Below are positions 1 to 56,086 of a stretch of 56,086 nucleotides of DNA, piece by piece (the first letter of the stretch is position 1; each line of letters starts with the position of its first letter). The notes below the pieces were generated by a model, which saw only the letters and a list, made by a program, of their open reading frames with translations, searched no databases and was not told the DNA's origin. The DNA comes from Bacteroidales bacterium. GTDB taxonomy: Bacteria > Bacteroidota > Bacteroidia > Bacteroidales > UBA932. Both the position numbers and the translations under genes were made by a program. The DNA lies in contig JABUTQ010000051.1 of NCBI GenBank assembly GCA_021443605.1, positions 1 through 56,086 on the forward strand. Direction: 5' to 3'.

Positions 1-190
1 ACGTGCGTGGTGACGCGGCGTAATGACGGTGTGGCAATTTCGTCATCCTGAGTGGCTTTGGCCCGAAGGATCGCCATGTGCGCGGGTAGATTCTTCGGCT
101 TCGCCTCAGAATGACGTGCGTGGTGACGCAGCGTAATGACGGCGTGGCAATTTCGTCATCCTGAGGGCTTTAGCCCGAAGGATCTCCTAT
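1..190. repeat. Cluster of short intergenic repeats (core CGTCATYCTGAG). Two ~72-nt direct copies (1-72, 114-185) and an inverted core at 105-116. Truncated by the window edge.
   Basis: Direct reading: 1-72 and 114-185 are near-identical. The core cgtcatcctgag occurs at 41-52 and 154-165, and its reverse complement ctcagaatgacg at 105-116. The reverse complement of 60-116 is near-identical to 2661-2717. Confidence 0.85.
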
Positions 191-191
191 T

Positions 192-2276
192 TTACTGCCC
201 TGCCGAAGGCTTCTTCGCCATCGGGAACTTGTAGTTGTTATCGATGATTGCCTGAGGCAGGAGATCACCATGAACCTGATAATAAGGAGCGGTTAAAGTT
301 CCGCTTCCACTTTGGCGTGTTCCGGCAAAGTCCATTACAACAATACCAACGGATCCTACAGGCTTTGTGTAAGAAGTGGTTCCTATCTTGGCAGTGCCTG
401 TCAGATAATCAAAGGCGAACTGATTGGAATCCTCAGCATTCTTACGATAGGCATTGGTTGTTGAAAGACCAAGGTTACTTCTATATCCGGAGCAGTGGTT
501 GATGACCCATTCATTGACCAGTGCAGGATTTGTATGGTGGGTTGCTGTCCTGTCCATCAACGCCTTAATCCTGTTCAGCTTTTCATTCTGGTCACTGAAA
601 GAATAGTAGTCATTTACCTCAAGCCTCGCAGTATTGTTGCCATTATATACAGAAGCAGGAGTACCGGTAGTCAAAGTGCTTTCATTACCCGGGAAGCTTG
701 AAATATATGCTCCCACTGGACCGTTAGTATATTGAGTTCTTGACATAACAATTATCTTCTTGCGACACTCCCCAACTGTCAGATCTGCCCTGAACGGAAT
801 GGTATAGCCAGAATATCCATCAAGGAATGATTTCATATTCGGAACAAATTTATCAGTATCCTTACCACTACTAGGCGTCTCATCTTCGTGACGCATAATA
901 ACGAGGGCAAATTCACCAGGATTTGCATTCAAATAAGCAACAATTTCATCGAATGCAGCTTTCAGAGAATACTCTGTAGAGGTAATACCATGATATATCC
1001 AGAATTCGTTATACAAATCAATCCCGAAGACTTCAACATGTCTCCAAGCCGGACGCAGGTCAAAAAACCTAATACCGATATTCAACTGATTCGTTAAGTC
1101 AAAGTCCTGTGTCTGACCGGCATTGAACAATGATGTTCCTTTACCGGTACCGGCATCGTGCGTGCCAGGGATAGAAAGCTGAGATACATAGATATCATCG
1201 TCAAGCGGAGTCATCCAGGCGTTTGCCGCTCCCTGAACAGGATTGATATTCGGCAGATTTATGGCACGCTTTGCGCTTGCAGCCACCACTATCTCACCCG
1301 CAGTCTTACCTATGGTCAAAGTTTTGTTGATGGCGCTTGTATTGTTCTTCGCCTGCGCGTGGATACGGATTTTAGCCGTCTTAGTGTCGCCAATGGCGTT
1401 TGGAGGGAGCATCACGGTAAGTTTCACGCTCTGCCCGGTTGTAAGGTCGATGAAACCGTGAGGATTGGCGCTGTCTCTGATGTCGTTGATACCAATGAAT
1501 ACCATAACTTCTTCCTTTGAGCCGGTATCCACCATCTGGCCATTCACAATGTCATATTTAAACTCGGTGTCTGAAACTTTGTTGGTCAGTTGGAAAGTCA
1601 AAGAGATACCTGTCAATGCCAAGACTGCGCCAGACTCGGTTGGCCCGTTGACAACGATGTCGAGGGTGGTCATGATGGGGCTGAACTGAAGCCCTACGCT
1701 CTCGGTATAGGCTGTAGTATTCTTTGCCACCATATAAGCATTCTGCTGCATATTTGGCTCTGCTGTGTACTGGTTGCTTGTAGCATCAGCCGTAATGTCG
1801 CAGGTCTGGTTGAAGTTGATTGGGAAGGTGGCTATGCCGTCTTCGTCAATCGAAACTCCGGTAGATGGATATGTGGCATAGAAGTCGATTAGCGCCGTAT
1901 CGTCTCCCTTCCAGATGATCGGTTCTTCAGGAGCGATAAGTTCAGCGGAAGTCCTGTAGTCATATCCTTCTGTCTCTGATGTGGTCGCAATAGTATAGAT
2001 GCCCGACTCGGCACCTTCGGTGCTCGCGTTGGGGCTGTAAATCAGCACGTCGTCACCGGCTGTCCAGTAAACAGGCCAACCATGGGTTTCGGTGTTTTGA
2101 GTGCCGTATTCAGTCTTTGTGGCCGGTGCGCCTGCGCCGAAATGTACTGCACGACCTTTAATTTCGGTGACGTTGCTGTTGTCGCTGTCATTGACGTTGG
2201 GTTCCTTTTGGCAGCTTGCAGATATGCCAACGCAGAGGACCATTGCCATAAATGCGTATATAAATCTTTTCATCAT
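192..2276 (-). CDS. Surface lipoprotein with a fimbrillin-like N-terminal region fused to a PI-PLC X-domain phosphodiesterase
   Basis: Lipoprotein signal peptide MMKRFIYAFMAMVLCVGISASC. The C-terminal ~330 aa align by eye with Bacillus cereus PI-PLC (WM.P...LSIPGTHDAGT, IRFFDLRP, WIYHG, NPGEFALVIM, RKKIIVMSR, VNDYY, VGIVVMDF), including both catalytic His contexts. The N-terminal half carries an Mfa/fimbrillin-like ATKTEYG...WTAGDDVLIYS pattern. Confidence 0.8.
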   Translation of the reverse strand: MMKRFIYAFMAMVLCVGISASCQKEPNVNDSDNSNVTEIKGRAVHFGAGAPATKTEYGTQNTETHGWPVYWTAGDDVLIYSPNASTEGAESGIYTIATTSETEGYDYRTSAELIAPEEPIIWKGDDTALIDFYATYPSTGVSIDEDGIATFPINFNQTCDITADATSNQYTAEPNMQQNAYMVAKNTTAYTESVGLQFSPIMTTLDIVVNGPTESGAVLALTGISLTFQLTNKVSDTEFKYDIVNGQMVDTGSKEEVMVFIGINDIRDSANPHGFIDLTTGQSVKLTVMLPPNAIGDTKTAKIRIHAQAKNNTSAINKTLTIGKTAGEIVVAASAKRAINLPNINPVQGAANAWMTPLDDDIYVSQLSIPGTHDAGTGKGTSLFNAGQTQDFDLTNQLNIGIRFFDLRPAWRHVEVFGIDLYNEFWIYHGITSTEYSLKAAFDEIVAYLNANPGEFALVIMRHEDETPSSGKDTDKFVPNMKSFLDGYSGYTIPFRADLTVGECRKKIIVMSRTQYTNGPVGAYISSFPGNESTLTTGTPASVYNGNNTARLEVNDYYSFSDQNEKLNRIKALMDRTATHHTNPALVNEWVINHCSGYRSNLGLSTTNAYRKNAEDSNQFAFDYLTGTAKIGTTSYTKPVGSVGIVVMDFAGTRQSGSGTLTAPYYQVHGDLLPQAIIDNNYKFPMAKKPSAGQ

Positions 2277-2316
2277 TGTTGCGTTTTTTTCAGTTTATAC
2301 TTTGTTCTGCTTGATG

Positions 2317-2490
2317 TTAATCCCAATCTGTTGGTGCAAATGGATTATCATAGCCCTCCTGTTCTGTGATGGTGGTGCCCCCTGTAACGTCAACTTCTCT
2401 ATCGGAAGCGGCCATCAGGGCCGACTCCACCACAATTTTAAACTCCTGTGTCACCGGAGTTTCATACTGACTGAATTTTGTTCTTTTCAT
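2317..2490 (-). CDS. Small acidic protein of 57 aa, below the 60-aa cutoff of the ORF track. Hypothetical.
   Basis: My own translation: ATG at 2488-2490, TAA at 2317-2319, MKRTKFSQYETPVTQEFKIVVESALMAASDREVDVTGGTTITEQEGYDNPFAPTDWD. A perfect -7 box lies 35 nt upstream. The ORF ends 40 nt before the lipoprotein start. No homolog recognised. Confidence 0.35.
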   Translation of the reverse strand: MKRTKFSQYETPVTQEFKIVVESALMAASDREVDVTGGTTITEQEGYDNPFAPTDWD

Positions 2491-2524
2491 CTATATATAT
2501 TCTATTGTTGGCGTAACAATTTTG

Positions 2525-2532
2525 CAAAGTTA
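2525..2532 (-). promoter_or_regulatory. Bacteroidetes -7 promoter box TAACTTTG
   Basis: Plus-strand caaagtta is TAACTTTG on the minus strand and matches the TAnnTTTG consensus. It is placed to drive the small ORF and the PI-PLC lipoprotein gene. Confidence 0.5.
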
Positions 2533-2619
2533 ATAATAATAATAATAGGTGCAAAAAAATTGCAGATTTTGAGATTTCTCTGTAAATTATGGAGTTCCCC
2601 GCTGGCATTCTAAGGCGCA

Positions 2620-2750
2620 AGCCTTCGTCAGAGGCGAATCATTCTGAGCCGAAGGCTATTCGTCATTCTGAGGCGAAGGCGAAGAATCTATCCACGCACA
2701 TGGAGATCCTTCGGGCTGAAGCCCTCAGGATGACGAATACCACGCCGCCA
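2620..2750. repeat. Second cluster of the CGTCATYCTGAG repeat family, inverted relative to cluster 1
   Basis: Core cgtcattctgag at 2661-2672 and inverted core ctcaggatgacg at 2724-2735. The segment 2661-2717 is about 90 percent identical by eye to the reverse complement of 60-116. Confidence 0.85.
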
Positions 2751-2817
2751 TTCATGAGTGAATATGGAAAGATAAACCGGCCCAACAGCGATGAGAGGTC
2801 GGAAGTTTTCGTGTACT

Positions 2818-2846
2818 AAAAAAGGCCCTCCATTTTGGATAGGCCT
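2818..2846 (-). terminator. Weak intrinsic terminator candidate after the three-gene operon
   Basis: On the minus strand a 5-bp stem (aggcc/ggcct) with a 14-nt loop is followed by TTTTTT, 27 nt downstream of the stop at 2873. The stem is short. Confidence 0.3.
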
Positions 2847-2872
2847 GCCGAATTTCATGTATTTTTGACCGC

Positions 2873-3304
2873 TTATTTGTTTACGGTTTTTGGTGTCACA
2901 ATCATGTCATTCTTAACGATCTCTGTCAGGTTCATAAGAGGAACTGTGTAGTTGTTGAGATTTGTGGCCTCGGTTTTGGCGAATTGTGCCCCCCTTGCCG
3001 CACCTAATGTAACGGTTGCCAAATGCTGAAGGAAACTATCAGGAATAACGATATTGCCGTTTTCCTGGGTCATTTCTTTCCAGCTTGCCGGTGCTACATC
3101 AAAATAGCACTCAATAACCATCACCATAACAGGCTCTTCTCCGTTGAGATAGGAAATCTTCAACGAGTTTCTGATTGATTGAATCTGATCATCTATTGAA
3201 AAGTTCACCTCATAATCAACGCGGAGAGGATTGGCAAAAGCCTCATCCTTTAATATCGCAAACTGAGGAATACTTATGCGATTTAATTTAAATTGTATAG
3301 CCAT
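2873..3304 (-). CDS. Hypothetical 143-aa protein, SecB-like chaperone candidate. Third gene of the toxin-antitoxin operon.
   Basis: ATG at 3302-3304, 3 nt after the antitoxin stop. By-eye resemblance to SecB: FKLNRISIPQFAIL against FQIQRIYTKDISFE, a central beta-rich segment, and C-terminal GAARGAQFAKTEATNLNNYTVPLMNLTEIV against [30 protein letters not shown]. Not computed. Confidence 0.45.
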   Translation of the reverse strand: MAIQFKLNRISIPQFAILKDEAFANPLRVDYEVNFSIDDQIQSIRNSLKISYLNGEEPVMVMVIECYFDVAPASWKEMTQENGNIVIPDSFLQHLATVTLGAARGAQFAKTEATNLNNYTVPLMNLTEIVKNDMIVTPKTVNK

Positions 3305-3307
3305 AAC

Positions 3308-3766
3308 TTAAGCGTATGAGTTTTCTGGATATTGTGCGAATAGTTGTGTGATGAAAGGGATGGCATTGTCTGATTGCTTTGAGAATGCCAATGTTGGAAA
3401 TGTCATCCATTTTCGATTGATGATTGATTCAGCGGAAGTTACGACAATAGAAGCAGAAACATCTGCCACTTCCATTAAGTTTACTCCTAAAGCCATTTCC
3501 AATTTGGAAATAGTTTCAAGAGTCAGATTTTCGGTCCCTTTTACAATTCTGCTTACGTACTGAGCCCTTACTCCCATTCGCTCTGCAAGTTCCTGTTTTG
3601 TCATTTTTTTCTTGCGGAGAAATGAAAGAACGGCAAAAGCGATCTTTGCAGATTTATCCAACCATGCTTCATTTTCCTCAAGTTCTTCAACTACCTTTAG
3701 CCAATCTACTGAGGAAGATGGTTGCGTGACGGCCTTAAAATATTCTTCGCTAGTCTGTGTGTTCAT
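3308..3766 (-). CDS. XRE-family helix-turn-helix protein, HigA-like antitoxin candidate with a ~55-aa C-terminal tail
   Basis: Clear HTH segment MTKQELAERMGVRAQYVSRIVKGTENLTLETISKLEMALGVNL. The start overlaps the upstream toxin-like gene by 17 nt. Confidence 0.8.
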   Translation of the reverse strand: MNTQTSEEYFKAVTQPSSSVDWLKVVEELEENEAWLDKSAKIAFAVLSFLRKKKMTKQELAERMGVRAQYVSRIVKGTENLTLETISKLEMALGVNLMEVADVSASIVVTSAESIINRKWMTFPTLAFSKQSDNAIPFITQLFAQYPENSYA

Positions 3767-4343
3767 TGGTTCTGTTGATTAAATCTTCTTTTGTATATAG
3801 TTTTTCTTTCTTTAGCCAGTCTTGCGCGCTCTCGATTAACCTCATCTCTTTATTGAGAGCAGTGTCTTTTTTGTTCCTAACCTTAACCTTTATGCCCCCA
3901 CCTGTAACTACATATCCGGGCAAATCACCTTTTGTTTTCGAATCAATTCTAATGCCGTATAATCGAAAGACAGAAGAAATGTCGGTCTCTGAATAACCGT
4001 ATAATTCTCGTCTATGTTCAGAGTCGGGATCGATAGGAACCCTATATAAACATTTGAACTTTTCTACGAGGTTTGGTGTTATCCCTTTTCGGCCATTTTT
4101 ATAATATGAGATAAAATCTGTCAAGAATCGTTTGGCTTCCTTGTGGGCCGATTCTTTTACTTCTTGAACAGTATGGCCTGCGTAATAGGGATTGTTCTTT
4201 ATATAATCGAAATTTTGCTCAAAAAATTCATCAATGAACTCTGGATCAAGCCATTTCCTCATCAGTTGTGAAAAACGATTGTCGTTTTCCCCTGTGAGTA
4301 TTATACTCCACACTTGATCCGGTAATACATTGGCTATATCCAT
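3750..4343 (-). CDS. RelE/ParE-superfamily (Gp49/HigB-like) toxin candidate with a ~95-aa N-terminal extension
   Basis: The C-terminal FRLYGIRIDSKTKGDLPGYVVTGGGIKVKVRNKKDTALNKEMRLIESAQDWL resembles the Gp49/killer-protein core (yRv.y...ivlLlcGGdKstQ.kDI..A). It sits first in the operon, directly upstream of the HTH gene. Confidence 0.5.
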   Translation of the reverse strand: MDIANVLPDQVWSIILTGENDNRFSQLMRKWLDPEFIDEFFEQNFDYIKNNPYYAGHTVQEVKESAHKEAKRFLTDFISYYKNGRKGITPNLVEKFKCLYRVPIDPDSEHRRELYGYSETDISSVFRLYGIRIDSKTKGDLPGYVVTGGGIKVKVRNKKDTALNKEMRLIESAQDWLKKEKLYTKEDLINRTNEHTD

Positions 4344-4344
4344 A

Positions 4345-4362
4345 CTAAACTTATAAGTTTAG
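4345..4362. promoter_or_regulatory. Perfect 18-bp palindrome CTAAACTTATAAGTTTAG, candidate operator
   Basis: ctaaactta/taagtttag is exactly self-complementary. It begins 2 nt upstream of the toxin ATG (4341-4343). Imperfect -7-like boxes lie at 4363-4370 (GACCTTTG) and 4391-4398 (TTTATTTG) on the minus strand. Confidence 0.5.
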
Positions 4363-4443
4363 CAAAGGTCTACTTTTTTATTGATATGTGCAAATAAATT
4401 TGGAGATTTGCCGAAACAGGATGACGGTCACCCCCCTCGCCGC

Positions 4444-5736
4444 TTAGTCTTTAAGACATGCCAGTGGGATAACCTTTACACCATCAGGACGAGTATATGC
4501 CATTTGCCCTCCGGTCAAGATGAGTAGTAAGTCAGGTTCTCGCAGAGGGACCTGTTGTTCATCCTTATTATGTTCCTCTATCAGTTGCTTGAGTTCCAAG
4601 AGATGTGCAGCACCATCGTTAATTTCTTGACTGCCTAGTTTGCATTCAATTAGCGCATATCGACCATCTGCAAGATGCAATACGAGGTCTGCTTCCAGTC
4701 CATATCTGTCATGATAATAGGATATGTGACTATCAAATTCGGTTGTATATGCCCGTAAATCTCTGATGCACATTTGTTCGAAAATAAAACCAAATGTCTT
4801 TAACTGTACTTCTAATGACTCGGCACTTTGACCTAACGCAGCAACAGCTATTGAAGGATCGGAGAAACAGCGTTTTGGTGTGCTGCGAATAGCAGTTTTG
4901 CTACGAATAGCCGGACACCACGCATCAATGTCTTGTATGACGAACAATTTTTCAAGGGCATTCACATAGTCATCAAAAGTATCCATGGATAGTGAGATAT
5001 CCCCAGATGCAGTTATGTCTGTCAGAATACTTATCTTTTTTGCCATTGTGCTGATATTCCTTGCATAGGACTTCAATATTTGTTTGGCAATCTTTGGATT
5101 TCTACGTCTCCCGTCAACTGCAGAGATATCATTGTTACAGATACTGTTAACATAGTCTTTTGCTATCATCATGCTTGCTTTTTCACTCATCTGAAGGGTA
5201 ACAGGCCATCCCCCTCGGCAAGCCACACGAATCAACTCCGGAATATCAAGTTTGCTTGTTGAGCCATCAATGTTGTAGGATTTATTGTCAAATAGTTCAC
5301 GGACTGAAACCATGCCCGACGACTCCTTTGACTCCCAAAGGCTCATAGGAAAGAACTTCATTCTGCTGATGCGACCTGTGCCTGTGTGTCCAATTTTTGA
5401 TTTGTCCACAGTGTTGCTACCTGTCAGCAAAAACTGTCCTGGGAGTCCGCCACTATCATCCACGGCCAACCTGACAGCATCCCAAATCTTTGGAGCATCT
5501 TGCCACTCGTCAATGAGACGTGGCTTCTCACCCTTTAATAGAAGAGATGGCATAGTTGCGGCTGTTTCAAGATATTCATCTTGTTTATCAGGATCTTGCA
5601 ACTTAATTACACTCTTGGCGTGCTGCATAGCCGTAGTAGTTTTTCCAGTCCATTTAGGCCCTTCTATCAGTATAGCACCGAATGCCTCGAGTCTATCTTG
5701 CAGCATCTGGTCTGCTATTCTTGGCAGGTATTCCAT
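4444..5736 (-). CDS. ATP-binding protein of the AAA_14 plus DUF4143 type
   Basis: Walker A EGPKWTGKTTTA. The 430-aa length and C-terminal pattern (RYGLEADLVL...YALIECKLG, a PD-(D/E)xK-like E-x-K) are typical of the COG1373 family that is abundant in Bacteroidales. Confidence 0.8.
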   Translation of the reverse strand: MEYLPRIADQMLQDRLEAFGAILIEGPKWTGKTTTAMQHAKSVIKLQDPDKQDEYLETAATMPSLLLKGEKPRLIDEWQDAPKIWDAVRLAVDDSGGLPGQFLLTGSNTVDKSKIGHTGTGRISRMKFFPMSLWESKESSGMVSVRELFDNKSYNIDGSTSKLDIPELIRVACRGGWPVTLQMSEKASMMIAKDYVNSICNNDISAVDGRRRNPKIAKQILKSYARNISTMAKKISILTDITASGDISLSMDTFDDYVNALEKLFVIQDIDAWCPAIRSKTAIRSTPKRCFSDPSIAVAALGQSAESLEVQLKTFGFIFEQMCIRDLRAYTTEFDSHISYYHDRYGLEADLVLHLADGRYALIECKLGSQEINDGAAHLLELKQLIEEHNKDEQQVPLREPDLLLILTGGQMAYTRPDGVKVIPLACLKD

Positions 5737-5758
5737 AGTTTCTAAATATTTACAAGTG

Positions 5759-5766
5759 CAAAGATA
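5759..5766 (-). promoter_or_regulatory. -7 promoter box TATCTTTG for the ATPase gene
   Basis: Plus-strand caaagata, 23 nt upstream of the ATG at 5736. Matches TAnnTTTG. Confidence 0.45.
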
Positions 5767-5789
5767 TGATTTTCAGTGGAATCGGGCAA

Positions 5790-5829
5790 TTTATTCGGTG
5801 TTTTTGAGATATTTTATTCGGTGTTTTTG
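5790..5829. repeat. Two perfect 17-nt direct repeats TTTATTCGGTGTTTTTG with a 23-nt period
   Basis: The copies at 5790-5806 and 5813-5829 are identical. They lie just upstream of the ATPase -7 box. Confidence 0.9.
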
Positions 5830-5871
5830 TGCCATATCATTTGATGTTCTTGTGGATACGAAACGGACTTT

Positions 5872-6056
5872 CTGCAAGCAGTACAAAGATTCTTCGCTGA
5901 CGCTCAGAATGACGTGCTGCTGTCGCTCAGAATGACAAGTCGCTGCCGCTCAGAATGACGTGCTGCTCGGGGAATTCTTCGCTGTCGCTCAGAATGACGT
6001 GCTGCTCGGGGAGATTCTTCGCTGACGCTCAGAATGACGTGCCGCTGACGCTCAGA
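5872..6056. repeat. Third cluster of the same repeat family. Six same-orientation cores CTCAGAATGAC.
   Basis: Cores start at 5892, 5915, 5938, 5977, 6017 and 6040, with spacings of 23, 23, 39, 40 and 23 nt. They are embedded in repeated gattcttcgctgacgctcagaatgacgtgctgctcgggg units. Confidence 0.9.
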
Positions 6057-6145
6057 ATGACACGCCGGAATGGAGGCAGAGCCCCCTAAATAAAAAGAGA
6101 GAGCCAAGACGGCCCTCTCCTTTCAATATTCAGATTAACAAGAAT

Positions 6146-8017
6146 TTACTCTTGAGTTGAATCCCACCATACGGGGATTGACCAAACTGCAAGGTCGCTG
6201 TTCCAGCACTTCTTGCCGCTTGAAGCATTGACAGCATCCATATTTGCACCGGGAACCTTTGCACCGATTGCGTGGAGCTGTGTAGAGTTGTAGTTAAGCT
6301 CGTGTGAGCACTGCTGCCAGCGGCGAGGCTGTGTTCCGAGAGGAACGGCCTGCTGAGCGGCTACAGACTGATAGTACTGTGCGGGAACTCCGAATCCGAA
6401 GAAAATCTCGGGATTATAGTCGTAGCGGCGTGCATCGTTGTAGAGCTCAACTGAGAAATGCATAGCCAAACGCTTCTGAGTCATAATCTTACCAAGTGAG
6501 AGATTTGCTGCTGTACCGATACCCTTGCTGAGGAAGTTGGTCATTTCAGCATCTGTCATAGGAACGAATGACGGGCAGTCGAGCAAACCGGCATCTTCCT
6601 TGACCCACTGGTTGAGCTTGATGTTCATCTCTTCCATAGATGCCTTGATACCTGCCTTGTAGGCATCAAATGCACCATTCTGATCACCCTTCTTGAAGAG
6701 GACCTCAGCCTTGATGAAGCAAGCCTCTGAGTATGTTCCAAGGTATGTGGGAGATGAAACGCGGCTGTAGAATGAGCCTGATTCTTTTGATGCATCTGTT
6801 CCGTTTCTTCTGTAGAGAAGGTCCTGATTTGCAGCATAACCCTTTGAAGAGCTTGTGCACTCTACGTAAACGGTGTCACCGAGACGATCGGGGTTGCTTG
6901 AATCAATCCACCAATGTTTAGTGGCATTGAAGTTGGCACGAAGCGGACCACCATTGAGGTTGGGAGCTTCATCAGAAACCATATCGATGCCGAGAGATCT
7001 TCTCCAGTCGCCTTTCCATTTAATCTCTGCGGGTGAATCAGCAGACTTGCCTGACATTGCCCAAGGGATGATGCGGTCTGCGCGAGGGTCTTCAACACCA
7101 TTGCCTGCGAAGTTTGTAAGGTTGTCATACAACATCTTGGTAACCATATAACCACCGTTCATACCGCAGACTGAATAGAGAGGTGAGTAGTCAACAGGCT
7201 CGTCCCAACCAAGAACGTCGTGAGTTGTGCTGTTGTCGTCTGTATGATAGATGACGGCATTGTCGTTGATGCTTGTCTGAGCTGCTGCAAGAGCATCAAG
7301 GATGGCCTGTGCATCATATTTGCCATCTTTGTAGCTGCCTGCCTGCTTCTTGTTGAGTTTGTTGATCCAGCGGGCTTTGAGCAAGTTGCCGAACTTAACC
7401 CATTTGTTGACGTCTCCACCCATCCAGTAATCTCCGAGAGCGAGGGCGGGGAGTGAGGCGTCCTGTCCCTTCGCGAGGGCTTCAAGACCTTCCTCAAGGA
7501 ATTTCATACATCCGAGCCAGATTTCCTTACCTGTGTTGTAAGGAGGAGTAGCGGACTCTGCGCAAGCCTCGTCGAAAGGCATTTCACCGTAAAGGTCTGT
7601 CATCAACATATTTCCATAGGCCCAGATAATCTTGCCGACACCCACATAGTGGTATGCGCCAGCATCTTCGGCCTTCTTAATCATATATGAGATGTTGTTT
7701 GCAGCACCCACGAACCACCACTGGTAAGGAGTGGTCACAGCACCTGACTGAGGGAGCCAAATAGATGCATTGAAGTATGTACCACCACCTGAATAACGGG
7801 TCCAGTCTCCAATCAGGAAGTTTGTACGCCAGTTGGCGAACTGCATAGCGCTGTTGGTATAGAACTCGATATGTGCAAGACGGTTTTGGTATGCAGCACT
7901 CTCTGACGAAGGATTCTCGGGGTCTGTATTGACATCCAGCCAACCTTTGCATGAGCTCATCGAAAGCACGCTGAGCGCGCAAACGATACCTAAAAATATA
8001 TTCTTTATATTTTTCAT
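6146..8017 (-). CDS. susD: SusD/RagB-family nutrient-binding outer-membrane lipoprotein
   Basis: Lipoprotein signal LSVLSMSSCKGWLDVNTDPENPS. 623 aa, immediately downstream of a SusC gene. Confidence 0.9.
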   Translation of the reverse strand: MKNIKNIFLGIVCALSVLSMSSCKGWLDVNTDPENPSSESAAYQNRLAHIEFYTNSAMQFANWRTNFLIGDWTRYSGGGTYFNASIWLPQSGAVTTPYQWWFVGAANNISYMIKKAEDAGAYHYVGVGKIIWAYGNMLMTDLYGEMPFDEACAESATPPYNTGKEIWLGCMKFLEEGLEALAKGQDASLPALALGDYWMGGDVNKWVKFGNLLKARWINKLNKKQAGSYKDGKYDAQAILDALAAAQTSINDNAVIYHTDDNSTTHDVLGWDEPVDYSPLYSVCGMNGGYMVTKMLYDNLTNFAGNGVEDPRADRIIPWAMSGKSADSPAEIKWKGDWRRSLGIDMVSDEAPNLNGGPLRANFNATKHWWIDSSNPDRLGDTVYVECTSSSKGYAANQDLLYRRNGTDASKESGSFYSRVSSPTYLGTYSEACFIKAEVLFKKGDQNGAFDAYKAGIKASMEEMNIKLNQWVKEDAGLLDCPSFVPMTDAEMTNFLSKGIGTAANLSLGKIMTQKRLAMHFSVELYNDARRYDYNPEIFFGFGVPAQYYQSVAAQQAVPLGTQPRRWQQCSHELNYNSTQLHAIGAKVPGANMDAVNASSGKKCWNSDLAVWSIPVWWDSTQE

Positions 8018-8036
8018 CTTGATTTCGTATTAAAAA

Positions 8037-11000
8037 TTAGAATGTCAAATTAAGACCGAAAGTCATACCGGCTGTAGCGGGAACACCGCAGTAGTCGAAA
8101 CCAACTGAAGATGAACCACCTACACCTGCACCAGCTGCTGCAACCTCAGGATCACCGTCGTAGTTGGTGAAGAGGAGGATGTTGTTTGCAGTTGCAGATA
8201 CAGTCACTCTCTTGATGAAACCTGTGGCATCCATCCACTTCTTGGGGAGAGAATAGCTCAAACCGAGTGAACGGAGACGGAAGAGGTTGACCTTTGTAAT
8301 ATAGTTTGCAGAATTGGTAGGATAATATGAAGTGTAGTAACTCTTGATGATGTTGTAACCACTTACAAGCTTGCCATTGAATTCATATTCCTGGTCTGCA
8401 TTCCAAGTATGTGTCATAGCCTCGTAAACAGGAATTTCCTTGGTCTTGTCGCCATCCTGAACTGTCTGTGTGCCAGTCTTGTAAAGACCTGACACCGTGA
8501 GAGGTTCATTACGCCATTTTGCAGAATTGGCACTTGTACCAGCCTGGTCCATGGTGTATCTTGTACCGTTCACAACGTCCCCACCGAATGAGAACTCCCA
8601 CAACATATTGAGGGAGAGACCCTTCCAAGTGAAAGTATTGTTGAAACCACCTGTAAGGACAGCTTCACGGTTACCAACCTCTGAAAGGTCAGTTGTATAG
8701 GTAGGCATTCCGTTCTTGTCGAGAACTACCTGGTTTGTAGTTTGATAGAGAACTTTACCGCTCTCGCCTACGATGGTGTTGTCTTTATTCCACGCTGTAC
8801 CTGCAATACCCATGAAGTAACCACCATTGTAAGAAGCAGCCTTCATTCCGGCATACTGAACGTCTGTAACGTACATTACGTCGGTACCATCCGGCAGACC
8901 GTCGAGCTTACCGCGGTTGCCTGCGAGGTTGAGGGTTGACTCCCATACGAAATCTCTTGTCTCAACTGGTGTACCGCTGATAGAGAGCTCCATACCTTTG
9001 TTATATACGTTCGCTGCATTGATTGAGCAGAAGATATAACCTGTTGACTGAGGTCCGCGAGGTGAAAGAATCTGGTTGTAAGAGTCGTTTGTGTAGTATG
9101 CGTAGTCGATATGGAGACGTCCGTTGAAGAAGCCGAGTTCGATACCGATTTCAGTAGATTTTGTCATTTCAGGCTTGAGGTACGGGTTACCACGGGTCCA
9201 GCTGTTACCAACACCAGTGATGCCACCGAGATAAGTACCTACAGGCCAGAGAGCTGTATTAGTCTCATAAACGCCTGTGTCCTTACCTACCTTTGCCCAA
9301 GAAGCGCGGATTTTACCGAAAGTGAACACGTCATTCTTAGGGATGAGTTCGCTAAACACGAACGATCCGCTCACTGACGGATAGAAGTATGAACGGTTTG
9401 CAACAGGGAGTGTTGAAGTCCAGTCGTTACGACCTGTTACTGTCAAATAGAGCATATTTCTCCAAGATGCGCGGAACTCACCGAACACACCTGCGAGTCT
9501 CTTGAGGGATGAGCCGTGTGAGAACTGCTTGTAGTCTGCTGAAGCATTTGCATAAGAGAAGAAATCGGGAACGGAGAAGTTCCAGGCCATCATATATTCT
9601 GTCTCACCGCTGGTCTGGTCAATCTGGCCACCGAGGAGGAGTCCGAGTTCGAACTCACCGAACTTCTTGTTCATATTAGAAGTCACGTTGTGTGAGAGAT
9701 ACTGATACTGACGGGTATTGTCACTCATCATACCTTTCTGCCATGCTTGCTTGATAACTGAACCTGCAGCGATTCTGTTGCGGTTTGTCTGAGTGTAAGT
9801 ATCGATACCGAGACGATAGTTGAGTGTCCACCAATCAAATATCTTGGCATTTACGAACAAGCTACCTGTGAAACGGTTGGTCTGGTCTGTGAGTTTATCC
9901 TTGTTGATAATCCAATAAGGGTTTTCACGCTCGTCCCAAGGGTCGAGACGGTCGCCGAAAAGACGATAGCGTGTTCCGTCTTCGTTGAGATAATGTTTCA
10001 TATCATCAAACGGAGACCATACGTATGCTGAATAGAGGGCACCGTTACCGCTTGAGTTGTAAAGACCGCCTGAAGTGAGGGTCTTGTCTGTCTCTGCCTG
10101 TGAATAAGCTGCGTTTGCACCAACTGTGAAGATATTGCCAATCTTCTGTTCGCCGTTGAAACGGAAAGTGTATTTGGTATATCCTGTTCCGGGAACAACA
10201 CCGCCCTGATCGTAGAAAGATCCTGAGAGGAAGAAGTTGTTGGTCTTTGTACCGCCGGCTACGCTGAGGCTTTCGTCAACGATAAGGCCGCCCTTGAAGA
10301 ACTGACCGAGGTTGTCGTAAGTCTTTGCAGAGCTCTTTGTACCCCAAGAGTTGTATGAAAAGTCGTTGAATGCAGTTTCGTGCTTTCCGCCGGGGTAGAG
10401 GTCCTCGATGTATCCGCGAGCATACTCATTCTGGAATTTGGGGAGATTTGTAACCCAAGAGGTAGAGATCTTTGAGTTGAAGTTGACCTCAACCCTGCCT
10501 TCCTTACCTTTCTTGGTGGTGATGATAATCACACCGTTTGCAGCGCGTGAACCATAAAGAGCTGAAGCGGCAGGACCTTTGAGGACAGACATTGACTCGA
10601 TATCCTCGGGGTTGATATCCATAAGACGATTTGAAGTGGTCATTGTACCACGGATTGTACCGTCGAATGCAGAGTTACCAACGAGTGAAGATGAGTTGTC
10701 ATAAATCACACCGTCAACTACGAAGAGAGGCTGGCTATCCTTTGTTTCGGAACCTGAAGTGGCACCACGAAGGATAATCTGTGCGCCTGAACCGGCAGCA
10801 CCACTTGATTGAGTGATGTTTACACCGGCAACCTTACCTGAAAGAGAAGAGATAGGGTTTGCAGTCTTGTTTCTCATCAACTCGGTAGAGCTAACTTCTT
10901 CCATTGCGTAACCGAGAGATTTTTTCTCTTTCTTGATACCCATCGCAGTAACTACTGCGTCTTCGAGCATGAGGGCATCGTCTTCAAGAATCATGTCAAT

Positions 11001-11285
11001 TTTCTGACGGCCATTGACGGCAACTTCAACGGTCTTGTAACCCATTGAAGAAAATTCCAATGTTCCGCGTGAGGGAGCTGTCAGTGAATACACTCCGTTG
11101 ACATCTGTCGCAGCACCGTTGGAAGTTCCCTTCACAACAACGTATGCTCCAACGACCGGCTCGCCTCTCTGATCTGTCACCTTACCGGTAACGTTCAGAT
11201 TCTGAGCCATCACTGTTCCCAAACCGAGAACAAGTGCGCACATCACCGCAAAAAAGCGGCTCAATTTGTTAGACAAAATGAACAT
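8037..11285 (-). CDS. susC: SusC/RagA-family TonB-dependent outer-membrane transporter
   Basis: Signal peptide, carboxypeptidase-regulatory-like domain (NVTGKVTDQRGEPVVGAYVVVKGTSNGAATDVNGVYSL), plug and barrel. The C-terminal F and the 1082-aa length fit the family. Confidence 0.95.
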   Translation of the reverse strand: MFILSNKLSRFFAVMCALVLGLGTVMAQNLNVTGKVTDQRGEPVVGAYVVVKGTSNGAATDVNGVYSLTAPSRGTLEFSSMGYKTVEVAVNGRQKIDMILEDDALMLEDAVVTAMGIKKEKKSLGYAMEEVSSTELMRNKTANPISSLSGKVAGVNITQSSGAAGSGAQIILRGATSGSETKDSQPLFVVDGVIYDNSSSLVGNSAFDGTIRGTMTTSNRLMDINPEDIESMSVLKGPAASALYGSRAANGVIIITTKKGKEGRVEVNFNSKISTSWVTNLPKFQNEYARGYIEDLYPGGKHETAFNDFSYNSWGTKSSAKTYDNLGQFFKGGLIVDESLSVAGGTKTNNFFLSGSFYDQGGVVPGTGYTKYTFRFNGEQKIGNIFTVGANAAYSQAETDKTLTSGGLYNSSGNGALYSAYVWSPFDDMKHYLNEDGTRYRLFGDRLDPWDERENPYWIINKDKLTDQTNRFTGSLFVNAKIFDWWTLNYRLGIDTYTQTNRNRIAAGSVIKQAWQKGMMSDNTRQYQYLSHNVTSNMNKKFGEFELGLLLGGQIDQTSGETEYMMAWNFSVPDFFSYANASADYKQFSHGSSLKRLAGVFGEFRASWRNMLYLTVTGRNDWTSTLPVANRSYFYPSVSGSFVFSELIPKNDVFTFGKIRASWAKVGKDTGVYETNTALWPVGTYLGGITGVGNSWTRGNPYLKPEMTKSTEIGIELGFFNGRLHIDYAYYTNDSYNQILSPRGPQSTGYIFCSINAANVYNKGMELSISGTPVETRDFVWESTLNLAGNRGKLDGLPDGTDVMYVTDVQYAGMKAASYNGGYFMGIAGTAWNKDNTIVGESGKVLYQTTNQVVLDKNGMPTYTTDLSEVGNREAVLTGGFNNTFTWKGLSLNMLWEFSFGGDVVNGTRYTMDQAGTSANSAKWRNEPLTVSGLYKTGTQTVQDGDKTKEIPVYEAMTHTWNADQEYEFNGKLVSGYNIIKSYYTSYYPTNSANYITKVNLFRLRSLGLSYSLPKKWMDATGFIKRVTVSATANNILLFTNYDGDPEVAAAGAGVGGSSSVGFDYCGVPATAGMTFGLNLTF

Positions 11286-11338
11286 AAGTGAAATTTTAGG
11301 TTAATATTATGTGTTAATCTTATGTGCATAAAATTTTT

Positions 11339-11346
11339 CAAAGTTA
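11339..11346 (-). promoter_or_regulatory. -7 promoter box TAACTTTG for susC/susD pair 1
   Basis: Plus-strand caaagtta, 54 nt upstream of the ATG at 11285. Confidence 0.5.
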
Positions 11347-11383
11347 TAAAAAAAACCACAATCTCAAAGGAATTGGCACTATA

Positions 11384-12400
11384 TCAGAATATATCTTCAT
11401 TTACCCCCTCAAGAAATGCCGTTTCGATGGGGATATAGAAGAGGCGTTCACGGATAACTTTGGGGATGGTGGTTTCGAAAACGAAGCGCTGGGCATCCTT
11501 TTCGGTGGTCAAGAGCACCGCACGGGGATGGGCTTCGGCCAAGGATACAATCTGCCGCACGTCCGACTTCGTGAATTTGTGATGGTCGGGATAGCTCAGA
11601 AAATGGGCTTCGCGATAGATCGAGAGCACGTGCATCTTAATCTGGGTATTGTCTGCGATGCCGGTTATGAGAATCGCCTCCTGAGAGTAAATGAACCTGT
11701 TGTTTCCAAAATCGGAGAAGACCGGCAACGGCTGGCAGTATTCTATCGTGGTGAAGGAGGTCTTGTGGTGGCGCCCCACCCTGTTTGCTTCAATTATTTT
11801 CTCTCTGTCCCATTCGTTCAGATATGATGGACATTTTGTAAATATCACTGTATCAGCTCGTTTTATCTGAGAAGGAATATCCCTCAACCTGCCGAACGGG
11901 AGGAGAAAATCTTTGAATACCGGCCTGTTGTATGGTATCAGGAGCACAGATTTGGAAGGTTTCAGTTTCCTGTACTGGAATCCGTCATCCAAGATTATGA
12001 CATCCGGGCGCTTCTCTTGAGGGAGTTCCATCATTTTCTTGACGGCGGCGCAGCGATTTTTGCTTACGATAACCGTTGCTTGTGGGAACTTGCGTTTGAT
12101 TTGGAGCGGCTCGTCTCCGACAGTTGAAGCTTTGTCATATTCATCTACTATTTTGAGTCCCCGCCCCTTGCGCCCGTAGCCGAGAGAGATTACACCCACT
12201 TTGCCCTTTTTGAGATATTCTTTTACAAACATCTCTGTATGAGGCGTTTTACCGGTACCACCAACGGTGATATTCCCTATTGAAATGATTGGAATATCGA
12301 ATGAAGATGAATGGAGAATCCCTTTGTCGAACCACCTGTTACGAATGGCAAGCACCAAATAATATGGGAACAGAAGTATCTTGTTTACGAAGGCGTACAT
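11384..12400 (-). CDS. lpxK: Tetraacyldisaccharide 4'-kinase
   Basis: P-loop GNITVGGTGKTPHTE. I re-anchored the start to the ATG at 12398-12400 (MYAFVNK), 1 nt after the dusB stop. The longer track ORF overlaps dusB. Confidence 0.9.
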   Translation of the reverse strand: MYAFVNKILLFPYYLVLAIRNRWFDKGILHSSSFDIPIISIGNITVGGTGKTPHTEMFVKEYLKKGKVGVISLGYGRKGRGLKIVDEYDKASTVGDEPLQIKRKFPQATVIVSKNRCAAVKKMMELPQEKRPDVIILDDGFQYRKLKPSKSVLLIPYNRPVFKDFLLPFGRLRDIPSQIKRADTVIFTKCPSYLNEWDREKIIEANRVGRHHKTSFTTIEYCQPLPVFSDFGNNRFIYSQEAILITGIADNTQIKMHVLSIYREAHFLSYPDHHKFTKSDVRQIVSLAEAHPRAVLLTTEKDAQRFVFETTIPKVIRERLFYIPIETAFLEGVNEDIF

Positions 12401-12401
12401 T

Positions 12402-13376
12402 TTATTTCCAATTCTGATTGATAAAATCCAAAGTTTTGAACAGCTCGGCCGGATCGTTCTCAGTGACAAGTTTCAGTCGTGTCTCCTTGAAATTGTCGAG
12501 GCATTTGAAATAGCAGCTCAAATGGCGCCGCATCTCAAGCACACCAACTCTTTCGCCCTTGATTTCCAGACTTTTGGCAAGATGTTTCTTTGCAAGCTCC
12601 ACCCGCTCCGCAACCGACATTGTAGGGAGAATCTCCCCAGTTGCAAGGTAGTGTTTTATCTCCTTGAAAATCCACGGATGGCCAAAACTTGCCCTGCCGA
12701 CCATTATCCCATCCACTCCGTAGCGGTCGAACGCCTCTTTTGCCTTTATTGGATTGGTGATGTCGCCGTTGCCGATAATCGGGATATGGATACGGGGATT
12801 ATTCTTTATCTCCCCTATGAGTGTCCAGTCCGCGTCTCCCTTATACATCTGAGAACGAGTACGACCGTGAATAGTAAGCGCCTCTATTCCAACATCTTGT
12901 AGTCTTTCGGCCAACTCGGGTATAATCTTGCTGTTTTCATCCCAGCCCAAGCGGGTCTTTACCGTTACGGGAAGTTTCACCGCTTCTACCACCTGTCGCG
13001 TGATATCCACCATCTTGTCTGGATAGCGCATCATACCGCTGCCCGCACCGCGTCCTGCAATCTTGTTTACCGGACATCCGAAGTTTATGTCGATGATATC
13101 GGGGGCGGCTGCTTCGGCAATCTGCGCCGCCTCCACCATAGCTTCGGGGATATGGCCGTAAATCTGGATGGCAATGGGGCGCTCATAGTCGAGAATGTTC
13201 AACTTGGCGGCCGTCTTGCCGGCATTTCTGATGAGGCCGTCAGAAGATACGAACTCGGTATAGACCATATCGGCCCCATACATCTTGCAGATGTAGCGGA
13301 AAGTGATGTCGGTGACGTTTTCCATCGGAGCAAGAAGCACCGGCTTCTCTCCCAAATCGAGATTACGAATCTTCAT
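12402..13376 (-). CDS. dusB: tRNA-dihydrouridine synthase
   Basis: Dus-family TIM-barrel motifs (LAPMENVTD, INFGCP, VTVKTRLGW, LTIHGRT). Confidence 0.9.
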   Translation of the reverse strand: MKIRNLDLGEKPVLLAPMENVTDITFRYICKMYGADMVYTEFVSSDGLIRNAGKTAAKLNILDYERPIAIQIYGHIPEAMVEAAQIAEAAAPDIIDINFGCPVNKIAGRGAGSGMMRYPDKMVDITRQVVEAVKLPVTVKTRLGWDENSKIIPELAERLQDVGIEALTIHGRTRSQMYKGDADWTLIGEIKNNPRIHIPIIGNGDITNPIKAKEAFDRYGVDGIMVGRASFGHPWIFKEIKHYLATGEILPTMSVAERVELAKKHLAKSLEIKGERVGVLEMRRHLSCYFKCLDNFKETRLKLVTENDPAELFKTLDFINQNWK

Positions 13377-13449
13377 AGCGGCTGCGAAGATACAAAAAAG
13401 TCGCGCATTTTGGGTGCACGACTTTTTGTTTTATTAGGAATTGACTTGA

Positions 13450-14445
13450 TTAGTCTGTGAGAGAGAATCTCTGGAAGGCCACAACCTTAGCATCTTTGTC
13501 GATGCTTGCGATATGGTCTTTCACAGAAATCTTACCAACCATTACAAACTCCTGGTCTTCAAGTGTTTGCTCTTTGAAGAACTTGGCAAGACGACCTTTG
13601 GCGATGTTCTGAATCATACCCTCGTTGAGGTTTGCAGCCTTCTTCTCTGAAGTTTCCTTGATAATCTGGCGTGCAAGGTCTGCCTGCTCGGGAGTAATCC
13701 AACCCTTTGCAGTATTTGACTGGATATGATCTTCGCTATCAACGTGTGCAGGGTTGATGCCGGCCTTCTTGAGGTCTGCCTCAACAGCCTTGAGGATCTG
13801 CTCTTCCTTTGTCTTTTCAATGGCGATGGCGAGCTCTTTCTCAACAACTTCTGCAGGAACGCTGTCTGAATTGACTGCAACGGGGTTCATTGCAGTAATC
13901 TGCATTGCGATATGCTTTGCAAGGTCTGCGGGAACTTCTTTGTTGAAACCGACAACGGTTGCAATCTTGTGGTTGATGTGGATGTAAGATCCGATATAAG
14001 GAGCTTCGAGAGTGTAGTAGCAAGCCACAACGTGCTTCTCACCACTTTTACCGGTCTGCTCTGTAACTGCCTGTTCAACTGTACGGCCGTCAGCCATTTT
14101 GCAAGCCAAAAGATCTTCTTTGGTTGCAGGATATGCTGTGGCGGCTACCTCTGCGATGGCGTTTGCAAGGGCTGTGAACTCATCGTTCTTTGCCACGAAG
14201 TCGGTCTCGCAACCAAGGCTTACGAGGATGGCTTTCTGATTGCCCTCAAGCACCTTTGCGATAACGGAACCTTCTGTAGTTTCGCGGTCTGCGCGCTTTG
14301 CAGCAACGAGCTTACCCTTCTCGCGGATAATCTCTTTTGCCTTCTCGAAATCGCCTTCAGCCTCAACGAGAGCCTTTTTGCAATCCATCATGCCTGCGCC
14401 GGTCATTTTGCGCAATTTTGCTACATCTGTTGCTTTAATTTCCAT
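13450..14445 (-). CDS. tsf: Translation elongation factor Ts
   Basis: N-terminal VAKLRKMTGAGMMDCKKALVEAEGDFEKA, and its position downstream of rpsB. Confidence 0.97.
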   Translation of the reverse strand: MEIKATDVAKLRKMTGAGMMDCKKALVEAEGDFEKAKEIIREKGKLVAAKRADRETTEGSVIAKVLEGNQKAILVSLGCETDFVAKNDEFTALANAIAEVAATAYPATKEDLLACKMADGRTVEQAVTEQTGKSGEKHVVACYYTLEAPYIGSYIHINHKIATVVGFNKEVPADLAKHIAMQITAMNPVAVNSDSVPAEVVEKELAIAIEKTKEEQILKAVEADLKKAGINPAHVDSEDHIQSNTAKGWITPEQADLARQIIKETSEKKAANLNEGMIQNIAKGRLAKFFKEQTLEDQEFVMVGKISVKDHIASIDKDAKVVAFQRFSLTD

Positions 14446-14457
14446 AGTATCTCCTTA

Positions 14458-15258
14458 TTATTCAGCTGATTCTTCTTTTTCTTCTCTCTTGGGGCCGTTT
14501 CTGCGTGAACGAACTTTCTTTGCAGGAGCGTCGTCCTTTGCTTCAACTTCCACGTTTTTCTCCTTTTCGAGCTTTCTTTCCTCGAGACCTTCTGCAATAG
14601 CCTTGCAGATAGTCTCAGAAACGAGTGCGATTGACTTGGCAGCGTCGTCATTTGCCGGAATCACATAATCAATGTTTGTAGGATCGCAACAAGTATCAAC
14701 CATTGCGATAACCGGGATATTGAGACGGTTTGCCTCTTTCACTGCGTTGATTTCTTTCTGTACGTCAACTACGAAAAGGGCTGAAGGGAGACGGTTGAGG
14801 TCAGCGATTGAACCGAGGTTCTTCTCAAGTTTTGCCCTCTGGCGGGTAATCTGGAGGCGCTCACGCTTTGCGAGTGTCTCGAATGTACCATCGGTAATCA
14901 TCTTGTCGATGGTGTTCATTTTCTTGACAGCCTTGCGGATTGTGGGGAAGTTGGTAAGCATACCACCTGCCCAGCGCTCTGTAACGTAAGGCATATTGAC
15001 TGCCTTTGCATTTTCCGCAATGATGTCCTTTGCCTGTTTCTTTGTAGCTACAAACAATACCTTGCGCCCTGCGCGAGCGAGCTGTTTTGCGATATTTGCA
15101 GCTTCATCTATTTTGACAACAGTCTTATGCAGGTCGATGATATGGATTCCGTTTTTCTCCATAAAGATATAGGGAGCCATTTTAGGATTCCATTTTCTCT
15201 TCTGGTGTCCGAAGTGAGCGCCTGCATCAAGTAGGTCTTGGAAATTTGTTCTTGACAT
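14458..15258 (-). CDS. rpsB: 30S ribosomal protein S2
   Basis: LLDAGAHFGHQKRKWNPKM and MLTNF motifs, with a lysine/glutamate-rich C-terminal tail. Confidence 0.97.
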   Translation of the reverse strand: MSRTNFQDLLDAGAHFGHQKRKWNPKMAPYIFMEKNGIHIIDLHKTVVKIDEAANIAKQLARAGRKVLFVATKKQAKDIIAENAKAVNMPYVTERWAGGMLTNFPTIRKAVKKMNTIDKMITDGTFETLAKRERLQITRQRAKLEKNLGSIADLNRLPSALFVVDVQKEINAVKEANRLNIPVIAMVDTCCDPTNIDYVIPANDDAAKSIALVSETICKAIAEGLEERKLEKEKNVEVEAKDDAPAKKVRSRRNGPKREEKEESAE

Positions 15259-15406
15259 TTTAATTCTTTTTTGTTTTAACTCTTTTTTTCAATCGGGAGA
15301 GTAGCGCTATGCGGTCTCTCCAATTTTCCGCAGTCCATCAAACATTTGGTAGCCATAAAGGGTCCGAACGTTTTGTCCTGGACTGTGCAAATAAATAAGT
15401 AAATCG

Positions 15407-15796
15407 TTAACGTTTGCTGAACTGGAAACGTCTACGAGCACCCGGCCTACCAGGTTTCTTTCTTTCAACTTCGCGTGCATCGCGGGTCATAAGGCCGTTT
15501 GATTTGAGAACGGCGCGGTAAGCTTCGCGGTCTGTTTTGCAGAGTGCGCGGGCGATGGCAAGGCGGAGAGCCTCAGCCTGACCTTTGATTCCACCACCGT
15601 CGAGGTTGGCCTTAATGTCGAAAGAAGCAAGTGTTCCTGTAAGATCAAGGGGTTGCTTTACAATGTAACGGAGTGTGTCCTCTTTGAAATATTCATCCAA
15701 TGAGCGGCCGTTGATTGTAATGTTGCCCTTGCCGGAGTTCAAATAAACGCGTGCGACAGCCGATTTACGTCTTCCAAGTGCGTTGATTACTTCCAT
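15407..15796 (-). CDS. rpsI: 30S ribosomal protein S9
   Basis: [10 protein letters not shown] and the C-terminal [11 protein letters not shown]. Confidence 0.97.
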
Positions 15797-15802
15797 TCTG
15801 TT

Positions 15803-16255
15803 TTAGATTTCGTTTAAAGTGATTTGTTTGGGGTTCTGTGCTGCGTGAGGGTGCTCGCTACCTACATAGAGATAAAGGTTTTTGAACTGAGCCTCACCCA
15901 GACGTGTTCTGGGGAGCATGCCTCTTACTGCATGTTCAAGTACGGCTAAAGGCTTGCGTGCGAACAGATCCTTCGGAGTAGATGTGCGCTGTCCGCCGGG
16001 GTAACCGGTGTGACGAACATACACCTTGTCTGTCAGCTTTTTACCAGTGAGACGGACTTTGTCTGCGTTTACAATGATAACATTGTCTCCGCAATCCGCG
16101 TGAGGGGTAAAGTTGGGTTTGTTCTTGCCACGGAGCAAGATGGCAACCCTGCTGGCGAGACGACCGAGGACGAGATCGGTAGCGTCAATGACAACCCATT
16201 CTTTAGATGAGTTTTCCTTGTTAACCGACAGTGTTTTGTAACTTAGTGTGTCCAC
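15803..16255 (-). CDS. rplM: 50S ribosomal protein L13
   Basis: WVVIDATDLVLGRLASRVAILLRGK. The first codon at 16253-16255 reads GTG on the minus strand, so this appears to be a non-ATG start. Confidence 0.95.
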   Translation of the reverse strand: MDTLSYKTLSVNKENSSKEWVVIDATDLVLGRLASRVAILLRGKNKPNFTPHADCGDNVIIVNADKVRLTGKKLTDKVYVRHTGYPGGQRTSTPKDLFARKPLAVLEHAVRGMLPRTRLGEAQFKNLYLYVGSEHPHAAQNPKQITLNEI

Positions 16256-16318
16256 AGTGTCTTGATTTTTAAGTTAATACATTAAATTTGTTGCGATTCC
16301 CCGATATTTTGGGGGCTG

Positions 16319-16326
16319 CAAAGGTA
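16319..16326 (-). promoter_or_regulatory. -7 promoter box TACCTTTG upstream of rplM-rpsI
   Basis: Plus-strand caaaggta. On the minus strand it is followed by a short CCCC/GGGG hairpin (16300-16316) in the leader. Confidence 0.4.
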
Positions 16327-16373
16327 GAAAAAAAATCCTTTCCAGCAAAAATAAAGAGATATCAACACGCTGT

Positions 16374-17330
16374 TTATCTGTTGCGTGTCAGCAGATTTCG
16401 GGCGAGATCGGCAAGAAGCGCCTTGGCTCTGCTCTCCGGAAGAGGGACGAGAGCATCTATCGCCAATGCCGTTTCGTTGGTAAAACAATCCCTGGCATAT
16501 TCCATCCCGCCTTTATTTTCCACAAAGGAGAGAACCTCCTTTATATCTCCCTTTCTGATTTGAGAGACAACCTCTTCGCACTCGGTTTTGGAAGCGCGGT
16601 TTAAAGCGCCCAGGAGCGGAAGAGTGATTTTCTGCTCGGTGATGTCGTTGCCGGCAGCCTTTCCGGTGTCCAGATGGGGAGAGTAGTCGAGGATATCGTC
16701 TTCCATCTGGAAGGCGCGCCCAAGATGGTGGGCGTATGAATCCACGGCATCGACATACTCTTGCGGAGCATCCACAGAAAAGGCTCCGCCAACCATTGCA
16801 GCACGAAACAAAGATGCTGTTTTACAGTCGATTATGCTCAAATAATCTTCCAACGACATCTCCAGGGAATCTGATTTCTGCATCTGGAGCATCTCCCCCA
16901 TCGCGAGTTCTTCGATGCATTTTCCGTAGCTCTTGAACACCCTTTTGTCGCAGTCGTCTATAATCGTGCGGATGGCGCTCGCGAGCCAATAGTCTCCCAC
17001 GAGAACAGATGCCGCAGGAGAATAGAGCGACATCACGTTCGGCTTTCCGCGCCTCACTGTGGCATTGTCGGCCACATCGTCGTGAAGCAATGTGGCGGTG
17101 TGAATCATCTCGGCCGCGGCGGCACACAATATCGCCGGTTCCGAAGCCGCGCCACTGCAGGCGTGGGCAGAAAGCAGACACAACATCGGGCGGAGACACT
17201 TACCCGAAGTTGAGAAAAGATATTCGTTTATTTTGTTCAAAAGAGGTATTTCAGAACCCAAGTTCTTGAAAAATACCTCTTTGAAGTAAATCCAGTCTTT
17301 CCCAAGGTAATCTGTTACGGCCTGGGTCAT
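16374..17330 (-). CDS. ispB: Polyprenyl diphosphate synthase (octaprenyl-type)
   Basis: First and second Asp-rich motifs LLHDDVADN and MEDDILD. Confidence 0.9.
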   Translation of the reverse strand: MTQAVTDYLGKDWIYFKEVFFKNLGSEIPLLNKINEYLFSTSGKCLRPMLCLLSAHACSGAASEPAILCAAAAEMIHTATLLHDDVADNATVRRGKPNVMSLYSPAASVLVGDYWLASAIRTIIDDCDKRVFKSYGKCIEELAMGEMLQMQKSDSLEMSLEDYLSIIDCKTASLFRAAMVGGAFSVDAPQEYVDAVDSYAHHLGRAFQMEDDILDYSPHLDTGKAAGNDITEQKITLPLLGALNRASKTECEEVVSQIRKGDIKEVLSFVENKGGMEYARDCFTNETALAIDALVPLPESRAKALLADLARNLLTRNR

Positions 17331-17336
17331 AGAGAT

Positions 17337-17969
17337 TTAGAATCTGAAGGCGATTGAAACGTCAAGGCAGTTGGCGGTTCCCTTACGCATACTCTTGAGC
17401 TGCGAAGCATAATCTTTCCAAGATACCACTTGCCCAAAGTTCCAAGAATATTTCGCACTGATCTGGAACTTGTAAATCTCGATACCGCCACCGACACCCA
17501 CTCCGTATGAGAAGCGGTTTGCGTCTTTGGTAAACTCTTGGATAAGCGGAGCGATTACAGAATTCTTTTTTGCAGAAACTTTATTGATGATACTGTAACC
17601 GATGAAGGGGCTCACCTGGATGTAAGGCCTGCACACAACGAGATCCGGTCCCCACTGAACATTTACGGGAAGCTCCAGATAATTCATTCTCCAATTGACA
17701 TCCCCAATCTTTGTACCCTTTTGATTGATAAGCAGTTCCGGCTGAACAGAAAATCCTGCGGCAGTGCCGGACTGGAATCCGATGCCTGCATGCCAGCCGA
17801 CATAGTTTCTAACCTCGCCGATAAGAGCCGTAATGTCACTGCTTGCATTCTTGAGGTCAAAGTTTGAGTAGCTCAAACCACCTTTTATTACCACGCCCTG
17901 GGCTGCAGCAGAATTGCAGAAACCGGCAGTGAGCGCCAGCGCTGCAAGGAATGCATAAACTTTTTTCAT
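17337..17969 (-). CDS. Outer-membrane beta-barrel (porin-family) protein
   Basis: Signal peptide, alternating beta-strand pattern, the YLELPV motif typical of OMP_b-brl_2, and a C-terminal aromatic residue. Confidence 0.75.
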   Translation of the reverse strand: MKKVYAFLAALALTAGFCNSAAAQGVVIKGGLSYSNFDLKNASSDITALIGEVRNYVGWHAGIGFQSGTAAGFSVQPELLINQKGTKIGDVNWRMNYLELPVNVQWGPDLVVCRPYIQVSPFIGYSIINKVSAKKNSVIAPLIQEFTKDANRFSYGVGVGGGIEIYKFQISAKYSWNFGQVVSWKDYASQLKSMRKGTANCLDVSIAFRF

Positions 17970-17984
17970 TTGGATGGATTTAAA

Positions 17985-18299
17985 CTAAAACAATTTTTCA
18001 AGCTTTGCTACGATATCTTTCTTTGAAACGGCGCCAACACTGCGATCCACAAGCTCTCCACCTTTAAAGAAAAGGAGTGTGGGGATGTTTCTGATACCAT
18101 ATTTCATAGGGGCTTCGCTGCACTCGTCCACATTGCACTTTGCAACCACAACCTTGCTTTCGTACTCGGTTGAAATCTCGTCAACGATAGGGGAAATCAT
18201 TCTGCAAGGGCCGCACCAAGTGGCCCAAAAATCTACCATTACCGGCTGTTCGCCAGATATAACTTCTTGAAAATTAGCGTCATTAATAACCTGTGCCAT
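17985..18299 (-). CDS. trxA: Thioredoxin
   Basis: WCGPC active site, 104 aa. Confidence 0.95.
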   Translation of the reverse strand: MAQVINDANFQEVISGEQPVMVDFWATWCGPCRMISPIVDEISTEYESKVVVAKCNVDECSEAPMKYGIRNIPTLLFFKGGELVDRSVGAVSKKDIVAKLEKLF

Positions 18300-18392
18300 A
18301 ATCTTTGACTTTTAAATTTTAAAAATAAGAAAGACGAAGATACTATTTTTCGATAAAAAAACAATATCTCCGCCTTTTTCATATCCAACTTG

Positions 18393-18686
18393 TTATACCG
18401 TCTGCTCTATATTCCAGACGAATGCACGCACTCCGATTGCCTTGTTTCGGATATCAAGTCTCTTTACTACATCGAGAAGCTCCGCAACGCGGTCATCGTC
18501 AACAACCGTTATCACGGCTGAGTTCATCTCCGGCCATGCGTGGGTACCGCGACGAGGCTCGCCGCCGTTGGTTCCGCGCCCCTGAACCTCTTCAAAGAGG
18601 GTAAAGCCTGAAATCTTCAATTCGTCGAGCAAAAACTCTACACGCTCGGTATTAGCTTGGTTAAAAACTATGAATACTGCTTTCAT
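18393..18686 (-). CDS. Small P-II-like, transporter-associated protein
   Basis: 97 aa. The pattern MKAVFIVFN...GFTLFEEVQGRG...AVITVV suggests a beta-alpha-beta P-II/DUF3240-like fold. Its ATG shares one nucleotide with the RND pump stop (TAATG). Confidence 0.55.
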   Translation of the reverse strand: MKAVFIVFNQANTERVEFLLDELKISGFTLFEEVQGRGTNGGEPRRGTHAWPEMNSAVITVVDDDRVAELLDVVKRLDIRNKAIGVRAFVWNIEQTV

Positions 18687-21600
18687 TATTTATCCTCCTT
18701 TGTTGATAACTGCATAAATATGAACTCCTTACGTGTCTTAGAAATCTTATCTCTCTCACCGCTGCGGCTGAGTGAGGCATAGAGAACAGGAACAATGATA
18801 AGGGTAATGAAGGTAGAAATCAGCAAACCACCGATAACCACGATACCCATCGGCTGCCACATCTCACTGCCGTCGCCCTGGCTCACTGCCATAGGCACCA
18901 TACCGAGGATGGTGGTGAAGGCTGTCATAAGCACCGGACGCAGACGGGATTCACCTGAAAGGGCGATAGCTTCATTGAGTTCGTGACCACGGTCGCGCAT
19001 CAAGTTGATATAGTCCACCAGCACGATACCGTTCTTGACCACAATACCCACAAGCATCACTATTCCAAGTGCACCAATCATATCGAGGGTAGTGCCGGTA
19101 ACCCAGAGGGCGAGCACCACGCCGGTGATAGCGAACGGAATTGACATTAGGATAATGGCCGGCTTGGCGAATGATTCAAACTGTGATGCCATCACGATAT
19201 ATACGAGGAGCACGATGAGCGCAAGGAGCAATCCCATATCGGCGAAGGTCTCCTGCTGGTCTTTGTATTGTCCTGCGAGGACGATATTCACACCACTCGG
19301 CAGGCTGACATCCGAAACGGCATCCTGAATCTGCACGGCAAGCTCTCCGAGAGACACTTCATAAGGCGTTACGTTAACGCTGACATATCTCTGACGGCTC
19401 TTGCGGTCGATTGTCGGAGGAGTAAACAACTCTTCAACCGTACCGATTTCACTGAGCTTAATCTGAGCTCCGGTAGCAGTAGGGATTGTAAGGTCTTGAA
19501 TATCAGCAATTGAATTTCTGTTATCCTCTTTTAGACGAACCACGATATCAAACTCGTCTCCATCTTCCTTGAGGTATCCGGCAAGCATTCCGTTCACGCG
19601 GTTTCTGATATATGTCGATACCACAGAAGAACTTAAACCGTGCATCGCAAGTTTTTCTTTGTCAAGAGTAACCTTCAGCTCGGGACGATCCTTGTCACGG
19701 CTCAACTTGATGTCACGGGCACCGGGGACCTTCTCTGCAATGACTCTCTTGATATTGTCGGCAACGATATTCGTCTCATCGAAATCGTATCCATAAACCT
19801 CAACGTTCACGGTATTTCCTCCGCCCATTCCCATTCCGCTGCTGGTAGTACACTGATAGGTGATGACTTCGGGATAGTTCTTCAACTCTTTACGGACAAC
19901 CTCGGCAATTTCGGTGATAGGACGCTCTCTCTTGTACTTCTTGCAGCAGACAAGCGTCATTGAAATCTTGTAGTTGCTCGTTGAGTTCATCATCGCTGAG
20001 ATACCTGCGTCGTCGTTGCTGCCGGCGGTGGTGGAGATTCGCTCAAGTTCGGGGATGAGGACAAAGAGTCTCTTTTCCAAAGCTCTGGCTGTGACGAGAG
20101 TCTGATCTATTCTGGTACCTGCGGCAAGCTCAACCGTTACGCTGAGACGGCCCGTATCGGACTGCTGCATGAAGTCGGTACCAATCAGTCCGAATGCGAA
20201 CGGAAGGAGTGACGCACCGAATATAAGAATCGCAACGATTATTGTTGCGGCCTTGTGGCGGAGGCAAAATCTCAATGCATTTCCATAGGCTGAGTCAACT
20301 TTGTCGAGAAACTTCACAACGGTTTTCTGATACCAGTGGGCTTCTTCGTGATGTTCAACGAGACGACCATTCTCATCAACACTTACCTTCTTGGATTTCA
20401 AGAGCTTAGAGCAAAGCATAGGGGTAAGTGAAATAGCCACTGCCGTTGACGTGCAGACAACTATCGTCACAATCCAACCGAGCTCCTTGAACATCACACC
20501 GGCCATTCCCTTGAGCATTGTCATCGGGACAAACACGGCAACGATAACCAAGGTTGTGGCAATTACGGAAATCCACACCTCGTTTGTGGCGTAGATGGCC
20601 GCCTCTCTCGGATTCGACCCTCTGTCGATATGCTTTGTAATGTTTTCAAGCACCACAATCGCATCGTCCACAACCATACCGATTGCAATGGTGAGTGAAC
20701 ACAATGAGATGATATTCAATGAACTGCCTGAAATGGCGAGATATATGAACGCTACGATGAGGGCAATAGGAATCGTGATACCGATAATGAACGTGGCCCT
20801 CCATTTTCCAAGGAAGAACAGCACCACGAGCACCACGAACAAAAGGGCGTAGAGGATAGACTCTTCCAGTGAATTGATTGCGTTCTGGATATCTTCGGAA
20901 GTATCGTAAAGAACACTTACGTTGATGTCGGAAGGGAGGGTTTTTGCGATTCTCTCCATCTCCTTGCGGACATCCTGGCAAATCTGGACGGTGTTTCCGC
21001 CGGTCTGTTTGGTAATCGTAATGCGGACACCATCCTCGCCATTGATTTTTTCATCGAGTGTGAGGTCTTTGATGGTATCACGCACTGCGGCGATATCACG
21101 CACGAAAACTTTTTGGCCGGTGGGGAGAGTTGTTACCACAACATTCTCTATCTCAGAGCTTTCGATATACTGGCTTCTTACCTGGAGCTGATACTCTTCG
21201 TGCTCCATCTTCACCCTGCCGGAAGACAGATTGAGGTTGTTTGCACTGATAGCCGATCCAACCGACTCGAGCGGAATCTTGAAGGCATCGAGCTTCTGCT
21301 GGTCTATGTCAACATACACATAGCGGTCGGGAGCACCGATGACGGAGATGTTACCGATACCATTCACGCGGTTCAGCTGAGGAACAACATCGTCGTTAAG
21401 AATCTTGTCAAGACCTGCATAACTCTCCTTTGCAGTAACGGAGAAGTTTATGATAGGCATTGAACTTGAGCTGAACTTGAATATGTAAGGGTTGCTGCAC
21501 CCGCTCGGGAGGTTGTCCTTGAGCATATCGATGTAAGAACGGATATCGTTCATAACCTCGTCGAGGTTGGTGCCCCATTCCATCTTGAGGACGACAACAG

Positions 21601-21865
21601 ACATATTGTCTCGTGAAGATGAAGTCATTTCATCGAGACCATCCACGGAGTTCAAGCTGTTTTCAACCAGCTTGGTGACATTCTCTTCGATTTCACTGGC
21701 ATTTGCACCGGGGTATGTGGTCATGACCGTAACGTACGGCGGCTCAATCTCCGGGAACTGATCGATAGGCAATCTCAGAAACGAGTAGATACCTATCACA
21801 ATCACGGCAACGAAAACCAATAGTGTCGTTACCGGCTTGTTAATCGCGGTTTTGTAAATACTCAT
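18686..21865 (-). CDS. RND efflux transporter, inner-membrane permease (AcrB/HAE family)
   Basis: 1059 aa, a 12-TM architecture with two large periplasmic loops, and an N-terminus AINKPVTTLLVFVAVIVIG...LPIDQFPEI typical of ACR_tran. Confidence 0.95.
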   Translation of the reverse strand: MSIYKTAINKPVTTLLVFVAVIVIGIYSFLRLPIDQFPEIEPPYVTVMTTYPGANASEIEENVTKLVENSLNSVDGLDEMTSSSRDNMSVVVLKMEWGTNLDEVMNDIRSYIDMLKDNLPSGCSNPYIFKFSSSSMPIINFSVTAKESYAGLDKILNDDVVPQLNRVNGIGNISVIGAPDRYVYVDIDQQKLDAFKIPLESVGSAISANNLNLSSGRVKMEHEEYQLQVRSQYIESSEIENVVVTTLPTGQKVFVRDIAAVRDTIKDLTLDEKINGEDGVRITITKQTGGNTVQICQDVRKEMERIAKTLPSDINVSVLYDTSEDIQNAINSLEESILYALLFVVLVVLFFLGKWRATFIIGITIPIALIVAFIYLAISGSSLNIISLCSLTIAIGMVVDDAIVVLENITKHIDRGSNPREAAIYATNEVWISVIATTLVIVAVFVPMTMLKGMAGVMFKELGWIVTIVVCTSTAVAISLTPMLCSKLLKSKKVSVDENGRLVEHHEEAHWYQKTVVKFLDKVDSAYGNALRFCLRHKAATIIVAILIFGASLLPFAFGLIGTDFMQQSDTGRLSVTVELAAGTRIDQTLVTARALEKRLFVLIPELERISTTAGSNDDAGISAMMNSTSNYKISMTLVCCKKYKRERPITEIAEVVRKELKNYPEVITYQCTTSSGMGMGGGNTVNVEVYGYDFDETNIVADNIKRVIAEKVPGARDIKLSRDKDRPELKVTLDKEKLAMHGLSSSVVSTYIRNRVNGMLAGYLKEDGDEFDIVVRLKEDNRNSIADIQDLTIPTATGAQIKLSEIGTVEELFTPPTIDRKSRQRYVSVNVTPYEVSLGELAVQIQDAVSDVSLPSGVNIVLAGQYKDQQETFADMGLLLALIVLLVYIVMASQFESFAKPAIILMSIPFAITGVVLALWVTGTTLDMIGALGIVMLVGIVVKNGIVLVDYINLMRDRGHELNEAIALSGESRLRPVLMTAFTTILGMVPMAVSQGDGSEMWQPMGIVVIGGLLISTFITLIIVPVLYASLSRSGERDKISKTRKEFIFMQLSTKEDK

Positions 21866-21879
21866 TGATTTTCAGCTGT

Positions 21880-22887
21880 TTAGTTAAACTTCAACTTTAC
21901 TCCGTCAACAAGGCGCTCTGCCCCTGTGGTCACGATTTCAACACCTTCGGTGATTTCGTCCGCAATCACTTCGATGCGATCGTCGAAACGCTGTCCGAGC
22001 TTTACGAACACGCGCTTTGCCACACCGTTCTCGTTAAGATATACGTAACGCTCGTTGCTGCCGATGAGCTTCTGGACGCTCTGGTAAGGAACAACCATTG
22101 CTTCTGCCTTGCCGAGGGCGATTGTGGTGTTTGCATACATACCAGGACGGAGCAATTCATTTCCGTTGGGAATCTTGAGCTTAACCTTGAAAGTGTGGCT
22201 TGCAGCATCGATGGTCGGATGAACGATTTCTATTGTTGCGGGGAAAACCTTATCGGGATAGATTGAAGTTGTAATGTCAACGTTCATTCCCTTCTTTACA
22301 AGCGGGAAATAGTTTTCGGGAATGTTTACGTAAGCGCGGAGAACATTGATTTGAGTAAGTGTCAAAATGGCCTGTCCGCTGTAAAGCTCACCATCTTCGT
22401 AATTCTTGGCAGAGATTACGCCGGGGTAGCGTGCCTTTACGAAAGTATTGGTTTCGAGGAATTTAAGACTTTCACAAGCTTGGTCGTATCCAAGTTTTGT
22501 CTGATCCAAAGCCTGCTGTGAAACGGAGCCGCTCTCGCGGAGAGCCTCCATACGGCTGAGCTCAAGCTGAAGGTTGGACACCGACAATTTTGCATTGTTG
22601 TACTGCTGCTGGTCCATTCTCACCAGATTCGTACCGGCTGAAACCCTTGCTCCAACCTCAACGTAAATATGCTCGATTCTGCCGGTGAGAGAAGGAGCAA
22701 TACTCATAGTTTCGTATCCTTCGAGTGTGGTTGAAAGGTCCAGGACACGAGCCACTTCACTCTTTTGCAGTACGGTTGTCTTGACCAGTTCCTCACGAAC
22801 TTCTTCTTTTTCTACCTCCTTCTTTTTGCACCCGGTGAACAATACGAGGGCGCAAAGTCCAATTGTTGTAATCTTAACTAATTTCAT
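21880..22887 (-). CDS. RND efflux periplasmic adaptor (membrane-fusion protein)
   Basis: Lipoprotein signal LFTGC, coiled-coil hairpin and beta-barrel pattern, located between the TolC and RND genes. Confidence 0.9.
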   Translation of the reverse strand: MKLVKITTIGLCALVLFTGCKKKEVEKEEVREELVKTTVLQKSEVARVLDLSTTLEGYETMSIAPSLTGRIEHIYVEVGARVSAGTNLVRMDQQQYNNAKLSVSNLQLELSRMEALRESGSVSQQALDQTKLGYDQACESLKFLETNTFVKARYPGVISAKNYEDGELYSGQAILTLTQINVLRAYVNIPENYFPLVKKGMNVDITTSIYPDKVFPATIEIVHPTIDAASHTFKVKLKIPNGNELLRPGMYANTTIALGKAEAMVVPYQSVQKLIGSNERYVYLNENGVAKRVFVKLGQRFDDRIEVIADEITEGVEIVTTGAERLVDGVKLKFN

Positions 22888-22898
22888 ATTTCTGATAT

Positions 22899-24194
22899 TT
22901 ATTTATTCAAAAGTTTTTCAAGTTCGATTTGGGCATTCACAAACTCCAGGATTGACTGCACGTAACTGCTCTGCGCATTGATGAGGTTTGTGCCCGAGTT
23001 TGTAAGCTCCATTGCAGAAGCCACGCCCTGCTCATATTTCTTTGAAATGTTGTTGAACACGCGCTGCATCACGTCTATGTTCTTTTTCTGTGTGTTGTAG
23101 CTGTCGAAAGCAGACTGGAGATTGTAGCACAACTGCTTGTGCTGCACGAGCAAAGCCTGCTCTGTGTCTGCGAGGACGTTCTGCTGTTTCTGGTATGCCA
23201 GCTTGCTTGCTTTGGCTGTGTGCAACCTGTTGGTGCTCGAGAAGATAGGTACGCTCAATGAAACTCCAACCATATTCGGGGGAGTCATATTCATTGTCTG
23301 CTCGTCTGAAAGGTATTTCTTTGCAGAATATTGATGGAATGCACTCAAAGTGGGGCCGTATGCCCATTTTGAGAGGCTCCACTGTTTTTTTGCGAGCTCC
23401 GTGTTCTCTTTTACGAGCTGATAGTTGAAATTGTTGTCAAGGAAGAGCTCCTCATCCATCAAAGTCATCATATTATCGACATGGAGCAAATCATTCAACC
23501 CTTCGGTGAGGACTATTTCGGTATCAACGCCGGTATTGAGCTGGAGACGGAGGGAATTATACACCATCTCGCGAGAGCGCTGTGTGCTCGAAAGGGCATC
23601 GGTTACAGTGGCCATCTGAACGAGAATCTGGTCTGCGGCGGTCTGCTCCGAAACACCGACTTGCACTGAAGTAAGTGTCATATTGTACAGTTTTTCGAGA
23701 CTGGCTATATTCTCCCTGAGGTTCTTTATGACGTCTTCAGTCACGAGGGCGGAGAAATAGAGTGCCTTGACCTGGCTTTCCAGCTCCTGACGAGTCTGTC
23801 TGAGCGAAATGTCACTCATTTTCTTGGCTATATCATTTACCTGGACACCGATAAGCATCTGTGCGCTGAATGCTATGGATGTGGTGATTCCGAGATTAAG
23901 TGAGGGGGGCATCGCGATTTCACGCCCCATCAACTCCATTTTGTAACCGCAGTTTGTGGAGAAATCACCTTTTGCCGACACCTGTGGCAGCATCGATGCG
24001 ATGGAAGCCCATTTCTTCGCCTCCGCTGCCTGCACGTCCAATGATGCGTTCTGAAGCGAGCGATTTCTCTCTATTGCCATCTCCTGAGCTTCTTTTAAGG
24101 ACAAACTGACCAAATTTTGGGCAAATCCACCCTCCAACGACCAACTTAACACCAAAGCGGCCACAAATACATTTCTAAACAATACTTTAAGCAT
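22899..24194 (-). CDS. TolC-family outer-membrane efflux protein
   Basis: Signal peptide, a two-repeat OEP architecture of 431 aa, and first position in the efflux operon. Confidence 0.9.
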   Translation of the reverse strand: MLKVLFRNVFVAALVLSWSLEGGFAQNLVSLSLKEAQEMAIERNRSLQNASLDVQAAEAKKWASIASMLPQVSAKGDFSTNCGYKMELMGREIAMPPSLNLGITTSIAFSAQMLIGVQVNDIAKKMSDISLRQTRQELESQVKALYFSALVTEDVIKNLRENIASLEKLYNMTLTSVQVGVSEQTAADQILVQMATVTDALSSTQRSREMVYNSLRLQLNTGVDTEIVLTEGLNDLLHVDNMMTLMDEELFLDNNFNYQLVKENTELAKKQWSLSKWAYGPTLSAFHQYSAKKYLSDEQTMNMTPPNMVGVSLSVPIFSSTNRLHTAKASKLAYQKQQNVLADTEQALLVQHKQLCYNLQSAFDSYNTQKKNIDVMQRVFNNISKKYEQGVASAMELTNSGTNLINAQSSYVQSILEFVNAQIELEKLLNK

Positions 24195-24268
24195 ATAAAA
24201 TCATTTTCAAATATTAGACAAGCGTATTAAACTCTCAAAAATTGTTCCATTTTTGACTAAAAGGGCCG

Positions 24269-24276
24269 CAAAGATA
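24269..24276 (-). promoter_or_regulatory. -7 box TATCTTTG for the efflux operon
   Basis: Plus-strand caaagata, 75 nt upstream of the TolC ATG. Confidence 0.35.
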
Positions 24277-24342
24277 TTGTTTTCAAATTTTATTCGCAAA
24301 TTATCATTTAAATTAAAATTTGAATTATTAAAAACAGCTTCT

Positions 24343-24350
24343 TAACTTTG
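24343..24350 (+). promoter_or_regulatory. -7 box TAACTTTG for kbl
   Basis: Exact TAnnTTTG match 30 nt upstream of the ATG at 24380. Confidence 0.5.
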
Positions 24351-24379
24351 TTAGATGATTTCAAAAAAAATATAACGCC

Positions 24380-25570
24380 ATGTATAATAATTTTCAAAAG
24401 TATCTCCAGGACGAGCTCCAATCGATAAAGGATGCCGGCCTGTATAAAAATGAAAGAGTCATCACCTCTCCGCAACAGGCCCAGATAAAAGTGGGAGATG
24501 GCGATGACGTGCTCAACTTCTGCGCAAACAACTATCTCGGCCTTGCAAACAACCCCGAGCTGATAGCAGCCGCAAAGGAAGCACTTGACACTCACGGATA
24601 TGGAATGTCTTCTGTCCGCTTCATCTGCGGCACCGGAGACCTCCACAAAAAATTGGAAGAGTCTATCGCAAATTTCTTCGGCACAGAAGACACTATACTC
24701 TACGCATCTTGCTTCGATGCAAACGGAGGCGTTTTCGAGCCGCTGCTCGATGAAAACGACGCCATCATTTCCGATGCTCTCAACCACGCTTCAATCATCG
24801 ACGGTGTGCGTCTGTGCAAGGCTGTCCGCTATCGTTACGCAAATGCTAATATGGAAGAGCTTGAAGAGTGCCTCAAGAAGGCTCAGTCACAGAGACACAG
24901 ACTTATCGTTACCGACGGCGTGTTCTCAATGGACGGAAACGTGGCTCCGCTCGACAAGATTCACGCTCTTGCAGAGAAATACGATGCAATGGTGATGGTG
25001 GATGAAAGCCACTCCGCCGGTGTCGTAGGCCACACAGGTCGCGGAACCACAGAGCTTTACAACCTCCGCGGCGAGATAGAGATTCTCACCGGCACCCTTG
25101 GAAAGTCATTCGGAGGCGCAGTGGGCGGCTTTACTACCGGCAAGAAAGAGATTATTGCAATGCTTCGCCAGCGCTCCCGTCCATATCTCTTCTCAAATTC
25201 TATCCCTCCTATGATTGCCGCAGCCGGCATCAAGATGTTTGAGATGATGTCTGCCACCAACAAGCTTCAAGACAAGCTTCACGCAAACACGGACTATTTC
25301 GTGGCAGCCATGAAGGGGGCAGGATTTGATATAAAGCCCACTCAGTCAGCAATTTGCGCAGTAATGCTCTATGATGCTCCGCTGTCGCAGAAATTTGCTG
25401 CCCGCCTTCAGGAAGAGGGAATTTATGTAACGGGATTCTACTATCCGGTAGTGCCTAAGGGACAGGCGCGCATCCGAGTACAAGTGAGCGCAGGACACGA
25501 AAAAGAGCATCTCGACAAATGCGTTGCTGCATTTACCAAGATTGGGAAAGAGCTCGGTGTCCTGAAATAG
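24380..25570 (+). CDS. kbl: Glycine C-acetyltransferase (2-amino-3-ketobutyrate CoA ligase)
   Basis: Co-linear and highly similar by eye to E. coli Kbl (NFCANNYLGLAN, SVRFICGT, ISDALNHASIIDGVRLCKA, TDGVFSMDG, TGTLGK, RQRSRPYLFSNS). Confidence 0.9.
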   Translation: MYNNFQKYLQDELQSIKDAGLYKNERVITSPQQAQIKVGDGDDVLNFCANNYLGLANNPELIAAAKEALDTHGYGMSSVRFICGTGDLHKKLEESIANFFGTEDTILYASCFDANGGVFEPLLDENDAIISDALNHASIIDGVRLCKAVRYRYANANMEELEECLKKAQSQRHRLIVTDGVFSMDGNVAPLDKIHALAEKYDAMVMVDESHSAGVVGHTGRGTTELYNLRGEIEILTGTLGKSFGGAVGGFTTGKKEIIAMLRQRSRPYLFSNSIPPMIAAAGIKMFEMMSATNKLQDKLHANTDYFVAAMKGAGFDIKPTQSAICAVMLYDAPLSQKFAARLQEEGIYVTGFYYPVVPKGQARIRVQVSAGHEKEHLDKCVAAFTKIGKELGVLK

Positions 25571-26239
25571 TTACAGGCGGAAGGCGGTGTAAGTTATCGG
25601 CTTCCCCTCCTTTAGAAACATACTTTCGTAGAAAGTCTTGACAGAGAGAATGTCGCCATCGGTAACACGGCCACTGCCGTAGATGTCGGCATTCTTTTCT
25701 ATTATCTCCAGCCCAAGCGACTCTGCCGTTTCGATTGTAAACTCGTGCAGCAACTGGCTGTCTGTCTTCAAGTTGACGATACCGCCTTTTTTCAAAAAAC
25801 CGCGATAGCGGTCGAGAAACATAGGATGCGTGAGCCGCTTGCGAGGCTTTTTGGGCTGAGGGTCGGCGAAGGTTATCCATATCTCGCTTATCTCGTCAGG
25901 GCCAAAAATAGAACCTATGAAATCGATGCGGGTGCGCAGGAACGCCACATTCCCCATATTGTTCTCGGTAGCGAACTTAGCCCCCTTCCACAGGCGCGCA
26001 CCCTTGATGTCAACACCGATATAGTTGATGTTTGGATTGCGCTGCGCAAGGGCAATCGTATATTCCCCCTTGCCGCATCCGAGCTCCACCACTATGGGGT
26101 TGCTGTTGCCGAATATCTGTTCGTTCCAGTGCCCTTTCAAAGGATGGTCTCCACGGAGCATCTCGTCCATAGGGGGCTGTATCAGGCACTTGAACGATTC
26201 ATTTTCACGAAATTTCCTTATCTTATCTTTTCCGCTCAT
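25571..26239 (-). CDS. trmB: tRNA (guanine46-N7)-methyltransferase
   Basis: SAM-binding VELGCGKGEY and FADPQPKK motifs. Confidence 0.9.
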   Translation of the reverse strand: MSGKDKIRKFRENESFKCLIQPPMDEMLRGDHPLKGHWNEQIFGNSNPIVVELGCGKGEYTIALAQRNPNINYIGVDIKGARLWKGAKFATENNMGNVAFLRTRIDFIGSIFGPDEISEIWITFADPQPKKPRKRLTHPMFLDRYRGFLKKGGIVNLKTDSQLLHEFTIETAESLGLEIIEKNADIYGSGRVTDGDILSVKTFYESMFLKEGKPITYTAFRL

Positions 26240-26717
26240 CTTTTGATATTGTTTTAAACCCTACACCATAAACGGCATCGGATCCATTCTTGTCCATTAT
26301 CTTGAAACATATTTTCCACTCCCCGGGAAATTCACCGGCCTCTACATTGAATCTGTATGGCCATTCGATGTCATACACCTGCCAGGTGCGCTTTATGGAG
26401 ATTGCCTCGTGAGGAATCTCCTTTTCATTTGTAACTATCGGAAAGACAACATCTTCCGAAAACGAATCGCCTGACGGGGAGATTGCTGTCACCAGCACTT
26501 TCATCACCTTTGAATCTATTTTAGACGGATTCAGCCTGCAGGAGAAGTAGGTATCATAACGACACAGGCTGTCCATTGGAAAAGAGAAAATGAACAATCC
26601 GTCGTTGTCTCCGGGAATCACGGAGATATACTCGTAATTGTCGGGCTGCCGGCCTGAGCACGATACGAGGAGAAAAAGGAGACAGAGCCTAACTATTTGT
26701 CTCCCTGTGCTTTTCAT
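26223..26717 (-). CDS. Small lipoprotein, GldH-like
   Basis: I re-anchored the start to the ATG at 26715-26717 (MKSTGRQIVRLCLLFLLVSCSG, lipobox). Its size, its position after a PSP1 gene and the terminal VYGVGFK pattern resemble Bacteroidetes GldH. Weak. Confidence 0.45.
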   Translation of the reverse strand: MKSTGRQIVRLCLLFLLVSCSGRQPDNYEYISVIPGDNDGLFIFSFPMDSLCRYDTYFSCRLNPSKIDSKVMKVLVTAISPSGDSFSEDVVFPIVTNEKEIPHEAISIKRTWQVYDIEWPYRFNVEAGEFPGEWKICFKIMDKNGSDAVYGVGFKTISKDERKR

Positions 26718-27855
26718 GTTTGTTCTTTGAGTGTTTCTTGTGGTGGTGCTTGCTTTTTCGAACCTCATCGAAACGGTTGATATTATCTTCACCGACTGCA
26801 CTTACAAACTCCGGCTCCGAAGACTCCTGCTCCCTCCCTTGCAAAGAGTCGGGCTTGATTCCCTTGCGGTTTTTCTTGATTATGTCATAAACCTCCTCAG
26901 CATTAAGAGGGTACATATTGGACATATTGTTCTTTTCGTAAGAAAACCACATTACGCCCTTAAGCACGTCTGTCTTGACAAGATATGCAAAACCGTCCTT
27001 GAACTCGAGTGGCTCCCTGACATCGGGAAGATGCTTTTGGGCATCGATATATGCGGATGCCTCATAGTTGATGCAACATTTGAGCTTGCTGCACTGCCCG
27101 GCAAGTTTCTGAGGATTGAGCGACAAATCCTGGCAACGGGCCGCCTGAGTTGTAATCGACTGAAAATCCGCCATATAACGCGAACAACACAATGGTCTGC
27201 CGCATACGCCGAGCCCTCCGATGAGACCGGCCTCCTGACGGGCGCCAATCTGCTTCATCTCTATCCTGATACGAAACTCCTCCGCAAAATCCTTGATAAG
27301 CTGTCTAAAGTCAACTCTCTCATCTGCAATATAATAGAAGATTGCCTTAGTGCCATCTCCCTGAAACTCCACATCCCCAATCTTCATATTCAAGCCCAAC
27401 CCCGCGGCAATCTGACGGGAACGAATCATCGTGTTGTGCTCACGGGCAATGGCCTCCTGCCAACGCTCCACGTCAAGAATCTTGGCCCTGCGATAAATCT
27501 TGCGAAACTCGGCGGTCTTGATATCCACCTTGTGACGAAGCAACTGGCGCGCCACCATCGCCCCCTCGAGGGTAATAATCCCCACATCGTGACCGTTTGC
27601 AGCCTCAACCACAACCACGTCGCCAATTTTGAGCAACTGCCCGGATGTGTTCCGATATATGTCCTTTCGGGTATTCTTGAATCGCACTTCGTACAAATCC
27701 TTGCAACTATCCGTCTGGATTCCGTCCATCCAGCTGAACACGGCCAGTTTGCAGCACCCTTTGTTGTAGTCGATGTTTAAGGCCTTCTGAGGGGTGCGCT
27801 CCACGATGCAGCCGCGTGAACAATCGTATTTTATTTCTCTTCTGATATCGTCCAT
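26689..27855 (-). CDS. PSP1-domain protein (RicT/YaaT-like)
   Basis: PSP1 C-terminal region with the Cys cluster GVCGRPLCCSRY...CSKLKCCINYE. Located downstream of holB, as in Bacillus. Confidence 0.85.
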   Translation of the reverse strand: MDDIRREIKYDCSRGCIVERTPQKALNIDYNKGCCKLAVFSWMDGIQTDSCKDLYEVRFKNTRKDIYRNTSGQLLKIGDVVVVEAANGHDVGIITLEGAMVARQLLRHKVDIKTAEFRKIYRRAKILDVERWQEAIAREHNTMIRSRQIAAGLGLNMKIGDVEFQGDGTKAIFYYIADERVDFRQLIKDFAEEFRIRIEMKQIGARQEAGLIGGLGVCGRPLCCSRYMADFQSITTQAARCQDLSLNPQKLAGQCSKLKCCINYEASAYIDAQKHLPDVREPLEFKDGFAYLVKTDVLKGVMWFSYEKNNMSNMYPLNAEEVYDIIKKNRKGIKPDSLQGREQESSEPEFVSAVGEDNINRFDEVRKSKHHHKKHSKNKHEKHRETNS

Positions 27856-27866
27856 TGTACAAATCT

Positions 27867-29048
27867 CTATATGTAAATCAGCAATCTGTTACATAAGTCG
27901 CTGAAAATCAATTTGGAATTAACATTGCTCTCCACCGCCCTCAAAGCCCCTTCAAAGGCATTGAATCCTTTTTCATAGAAATCATCCTTGACACTTTTTG
28001 CCAAAGAGGCAAAATGTTCGTGTTCGCTTTGAGTTGTATATGAGATACTTGACACTCCGCGTGCAAACATAGCGATTTTTCTTATATAATTCTCTCCGGT
28101 GAGGCAAAATTCTTTCTGTTTTTCCTTGCCAAGCTCCGCGGTCGACTCCGCAAGTGGAATCATATCGGGGAGCGATTTTCTGATTGCAGCATCGAAAATC
28201 TTGTCGAGCAGGGATGCAAATTCGTTCTCGTCTTCGTGCTCTGCGGCAATCTTGAGCGCCTTTCCGTAACTTCCGGCCGCGATATTCGCTATCATCTTTG
28301 CGTCCTCTCCTTGCGAAACTCCGTTATCTTCGAGCAAGCCGGCAATGAGGTTTGAATCAATCGGAGACAAACGTATTATCTGGCAGCGGGACAATATTGT
28401 AGGGAGCAGTTTCCCCGGCTCTTTTGACACCAGCAGGAAGATTGTCCCGGTCGGCGGTTCTTCAATCAGTTTGAGCAGACGGTTGGCAGCCTCCTCGTTC
28501 ATCTTTTCGGGGAGGTAGATAATCATTGTCTTGTAATCTGCCTCGTATGGCTTCAAAGAGAGTTTCTCGATGATTGCCTTACCTTCATTGACACTGATTA
28601 TTCCGGCCTTGTTATCGATTCCAATGGCCGCATATAACTCTTGTTCAATGAAATAAGGATTTTGAAGAAAGAGGGCTCGCCATTGTTTAAGATACATATC
28701 CGACACAGGACGCTTCTTTTCCTGTTCAGTCAACGAACTTGAAGAATTGACAGGAAATGCAAAATGCATATCGGGATGTATCAGTTTCTGGTGCTTTTTG
28801 CAACTGGGACACTCCCCGCACGAATCGCTGTCGTCGGCTAATGCGGTGGGTTCAAAACCAAAAAGGCCTCCCCCCGCACCATCTCCGTGGGTGCAGTTGA
28901 TATATTGAGACAACGCCACGGCAAAGGCGAGTGCCCCTGTCCCCTCATTTTCACAAAAGAGGAGCGCGTGGCCCAACTTGTTGTTTTTGACCATATTGAC
29001 AAGCTTTTCCTTGAGCTCGTCGTTGCCGTAAATCTCTTTGAATTGCAT
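27867..29048 (-). CDS. holB: DNA polymerase III subunit delta-prime
   Basis: LGHALLF, a zinc module CGECPSCKK and the SRC motif (ILSRCQ). Confidence 0.85.
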   Translation of the reverse strand: MQFKEIYGNDELKEKLVNMVKNNKLGHALLFCENEGTGALAFAVALSQYINCTHGDGAGGGLFGFEPTALADDSDSCGECPSCKKHQKLIHPDMHFAFPVNSSSSLTEQEKKRPVSDMYLKQWRALFLQNPYFIEQELYAAIGIDNKAGIISVNEGKAIIEKLSLKPYEADYKTMIIYLPEKMNEEAANRLLKLIEEPPTGTIFLLVSKEPGKLLPTILSRCQIIRLSPIDSNLIAGLLEDNGVSQGEDAKMIANIAAGSYGKALKIAAEHEDENEFASLLDKIFDAAIRKSLPDMIPLAESTAELGKEKQKEFCLTGENYIRKIAMFARGVSSISYTTQSEHEHFASLAKSVKDDFYEKGFNAFEGALRAVESNVNSKLIFSDLCNRLLIYI

Positions 29049-29049
29049 A

Positions 29050-30840
29050 CTACAAAGTTACAACCATTTCACAATTTCTGCAATCGAATTTCAAGGTGAG
29101 GCGGCGGCCGTTGTTGAGCAGCGCCCATGGCTCGTTGATCTTCTTCCCACAGAGCCCGAGCTCTTTGCGTATGCAGTATCTCGTGCGCATCAACTCCATT
29201 CCGCCCCCTTGTTCAATCTCATAGGCAGGCCTGAGATTGGTGACTCCCAGCTCTTTGTAAAAGTTTTCTGACAATGAGTTGGAGCAGTTGAGCAGCCGAG
29301 TGTCGTCCGGCTGTGTCCAATCACAGACACTCTTAATTCCTTTTACAGCTTCTCGCAATCTCCTTTGGTACGGGATGGCTGAGAGCATCTCCGCAAGTTC
29401 CCTGCGAAATCCGTTGAGCACAGAAGCGGGATAGAATCTTACATCCTCTTCATCTATGCTTTCAACTCGAAAATTGTAGCAAAGGGCACTTTTCCCAATG
29501 CTTTTCATTATCCCCACGATGGCAGCACCACTCTTTTCGGCCTTTGGAAACTCTTGTTTTATAGGAAGATAAGCCTCTTTGCCCAAATCGTCACAAATTG
29601 CCTTTATCCCTTTGGATGAAAATTGTACCCTGACATCCACAAGGCGGCGAGGAACATTGTTCTCCAACTCTTTCTCAAAGGCCGAGTTGAAGTTGCGATA
29701 CACTGCAGTCCCCGGTTTCAAGGCTGAATTATCTTTTATTGTAATGATGTCGCCGTTGCAGACATCCGCCCTCATCCCGATGACTTCCTTATTTATGACA
29801 AAGGCGAGCCCGTCTCCGTTTGCAACCTGTGCTCCCCCACTGATTCTTATCCTATTTGCGCCGATGCACTCTTTCACGGTTGCAATCTTCTCCCCGAGAT
29901 ATGCCGATGCCGCGCCGGAGTTCCATTTATCTTTTCTGCCTGATATATAGAGAGTTGTATATCCCCTATTGAATGTAATGTCAGGATTCGGGGAGAATCC
30001 GCCGTGCAAGGTTCCCGCAGAGGCCTTGCAATATTTGCCATCTGAAGCGGCAATCACACCATCCATCACGTTTCTGTAATGACGCACAATATTTTGGACG
30101 TATGTCTTGTTTTTCAGCCGCCCTTCTATCTTGAATGATACTATCCCTTCATCGGCCAGATTTCCGAGATGCGAATCAAGGCGGAGATCCTTTACGGACA
30201 GGAGCGCCTCATTGCGGGCAATAATCTTTCCGGAACTATCCACAAGGTCGTATTTGGATCTGCAGGCCTGAATACACGCCCCTCGGTTTGCACTTCTGCC
30301 GGCAAGATAACTACTCAGATAGCATCTTCCACTGTAACAGACACATACAGCCCCGTGAACAAAAAACTCGAGTTCACAGTTTGTGGCTTCCCGTATCTTT
30401 TTTATCTCGTCAAGGGAGAGATGCCGTTCAAGTACAAGCCTTTTGAATCCGGCCTGCTCCAGCATCTTCGCCTGTTCCGGTGTCCTGATAGCACATTGAG
30501 TGGAGGCATGAAGCTCTATCGGAGGAAGATTCATCTCCAAAAGTGACAAATCTTGCACAATCAAGGCATCCACCTCTGCGTCAAACAACTCATTTACAAG
30601 ATTCTGCGCCTGTGCAAGCTCAGTTTCAAAGAGGATTGTGTTAAGAGTGACATATACCTTTGCCCCAAAGAGGTGGGCATACGAAACGAGTTCCCGTATG
30701 TCGGACACGGGATTGCCGGCAGCCTCTCTGGCTCCGAATGCCGGCCCGGCTATATAAACGGCATCGGCACCACAGTCTATGGCCGCGATGCCGATGTCTT
30801 TATTTTTTGCCGGAGCAAGAAGCTCTAATGCTACTGGCAT
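29050..30840 (-). CDS. Peptidase U32-family protein, long form
   Basis: The U32 signature is seen directly: EFFVHGAVCVCYSGRCYLS followed by GACIQACR. 596 aa. Confidence 0.85.
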   Translation of the reverse strand: MPVALELLAPAKNKDIGIAAIDCGADAVYIAGPAFGAREAAGNPVSDIRELVSYAHLFGAKVYVTLNTILFETELAQAQNLVNELFDAEVDALIVQDLSLLEMNLPPIELHASTQCAIRTPEQAKMLEQAGFKRLVLERHLSLDEIKKIREATNCELEFFVHGAVCVCYSGRCYLSSYLAGRSANRGACIQACRSKYDLVDSSGKIIARNEALLSVKDLRLDSHLGNLADEGIVSFKIEGRLKNKTYVQNIVRHYRNVMDGVIAASDGKYCKASAGTLHGGFSPNPDITFNRGYTTLYISGRKDKWNSGAASAYLGEKIATVKECIGANRIRISGGAQVANGDGLAFVINKEVIGMRADVCNGDIITIKDNSALKPGTAVYRNFNSAFEKELENNVPRRLVDVRVQFSSKGIKAICDDLGKEAYLPIKQEFPKAEKSGAAIVGIMKSIGKSALCYNFRVESIDEEDVRFYPASVLNGFRRELAEMLSAIPYQRRLREAVKGIKSVCDWTQPDDTRLLNCSNSLSENFYKELGVTNLRPAYEIEQGGGMELMRTRYCIRKELGLCGKKINEPWALLNNGRRLTLKFDCRNCEMVVTL

Positions 30841-31772
30841 TTAAGGGTTGTCATCTGATATCTTGCAGCTTCACCGAGCTTCGGATCCTGTGCAATCTCC
30901 TTGTAGTATCCGCAAGCCTTTGCATTGTCACCTGCTGCCTGGAGGGCGGTTGCAAGACGATAAATCATCTCGTTCTTGTCTTTTGCATTGGGAGACATTG
31001 CGAGATATGATTCGAATGCTTCTGCAGCAATCTTGTTCTGTTTGAGGTTCAATGCGTTGAGACCAATGAGCTTCTGTGCGTTAGCGCTGTTTGCGTTCTC
31101 AGCGGAGAGCTGTGCAGCCTCGAGAGCGCCCTTGAAGTCTTTCTCTTTCTGGCAAGCCTGTGATTTCTTGAGGTAGATGTTTGCAAGCTGCTTCTTGGCA
31201 TTTGCCTCCTGGCCAAATTCAACTGCCTTTCCGAGAGCCGCGATAGCCTCGTCAACGTTGCCGGCTGCATTGTAAGCCATACCGAGACGGAGGTATGCCA
31301 CACCATTTTCGGGATCAGCTTCAACCACGCCCTTGTATGCGGCAGCGGCCTCTGCGTATTTCTTATCGTTCAAAAGAGTACCAGCATTTGCCATAAGCAT
31401 CTGAGGAACAAGCTTTTTAACTTCATCAATCACATCGGCGTTGTTGCCATATTCGGTAGCAAGGTCTGATGCCTTCTTGAAAGCGGCGATAGCATCATCG
31501 ATTGCACCTGCGTTTGCAAATCCTTTTCCCTGAGACAGACATACTTTCGGAAGAATATCCTTGCATTTTCCTGCCAATTCCATCCCCTCTTCACCAAGAA
31601 CGGCAGCCCCTTCGAGTGCTTTTGTAAAATTCTCAATAGCCTTTGCATCATCATTGGCATTAAGAGCCTCTGCACCTGCATTATAAAGGTTTGTTACAGA
31701 CTCAAGATCCTGGGCAGAAACGAAACCTGCCGACAAAAGTGCAACGAACATTGCAAAAAATACTTTCTTCAT
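30831..31772 (-). CDS. Secreted tetratricopeptide-repeat protein
   Basis: Signal peptide MKKVFFAMFVALLSAGFVSAQ and Ala-rich TPR-like helical repeats. Confidence 0.75.
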   Translation of the reverse strand: MKKVFFAMFVALLSAGFVSAQDLESVTNLYNAGAEALNANDDAKAIENFTKALEGAAVLGEEGMELAGKCKDILPKVCLSQGKGFANAGAIDDAIAAFKKASDLATEYGNNADVIDEVKKLVPQMLMANAGTLLNDKKYAEAAAAYKGVVEADPENGVAYLRLGMAYNAAGNVDEAIAALGKAVEFGQEANAKKQLANIYLKKSQACQKEKDFKGALEAAQLSAENANSANAQKLIGLNALNLKQNKIAAEAFESYLAMSPNAKDKNEMIYRLATALQAAGDNAKACGYYKEIAQDPKLGEAARYQMTTLKCQ

Positions 31773-31839
31773 CTTCTTATATGTTTTAAATTAATTTTCA
31801 ATCCGTGGCCTTACAAACATAAAACGAGCCAAAACCTTG

Positions 31840-31847
31840 CAAAGGTA
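31840..31847 (-). promoter_or_regulatory. -7 box TACCTTTG for the TPR-to-trmB operon
   Basis: Plus-strand caaaggta, 68 nt upstream of the ATG at 31772. Confidence 0.4.
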
Positions 31848-31935
31848 CAAAAAAAATATAAGATTATGCATTATACTCATTTTGTCTAACAAATTATTGC
31901 ATAGTGGGCGAAGAATCGTGCTGTACGTTAATGCA

Positions 31936-31943
31936 TAACTTTG
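31936..31943 (+). promoter_or_regulatory. -7 box TAACTTTG for susC/susD pair 2
   Basis: Exact match 93 nt upstream of the ATG at 32036. The leader shares ATATTAACCTAAAAT with the pair-1 leader. Confidence 0.5.
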
Positions 31944-32035
31944 ATATATAAAATTTATTTTGTACTTTCGTGCAATTATTCAAACTGTGAAACAACTTAA
32001 AACTATCAACCAAATATTAACCTAAAATCACATCT

Positions 32036-35000
32036 ATGTTCATTTCTAAAAGGATGAGCCGCGTTATAGCGGTTATGTGCGCATTGGTCCTCTCCATGGG
32101 GGCAATGTGGGCTCAGAATCTGACAGTTACCGGTAAGGTAATTGATCAGAGAGGCGAGCCGGTCGTTGGGGCATACGTTGTAGTCAAAGGGACTTCAAAC
32201 GGAGCTTCCACCGATATTGATGGTGTTTACAAGATTTCGGCACCGTCAAAAGCTATTTTGGAATTTTCATCTATGGGTTACAAATCATTGGAGGCTGCCG
32301 TAAATGGCCGCGCCAAGATTGACGTGATTCTCGAAGATGATGCCCTTCTTCTCGAAAACGCCGTAGTGGTCGGTTTCGGTGTTCAGAAAAAGGAAAACCT
32401 CACCGGTGCAGTTGCAGCAATTGATGCCGAGAAAGTTCTGGACAGCCGTCCTATCGCCGATATCGGACGTGGTCTTCAGGGTACAGCTCCTGGTCTCAAC
32501 ATCCGAATTGGTTCTGCAGAAGTTGGTTCAGACCCTATCTTCAGAATCCGTGGCCAGGTAGGTTCTGCAAATGGTTCCGCATCTCCGCTTATCTTGTTGG
32601 ATAACGTTGAGATTCCTTCCATCAACGTCATCAACCCGGACGATATTGAGAGCGTATCCGTATTGAAAGATGCGGCTTCCGCTTCAATCTATGGTGCAAA
32701 GGCTGCGTTTGGTGTTATCCTCATTCAATCCAAGAAAGGCTCAAAGCAGAAAAACAACGTAAAGGTGACCTATTCCGGAAACGTCTCTTTCCAGAATGTC
32801 GTTACGACAAAAGGTATCGCAGGTGTTGACGCTCTCCACTATACTGTTGAAGCAGCTGAACGTGGCGGCACATACACTCCGGTTGGAGCTTTCTGGCTCA
32901 TAGACCGCGCAGGTTGGGAAGCAGCAGTCGCCTGGGACAAGAAATACGGAAAGAATGGTACCAATCCCCTCTCACCTGATGCACCGATGGTTTATGGTCG
33001 TGACTGGTACGTTGACGGTTCAAACCGTAAGATTGGTGTCCGCACATACGACCCGTTCGATTATCTCGTGCGCAGGAACGCTCCTACACATTCACACAAT
33101 ATCTCAATCGCCGGCAACAAAGACAACACGAACTTCAACATCAGCCTCGGTTACCTCGACCAGTCAGGTATGATGAAGGCTACGAAGTATGACGGATATA
33201 CCCGTTACAATGCAAATGCCCGCATAAACACAAAAATTAACGACTGGGTAAGCGTTCACGCCGGTTTGATGTACACAAACTCAGAGAAAAGATGGGCATT
33301 CGCAACCAACTCCACCACAGCAGACGTTTGGTACTATGTATATCGCTGGGGACCTACATATCCGTTGGTTACTAAGGATGAATACGGAAACAATGTCCGC
33401 ACAGCTGCCTACGAGCTTTCAACAGCCAACAAGGCTACACTCAGGACTTCGTACGTAAGTGTAAATACCGGTATCACCGTAACTCCTCTCGAGCATTGGA
33501 ACATCAATGTGGATTACACTTATTCAAACAACAATACTCAGGAAGTCAACCCTGGTATAACTTACTGGGCAGGCAATACCTGGTCTGCAGCCGTACCTTA
33601 TACTGACGCTTCAGGCAACGTTCCTCAGGTTGAAAACGAATGGGCTAAAATCAACGGACTCGGAGGCACACTCCCCGCAAGGGTTCTTCCTGTTGAAAGC
33701 TACACTTCAACATACGATTCATACTATCAGGATTCTTACACTTCTCAACGCCAGACTTGGAATGTCACAACAACATACGACCTTAATATAAAGGATGAGC
33801 ACATGCTCAACTTCATGCTCGGTCTCAATGCCGTTGATTACAGATATACAGGCGTTTGGGCAAAGAAGATGACTCTTCTCGACATCAAGAACCCTCAGTT
33901 TGACCTCGCAACCGGCACTCAGACCAACGGCGGTTCAAACAGCTGGAACTCTACAGTCGGATTCTTCGGCCGTGTCAACTACAACTACAAGGAGAGATAT
34001 CTCATTGAAGGTAACCTCCGTTACGATGGTTCATCAAAGTTCCCCACAAAATTGAAATGGCGCTGGTTCCCTTCAGTATCTGCAGGTTGGCGTCTGTCAG
34101 AAGAGCCTTGGATGGAAGGTGCAAAAGACGTCCTTTCAAACATGAAGATTCGTGCATCTTGGGGTTCTATCGGTGACCAGAGCGTACCGAGTTCACTCTA
34201 CATCCCTACAATGGGAAGCACCACCACATATTGGCAACACAATGGTATCAAGGATATGGCTTACGCCACTCCGGGCATCGTTGCGACCGATATTACATGG
34301 CAGGATATCAATACTTTGGACTTCGGTGTTGACTTCTCACTCTTCAATCAATTCAATGTAACTTTCGACTGGTTCAAGCGTGATACAAGAAATATGATTA
34401 TGGGAATGGAAGGTGTAAGCTACAATATCGGTTCTACAGCACCCCTCGGCAACTACGGAAGTTTGAGCACAAGAGGTTGGGAACTCGAATTGAATTGGGG
34501 CAAGATCTTCAATAACGGATTCAGCATTAACATCACCGGTACCATCGCAGATGCAAGGTCAATCGTCACCGAATATGGTACAAACCTCAAGATTGACAAC
34601 TGGTACAAGGGCAAGGTTTACGGTGAAATCTGGGGATACCAGGTTGATAGACTCTATCAGTATGATGACTTCCAGCACGATGCAAACGGAAATCTTGTTC
34701 CGGGCAAAGATAAGAATGGAAATTATTCAATCAACCTCCTTTCAGATCCCAACGCTCCAACACAAGGTTACATTTCAGCTGGAACACTCGGTTCGGGATT
34801 CGGCCCCGGTGACGTCAAGTACAAAGACCTCAATGGCGACGGTGTAATCGATGCAGGAAACCGCATTCTTTACAAAGTTGACGCAAATGGTAATCCTATT
34901 CTTGATGAGAAAGGCAACAAGATTGCAGACTATGGCGACCTTTGCGTAATAGGTAACACAACTCCTCGTTATGAATACTCTGCAAGAGTTGACCTCGGTT

Positions 35001-35524
35001 TCAAGAACTTCGACCTTTCAATCTTCTTCCAGGGTATCGGAAAGCGTGACATGTGGGGATCTTCTTCTCTTACACTCGCTGGCTTCAACACATCAGATGG
35101 TTCTATGGCTCAGACATTTGCCGGTGACTTCTGGTATGAAACCAAAGATGCAACAGGAAAGGTCATCGATTCAAACTACGGTGCTTTCTATCCTCGCGCC
35201 GCAAATGGTTCAAACGGCAACTCGCTCAATATGCAGCCAAGTGACAGATATCTTATCAATATGGCTTACCTCAGACTCAAGAACGTAACTCTCGGTTACA
35301 CTATTCCTGAGAAACTCACCCGTAAGATTATGATTGACAAGTTCCGCGTTTACGTGTCACTCGAGAACTACCTCACTTTCGATCACCTCAAAGGTCTTCC
35401 TATCGACGTTGAGGAAATCGCCGGTTATTCAAGCTTCAACACAGACAACTACAACTCAAGCCGTGCCGGTCTCGGTACCCCCGCTTTCAAGAGTGCTTCA
35501 GTTGGTCTTCAGTTAACATTCTAA
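32036..35524 (+). CDS. susC: SusC/RagA-family TonB-dependent outer-membrane transporter
   Basis: 1162 aa. Same N-terminal module as 8037-11285, then a plug and barrel ending in F. Confidence 0.95.
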   Translation: MFISKRMSRVIAVMCALVLSMGAMWAQNLTVTGKVIDQRGEPVVGAYVVVKGTSNGASTDIDGVYKISAPSKAILEFSSMGYKSLEAAVNGRAKIDVILEDDALLLENAVVVGFGVQKKENLTGAVAAIDAEKVLDSRPIADIGRGLQGTAPGLNIRIGSAEVGSDPIFRIRGQVGSANGSASPLILLDNVEIPSINVINPDDIESVSVLKDAASASIYGAKAAFGVILIQSKKGSKQKNNVKVTYSGNVSFQNVVTTKGIAGVDALHYTVEAAERGGTYTPVGAFWLIDRAGWEAAVAWDKKYGKNGTNPLSPDAPMVYGRDWYVDGSNRKIGVRTYDPFDYLVRRNAPTHSHNISIAGNKDNTNFNISLGYLDQSGMMKATKYDGYTRYNANARINTKINDWVSVHAGLMYTNSEKRWAFATNSTTADVWYYVYRWGPTYPLVTKDEYGNNVRTAAYELSTANKATLRTSYVSVNTGITVTPLEHWNINVDYTYSNNNTQEVNPGITYWAGNTWSAAVPYTDASGNVPQVENEWAKINGLGGTLPARVLPVESYTSTYDSYYQDSYTSQRQTWNVTTTYDLNIKDEHMLNFMLGLNAVDYRYTGVWAKKMTLLDIKNPQFDLATGTQTNGGSNSWNSTVGFFGRVNYNYKERYLIEGNLRYDGSSKFPTKLKWRWFPSVSAGWRLSEEPWMEGAKDVLSNMKIRASWGSIGDQSVPSSLYIPTMGSTTTYWQHNGIKDMAYATPGIVATDITWQDINTLDFGVDFSLFNQFNVTFDWFKRDTRNMIMGMEGVSYNIGSTAPLGNYGSLSTRGWELELNWGKIFNNGFSINITGTIADARSIVTEYGTNLKIDNWYKGKVYGEIWGYQVDRLYQYDDFQHDANGNLVPGKDKNGNYSINLLSDPNAPTQGYISAGTLGSGFGPGDVKYKDLNGDGVIDAGNRILYKVDANGNPILDEKGNKIADYGDLCVIGNTTPRYEYSARVDLGFKNFDLSIFFQGIGKRDMWGSSSLTLAGFNTSDGSMAQTFAGDFWYETKDATGKVIDSNYGAFYPRAANGSNGNSLNMQPSDRYLINMAYLRLKNVTLGYTIPEKLTRKIMIDKFRVYVSLENYLTFDHLKGLPIDVEEIAGYSSFNTDNYNSSRAGLGTPAFKSASVGLQLTF

Positions 35525-35537
35525 ACAAGAGCATATT

Positions 35538-37643
35538 ATGAAAAAATATCTATACATTTTATCAGCCCTTGCCCTCATTACACTTTCAGGATGTAATCCC
35601 AATGAATTTCTTGACAGAAACTCGTTGACTGTAATGGACGACAGCAACTATTGGACATCAGAGGGAAATGTCCGTCTCTTCGTAAATGGTGCATACGGTT
35701 CATACCTCACAGGCTATTCAGACAACTGGGGGCAGGTATATGCTCCGGGAGTATATTCTTCAGGTGAATACAGTGATGACCACACTTCATCAGGCCAACA
35801 GAGAAGCATTCTGGTATCACGTCCGGCAGACAACTGGTATCGTGGTGAACTCGGATATCGCGGATATTGGCTCGCCCGCCGCGGTTCAGGGCCCTGGAAC
35901 TTTGCATATATCCGCAAATGGAACCTCCTTCTCGACAGGCTCAACACTATGAAAGAGAATAAAGTCCTTAACGATGAGCAGTACAAACATTGGTCAGGTG
36001 TTGCACGCTTCCTCCGTGGCTGGGAATATTCTCGTTTTGTAGAATCTTTCGGAGACGTTCCTTATTATGGTCATGTGGTTGCCACCAACAATATGGACGA
36101 TATGTACAGGGGCCGCGATCCTCGCACCGCTGTTATGGACTCTGTAAAGGCAGACTTTGACTATGCAATTGCAAACGTTCGCGTTGATGATGGTAAAGAC
36201 TATATCAACCAGGACGTTGTGGGAACAATCGCTTCTCGTCTTATGCTTTTCGAAGGCACTTGGTATATCTACCACGAGTCTGACGAAGCCATGAAGACCT
36301 GCACAGATGTGAAAGGACACGCCAAGACTTATCTCGAGGCCGCAGTCAAATATGCAGAAGTTGTCATCAACAAGGGTAAATATAAATTTGATACCGACTT
36401 CCGCACACTCTTCGGCAACCTGAGCGCAAGCAAAGGTGGAAAGACCACTCTTACAGGTGTTGCAGGTGAAGTGATTAACTATCGTGCATACGACAAAGAC
36501 CTCAACAGCAGCGCTCAACACTGCATCGCTTCATACGCCGGTGGAAACAATGCCCGTGAAGGCCAGACCTCAACAGGTAACCTTTCAACTCTCAAAGCTT
36601 GGATTTGCGTTGACGGAAAGCCATATTCAAGCACAACCGTAGAAGGTGCAGACAGTTGGAGACTCCAGGATATGGTAAAAACCCGTGACCCTCGCTTCGA
36701 GGCATCTTTCCTCGATGAACCACACAATAGCCAAACAGGCCTTTATTGCCAGAAATTCATTGACCGTCAGGGTGTTAAATATTACTACGAAGGAGGCACT
36801 TCTCCCGCATACTACAACTCTTGCACAAATGAAAACGGATTCCCTTGCGTACGTTATTCCGAGACTGTTCTCAATTGGCTTGAGGCAAAGGCAGAACTTG
36901 CAGACAAATTTGGTGGAGCCGCTGTCACTCAATCAGATGTAGACAAGTCTATCAATGCCATCCGCAACAGGCCACTCGACAATGAGGCTATTGCAAAGGG
37001 CGTTCAGAAGACTGCGCCTCTCTATATTGCAAATATTCCCAATGATCCCGAGCGTAATTCAAGTGTCATAAAGGGCACTCACGGTTACGCCGTTGCCGGG
37101 GAAATTTCTCCTCTAATCTGGGAAATCCGCCGCGAACGCCGTATGGAATTCTTTATGGAACAGTACAGAGTCCTTGATATCCGCCGCTGGGGACAGCTCG
37201 AACTTATGAACGGTGCAACTAACCCTGACATCCTCGCAGGAGCTTGGGTTGAGTTGGATTGCTCAGGAACAATCAACGACAAAGACGACTATCGTTACGG
37301 TCAGGTTACCAACCTCAAGAAATGCAAGACCGGAGGTTACAACATACTTACAAAGGCTAATGCCGGTACAGTTGCCGTTTATTATCCTGAATACAAAGCA
37401 GATGGCACATTCAATCTCAGTGATCCCGTCTTCTTTGAAGGAGTATTTACCGAATCTGGTTCAGCGATATCTTCAAATGCCGAGAAGATGAGAGGTTTCC
37501 TCCGTCCTGTAAACATTCGTCCTGCACAGGTTGAGAACTACGATGTAAGGAATTACCTCGAACCCATTTGCGGTGACGTTCTCACCCAGTACCGACAAAA
37601 AGGATACGAACTTGCTCAGAATCCGGGTTGGCCGGCTGAATAA
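35538..37643 (+). CDS. susD: SusD/RagB-family nutrient-binding lipoprotein
   Basis: Lipoprotein signal LITLSGCNPNEFLDRNS. 701 aa, 13 nt after susC. Confidence 0.9.
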   Translation: MKKYLYILSALALITLSGCNPNEFLDRNSLTVMDDSNYWTSEGNVRLFVNGAYGSYLTGYSDNWGQVYAPGVYSSGEYSDDHTSSGQQRSILVSRPADNWYRGELGYRGYWLARRGSGPWNFAYIRKWNLLLDRLNTMKENKVLNDEQYKHWSGVARFLRGWEYSRFVESFGDVPYYGHVVATNNMDDMYRGRDPRTAVMDSVKADFDYAIANVRVDDGKDYINQDVVGTIASRLMLFEGTWYIYHESDEAMKTCTDVKGHAKTYLEAAVKYAEVVINKGKYKFDTDFRTLFGNLSASKGGKTTLTGVAGEVINYRAYDKDLNSSAQHCIASYAGGNNAREGQTSTGNLSTLKAWICVDGKPYSSTTVEGADSWRLQDMVKTRDPRFEASFLDEPHNSQTGLYCQKFIDRQGVKYYYEGGTSPAYYNSCTNENGFPCVRYSETVLNWLEAKAELADKFGGAAVTQSDVDKSINAIRNRPLDNEAIAKGVQKTAPLYIANIPNDPERNSSVIKGTHGYAVAGEISPLIWEIRRERRMEFFMEQYRVLDIRRWGQLELMNGATNPDILAGAWVELDCSGTINDKDDYRYGQVTNLKKCKTGGYNILTKANAGTVAVYYPEYKADGTFNLSDPVFFEGVFTESGSAISSNAEKMRGFLRPVNIRPAQVENYDVRNYLEPICGDVLTQYRQKGYELAQNPGWPAE

Positions 37644-37667
37644 TACATCATCTCAATTTATTAAACG

Positions 37668-37693
37668 GGCAGTCTTCACGGCTGCCTTTTTTT
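37668..37693 (+). terminator. Intrinsic terminator after susD
   Basis: ggcagtc/ggctgcc stem (7 bp with one G-U pair), loop ttcac, followed by TTTTTTT. Confidence 0.7.
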
Positions 37694-37713
37694 GTTATTA
37701 CGGATAGTAGTGG

Positions 37714-37721
37714 TATCTTTG
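37714..37721 (+). promoter_or_regulatory. -7 box TATCTTTG only 7 nt before the GT2 start codon
   Basis: tggTATCTTTGtagaaatATG. The spacing implies a leaderless or near-leaderless mRNA. Confidence 0.4.
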
Positions 37722-37728
37722 TAGAAAT

Positions 37729-38736
37729 ATGGATATTGCTGTAGTACTTCTAAACTGGAACGGAAAGGGGATGCTGGAAAGGTATCTCCCGTCTGTTGTG
37801 ACGCATACCCCTGCCGAAAAGGCGTTCATTGTGATTGCAGACAACGGCTCGACGGATGGCTCAGTGCAGTGGATAGAGCAGCATTACCCTGATATTCAAG
37901 TAATTGAACTTGATAAGAATTACGGATTTACCGGTGGCTACAATCGTGCGCTTAAAGAGGTCGAGGCAGATTATTATATCCTCCTCAATACCGATGTGGA
38001 AGTGACCGAAGGATGGATAGACACCCTTGCGTCATTTATGGAGGAGCATCCAGAGGTGGGAATCTGCCAGCCGAAACTCCTCTCCGATGCCGACCGCACT
38101 TCGTTTGAATATGCCGGTGCCGCAGGAGGGTTCATCGACCATTACGGATACCCTTTCTGCCGCGGGCGGATCCTTGGAAACATCGAGAAGGATCTGGGGC
38201 AATACGATGAGCCTGAAGAGCTTTTCTGGGCATCCGGCGCAGCACTAATGATTCGCAGCTCGCTGTTCCACCATCTTGGTGGATTTGACGACCATTTCTT
38301 CGCCCATATGGAGGAGATTGACCTCTGCTGGAGGGCGAAACTGCTTGGATATCAGGTATGGGCGATTCCCTCTGCCGTGGTTTACCACCTTGGAGGGGGA
38401 ACACTGCCAAACAACTCACCCCGCAAACTCTACCTCAACTTCCGCAACAACCTGCTGATGCTTTACAAGAACCTCCCATCCAATCTCCGTTGGAAAATCA
38501 TCACTTACAGACAGATACTCGATGGTTTATCTGCCCTGGTATATCTTCTCACCGGCAAATGGAACTATTTCAAGGCTGTCTGGAGCGCCCACAAAGACTA
38601 CCGCAAGATTAAAAAAGAGATTGAGCCGTCTCCATTCAGCGAAGAGTGCAACGACATCGGCCATTATGAGGGAAGCATCCTTCTAAAGTACTATCTCTCC
38701 GGAGGAAAAACCACTTTTGACCAAATAAGATTCTAA
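37729..38736 (+). CDS. Family 2 glycosyltransferase
   Basis: AVVLLNWNG, ADNGSTDGS, LLNTDVE and a DxD-like EEID motif. Rhamnosyltransferase-like GT2 pattern. Confidence 0.85.
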   Translation: MDIAVVLLNWNGKGMLERYLPSVVTHTPAEKAFIVIADNGSTDGSVQWIEQHYPDIQVIELDKNYGFTGGYNRALKEVEADYYILLNTDVEVTEGWIDTLASFMEEHPEVGICQPKLLSDADRTSFEYAGAAGGFIDHYGYPFCRGRILGNIEKDLGQYDEPEELFWASGAALMIRSSLFHHLGGFDDHFFAHMEEIDLCWRAKLLGYQVWAIPSAVVYHLGGGTLPNNSPRKLYLNFRNNLLMLYKNLPSNLRWKIITYRQILDGLSALVYLLTGKWNYFKAVWSAHKDYRKIKKEIEPSPFSEECNDIGHYEGSILLKYYLSGGKTTFDQIRF

Positions 38737-38807
38737 ACCTTTTTTGGCAAGATATTTGATTTCTTCTTTTCAAGAAGTGATTTTTAAACAAAAAAGGAGA
38801 AAAAAAG

Positions 38808-40220
38808 ATGAAGAACGTTTCAAGATTGGCACTTGTCCTCAGCATCATCTTTATGATGTGTGTCAGCCAAGATCAGGTTTGGGGCCAGAACAGAGCTTCC
38901 AGCTCTCAGTCAACAAGATCAACCGGCAGCACTTCGCGTGCAAGCCGAAGCACTTCTTCATCTGACAAAAGCAGCGGAACAATTTCCCGCAGTGCAAACA
39001 GCTCCTCTTCTGTATCACGCAGTTCAAGCACTTCAAGCACCTCAAGAAGCAACTCTGTTTCACGCAGCAGCTCAAGCAGAAGCAGTTCTGTTTCCGGCAG
39101 CAGTTCTGTTTCTCGCAGCAGCTCTGTTTCTCGCAGCAGCTCAAATAGCAGTGCAAGAACCAACAGTTCAAATGTTCAGGACAGAAGGTCGATAAATACC
39201 ACCACCGGGACCGGTAGCTCTTCTGTCAACAGGATGAATGGCGACAAGGATGTGGTTGCAAGACCTTCCAACAAGAGCTCAAGTACAAGTTCAAGCGCAA
39301 GCAGAAGTTCGTCTTCTTCAAGCCGTAGCCAGGATGCATCAAGAAGCACCTCGTCAAGCCGCAGCCAAAGCGTTTCAAGGAGCACATCTTCCGAGAAGAG
39401 CACAACAGCCTCAAGCGGCAGAAGTTCAAGCTCAAACACCTCGCGCCGCGCTTCGGACATCTCACGCAGCAATAGCAGCTCAACAACAGGCAGCGTGACA
39501 AGCAGCACATCTGCCGGCAGAAGCAACAACAGGGTTTCATCAAGCTTGACAAACAGCTCCGACAGAAAGCCTGCAGCAGTGCAGTATCACAACAGCAGAC
39601 CTGAGTCACGCACAAGTTGGGAGCGCCCTTATGTGGAAGCAAACAGCAGAATATCACCGGCTTATAGTTATGGAGGTCACAGCTATGGATACAGAAGCCA
39701 CGTGCTTCCTTCACATACCACCGTGGTAAACGTTTATAACAACGTGAATTACTACTGCAATGACGGAATCTATTACAGGCCTTACTATGGCGGCGGATAT
39801 GTAGTCTGCAGACCTCCTTGCGGCACAAGATTCATCTCCACGCTGTTCAACACAGCCCTCACGGTAGCCTTGATCAGTGAGTTGCACGATGCTGTAAGAC
39901 GTTGCGAAAACGCAGCCCGCATATCAGCACAGTATGCATATATCAACTCATCATACGTGCCGAGGACTTACCAGGAGATTTCGATTCACATGCCGAAGAA
40001 GAATACCTCTTATTACTACCAGGACGGCGTATTCTATGTACTTGAGAACAACCACTATGTAGTGATTGAGCCCCCTATCGGAGCCCTTATCACCGAGCTC
40101 CCCGAAGATTACGAAGAGTTGATAATTGACGGAACCACCTACTACAGGGTTGAAGACACTCTTTACAAGGTGACTGTGATAGACGGAGCTCTCTACTTCG
40201 AAGTGATGTGCAATCTCTAA
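38808..40220 (+). CDS. Secreted or lipid-anchored protein. A ~210-aa Ser/Arg-rich low-complexity region precedes a Tyr/Gly-rich C-terminal domain with an internal duplication.
   Basis: Signal peptide MKNVSRLALVLSIIFMMCVSQ. Residues ~30-240 are almost entirely S, R, T and N. The C-terminus has two YYxxDGxxY...YVVxxPPxG modules. Confidence 0.7.
   Translation: MKNVSRLALVLSIIFMMCVSQDQVWGQNRASSSQSTRSTGSTSRASRSTSSSDKSSGTISRSANSSSSVSRSSSTSSTSRSNSVSRSSSSRSSSVSGSSSVSRSSSVSRSSSNSSARTNSSNVQDRRSINTTTGTGSSSVNRMNGDKDVVARPSNKSSSTSSSASRSSSSSSRSQDASRSTSSSRSQSVSRSTSSEKSTTASSGRSSSSNTSRRASDISRSNSSSTTGSVTSSTSAGRSNNRVSSSLTNSSDRKPAAVQYHNSRPESRTSWERPYVEANSRISPAYSYGGHSYGYRSHVLPSHTTVVNVYNNVNYYCNDGIYYRPYYGGGYVVCRPPCGTRFISTLFNTALTVALISELHDAVRRCENAARISAQYAYINSSYVPRTYQEISIHMPKKNTSYYYQDGVFYVLENNHYVVIEPPIGALITELPEDYEELIIDGTTYYRVEDTLYKVTVIDGALYFEVMCNL
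39081..39134 (+). repeat. Three in-frame 18-nt tandem repeats (AGCAGYTCTGTTTCYSGC, encoding SSSVS[GR])
   Basis: 39081-39098, 39099-39116 and 39117-39134 differ at 1-3 positions, and a fourth partial copy follows. Confidence 0.9.
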
Positions 40221-40234
40221 AATGAACCAATATC

Positions 40235-40263
40235 AAAAAAGGGGCAGCCAAGCCCCTTTTTTT
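40235..40263. terminator. Bidirectional intrinsic terminator between convergent genes
   Basis: aaaaaa-ggggc-agccaa-gcccc-ttttttt. An A-run and a T-run flank a GC stem. Confidence 0.75.
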
Positions 40264-40284
40264 AGTTTATATATCTGAATATCA

Positions 40285-41346
40285 CTATTTTTCACTCTGA
40301 GGAATATCAATAGTCTGGTAGCGTTTCTGACGACGGAGCCAGCGGTCACGGGCATATTGCTGCATATCGGTGTATTCATCCAGCTCGTCAATAATCTCAA
40401 GGCCGAAAATTGTTTCGATAATATCCTCAAGGGTAAGGATTCCCTGGAAACACCCGTATTCATCTATTATCAAACCTATCTGCTCCTTACGCTCAAGCAG
40501 TTGCTCCCAGATATCGCCGATAGACATCTCCTCGTTGAAGAAGTCAATCTTTCGCTTTATCTCCCCGAGCTTCACGTCAAACTTGTCGTCTGCCAGATAT
40601 TCAAGCACGGTGCTTCTGAGAACATATCCGGTGATGTATTCGGGAGTGTCGGCATAGACGGGGATGCGACTGTGGTGCATAAAGGTGTTGTCTGTGTAGA
40701 ACTGCTTGAGAGTCATACTCTCGGGGGCAATTTTGGCAACTACACGAGGCGTCATCACGTCAAATGCCTTCACGGTATCCAACTTGATGATATTCTGGAT
40801 AATCTTGTTTTCACCTTTGTCGATTTCTCCCTCCTCTTCGGCTGCATTTGCCATTGCAGAAACCTCTTCTCGGCTTACAATAACGTCGGGCTCATCCTTT
40901 TGGAATATGCTTGCAATCCAACCGGCTATGGTGACGAAAGGATAAAGGATGATTGTGAGAGATTGTATGGCGCCTCCGGCAAAACCGATCAACGACTTCC
41001 AGTAAGAGGCTCCTATTGTCTTTGGGATAATCTCCGAAAAGATGAGAATCGTGAGCGTCATCACTGCCGAAACTATTCCCACAGCGGCTGAATCCCACAC
41101 TTTAGAGGCCTGCGCTCCAACCAGAACGGCGCCTACAGTATTCGCTATTGTATTGAGTATCAGTATAGCAGATAACGGGCGGTCTATTTCAGTCTTCAGC
41201 TTTTTCAAACGGATTGCCCCCTTGTCACCCTCATCCTCCTTCATAGCAAGATACGTGAGGGGTGTAGTCATAAGGGTTGCCTCCAGCATTGAGCAGAGAA
41301 ACGAAACCGCTACGGTTACAGCTGCATAAATTATCAAAAGTGCCAT
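40285..41346 (-). CDS. CNNM/DUF21 plus CBS-pair membrane protein (hemolysin/CorC-family transporter)
   Basis: Four N-terminal TM helices (DUF21) are followed by a tandem CBS region (VMTPR...). 353 aa. Confidence 0.8.
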   Translation of the reverse strand: MALLIIYAAVTVAVSFLCSMLEATLMTTPLTYLAMKEDEGDKGAIRLKKLKTEIDRPLSAILILNTIANTVGAVLVGAQASKVWDSAAVGIVSAVMTLTILIFSEIIPKTIGASYWKSLIGFAGGAIQSLTIILYPFVTIAGWIASIFQKDEPDVIVSREEVSAMANAAEEEGEIDKGENKIIQNIIKLDTVKAFDVMTPRVVAKIAPESMTLKQFYTDNTFMHHSRIPVYADTPEYITGYVLRSTVLEYLADDKFDVKLGEIKRKIDFFNEEMSIGDIWEQLLERKEQIGLIIDEYGCFQGILTLEDIIETIFGLEIIDELDEYTDMQQYARDRWLRRQKRYQTIDIPQSEK

Positions 41347-41395
41347 ATCGGCGCAAATTTACCGCAAAAAAGAGAATCTGCAAAAAATGAATTTG

Positions 41396-42601
41396 TTACA
41401 TCTGCTGGTAATCTTTTGCAAGGCCTCCCTGGGCGGTTTCGCGGTAGAGGGACGGGATATCTTTTCCGGTCTGAATCATCACCTCGAGCACGTGGTCGTA
41501 TGAAACGCGGTGTCGTCCGTCTGAAAACGTCGAGAAGATATTGCAATCCATTGCGCGGGCTGCAGCTATGGCGTTCCTCTCGATGCACGGAATCTGTACC
41601 AATCCACAGACAGGATCGCAAGTCATACCCAAATGGTGCTCGAGGCCCATCTCGGCGGCATATTCTATCTGTGCGGGGCTCCCTCCGAAGAGCTGGTTTG
41701 CAGCCGCAGAGGCCATTGCGCACGCCACTCCCACCTCTGCCTGGCAACCTGCCTCAGCTCCCGATATTGAGGCGCTGTGTTTGGCGATATTTCCGAACAG
41801 ACCGGCTGTGGCAAGGGCCCGATGCATCCTCTTTTGTGGGAATTCGCGGCTGTGTGCAAGGTGGTACAAAACACCGGGGACTACGCCGCACGAGCCACAA
41901 GTGGGAGCCGTAACTATCTGACCACCTGAAGCATTCTCTTCTGCCACGGCAAGTGCATACGAAAAGACGAGCCCGCGGCTGTGGAGGGATCTGGTATAAC
42001 CTTCTGCCTTGATATAATATGTGGGAGCCTTTCGGGCAAGATGGAGCGGCCCAGGGAGCGCCCCTTCGGCTTCGAGCCCGCGTTCAACTGCAGCGCACAT
42101 AACATCCCAGACCTCCGCCAGATAATCCCAAATTTCCTTCCCTTCGCAAATCTCCACATACTCCCAATAACTGCGGCCGTTGATCTGACACCAATTGAGA
42201 ATATCTTCGATATGGCTCATATCATACACTTCGGGAGTATCGGGTGCATTCTCTCCTTCCGTCACTATCGCACCACCTCCCACACTATAGCAAGTCCATT
42301 CGTCCATTATATTCCCAGCATCATCCAATGCTTTGAACGTCATGCCATTAGGATGAAACTCAAGTACAGTCTCGGGCTTCCACACTATAGTCGTTGGAGC
42401 AACCTTCTGCAGCACATCAAGTATTGCCGCATCTGTCATGTGCCCTTTACCGGTTGCAGCGAGGCTGCCATAGAGAGTAACCTCAAAAGAAGATGCTCCA
42501 TTGTTTCTCAAACTGAATTTGGTGGCGGCATTGCGCGGCCCCATCGTGTGGCTGCTTGAAGGTCCCTGCCCTATCCTGTATAACTCTTTTAAAGATTTCA
42601 T
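41396..42601 (-). CDS. sdaA: L-serine ammonia-lyase, iron-sulfur dependent, single-chain form
   Basis: I re-anchored the start to the ATG at 42599-42601 (MKSLKELYRIGQGPSSSHTMGP). Fused beta and alpha domains. Confidence 0.9.
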   Translation of the reverse strand: MKSLKELYRIGQGPSSSHTMGPRNAATKFSLRNNGASSFEVTLYGSLAATGKGHMTDAAILDVLQKVAPTTIVWKPETVLEFHPNGMTFKALDDAGNIMDEWTCYSVGGGAIVTEGENAPDTPEVYDMSHIEDILNWCQINGRSYWEYVEICEGKEIWDYLAEVWDVMCAAVERGLEAEGALPGPLHLARKAPTYYIKAEGYTRSLHSRGLVFSYALAVAEENASGGQIVTAPTCGSCGVVPGVLYHLAHSREFPQKRMHRALATAGLFGNIAKHSASISGAEAGCQAEVGVACAMASAAANQLFGGSPAQIEYAAEMGLEHHLGMTCDPVCGLVQIPCIERNAIAAARAMDCNIFSTFSDGRHRVSYDHVLEVMIQTGKDIPSLYRETAQGGLAKDYQQM

Positions 42602-42653
42602 CTTGATATCATTTGTTGATGTAAATATATGATTTTTTATCGTAATTTCGCGA

Positions 42654-42905
42654 ATGACTATGACAGACAATCGGTTGAAAATATTCTGCACAACAGCGGA
42701 CAGGCTCAGTTTCAGTGCTGCGGCCAAAACTCTCGGCATCACACAACCAGCTGTGACAAAGCAGATTGCGAAATTGGAAGAGGAGCTCGGCTACGCCTTG
42801 TTTATCCGAATCAGCAAGAAGGTGATTCTGACTGAAAAGGGCTCCGAATTTCTGAAAATAGCACAGGAAATTCTCGAAAAATATCGTGAAATCGACAAAA
42901 TATAA
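42654..42905 (+). pseudogene. LysR-family regulator reduced to its 83-aa HTH domain (truncated gene or stand-alone HTH)
   Basis: LKIFCTTADRLSFSAAAKTLGITQPAVTKQIAKLEEELGYALFIR is a textbook LysR N-terminus. The ORF stops 9 nt before the pepT 3' end and has no effector-binding domain. Confidence 0.6.
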
Positions 42906-42914
42906 GACGATTTC

Positions 42915-44135
42915 TTATTCAGCGTAGAGGGAAATGATATTCAAGATGACCTTGAATGCCTTTTCCATGCTCCCCACAGGGACATATTCATATTTGCCGT
43001 GGAAATTGTGGCCGCCGGCGAAGATGTTGGGGCAAGGGAGGCCGCGGAACGAGAGCATCGCGCCATCCGTGCCACCGCGTATTGGCTGCACCTTGGGAGT
43101 GACACCTGCCATCTCGATGGCTTTCAATGCCTTCTCCACCACTTGGAAATGAGGCTCAACCTGCGAGCGCATATTGTAATACTGATCCTTGAGCTCCATA
43201 GTGGCAACATTCCCGAACTTCTTGTTGATATAGCCGACCGCTTCGGTCAAAAGATCCTTCTTAGCCTTAAACAATTCCATACTGTGATCACGGATAATAA
43301 TCTGTATGTCAGCCTCTTCCACAGTACCTGAGAAACTGGTCAGATGGAAGAATCCTTCGTAGTCGCAAGTGTATTCAGGACGCTGAAAAGCCGGAAGCAA
43401 GGATGCAAGTTCCATCCCTATCTGTGTGGCATTCAGCATCTTCCCTTTTGCATATCCAGGGTGGATATTGCGCCCCTGGATATGAATCTTTGCGGCTGCG
43501 GCATTGAAATTCTCATATTCAAGCTCGCCGACCATTCCTCCGTCCATAGTGTAGGCGAATTGGGCTCCGAACTTCTTTTCGTTGAAGGCATCCACGCCGC
43601 GCCCTATCTCCTCGTCAGGGGTGAAACCGATTTTGATGGTGCCGTGCTTGAATTCCGGATGCTGCATTATGTATTCAGCGGCGCACATAATCTCGGCGAC
43701 GCCTGCCTTATCATCAGCGCCCAAAAGGGTGGTTCCGTCTGTGGTAATAATTGTATCTCCTTTATATTGAGCCATTTCTGGAAACTCCGATACTCTAAGA
43801 TACATATTCTTTTCTTTATTGATACAAATATCGCCACCATCGTAATTCTCCACAAACTGCGGCTTGATGTCAGCTCCGGGGGCATCGGGAGCAGTATCGA
43901 CGTGGGCAATGAACCCGATGACAGGAACATCCTTGTCTGTGTTTGAAGGAATTGTAGCCATCACATAGCCGTCTTTGTCGAGCTCTGCATCGGCAATTCC
44001 CATAGATTTCAATTCATCGACGAGCATCTTTGAAAGGACGAGTTCCTTTTCGGAAGAGGGCTGCGAGTCGCAGTCGGGATTCGAAGTGGTCTCAACTGCA
44101 ACATATCTCAAGAATTTTTCAACTATCTTATTCAT
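42915..44135 (-). CDS. pepT: Peptidase T (tripeptide aminopeptidase)
   Basis: I re-anchored the start to the ATG at 44133-44135 (MNKIVEKFLRYV, compare E. coli MDKLLERFLNYV). M20 metal-binding motifs AHVDT and GADDKAG. Confidence 0.9.
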   Translation of the reverse strand: MNKIVEKFLRYVAVETTSNPDCDSQPSSEKELVLSKMLVDELKSMGIADAELDKDGYVMATIPSNTDKDVPVIGFIAHVDTAPDAPGADIKPQFVENYDGGDICINKEKNMYLRVSEFPEMAQYKGDTIITTDGTTLLGADDKAGVAEIMCAAEYIMQHPEFKHGTIKIGFTPDEEIGRGVDAFNEKKFGAQFAYTMDGGMVGELEYENFNAAAAKIHIQGRNIHPGYAKGKMLNATQIGMELASLLPAFQRPEYTCDYEGFFHLTSFSGTVEEADIQIIIRDHSMELFKAKKDLLTEAVGYINKKFGNVATMELKDQYYNMRSQVEPHFQVVEKALKAIEMAGVTPKVQPIRGGTDGAMLSFRGLPCPNIFAGGHNFHGKYEYVPVGSMEKAFKVILNIISLYAE

Positions 44136-46128
44136 TATCAACCTTTTTAATTTTTAAACAACTGAAAATCATGTAGATAATAATAGCAATATATGCTACT
44201 ACGGCCAAAACCTGACCGGCGGTAGAGCTCTGCCAGGTGGTGTTGAGCAGATTGATTCCGGCAAAACGGAGGATTGCACTTACAACTCCCATAAGGGCGC
44301 CGCCGGCAATGAATCCGCTGGCGATAAGGGTGCCTTTGTCCTTGCGTGCCTTGTTGAGAGCCTCATCCTTGCTGCGGGAAGAGACGTACCACGCAACCGC
44401 GCCACCAACGATTAGAGGAAGGTTGAGCTCCATAGGGATAAACATTCCAAGGGAGAATGCAAGTGCCGGAACCTTGAAGATTGTGAGGATGATTGCGATT
44501 ACAGCCCCTATTCCATAAAGGAGCCACGGAGCGCCGCCACCGCTCATAAGTGGCTCTATCACAGCAGCCATTGCGTTTGCCTGAGGAGCCACGAGGGCGT
44601 TTTCTCCGGTAAAGCCGTATGTCTTGTTGAGGATTATGATTACACCTCCGACAGTAGCGGCGGCAACGAGGGTGCCAAGGAACTTCCACCCTTCCTGAAC
44701 CTTGGGGGTGGTGCCGAGCCAGTAACCGATCTTCAGGTCGGTGATGAAAGAGCCAGCCATTGAGAGGGCCGAGCAGACAACGCCACCGATAATCAGAGCA
44801 GCGGTCATTCCGGCAGTCCCTTTAAGACCGGCTGCAACCATTATTACTGAAGTGAGTATCAGTGTCATAAGCGTCATTCCGCTGACAGGGTTGCTACCCA
44901 CGATTGCGATTGCATTGGCTGCCACCGTAGTGAACAGGAACGCGATGATGCCCACAACGAGCAATGCGATTATCGCATGAAGCAGATTGTGAACCACACC
45001 GAAATAGAAGAATACGAACGTAACGAGGAGAGTGAGAAGCACGCCGATAACCACAATCTTCATAGAGAGGTCTCGTTGTGTGCGCTCAACTTCCTTATCT
45101 TCAGAGCCTTTCTTTCCTTTCATCTCTCTGACGGCAAGACCGAGGGCGCTCTTAATCACTCCGGCACTCTTGATGATGCCGATGATGCCGGCGGTGGCGA
45201 TTCCCCCGATACCGATATGCCTTGCGTATGTGGTGAAAATCTCTTCCGGAGACATTGCCCCCACCGTTGTAGTGATGCCGGTGTTCATCAAATCGATGAC
45301 GTCAGCCCCCCAGATGAGATTCATAAGAGGAAGGATGACTAACCAAACCAGGAACGAACCGCAGCAGATAATAAACGAATATTTCAGACCGATGATATAG
45401 CCGAGGCCTGCAACCGCTGCACCGACATTCAGTTTCACGACGAGTTTAGCCTTGTCTGCCACGGTGCTGAACCAAGGGATTACTCGGGTTGTCACGGTCT
45501 CGCTCCACCAGCCGAAAGTGCTGACTATGAAGTCATAAAGACCTCCTATGAGCCCGCTTACGAGGAGCAGTTTGGCATCTTTGCCTCCGGTCTCGCCACT
45601 GACAAGCACCTGTGTGGTGGCAGTGGCCTCCGGGAACGGCATTTTGCCATGCATATCCTTCACGAAATATTTTCTGAAGGGGATAAGAAACAAAATTCCG
45701 AGAACGCCGCCGAGAAGCGAGCTGAGGAATACTTTTCCGAAATCAACTGTAAGGTCGGGGAATTTTGCCTGAAGGATATAAAGTGCCGGTAACGTGAAGA
45801 TTGCACCGGCCACTATGGCGCCACTGCAGGCACCGATAGACTGGATTATCACGTTCTGGCCAAGAGCGCCCTTCTTTTTGCAGGCGGTGCTCAAACCCAC
45901 GGCAATGATAGCGATAGGGATTGCAGCCTCAAACACTTGCCCCACCTTAAGACCAAGGTAAGCAGCTGCTGCTGAGAAAATTACAGTCATAAGCAAACCT
46001 ATCAGCACCGACCAGGCCGTAGATTCGCGAAAATTTTTCTTTGGGGACATCACCGGCTCATAAACCTCACCCTCTTTCAATTCGCGGTAGGCATTCTCCG
46101 GCAATCCCTTTGCTTTGTTGTCTTCCAT
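44128..46128 (-). CDS. OPT-family oligopeptide transporter
   Basis: 666 aa and polytopic, with the Gly-rich TM pattern typical of bacterial OPT proteins. Overlaps the pepT start by 8 nt. Confidence 0.8.
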   Translation of the reverse strand: MEDNKAKGLPENAYRELKEGEVYEPVMSPKKNFRESTAWSVLIGLLMTVIFSAAAAYLGLKVGQVFEAAIPIAIIAVGLSTACKKKGALGQNVIIQSIGACSGAIVAGAIFTLPALYILQAKFPDLTVDFGKVFLSSLLGGVLGILFLIPFRKYFVKDMHGKMPFPEATATTQVLVSGETGGKDAKLLLVSGLIGGLYDFIVSTFGWWSETVTTRVIPWFSTVADKAKLVVKLNVGAAVAGLGYIIGLKYSFIICCGSFLVWLVILPLMNLIWGADVIDLMNTGITTTVGAMSPEEIFTTYARHIGIGGIATAGIIGIIKSAGVIKSALGLAVREMKGKKGSEDKEVERTQRDLSMKIVVIGVLLTLLVTFVFFYFGVVHNLLHAIIALLVVGIIAFLFTTVAANAIAIVGSNPVSGMTLMTLILTSVIMVAAGLKGTAGMTAALIIGGVVCSALSMAGSFITDLKIGYWLGTTPKVQEGWKFLGTLVAAATVGGVIIILNKTYGFTGENALVAPQANAMAAVIEPLMSGGGAPWLLYGIGAVIAIILTIFKVPALAFSLGMFIPMELNLPLIVGGAVAWYVSSRSKDEALNKARKDKGTLIASGFIAGGALMGVVSAILRFAGINLLNTTWQSSTAGQVLAVVAYIAIIIYMIFSCLKIKKVDNE

Positions 46129-46152
46129 AGTTATAAAATTTGCAATTAATTT

Positions 46153-47586
46153 TTAAGTAAACAAATCTTCCATCGTCACCACCTTCTGAAACCTGTACGA
46201 GTATTCATTTTTCTTCAGGCCATAAGTGGTGATAATTACCGACATTATACTGCATTTTTTGCCAATCATTTCTTCAATACGCGAGATCCTATACATAATG
46301 GTACGTGAATAGTCTCCTGTTACAGTATATAACTCTCGAGAAAATTTGATTTCACATAGATTTACGATCCTGTCATCTCTGTCAATTATCAAGTCCACCT
46401 GCATTCCTTGATTGGATGAATCACCCTCCATAACAAACGAAGATTCTCTTGTAACAACGCCCGAAATTCCAAGGCAATGCTTAATTTGCTCTATATGCCT
46501 AAAAACTACATCCTCAAATGCCAACCCCAACCAAGAGTTCATCTTTGCAGAGTTGCAGTTATTCTCCCAATAATGTTGATTACCCTCGTTCCCAATCACA
46601 TGATGGAGATAGAAGTTGCAAAACGGATCCGACAAACGATATTTGACCAGAGACTTCTTCTGGCCAAACGGAGTGAAAGCATTTATTATACGGCTCTTCT
46701 CAAGTGCCGACAGGTTTTCGGAAAATCCCCCTCCGGATTCTGATTTAATCGCTTTCAATATTTCATCACGTGTCATTCCCGACCGTTTCTTCCCCAAGGC
46801 AACAACTATTTCACGCAATTGTCCTGCATTGGCAAACTGCGAATTAAACAGTTTCTCAAACTCGCCTTCTAGAATGGAATCCCTATCAAACAAAAGAGCA
46901 TCAATGTTTTGAGCTACGCTAAGGTCTTCCTGAAACTGTGACAGGTAATATGGTATCCCCCCGAAAGCCATATATGAGACAACTATATCGTATTCATCAT
47001 AATGGAAACCCTCTGCGTGGAAAAAGTCCCTGCACTCCTTCAAAGTGAAAGGCTTGACATATATTTTTGATGTAATCCTACCGTAAAGGCCATTCTTGTC
47101 ATCCAGGAGTTTATCAACAATCCACGATGTGGCTGAACCGCATACGATGAGTTTCACGTGTTTGCGGGCAAGGCACCAGTCGTTGCAAAAATGCTCAAAT
47201 GCAGGAATAAAACCGGCCCGATTTGTATCCATCCATGGAAGTTCATCGATAAAAACAACTTGATTTTCCCCATTGTACTTACTGTCAAGAAGTTCCTGAA
47301 GCAGATGGAATGCTTCTGTCCAGTTTTGGGGGCAAGATGTACCGACAGGAAGGCCGTATGTTTTTAGAGAATAGAAAAATTCCTCTATCTGAATCTTCAT
47401 AAGCCCATTTTTGGGGTTACCGACAGGAGATACTGCAGTATGCTTGAAAGAATAACTATTATTGAAAAATTCATTGACAAGGAATGTTTTCCCTACGCGA
47501 CGCCTTCCATAAACAACTATAATCTGCGCCATATTGCGTCTTAATGCTTTCCCCAGCATTTCTTGCTCTTGTTTCCTTCCTATCAT
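46153..47586 (-). CDS. ATP-binding protein of the Arch_ATPase plus DUF234 type
   Basis: GRKQEQEMLG...VVYGRRRVGKTFL Walker A and VVFIDELPW Walker B. I re-anchored the start to the ATG at 47584-47586. A -7 box TATATTTG lies at 47611-47618. Confidence 0.8.
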   Translation of the reverse strand: MIGRKQEQEMLGKALRRNMAQIIVVYGRRRVGKTFLVNEFFNNSYSFKHTAVSPVGNPKNGLMKIQIEEFFYSLKTYGLPVGTSCPQNWTEAFHLLQELLDSKYNGENQVVFIDELPWMDTNRAGFIPAFEHFCNDWCLARKHVKLIVCGSATSWIVDKLLDDKNGLYGRITSKIYVKPFTLKECRDFFHAEGFHYDEYDIVVSYMAFGGIPYYLSQFQEDLSVAQNIDALLFDRDSILEGEFEKLFNSQFANAGQLREIVVALGKKRSGMTRDEILKAIKSESGGGFSENLSALEKSRIINAFTPFGQKKSLVKYRLSDPFCNFYLHHVIGNEGNQHYWENNCNSAKMNSWLGLAFEDVVFRHIEQIKHCLGISGVVTRESSFVMEGDSSNQGMQVDLIIDRDDRIVNLCEIKFSRELYTVTGDYSRTIMYRISRIEEMIGKKCSIMSVIITTYGLKKNEYSYRFQKVVTMEDLFT

Positions 47587-47599
47587 GTTGTTCACGGTC

Positions 47600-47697
47600 T
47601 TATTCCGCCACAAATATATGAAATTTATCAGATATGGCGCAATAAAAAATTTTATTCCGCCAAAAACACCATAAAACCAGCGCTTTTGGCGGAATAA
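47600..47697. repeat. Three copies of TTATTCCGCCA (two direct, one inverted). The outer pair forms a 14-bp perfect inverted repeat.
   Basis: Copies at 47600-47610, 47652-47662 and, inverted, 47687-47697. The repeat 47652-47665 ttattccgccaaaa is the exact complement of 47684-47697. Confidence 0.85.
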
Positions 47698-47705
47698 AAC
47701 GCAAA

Positions 47706-47732
47706 GGCGGGGAAAACATAAAAGTCCCCGCC
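47706..47732 (-). terminator. Intrinsic terminator after the POT transporter gene
   Basis: 7-bp GC stem ggcgggg/ccccgcc, followed by a T-rich tract on the minus strand. Confidence 0.65.
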
Positions 47733-47753
47733 TTATTACGAATAAGATCTATC

Positions 47754-49436
47754 TTAGCTTGTAACCTTCTCGAGCCACTTAACCATTCCGTACATCACGC
47801 ACATTGAGACAAGGCAGATTGCAAGGAATACGCCCCAGCAAATCCAGATGTCCCAGGCATTGTACATAATAGGACCTACGAAGATAAAGAGGTTTCCGAT
47901 GGCTGTAGCGCCAAGCCAAAGACCCTGGCAAAGACCGACCATATGACGGGGAGCCACCTTCGAAACGAACGAGAGTCCGAGAGGAGATATAAACAACTCA
48001 GCCACAGTCAAGAAGAAGTATGTAACGACCATAACCCAAGGAGCGGCCTTTGCAAGACCGGCGGCAGCCATCTGGGCAGCGTTCATGGCGCGGAACTCAG
48101 TTCCGGAAGGCCAGTTGTTCATAATTGAAAGGATAAGCAGGAAGAGGTACGTAAGACCGGCGATACCCATACCGATGGCAATCTTGCGAGGTGTGGAAAC
48201 CGGTTTGCCTTTGCGGGCAAGAGCGGCGAAGATACCCATCACGATAGGGGTAAGGATAATTACGTACAGAGGGTTCATAGCCTGCCAGATTTCAGGTGCA
48301 ATCTTCTCAGAATCAACGAAGTCACGGGCAAATACCGAGAGTGACTGGCTGTTCTGGTGGAATGAGAGCCAGAAGAATACGGCGATGCCGAGCACTGCGA
48401 AGAGGGCTGCCATACGCTGTTTGATTTCCTTTGCCATCTTTGCCTTCTCTTCTGCGGTATAGCCTGCCGACTGGGCGGCAACCTTCTTGGCGGGCTGAGG
48501 GAATCCCTTCCTGTTCTTGAAGAAGATGCAGAGTGATATAATCATCGCAATCATAGAAGCGATGAAAGCGAAATGGATACCTTTGTTGTATATCTCGATA
48601 TAATCTGAGCTGAACTGTGTGAAGTTTGTAACCAAGGCGGGATCTACAACGGAATTTGCCATAGTCTCGGTAAACTTGTCAGTAAGCTGACCATCGGCAA
48701 GATATTGGTGGCAGAGGGCCGGCATATCGGCATTATAGACGAAGTTGTTCTTGGCAAGGAGCCATTTGCGGAGCACCGGAGCCACAAACGGGGCAATCAC
48801 ACCACCGATATTGATGAATACGTAGAAAATCTGGAAACCACTGTCACGCTTGTCTTTTGCACGGGCAAGAGCCTCGGGGCCTTTCTTGGCCTCTTCTGCC
48901 TCGAAATTGTCGTACATTTTGCCGACAAGAGCCTGGAGATTACCCTTGAACAAGCCATTACCGAAGGCAATGCAAAGGAGGGCTAAACAAGTGAAAATCA
49001 GGATTCCCCACCAAGCGCCGTTTCCATTGACGATAAGACCGTCAACCTTGCTGAAGAGAGGAATTGCAAGAGCCACATAACCGATTGCCATAATAATCAA
49101 ACCCCACTGTATCGTGCGGTTGTAATTTTGGGTCTTGTCGGCTATGATACCGCCCACCAGACTCAGAATGTAGATTCCGAAGTAGAAGACGGAGTAGATA
49201 AGACCCGCCGTACCGTCAGGCAATCCAAATTTCGAAACGAGGAAGAGCAGCAGAATCGCGTTCATGATATAATAACCGAAACGCTCGCCCATATTGCTGA
49301 GGGCCGCTGCAATCAATCCCTTGGGGTGCTCCCTTTGGGCTATTCTCAGATAATAGACCAGGAAAGGGATAACAACGATTAGAATTGCGCAAAATATCAC
49401 TCCTGTAGAATGATTTTGCCAAAGATTTTGAAGCAT
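47754..49436 (-). CDS. POT/PTR2-family proton-dependent di/tripeptide transporter
   Basis: PTR2 signature GERFGYYIMNAILLLFL. MFS topology, 560 aa. Confidence 0.9.
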   Translation of the reverse strand: MLQNLWQNHSTGVIFCAILIVVIPFLVYYLRIAQREHPKGLIAAALSNMGERFGYYIMNAILLLFLVSKFGLPDGTAGLIYSVFYFGIYILSLVGGIIADKTQNYNRTIQWGLIIMAIGYVALAIPLFSKVDGLIVNGNGAWWGILIFTCLALLCIAFGNGLFKGNLQALVGKMYDNFEAEEAKKGPEALARAKDKRDSGFQIFYVFINIGGVIAPFVAPVLRKWLLAKNNFVYNADMPALCHQYLADGQLTDKFTETMANSVVDPALVTNFTQFSSDYIEIYNKGIHFAFIASMIAMIISLCIFFKNRKGFPQPAKKVAAQSAGYTAEEKAKMAKEIKQRMAALFAVLGIAVFFWLSFHQNSQSLSVFARDFVDSEKIAPEIWQAMNPLYVIILTPIVMGIFAALARKGKPVSTPRKIAIGMGIAGLTYLFLLILSIMNNWPSGTEFRAMNAAQMAAAGLAKAAPWVMVVTYFFLTVAELFISPLGLSFVSKVAPRHMVGLCQGLWLGATAIGNLFIFVGPIMYNAWDIWICWGVFLAICLVSMCVMYGMVKWLEKVTS

Positions 49437-49460
49437 ATAGATATAAATTTAGATTAATGA

Positions 49461-50924
49461 TTATTTCTTGGGAGCATTTTTGAGTACCTCAACGATGAAG
49501 TTCCAGAACTTGCCTACTGAAGATACGAGAACCCTTTCGTCAGGAGAGTGGGGAGAAAGCAGTGTGGGGCCGCAAGAAACCATATCCCAATTTTTGTAAG
49601 TGGCACCAAGGATACCGCATTCAAGACCGGCGTGTATAGCCATAACGGCAGGCTCCTTGCCATAGAGATTCTTATATACTTTCTTCATTTCCATAAGGAT
49701 AGGAGATTTCATATTAGGCTGCCAACCTGAATAGCCGCCACTTGTGGTAACCTTTGCGCCGGCAAGCTCGAAAACTGCGCGAACAGCTTCTGCCATCTCC
49801 TCCTTTGAAGAATCGCTTGAGCTTCTGAGGAGGCATTTTACAGAAATCACACCTGCTTCCGAGCTTACGATTGCGAGGTTTGAAGAGGTCTCCACAAGGC
49901 CCGGCATTTCGAGGCTCATCTTATATACGGCATTGGGGCAGGCAAGAACGGCCTTGGCCATCTTGAGCCCTACGTTCGAAGCCATCACGGTCTTTGCCTT
50001 TGAAGGGGTTGCGAAAATCTCCACAGCGGGATCTATGGCACCGATTTCAGACTTAACTGCCTTCAGCATTTCAGCGACAAATTCCTGAACTTTCTCTACA
50101 TTTGCCTCAGGCACAGCCACTTTGGCGAATGCCTCGCGAGGGATTGCATTCCTCAGACTGCCGCCGTTGATTGAAACGAGCTTGCACTTGAAATCCCTAA
50201 GCAAATAGATGAGAATGCGGGCCATGGTCTTGTTGGCATTGCCGCGCCCTTCGTTGATTTCCATACCGGAGTGACCACCGCGCATCCCTTTGACTGCTAT
50301 TTCAAACACCTTGTAACCTGCAGGAAGCACTTCCTCTTTGTATTTAAAATCTGCGGTAAGGTCGAGGCCGCCGGCACATCCCACATAAAGCTCGCCTTCG
50401 GTTTCAGAATCGAGGTTGATGAGGATATCCCCTTTGAGCACATTCGGAGCAAGTCCGCGGGCACCTGTCATACCGGTCTCTTCATCGATGGTGAACAGAG
50501 CCTCGATAGGACCGTGAACGAGGTCTGTGGCCTCGAGGACAGCCATCGCAGTGGCAACACCCATACCATTGTCGGCACCGAGAGTCGTACCGCAGGCATA
50601 TACCCAATCTTCGCCGTTTACGTCAACGATGCGGGTCTCGATTGGATCAATCTCAAAATTGTGAACCTTGTCGTTATTTTTCTGGGGAACCATATCCATA
50701 TGGGCCTGGAGAATGATTCCCTTGCAGTTTTCCATCCCGGGAGTTGCAGGCTTGCGGATAATGATGTTTCCAAGTTTATCCTTAATTGTTTCAAGGCCGA
50801 GGTCTTTTCCCCATTTTTCAAGAAAAGCAACTATCTTACCCTCTTTCTTTGAAGGTCTTGGGATTTGTGTGAGAGTATAGAAATTTTTCCACACTCTCTC
50901 CGGATTAAGTTTAGCGATTGTCAT
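49461..50924 (-). CDS. pepD: Aminoacyl-histidine (Xaa-His) dipeptidase
   Basis: Co-linear with E. coli PepD (NIIIRKPATPGMEN, LQAHMDMVPQKNND, GTTLGADNGMG). Confidence 0.92.
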   Translation of the reverse strand: MTIAKLNPERVWKNFYTLTQIPRPSKKEGKIVAFLEKWGKDLGLETIKDKLGNIIIRKPATPGMENCKGIILQAHMDMVPQKNNDKVHNFEIDPIETRIVDVNGEDWVYACGTTLGADNGMGVATAMAVLEATDLVHGPIEALFTIDEETGMTGARGLAPNVLKGDILINLDSETEGELYVGCAGGLDLTADFKYKEEVLPAGYKVFEIAVKGMRGGHSGMEINEGRGNANKTMARILIYLLRDFKCKLVSINGGSLRNAIPREAFAKVAVPEANVEKVQEFVAEMLKAVKSEIGAIDPAVEIFATPSKAKTVMASNVGLKMAKAVLACPNAVYKMSLEMPGLVETSSNLAIVSSEAGVISVKCLLRSSSDSSKEEMAEAVRAVFELAGAKVTTSGGYSGWQPNMKSPILMEMKKVYKNLYGKEPAVMAIHAGLECGILGATYKNWDMVSCGPTLLSPHSPDERVLVSSVGKFWNFIVEVLKNAPKK

Positions 50925-50941
50925 ATCTTTTTGTATTAGAA

Positions 50942-51991
50942 TTATTTAATAACTGAATTCAATGGAAATGTCAATGTCTTACCGAGCTGATAAACGGGGA
51001 TTCTGGTCTGGAGCATCACTACTCCGGCATCAACGACCTTTGCAGTGGCCGTTGCGGGCACCCTGTATTGCACTTCGCCCCCCTTGCTGCTTGAAACACC
51101 CTTCGTATCAACAGCAGGCATTGCGTCAACTGCGAGCTCGAGGAGAATCGGACGGCCGGAAACAGCAGTGGCGGGAAGAAGCCCTTCCGTGTCGGAGATG
51201 CGGAAAGCGACATACATCTGCCTTGAGTTGTCCGCTTTCGGAGTGACGTCAAAGTTCATCTTTTGTGTCGAATATTCGCTTATGCCGTAAAACAGGCTGA
51301 GATACTCCTGCTCCAACCGGCTGATTTCGGCGATTGCGGCACTGAGAGCCTCTCCGCTGAAAGTGGCATCGGTGTCACCAGTGATAATCTCCACACGCTT
51401 GCGGCGGAGGTTGAATATGGCATCGGCAGTCTCCTGCGCCTTTTTCTCCAAAGACTTCTCAACTACTTGGCTTTGAGACACTGAGACCTTCTTGAACCCT
51501 TCGCCGGTATTGACTGTCTTGTAGAGGGTTGTGGTTGCCGAAGTGAGATTTCCCTCCACGTCCTTGCCTGCAAAATGGTCGTTGCCGGCAATGCTCGGGA
51601 ACCGCCACGCTTCGCTCTTTCCGGTATAGCCGTCGGAGAGCACAATCAAACCTTGCGAACACATCTGGAGAAAGTTTGCGGCCGGAATGTTTCTGCCCCC
51701 AAGATTGATTGCAATCCTGGTAGATTGGTCCGCCTCAATATACGGAACCATCGTGATAGATTTGAGAGTATAGGTGACGGCATCTTCCATCCGGGCGTCC
51801 GCACCCATGTACTTGGCCGCATATTTTGCATACGGGCCGGCGATAAACGACTCTTTTTCAGCCTCTACGGTCAATGATACAGTTGTTGAGGGGAGTGAAT
51901 ATATCACAACACCGTCTTGTGCCGTTGCAATCCCCATTGTGAGGAATGTGGCAAATGTCAGAACTATTGATTTTAATCTTTTCATATCCAT
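50942..51991 (-). CDS. DUF4831-like secreted protein
   Basis: Signal peptide MKRLKSIVLTFATFLTMGIATAQ followed by YSLPSTTVSLTVEAEKESFIAGPYAKYAAKYMG. The start is ambiguous between the ATGs at 51991 and 51985. The track start is GTG. Confidence 0.6.
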   Translation of the reverse strand: MDMKRLKSIVLTFATFLTMGIATAQDGVVIYSLPSTTVSLTVEAEKESFIAGPYAKYAAKYMGADARMEDAVTYTLKSITMVPYIEADQSTRIAINLGGRNIPAANFLQMCSQGLIVLSDGYTGKSEAWRFPSIAGNDHFAGKDVEGNLTSATTTLYKTVNTGEGFKKVSVSQSQVVEKSLEKKAQETADAIFNLRRKRVEIITGDTDATFSGEALSAAIAEISRLEQEYLSLFYGISEYSTQKMNFDVTPKADNSRQMYVAFRISDTEGLLPATAVSGRPILLELAVDAMPAVDTKGVSSSKGGEVQYRVPATATAKVVDAGVVMLQTRIPVYQLGKTLTFPLNSVIK

Positions 51992-51998
51992 CTGATTT

Positions 51999-52907
51999 TT
52001 ATGCCGTGGCGACACCGATATTTTTCCACCTTCGGTGACTCCAGAGCCAATTTGATTTATTGTTTATTATGTCTTGTTCAAGTCTTGAAGTATATTGCTC
52101 CATTATCCATCCGGGGGTAGTCTCTGCGGCATTTTCCGTGATAAGACTCAGCCTGATTACATAGCGCCCGCGGGCGATGCGGTCCATACAACTGTAAATT
52201 ACGGGAGCTGAGAGCTTTCGGGCAATGACCTCACCGCCATTGACCCATCCGGTGGGTTGATTGAGGAACGTATTTTCGTAAGCCGCCTTCCCGACAGGGC
52301 ACTGATCGGAATTGAAGAAATAGACCCACGGATTATCTTTGTTTGAAATCACGAAACGGAGCATCTTGTTTGACGGAATCAGGCAGTGCTCCCCCTTCTG
52401 ATGGAGAACCCTCACCCGTCTGAAAAGAATCTCGGACGTCTTGCTGTGCAGCGGAGTATATGCCACCGTCGCCCGCCCCTCGTCAAAAGGCATCTCGCGG
52501 TCGCAGTAGTGGGTAAGGCCTCCATATATCTCCCAATTCCCCATATGGCTCTGGAAAACGATTACAGTGCCGTGTTTGGAGTACATATCGGCAATGATAT
52601 CGGCATTTTCCACCGTCACAACCTCCTTGCGACGAAGATGCTCATAAGAGCGCGTCATGCTCCATACCGCCTCGCAGAGGATATCGGTCATAGAGCGGTA
52701 ATATGCCTTGGCAATGGTATCGATATCCTTATATGAAATATCCGGGAATGAACGGGACAGATTTGTATAAACGATTGAGTTTCTGTATTTTGCAACACAT
52801 CTTAGAAACCAGGCGAGACAATTGGATATGATATGGTGAACACGCAGCGGCAATAGCGACAGCGCAAACAGCGGCAATATCAATATCCAGCACAGCAGGC
52901 TTCTCAT
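51999..52907 (-). CDS. Lipid A biosynthesis (LpxL/HtrB-like) acyltransferase
   Basis: N-terminal TM helix and the HX4E motif SHMGNWE. I re-anchored the start to the ATG at 52905-52907. Confidence 0.75.
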   Translation of the reverse strand: MRSLLCWILILPLFALSLLPLRVHHIISNCLAWFLRCVAKYRNSIVYTNLSRSFPDISYKDIDTIAKAYYRSMTDILCEAVWSMTRSYEHLRRKEVVTVENADIIADMYSKHGTVIVFQSHMGNWEIYGGLTHYCDREMPFDEGRATVAYTPLHSKTSEILFRRVRVLHQKGEHCLIPSNKMLRFVISNKDNPWVYFFNSDQCPVGKAAYENTFLNQPTGWVNGGEVIARKLSAPVIYSCMDRIARGRYVIRLSLITENAAETTPGWIMEQYTSRLEQDIINNKSNWLWSHRRWKNIGVATA

Positions 52908-52963
52908 AAATTGCAATCTTATTCAAACAATAAAGATAGCAATTATTATTCAAATTCTCAAAA

Positions 52964-54256
52964 TCAGATAAAAATAGAAACTCCAAGCACCCATTTCCAG
53001 CAAGGGATGACTTCAATCTTGCCGTATTCATCTTCTATTGTCTGCTGTTCATCGTATGTAATGATTAGCCTTCTATTGCAAGGGAGGACATTTGGCAATT
53101 TTTGAAGTGTCTTGACCTCCCTTTCACGAGTTTCTTCATCTTTTGCAATAGAGTATGAAACCTGTATAGCAATTTCATCTTCAGGTATATAGAAATCCAC
53201 TTCTACATTGTCATTGTAAAAGAAGACTCGCTCGTTATCAGGGGCATGCCCATAGATGCGAAATAGCTGTAGTGCAACAAAATTCTCAAGAAGGGCGGTT
53301 GTGGGATCGACAAGGAGGAGACTCAATATTCCATTGTCCACAAAATAGTACTTACAATTGGTTTCCTTCTCTGAAAAAGAAGATGCCCTATTATGCAAGC
53401 GAAACAAAAGCCAAGCATCTTCGCAATAAGAGATGTAGCTGATTGTAGTAGGAACGGAAATTTTGCCGCCAATACTTGAAAGCACCTGAGCCAGACGTGA
53501 ATACGATATCGGCCGCCTAACTGTCTCAGATATTTTTTTTATCAGCAGACGAAGCAAATTCGGATTGCTTATCTTATTTCTGGTACAGATATCGCCGAGA
53601 TATATCTTCTGATATACCGAACTTATATAATTTCTCTTGACAGGCAGGCCAAGACTATCCGGAAGTCCTCCCCATTTCAGATATTCCCCATATGCGCGTA
53701 ATACATCAACACGACCGTGTTTGCTCAAAAGAGTCTGTTCATCGTAAGATATTCCTGCCCAGCGTAAGCATTCAAGCAAAGAGAATGGATAAACTTCGAC
53801 CGGTAAGTAACGCCCCCCAAGAGTAGTCATCATCTCTTTGGACAGCATCTTGGCATTGGAACCGGTTATCCATACCTTGTATTTTTGATCCGCAATTCTT
53901 CTTGCGTATTTTTCCCAACCATCTATATTCTGAATCTCATCAAGAAAAAGAGCAGGCTTGGCTACCCCTCCCATCTCCATATGACACTCAAGGATGGTTT
54001 CCATATCCAGTATATCCAATCCTTCCAAACGCTCATCTTCAAAATTTATGTATAGAATCTCATTCCAAGAGCCCCCTTCTCGGATAATCTGCTGAATCTT
54101 TTCGTAGAGCACGAACGACTTGCCGGCTCTTCGGACTCCGACAAATATACAACAGTCAAAACCATCTGTCTGAACATCCCTATGTACAATCTGGAATTGC
54201 TCAATTTCATCCCTATTGTTCCGAAGTATCTGTTTTATGAGAATTTTATCAACCAT
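52964..54256 (-). CDS. ATP-binding protein of the AAA_14 plus DUF4143 type, second copy of the family
   Basis: Walker A GVRRAGKSF and Walker B LFLDEIQ. The C-terminal EVDFYIPEDEIAIQVSY pattern is PD-(D/E)xK-like. Confidence 0.8.
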   Translation of the reverse strand: MVDKILIKQILRNNRDEIEQFQIVHRDVQTDGFDCCIFVGVRRAGKSFVLYEKIQQIIREGGSWNEILYINFEDERLEGLDILDMETILECHMEMGGVAKPALFLDEIQNIDGWEKYARRIADQKYKVWITGSNAKMLSKEMMTTLGGRYLPVEVYPFSLLECLRWAGISYDEQTLLSKHGRVDVLRAYGEYLKWGGLPDSLGLPVKRNYISSVYQKIYLGDICTRNKISNPNLLRLLIKKISETVRRPISYSRLAQVLSSIGGKISVPTTISYISYCEDAWLLFRLHNRASSFSEKETNCKYYFVDNGILSLLLVDPTTALLENFVALQLFRIYGHAPDNERVFFYNDNVEVDFYIPEDEIAIQVSYSIAKDEETREREVKTLQKLPNVLPCNRRLIITYDEQQTIEDEYGKIEVIPCWKWVLGVSIFI

Positions 54257-54324
54257 ATTTAAAATTTCACTTTAAACTTTTATACAAAAGTATAAAATAT
54301 TATTTTAAACAGTACTTCTTTTCG

Positions 54325-54360
54325 AAAATAAAAAACCCCAAAGCCACGCGGACTTTGAGG
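54325..54360 (-). terminator. Intrinsic terminator after rpsF-rpsR-rplI
   Basis: Minus strand: cctcaaag-tccgcgtgg-ctttgggg (8 bp, one mismatch) followed by TTTTTTATTTT. Confidence 0.7.
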
Positions 54361-54406
54361 TCTCAACTAAATAACTTTTGCTTATGAGAAGCCTATGTAA
54401 TGAATT

Positions 54407-54859
54407 TTACTCCTCGCCGACAACCGTAACCTTTACAGTGCCCTTGATGTCGCGGTAGCACTTTACAACGGCCTCGTAAGTGCCTACTTCCTTGATGACA
54501 TCGGCATCAACGATGGTAATGTCCTTGCGATCCACATTGATACCCATGGCGACGAGTGCCTCGGCAATCTGGATATTGTTCACAGAGCCGAATACCTTGC
54601 CTGTTTCGCTGACTTTTGCAGCAACCTTAACTTCGAGAGTACCGAGCTTGGCTGCAAGTGCCTGAGCCTCTTCACGGAGCTTAGCCTCTTTGTGTGCGCG
54701 CTGACGAAGATTTTCAGCGTGAATCTTCTTTGCAGTGGGGGTTGCCATAATAGCCATTCCCTGAGGAATGAGATAGTTGGCTGCGTAACCATTCTTTACG
54801 GTTACGATGTCGTCCTTAAGACCAAGGTTCTTGACGTCTTGTTTAAGTATAATTTCCAT
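54407..54859 (-). CDS. rplI: 50S ribosomal protein L9
   Basis: MEIILKQDVKNLGLKDDIVTVKNGYAANYLIPQG. Confidence 0.96.
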   Translation of the reverse strand: MEIILKQDVKNLGLKDDIVTVKNGYAANYLIPQGMAIMATPTAKKIHAENLRQRAHKEAKLREEAQALAAKLGTLEVKVAAKVSETGKVFGSVNNIQIAEALVAMGINVDRKDITIVDADVIKEVGTYEAVVKCYRDIKGTVKVTVVGEE

Positions 54860-54871
54860 ATCGCCCTCCTG

Positions 54872-55138
54872 TTATTTCAATAAGTCAGTTACATACGGGA
54901 GAAGTGCAAGATGTCTTGCTCTCTTTACAGCCTGAGCCACCTTTCTCTGGAACTTGAGAGAAGTACCGGTGATGCGGCGAGGGAGGATTTTTCCCTGTTC
55001 GTTGAGGAATTTCTTCAAGAACTCTGCATCCTTATAGTCAACGTATTTGATGCCGGCCTTTTTGAAACGGCAATATTTCTTCTTCTTAACCTCTACTGTA
55101 GGGGGGTTGAGATATCTGATATCGTCACTCTGTGCCAT
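54872..55138 (-). CDS. rpsR: 30S ribosomal protein S18
   Basis: [27 protein letters not shown]...RHLALLPY. Confidence 0.96.
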
Positions 55139-55494
55139 TATTGTTCCTCCACTTTGTTTTGTGCTTCAGCCTTCTTTGCGCGACGACGCTCTGCGAATGC
55201 GATAGCATATTTGTCCATAGATACAGTCTGGAAACGGATGATGCGCTCATCACGTTTGTACTGTGTTTCAAGTGTTGCGATAAATTCAGGCTCTGCCTTG
55301 AATTCAATCAGATGATAAAAACCTGTGGTCTTCTTCTGGATAGGATAAGCCAGCTTGCGGAGACCCCAGTCTTCTTCGTACACTACCTCACCATTGGCTT
55401 TGATGAGATCAGAGTACTTGGCAACCGCTTCCTTTATCTGAGAATCAGACAAAACGGGAGTTGCGATGAAAACGGTTTCGTACTGTTTTAACAT
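55138..55494 (-). CDS. rpsF: 30S ribosomal protein S6
   Basis: YETVFIATP...[10 protein letters not shown]. Its stop shares one nucleotide with the rpsR ATG (TAATG). Confidence 0.96.
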
Positions 55495-55523
55495 TTTAAA
55501 TTATTTATAATTAGATTAATAAA

Positions 55524-55558
55524 GCCCAATGCGGTTTTCGCAAAGGGCTGCAAAGATA
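55524..55558 (-). promoter_or_regulatory. rpsF promoter (-7 box TATCTTTG at 55551-55558) and a nested leader hairpin at 55524-55548
   Basis: Plus-strand caaagata. The hairpin gccc-aa-tgcg-gtttt-cgca-aa-gggc begins about at the predicted TSS. It could also terminate the upstream ATPase gene. Confidence 0.4.
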
Positions 55559-55585
55559 GACATTTTTCTTTTAAATGCAAATAAT

Positions 55586-56086
55586 TCAGTGAATCGCTTC
55601 GCCGTTTATCAGCCAACTGTCAATATTCCGTTCAGCGCTGCTATAATTCACACCGATGCAAATCACTTCTCTGCCGTCGGTCTTGAACTTGTCTGCATAT
55701 CCCATAGTCTCAATTTGCTTGAGGGCGAGCTCTGCCGAAGCATTGAATTTAAATTCGAAGATGTAGATGTACTTGTCCGTCTTGATTGTCATATCCATTC
55801 TCCCCTTGCCGGTGTGTTCTTCCACTTGGACATAGAACCCGCATAGAGTCGTGAGGATATACATCACACTTTGGAAATGCCTTTCCTGGTCAGGCTGCAA
55901 CTCATACGGACAAGCGGACAGAAATGTCTGGAGGCGATTCATAAAGTCATCAATGTCGTTGTTCCTGATTCCCAATACAAATTGGCTGACCTCAAATCCA
56001 GACCTTGCTTTCTCGATGTTCGTATAGTATGGTATAAGGAACTTGACGAACCCTTCTTCAACCTCCTTATTGGGATATCCTAACTT
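55586..56086 (-). CDS. C-terminal PD-(D/E)xK nuclease (PDDEXK_9) part of an AAA-ATPase-like protein. The 5' end lies beyond the window.
   Basis: GKGRMDMTIKTDKYIYIFEFKF is the D...E-x-K core of PDDEXK_9. I translated 55976-56086 in the same frame and it stays open (KLGYPNKEVEEGFVKFLIPYY...), so the gene continues past the edge. The track start is TTG. Confidence 0.75.
   Translation of the reverse strand, partial: KLGYPNKEVEEGFVKFLIPYYTNIEKARSGFEVSQFVLGIRNNDIDDFMNRLQTFLSACPYELQPDQERHFQSVMYILTTLCGFYVQVEEHTGKGRMDMTIKTDKYIYIFEFKFNASAELALKQIETMGYADKFKTDGREVICIGVNYSSAERNIDSWLINGEAIH

What the first reader, a model, noticed from the sequence alone, without database searches (positions are those of the whole stretch)
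2873..4343. Candidate tripartite toxin-antitoxin-chaperone (TAC-like) operon: extended RelE/Gp49-like toxin, XRE antitoxin with a long tail, SecB-like third gene
Three minus-strand genes are packed tightly, with a 17-nt overlap and then a 3-nt gap.

- **Gene 1 (197 aa).** Its C-terminus (FRLYGIRI...YVVTGGGIKV...NKEMRLIESA) reads like the RelE/ParE Gp49/HigB core. About 95 extra residues precede it.
- **Gene 2 (152 aa).** This is an unambiguous XRE HTH protein. It carries a ~55-aa tail beyond the DNA-binding domain.
- **Gene 3 (143 aa).** No obvious family. By eye it tracks SecB at the N-terminal strand (FKLNRISIPQFAIL against FQIQRIYTKDISFE) and at the C-terminal helix region.

Gene order and antitoxin size mirror Mycobacterium tuberculosis HigB1-HigA1-Rv1957. 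In that system a SecB-like chaperone rescues an antitoxin through a C-terminal chaperone-addiction tail. Such a module with an N-terminally extended toxin in a gut Bacteroidales would be uncharacterised.

The block looks AT-richer than its neighbours and is flanked by repeat clusters. The family assignments for genes 1 and 3 are my own pattern recognition, not computed.
Basis: partly seen in the sequence, partly recalled or inferred. Interest (0 to 1): 0.75.

Follow-up and report, generated by a model that had tools for sequence, protein, structure and literature searches.

The report
Chaperone-dependent toxin-antitoxin-like operon in Bacteroidota
These three tightly packed genes look like a toxin–antitoxin module whose antitoxin depends on its own SecB-shaped chaperone. 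The putative toxin is a protein family of unknown fold, and the module is widespread in Bacteroidota and listed only as an untested phage-defence candidate.

Summary
Three minus-strand ORFs of 197, 152 and 143 aa lie at 2873-4343, with a 17-nt overlap and a 3-nt gap.

**Gene 3.** It has no sequence match to SecB. Its AlphaFold model is very confident (pLDDT 96). The 11 best PDB matches are all SecB-fold proteins, including E. coli SecB (TM 0.55-0.58) and the M. tuberculosis TAC chaperone Rv1957.

**Gene 2.** It is an XRE helix-turn-helix protein with a 52-aa aromatic-rich tail that ends in Ala.

**Gene 1.** It is not detectably RelE/Gp49. Pfam, PDB profile, Foldseek (PDB and viral) and hhalign against a genuine Gp49 alignment were all negative. 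Its whole length is the family norm, so it is not an "extended" toxin.

**Comparative evidence.**
- The trio is conserved in about 95 of 111 Bacteroidota loci.
- Gene 1 homologs also occur in two-gene modules with tail-less HTH partners.
- A gene 3 homolog is present only when the HTH carries a tail of at least 37 aa (19 of 19 against 0 of 48; p = 4e-11).
- A palindrome, AACYTNNARGTT, sits just upstream of the gene 1 start codon family-wide.

The families correspond to PADLOC's untested candidate PDC-M64.

**Verdict.** This is a TAC-like system with a new toxin family and a highly divergent SecB-like chaperone. It is a new variant of a known kind.

The parts
3750..4343 (-). Gene 1. A 197-aa putative toxin or effector of an uncharacterised Bacteroidota family (PADLOC PDC-M64A/B-type). 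Conserved core R127, Y129, G148, G149, I151, K152.
   Evidence: ORF. The family has more than 110 members, all 'hypothetical protein' with no Pfam domain. 105 of 111 members hit PADLOC PDC-M64B and 70 hit PDC-M64A. AF2 pLDDT 86.1, pTM 0.84. No structural or sequence match to RelE/Gp49 or to anything else.
3308..3766 (-). Gene 2. A 152-aa XRE-type HTH protein, the putative antitoxin and autorepressor.
   Evidence: Pfam HTH_3, residues 51-98, E = 2e-12. Sub-threshold NCBIfam HigA, E = 6.8e-7. PADLOC PDC-M64B/C HTH models at 1e-13. 105 of 107 ORFs immediately upstream of gene 3 homologs are its homologs.
3311..3466 (-). C-terminal tail of gene 2 (residues 101-152), a candidate chaperone-addiction (ChAD-like) region. 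It has seven aromatic residues (W120, F123, F128, F138, F143, Y146, Y151) and ends ...SYA.
   Evidence: Read from the sequence. Tails of 37-74 aa occur in all 19 gene 1-anchored loci that carry a gene 3 homolog, and in none of the 48 tail-less ones. Tails are enriched in Tyr and Phe, and 59 of 104 end in Ala.
2873..3304 (-). Gene 3. A 143-aa divergent SecB-fold protein, the putative dedicated chaperone (PADLOC PDC-M64C).
   Evidence: 672 representative clusters in the exhaustive HMMER search. AF2 pLDDT 96.4, pTM 0.88. Foldseek top 11 PDB hits are all SecB-like fold: 2o2a, 1qyn, 2hng, 5mtw, 1fx3. 139 of 139 members hit PDC-M64C, and up to ten hits (six to one model, four to the other; members may overlap) fall on the two models of PD-T4-9_C, which is CmdC. 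A natural HTH-gene 3 fusion exists, P0145.
4345..4362 (.). Perfect 18-bp palindrome CTAAACTTATAAGTTTAG, 2 nt upstream of the gene 1 ATG. Candidate operator for the gene 2 HTH dimer.
   Evidence: 9+9 nt, 100% complementary, unique in the window. It is conserved in contigs whose gene 1 is only 38-40% identical. Its core AACYTNNARGTT is found near the start of 65 of 86 gene 1 homologs, against a background of 0.007 per region.
4363..4394 (-). Promoter-like region: TTTG (4391-4394), 20 nt, GACCTTTG (4363-4370).
   Evidence: Invariant blocks in the alignment of upstream regions. The resemblance to the Bacteroides -33 TTTG / -7 TAnnTTTG promoter is from my own knowledge and was not tested here.
2818..2846 (-). 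Terminator-like hairpin followed by a U-run, 27 nt downstream of the gene 3 stop codon.
   Evidence: RNA fold: hairpin AGGCCUAUCCAAAAUGGAGGGCCU followed by UUUUU. The 61-nt segment has dG -14.7 kcal/mol and z = -1.8, which is modest support.

Best explanation
This is a three-gene toxin-antitoxin-chaperone (TAC)-like operon of a Bacteroidota-wide lineage. It corresponds to the three-gene form of PADLOC's untested candidate PDC-M64.

**Proposed mechanism.**
- Gene 1 encodes the growth-inhibiting effector. It belongs to a new family of unknown fold.
- Gene 2 encodes an XRE-HTH antitoxin. It neutralises gene 1 and represses the operon by binding, as a dimer, the palindrome that overlaps the promoter and start region.
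- The 52-aa aromatic-rich C-terminal tail of gene 2 makes the protein unstable or aggregation-prone.
- Gene 3, a divergent SecB-fold chaperone, holds that tail. The antitoxin therefore works only while the chaperone is free.
- If the chaperone is titrated away, for example by a phage protein as shown for E. coli HigBAC, or if the module is lost, the antitoxin fails and gene 1 is released.

**What is shown here.** The gene structure, the SecB-like fold, the HTH domain, conservation of the trio, tail-chaperone co-variation, and the conserved palindrome.

**What is inferred.** Toxicity of gene 1, neutralisation by gene 2, tail-chaperone binding, operator binding, and a role in defence.
For: 1. 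**Architecture.** The three co-oriented genes are tightly coupled. There is a promoter-like region with a palindrome upstream and a terminator-like hairpin downstream.
2. **Gene 3 fold.** The model has pLDDT 96.4. The best PDB matches are exclusively SecB-fold proteins, including the TAC chaperone Rv1957 bound to its ChAD peptide (5mtw). TM to E. coli SecB is 0.55-0.58. Up to ten hits (six plus four, to the two models; members may overlap) among 139 family members fall on the PADLOC models of CmdC, the SecB-like chaperone of CmdTAC (PMC9519451).
3. **Conservation.** Of 111 gene 3-anchored genome loci, 105 have a gene 2 homolog directly upstream, and 95 of 98 second-upstream ORFs are gene 1 homologs.
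4. **Natural experiment.** Gene 1-anchored metagenomic loci show two-gene modules (gene 1 plus tail-less HTH, 48 loci, none with gene 3) and three-gene modules (19 loci, all with HTH tails of 37-74 aa). Fisher p = 3.9e-11. A two-gene example sits on a conjugative Bacteroides faecis plasmid next to a zeta toxin gene.
5. **Tails resemble ChADs.** They are variable in sequence and rich in Tyr and Phe, with a median of 5 aromatics. 59 of 104 end in Ala, mostly AA or VA, like the ClpXP degrons of Mtb HigA1 and CmdA (10.1101/2024.02.24.581848).
6. **Fusion protein.** P0145 joins the HTH, an aromatic linker and a gene 3-type domain.
7. **Decay pattern.** Seven loci keep gene 2 and gene 3 with a truncated gene 1. 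This matches the toxin-less 'AC' systems described for TACs (PMC3581621).
8. **Operator.** The AACYTNNARGTT palindrome lies at a fixed position before the ATG in 65 of 86 loci.
9. **Defence context.** PDC-M64 was found by others embedded in BREX, DISARM and type I RM loci (10.1101/2024.01.29.577857, supplementary file 8). In this window the neighbour is PDC-S01.
Against: - No experiment shows that gene 1 is toxic, and its fold and activity are unknown.
- Gene 3 has no detectable sequence relationship to SecB. Foldseek E-values are modest (3.5e-4 to 1.2e-2), and TM to the TAC chaperone 5mtw is only 0.40.
- No complex prediction of tail with gene 3 could be run.
- Ten loci have HTH tails of 27-59 aa without a gene 3 homolog, so a tail does not always imply a chaperone.
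- Tail-less HTH partners also often end in Ala or Val, so the C-terminal Ala is not specific to the three-gene form.
- The co-variation is counted over loci, not over independent evolutionary events.
Confidence: 0.62

Rival explanations
1. Gene 1 is a very remote RelE/ParE (BECR-fold, Gp49/HigB-like) mRNA endonuclease. The module would then be a HigBA-SecB TAC with a strongly elaborated toxin.
For: - The order of secondary-structure elements is compatible with an elaborated RelE-type layout: N-terminal strands, helices, a four-strand meander at 96-151, then C-terminal helices.
- The conserved polar residues K113, R127, Y129 and K152 lie on these strands. This is reminiscent of RelE-type active sites (my inference).
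- In two loci the same slot holds 117-130-aa proteins, one with a sub-threshold full-length Gp49 hit (E = 0.012). These align to the 'LRxYAI...VITGG' hairpin of gene 1 at 95% hhalign probability, but over only about 25 columns.
- The gene order, toxin first and XRE-HTH second, is HigBA-like.
Against: - No RelE, ParE, HigB, Gp49, YoeB or similar Pfam hit at E of 0.1 or better in 94 family members or in gene 1 itself.
- Nothing was found in PDB sequences with the family profile.
- No RelE-fold protein appears in the top 50 Foldseek hits in PDB or BFVD for a model with pTM 0.84.
- hhalign of a genuine nine-member Gp49 alignment against the family gives probability 0.6-1.0%.
Confidence: 0.2
2. The module is not a toxin-antitoxin system. 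It would be a small regulatory or accessory cassette. Gene 2 would be an ordinary transcription factor, gene 1 a non-toxic partner such as a sensor or anti-repressor, and gene 3 a SecB-fold protein with another role.
For: - Toxicity is untested.
- Gene 1 has no similarity to any known toxin.
- XRE-HTH proteins are ubiquitous regulators.
- The strongly conserved palindrome shows only that regulation is conserved.
Against: - The gene sizes, tight coupling, HTH-second order and patchy distribution are typical of type II TA and TAC modules. So is the presence on a conjugative plasmid beside a zeta toxin gene.
- The modules are embedded in BREX, DISARM and RM loci.
- Toxin-slot swapping occurs, and truncated gene 1 copies occur with intact partners.
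- The strict tail-chaperone co-variation is hard to explain without a tail-chaperone dependency.
Confidence: 0.13
3. Gene 1 is a GNAT-like acetyltransferase toxin (of the TacT, AtaT or KacT type) paired with an unusual HTH antitoxin.
For: The weak top Foldseek hits in both libraries are GNAT acetyltransferases. GNATs also run strand, two helices, three strands, helix.
Against: - TM-scores are only 0.15-0.26, rmsd is 9-13 A, probability is 0.51 or less, and E is 0.02 or worse.
- No GNAT Pfam hit exists in 94 members.
- No Q/RxxGxG/A acetyl-CoA motif is evident in the consensus (my reading).
Confidence: 0.04

Closest known systems
Mycobacterium tuberculosis TAC (HigB1-HigA1-Rv1957 SecB-TA) and E. 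coli HigBAC
   Same: - The gene order is toxin, XRE-HTH antitoxin, chaperone.
- The antitoxin size is similar and it has a disordered aromatic C-terminal extension that often ends in an aliphatic-Ala terminus.
- The third protein has the SecB fold; 5mtw is among the top Foldseek hits.
- Two-gene relatives lack both the tail and the chaperone. This parallels the experimentally shown modularity of ChAD and SecB (PMC5105189).
   Different: - The toxin is not a detectable Gp49/HigB/RelE protein.
- The chaperone is not recognised by Pfam SecB (PF02556) or by sequence profiles. Its TM to 5mtw is only 0.40.
- The lineage is Bacteroidota-wide, a phylum not mentioned in the main text of the TAC survey read (PMC3581621).
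- No experimental data exist.
CmdTAC (PD-T4-9) of E. coli
   Same: It is a three-gene defence TAC with a non-RelE toxin. A few gene 3 family members give weak hits to the PADLOC CmdC (PD-T4-9_C) models.
   Different: - CmdT is an mRNA ADP-ribosyltransferase, and gene 1 shows no ART similarity.
- CmdA is not an XRE-HTH protein of this type.
- The similarity of gene 3 to CmdC is marginal (E about 1e-3).
PADLOC phage defence candidate PDC-M64 (Payne et al. 2024, guilt-by-embedding)
   Same: - All 139 gene 3 relatives hit PDC-M64C, and 105 of 111 gene 1 relatives hit PDC-M64B.
- Gene 2 hits the PDC-M64 HTH models.
- PDC-M64 was defined from a two-gene and a three-gene cassette sharing the first family. 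This matches the two forms found here.
   Different: - PDC-M64 is only a catalogue entry. It is untested, and no fold, TAC or SecB interpretation appears in the paper or its held supplements.
- The window's proteins match the models only moderately: gene 1 E = 0.009, gene 3 E = 4e-7.
Canonical export chaperone SecB (E. coli 1qyn, H. influenzae 1fx3)
   Same: The fold matches: four long antiparallel strands followed by a long helix. TM is 0.49-0.58 over about 145 columns.
   Different: - Sequence identity is 10-12% with no profile-level similarity.
- Gene 3 is operon-linked to an HTH protein rather than solitary.
- SecA-binding features were not examined.

Membership tests
TAC (toxin-antitoxin-chaperone) systems | Three co-transcribed genes in the order toxin, antitoxin, chaperone. 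| tested here: met
   17-nt overlap and 3-nt gap. The same order recurs in about 95 of 111 homologous loci.
TAC (toxin-antitoxin-chaperone) systems | The third gene encodes a SecB-like chaperone (SecB fold). | tested here: met
   AF2 pLDDT 96.4. The Foldseek top 11 PDB hits are all SecB-like fold. TM is 0.55-0.58 to 1qyn, and 5mtw is included. Chaperone activity itself was not tested.
TAC (toxin-antitoxin-chaperone) systems | The antitoxin carries a C-terminal extension (ChAD) that is absent from chaperone-less relatives. | tested here: met
   The tail is at least 37 aa in 19 of 19 loci with gene 3, and gene 3 is absent from all 48 loci with tail-less HTHs, p = 3.9e-11. The tails are aromatic-rich.
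TAC (toxin-antitoxin-chaperone) systems | The chaperone binds the ChAD and is required for the antitoxin to neutralise the toxin. | not testable with these tools
   This needs co-expression assays, binding assays or a multimer prediction. The structure-prediction quota allowed monomers only.
TAC (toxin-antitoxin-chaperone) systems | The first gene product is toxic. | not testable with these tools
   Only indirect evidence exists: its position, truncated copies with intact partners, and slot swapping.
RelE/ParE superfamily (Gp49/HigB, BECR fold), for gene 1 | Sequence match to a RelE-superfamily model (PF05973, PF05015, PF05016, PF06296 and others). | tested here: not met
   No such hit for gene 1 or for any of 94 family members at E of 0.1 or better. 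hhalign against a nine-sequence Gp49 alignment gives probability of 1% or less.
RelE/ParE superfamily (Gp49/HigB, BECR fold), for gene 1 | RelE-like three-dimensional fold. | tested here: not met
   For a model with pLDDT 86 and pTM 0.84, no RelE, ParE or HigB structure appears among the top 50 Foldseek hits in PDB or BFVD. A very remote relationship cannot be excluded by Foldseek alone.
SecB family (Pfam PF02556), for gene 3 | Match to the SecB sequence model. | tested here: not met
   0 of 139 members hit PF02556 at E of 1 or better. The family profile against PDB sequences finds nothing. hhalign against E. coli SecB gives 0.5%. The fold-level match is positive.
XRE/Cro-C1 HTH (PF01381), for gene 2 | HTH_3 domain above the gathering score. 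| tested here: met
   47.4 bits against a cut-off of 23, E = 2e-12.
PADLOC PDC-M64 | Adjacent genes matching the PDC-M64 A/B/C models. | tested here: met
   Gene 2 at 1e-13, gene 3 at 4.3e-7, and gene 1 weakly at 0.009. At family level, 105 of 111 and 139 of 139 members match.
GNAT acetyltransferase toxins, for gene 1 | GNAT fold or sequence model. | tested here: not met
   Only noise-level Foldseek hits, TM 0.26 or less. No GNAT Pfam hits.

The most novel reading that the evidence does not exclude
Gene 1 founds a new toxin or effector fold with a biochemical activity not yet seen in TA or defence systems. The divergent SecB-like protein would be both the antitoxin's chaperone and the phage sensor of a Bacteroidota-wide abortive-infection system. 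Natural two-gene and three-gene versions would show chaperone addiction being gained or lost in evolution.
Probability: 0.3. Interest if true: 0.78.

Novelty: new variant of a known kind. Interest (0 to 1): 0.6.

Why it matters
TAC systems have so far been studied in Actinobacteria and Proteobacteria, with HigB, MqsR, HicA or CmdT toxins. If this reading is right, a whole phylum that includes dominant gut and environmental bacteria carries its own TAC lineage. Sequence searches for SecB cannot see it.

The lineage has a toxin family of unknown fold and activity. It also comes with a ready-made natural experiment: two-gene modules with tail-less antitoxins set against three-gene modules with tailed antitoxins plus chaperone. 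That comparison can test how chaperone addiction evolves.

The reading also gives a concrete, testable mechanism to a PADLOC "phage defence candidate" (PDC-M64) that currently has none. It identifies a family-wide operator motif as well.

Tried and rejected
- **Alignment-based locus searches.** The search for related loci with alignments A1, A2 and A4 failed because no stretch was conserved enough. I replaced them with degenerate-motif DNA scans.
- **Close relatives in reference genomes.** The search for relatives of gene 3 in GTDB representatives found none.
- **RelE/Gp49 for gene 1.** Rejected as unsupported after Pfam, NCBIfam, PHROG, PDB-profile, Foldseek (two libraries) and hhalign tests. 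The one positive is a 25-column hhalign match to two short toxins that replace gene 1 in L044 and L113. It is too short to carry the claim.
- **GNAT for gene 1.** Rejected (TM 0.26 or less).
- **The neighbouring DUF4143 ATPase (PDC-S01) as a fourth component.** Rejected because it is not conserved beside the trio.
- **Generic palindrome enrichment upstream of gene 1 homologs.** Not significant. Only the specific AACYTNNARGTT motif is enriched.
- **tblastn of the short L113 toxin against plasmids.** No hit.
- **Rfam and tRNA scans of 1-12000.** Nothing found.
- **Viral contigs.** The family is rare there, so a phage origin is not indicated.
Full report
**Observation.** The ORF listing shows three minus-strand ORFs exactly as described:
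- gene 1 at 3750-4343, 197 aa
- gene 2 at 3308-3766, 152 aa
- gene 3 at 2873-3304, 143 aa

Genes 1 and 2 overlap by 17 nt, and genes 2 and 3 are separated by 3 nt. The block is AT-richer than its surroundings, with GC 0.37-0.44 against 0.46-0.51. It lies between inverted clusters of GTCATTCTGAGCG-type repeats at 2626-2739 and 5887-6067. These repeats also enclose an upstream 430-aa AAA_14/DUF4143 ATPase at 4444-5736. That ATPase is PADLOC candidate PDC-S01 (E = 2.4e-58).

**Gene 2.** Pfam HTH_3 matches residues 51-98 (E = 2e-12), and there is a sub-threshold HigA-antitoxin hit in NCBIfam. Residues 101-152 follow the DNA-binding domain. This tail contains seven aromatic residues (W120, F123, F128, F138, F143, Y146, Y151) and ends in ...SYA.

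**Gene 3.** No Pfam, NCBIfam or PHROG family matches it. The word-indexed search found only six close relatives. The exhaustive HMMER search found 672 representative clusters, nearly all of 135-155 aa.

At the sequence level there is no link to SecB:
- The family profile finds nothing in PDB sequences at E of 10 or better.
- None of 139 members hits Pfam SecB.
- hhalign against E. coli SecB gives 0.5% probability.

At the fold level the answer is different:
- With the 139-sequence alignment, AlphaFold2 gives pLDDT 96.4 and pTM 0.88. The model has four long antiparallel strands followed by a long helix.
- The 11 best Foldseek matches in PDB are all SecB-fold proteins. They are 2o2a and 2hng (SP1558-like), E. 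coli SecB 1qyn (TM 0.55/0.58, probability 1.00), H. influenzae SecB 1fx3, and M. tuberculosis Rv1957 bound to its ChAD peptide, 5mtw.
- Only after these do partial hot-dog-fold hits appear (E above 0.07).

In addition, up to ten hits (six to one model, four to the other; members may overlap) among the 139 family members fall weakly on the two PADLOC models of PD-T4-9_C. That protein is CmdC, the SecB-like chaperone of CmdTAC (PMC9519451).

**Gene 1.** No library recognises it. I collected relatives from the neighbourhoods of gene 3 homologs and by a profile search. That search returned 120 proteins; those that carry a source name are all called "hypothetical protein". No RelE-type or other toxin Pfam domain is recorded for any of them; the one protein with Pfam hits is a probable gene-call fusion. 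The following tests were then run:
- The AlphaFold2 model is good (pLDDT 86.1, pTM 0.84). It runs from an N-terminal beta-hairpin through four helices and a four-strand meander (96-151) to two C-terminal helices.
- Foldseek finds no credible match in PDB or in the viral BFVD library. The best hits have E of 0.02 or worse and TM of 0.26 or less. They are weak GNAT-like noise, and no RelE, ParE or HigB structure is in either top 50.
- None of 94 members hits any RelE-superfamily Pfam model at E of 0.1 or better.
- The family profile finds nothing relevant in PDB sequences.
- For a fair profile-profile test I built a nine-member alignment of genuine Gp49 toxins. It was seeded from phage N15 gp49 and diverse phage homologs. 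hhalign against the gene 1 family gives 0.6-1.0% probability.

The only positive hint comes from two loci, L044 and L113. There the gene 1 slot holds unrelated-looking 117-130-aa proteins. One has a sub-threshold Gp49 hit (E = 0.012). These align to the "LRxYAI...VITGG" hairpin of gene 1 at 95% probability, but over only about 25 columns.

I conclude that the RelE/Gp49 assignment is not supported, although a very remote relationship is not excluded. The "about 95 extra N-terminal residues" idea is also not supported. A length of 170-200 aa is the family norm, and the protein models as one unit.

**Conservation of the trio.** A degenerate-motif scan of one genome per species returned 120 loci. 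Almost all are Bacteroidota, with a few Ignavibacteria or Chlorobiota.
- 111 loci have a full-length gene 3 homolog.
- 107 of these have a same-strand ORF directly upstream, and 105 of those ORFs are gene 2 homologs.
- 95 of 98 second-upstream ORFs are gene 1 homologs.
- The trio is also intact around relatives only 47% identical to gene 3, and on a Persicobacter megaplasmid.

**Tail-chaperone co-variation.** A conjugative Bacteroides faecis plasmid carries a typical gene 1 homolog followed by a 101-aa HTH. That HTH ends right after the DNA-binding domain. No gene 3 homolog follows, and a zeta toxin gene lies nearby.

I therefore sampled metagenomic loci anchored on a gene 1 motif. Among 77 loci with an HTH partner and at least 480 nt of downstream sequence:

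| HTH tail | Gene 3 homolog present | Gene 3 homolog absent |
|---|---|---|
| 25 aa or more | 19 (tails 37-74 aa) | 10 (tails 27-59 aa, hydrophilic) |
| under 25 aa | 0 | 48 |

Fisher's exact test gives p = 3.9e-11. This is what chaperone addiction predicts, and it mirrors the experimentally shown modularity of ChAD and SecB pairs (PMC5105189). The caveat is that loci are not independent evolutionary events.

**Nature of the tails.** Next to gene 3 homologs (n = 104) the tails have these properties:
- The median length is 51 aa and the sequences are variable.
- Tyr is 6.1% against 1.8% in the HTH part, and Phe is 3.9% against 2.1%. The median is five aromatic residues per tail.
- 59 of 104 end in Ala (AA 21, VA 17), against a 5.9% background Ala frequency.

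Aromatic short motifs and an aliphatic-Ala C-terminus are the features reported for the ChADs of E. coli HigA, Mtb HigA1 and CmdA (10.1101/2024.02.24.581848). Tail-less partners also often end in Ala or Val, so that terminus is not specific to the three-gene form.

**Further support.**
- One representative protein, P0145, fuses the HTH, an aromatic linker and a gene 3-type domain.
- Seven loci keep intact gene 2 and gene 3 behind a truncated gene 1. These resemble the toxin-less "AC" systems described for TACs (PMC3581621).
- Gene 1 homologs without an HTH partner are rare. There is one IS insertion and one alternative partner.

**Regulation.**
- A perfect 18-bp palindrome, CTAAACTTATAAGTTTAG, lies at 4345-4362, 2 nt before the gene 1 ATG. 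It is unique in the window.
- It is conserved in contigs whose gene 1 is only 38-40% identical. Conserved TTTG and GACCTTTG blocks lie 20 nt apart upstream of it. These resemble the Bacteroides -33/-7 promoter (my own knowledge, not tested here).
- Across the family, the core AACYTNNARGTT occurs near the gene 1 start in 65 of 86 genome loci. It usually begins exactly 18 nt before the ATG, against a background of 0.007 per region.
- It occurs in both two-gene (32 of 49) and three-gene (14 of 17) modules.
- The simplest reading is an operator for the HTH dimer, giving autorepression as in type II TA operons. Binding is inferred, not shown.
- A terminator-like hairpin with a U-run follows gene 3.

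**Relation to what is known.** All three families map onto PADLOC's PDC-M64 models. PDC systems are 145 untested candidates found by "guilt-by-embedding" inside BREX, DISARM and type I RM loci (10.1101/2024.01.29.577857). PDC-M64 was defined from a two-gene and a three-gene cassette that share the first family (supplementary file 8). These match the two forms found here. Neither that paper nor its held supplements mention SecB or a TAC reading, and no paper in the library contains "PDC-M64". The main text of the TAC survey I read does not mention Bacteroidetes; it used PSI-BLAST with the Mtb chaperone, and its Pfam PF02556 criterion for solitary SecB does not recognise this family.

**Verdict.** The module is best explained as a TAC-like system with three components: a toxin or effector of a new, unclassified family, an XRE-HTH antitoxin and autorepressor with a ChAD-like tail, and a highly divergent SecB-fold chaperone. 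The probable role is phage defence or stabilisation of mobile elements. Membership of the TAC class is met for architecture, chaperone fold and tail-chaperone linkage. It is untestable here for toxicity and chaperone dependence. Membership of RelE/Gp49 for gene 1 was tested and not met. I rate this a new variant of a known kind, with interest 0.6.

Noticed in passing
window 4444-5736 (-): A 430-aa AAA_14 + DUF4143 ATPase matches PADLOC single-gene candidate PDC-S01 (E = 2.4e-58). It lies directly upstream of the trio on the same strand and inside the same repeat-bounded, AT-rich block. It is not conserved beside the trio elsewhere, so this looks like a small defence island rather than a four-gene system.
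   Followed up: partly
window 5790-5835: Two tandem 23-nt repeats, TTTATTCGGTGTTTTTG(A/T)G..., lie just upstream of the ATPase gene. They may be a regulatory site.
   Followed up: no
window 42-167, 2626-2739, 5887-6067: There are clusters of GTCATTCTGAGCG-type repeats, 15 matches against 1.8 expected. The two clusters that flank the four-gene block are in inverted orientation. No Rfam family matches them.
   Followed up: partly
P0145 (291 aa, metagenomic representative): This is a natural fusion of an XRE-HTH domain, an aromatic-rich linker and a gene 3-family (SecB-fold) domain in one polypeptide. It could be a true fusion or a gene-call artefact.
   Followed up: partly
L044 and L113 (genome loci): The gene 1 slot in front of the same HTH plus SecB-like pair holds unrelated 117-130-aa proteins. 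One has a sub-threshold Gp49 hit (E = 0.012). This suggests toxin swapping on a constant antitoxin-chaperone chassis.
   Followed up: partly
L135, L142, L153, L177, L201, L204, L209, L213, L217, L230: Ten gene 1-anchored modules have HTH partners with hydrophilic tails of 27-59 aa that do not end in Ala. They have no gene 3 homolog. This is a different, unexplained kind of tail.
   Followed up: no
L131 (Bacteroides faecis plasmid CP103229.1, 24661-25522): A two-gene version (183-aa gene 1 homolog plus 101-aa tail-less HTH) sits on a conjugative plasmid. It lies about 1 kb from a zeta toxin family gene. The same CTAAACTTATAAGTTTA palindrome is about 60 nt upstream of its start.
   Followed up: partly
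upstream of gene 1 homologs in L010-L129: The palindrome AACYTNNARGTT is almost always followed by GATTTWATG, only 6 nt from the start codon. This implies a very short or absent 5' leader. Why the spacing is so fixed is unexplained.
   Followed up: partly
L008 1425-1586; also L029, L087, L107: Short remnants of the C-terminal core of gene 1 (45-56 aa) persist in front of intact HTH and SecB-like genes. These are apparently decayed toxins.
   Followed up: partly
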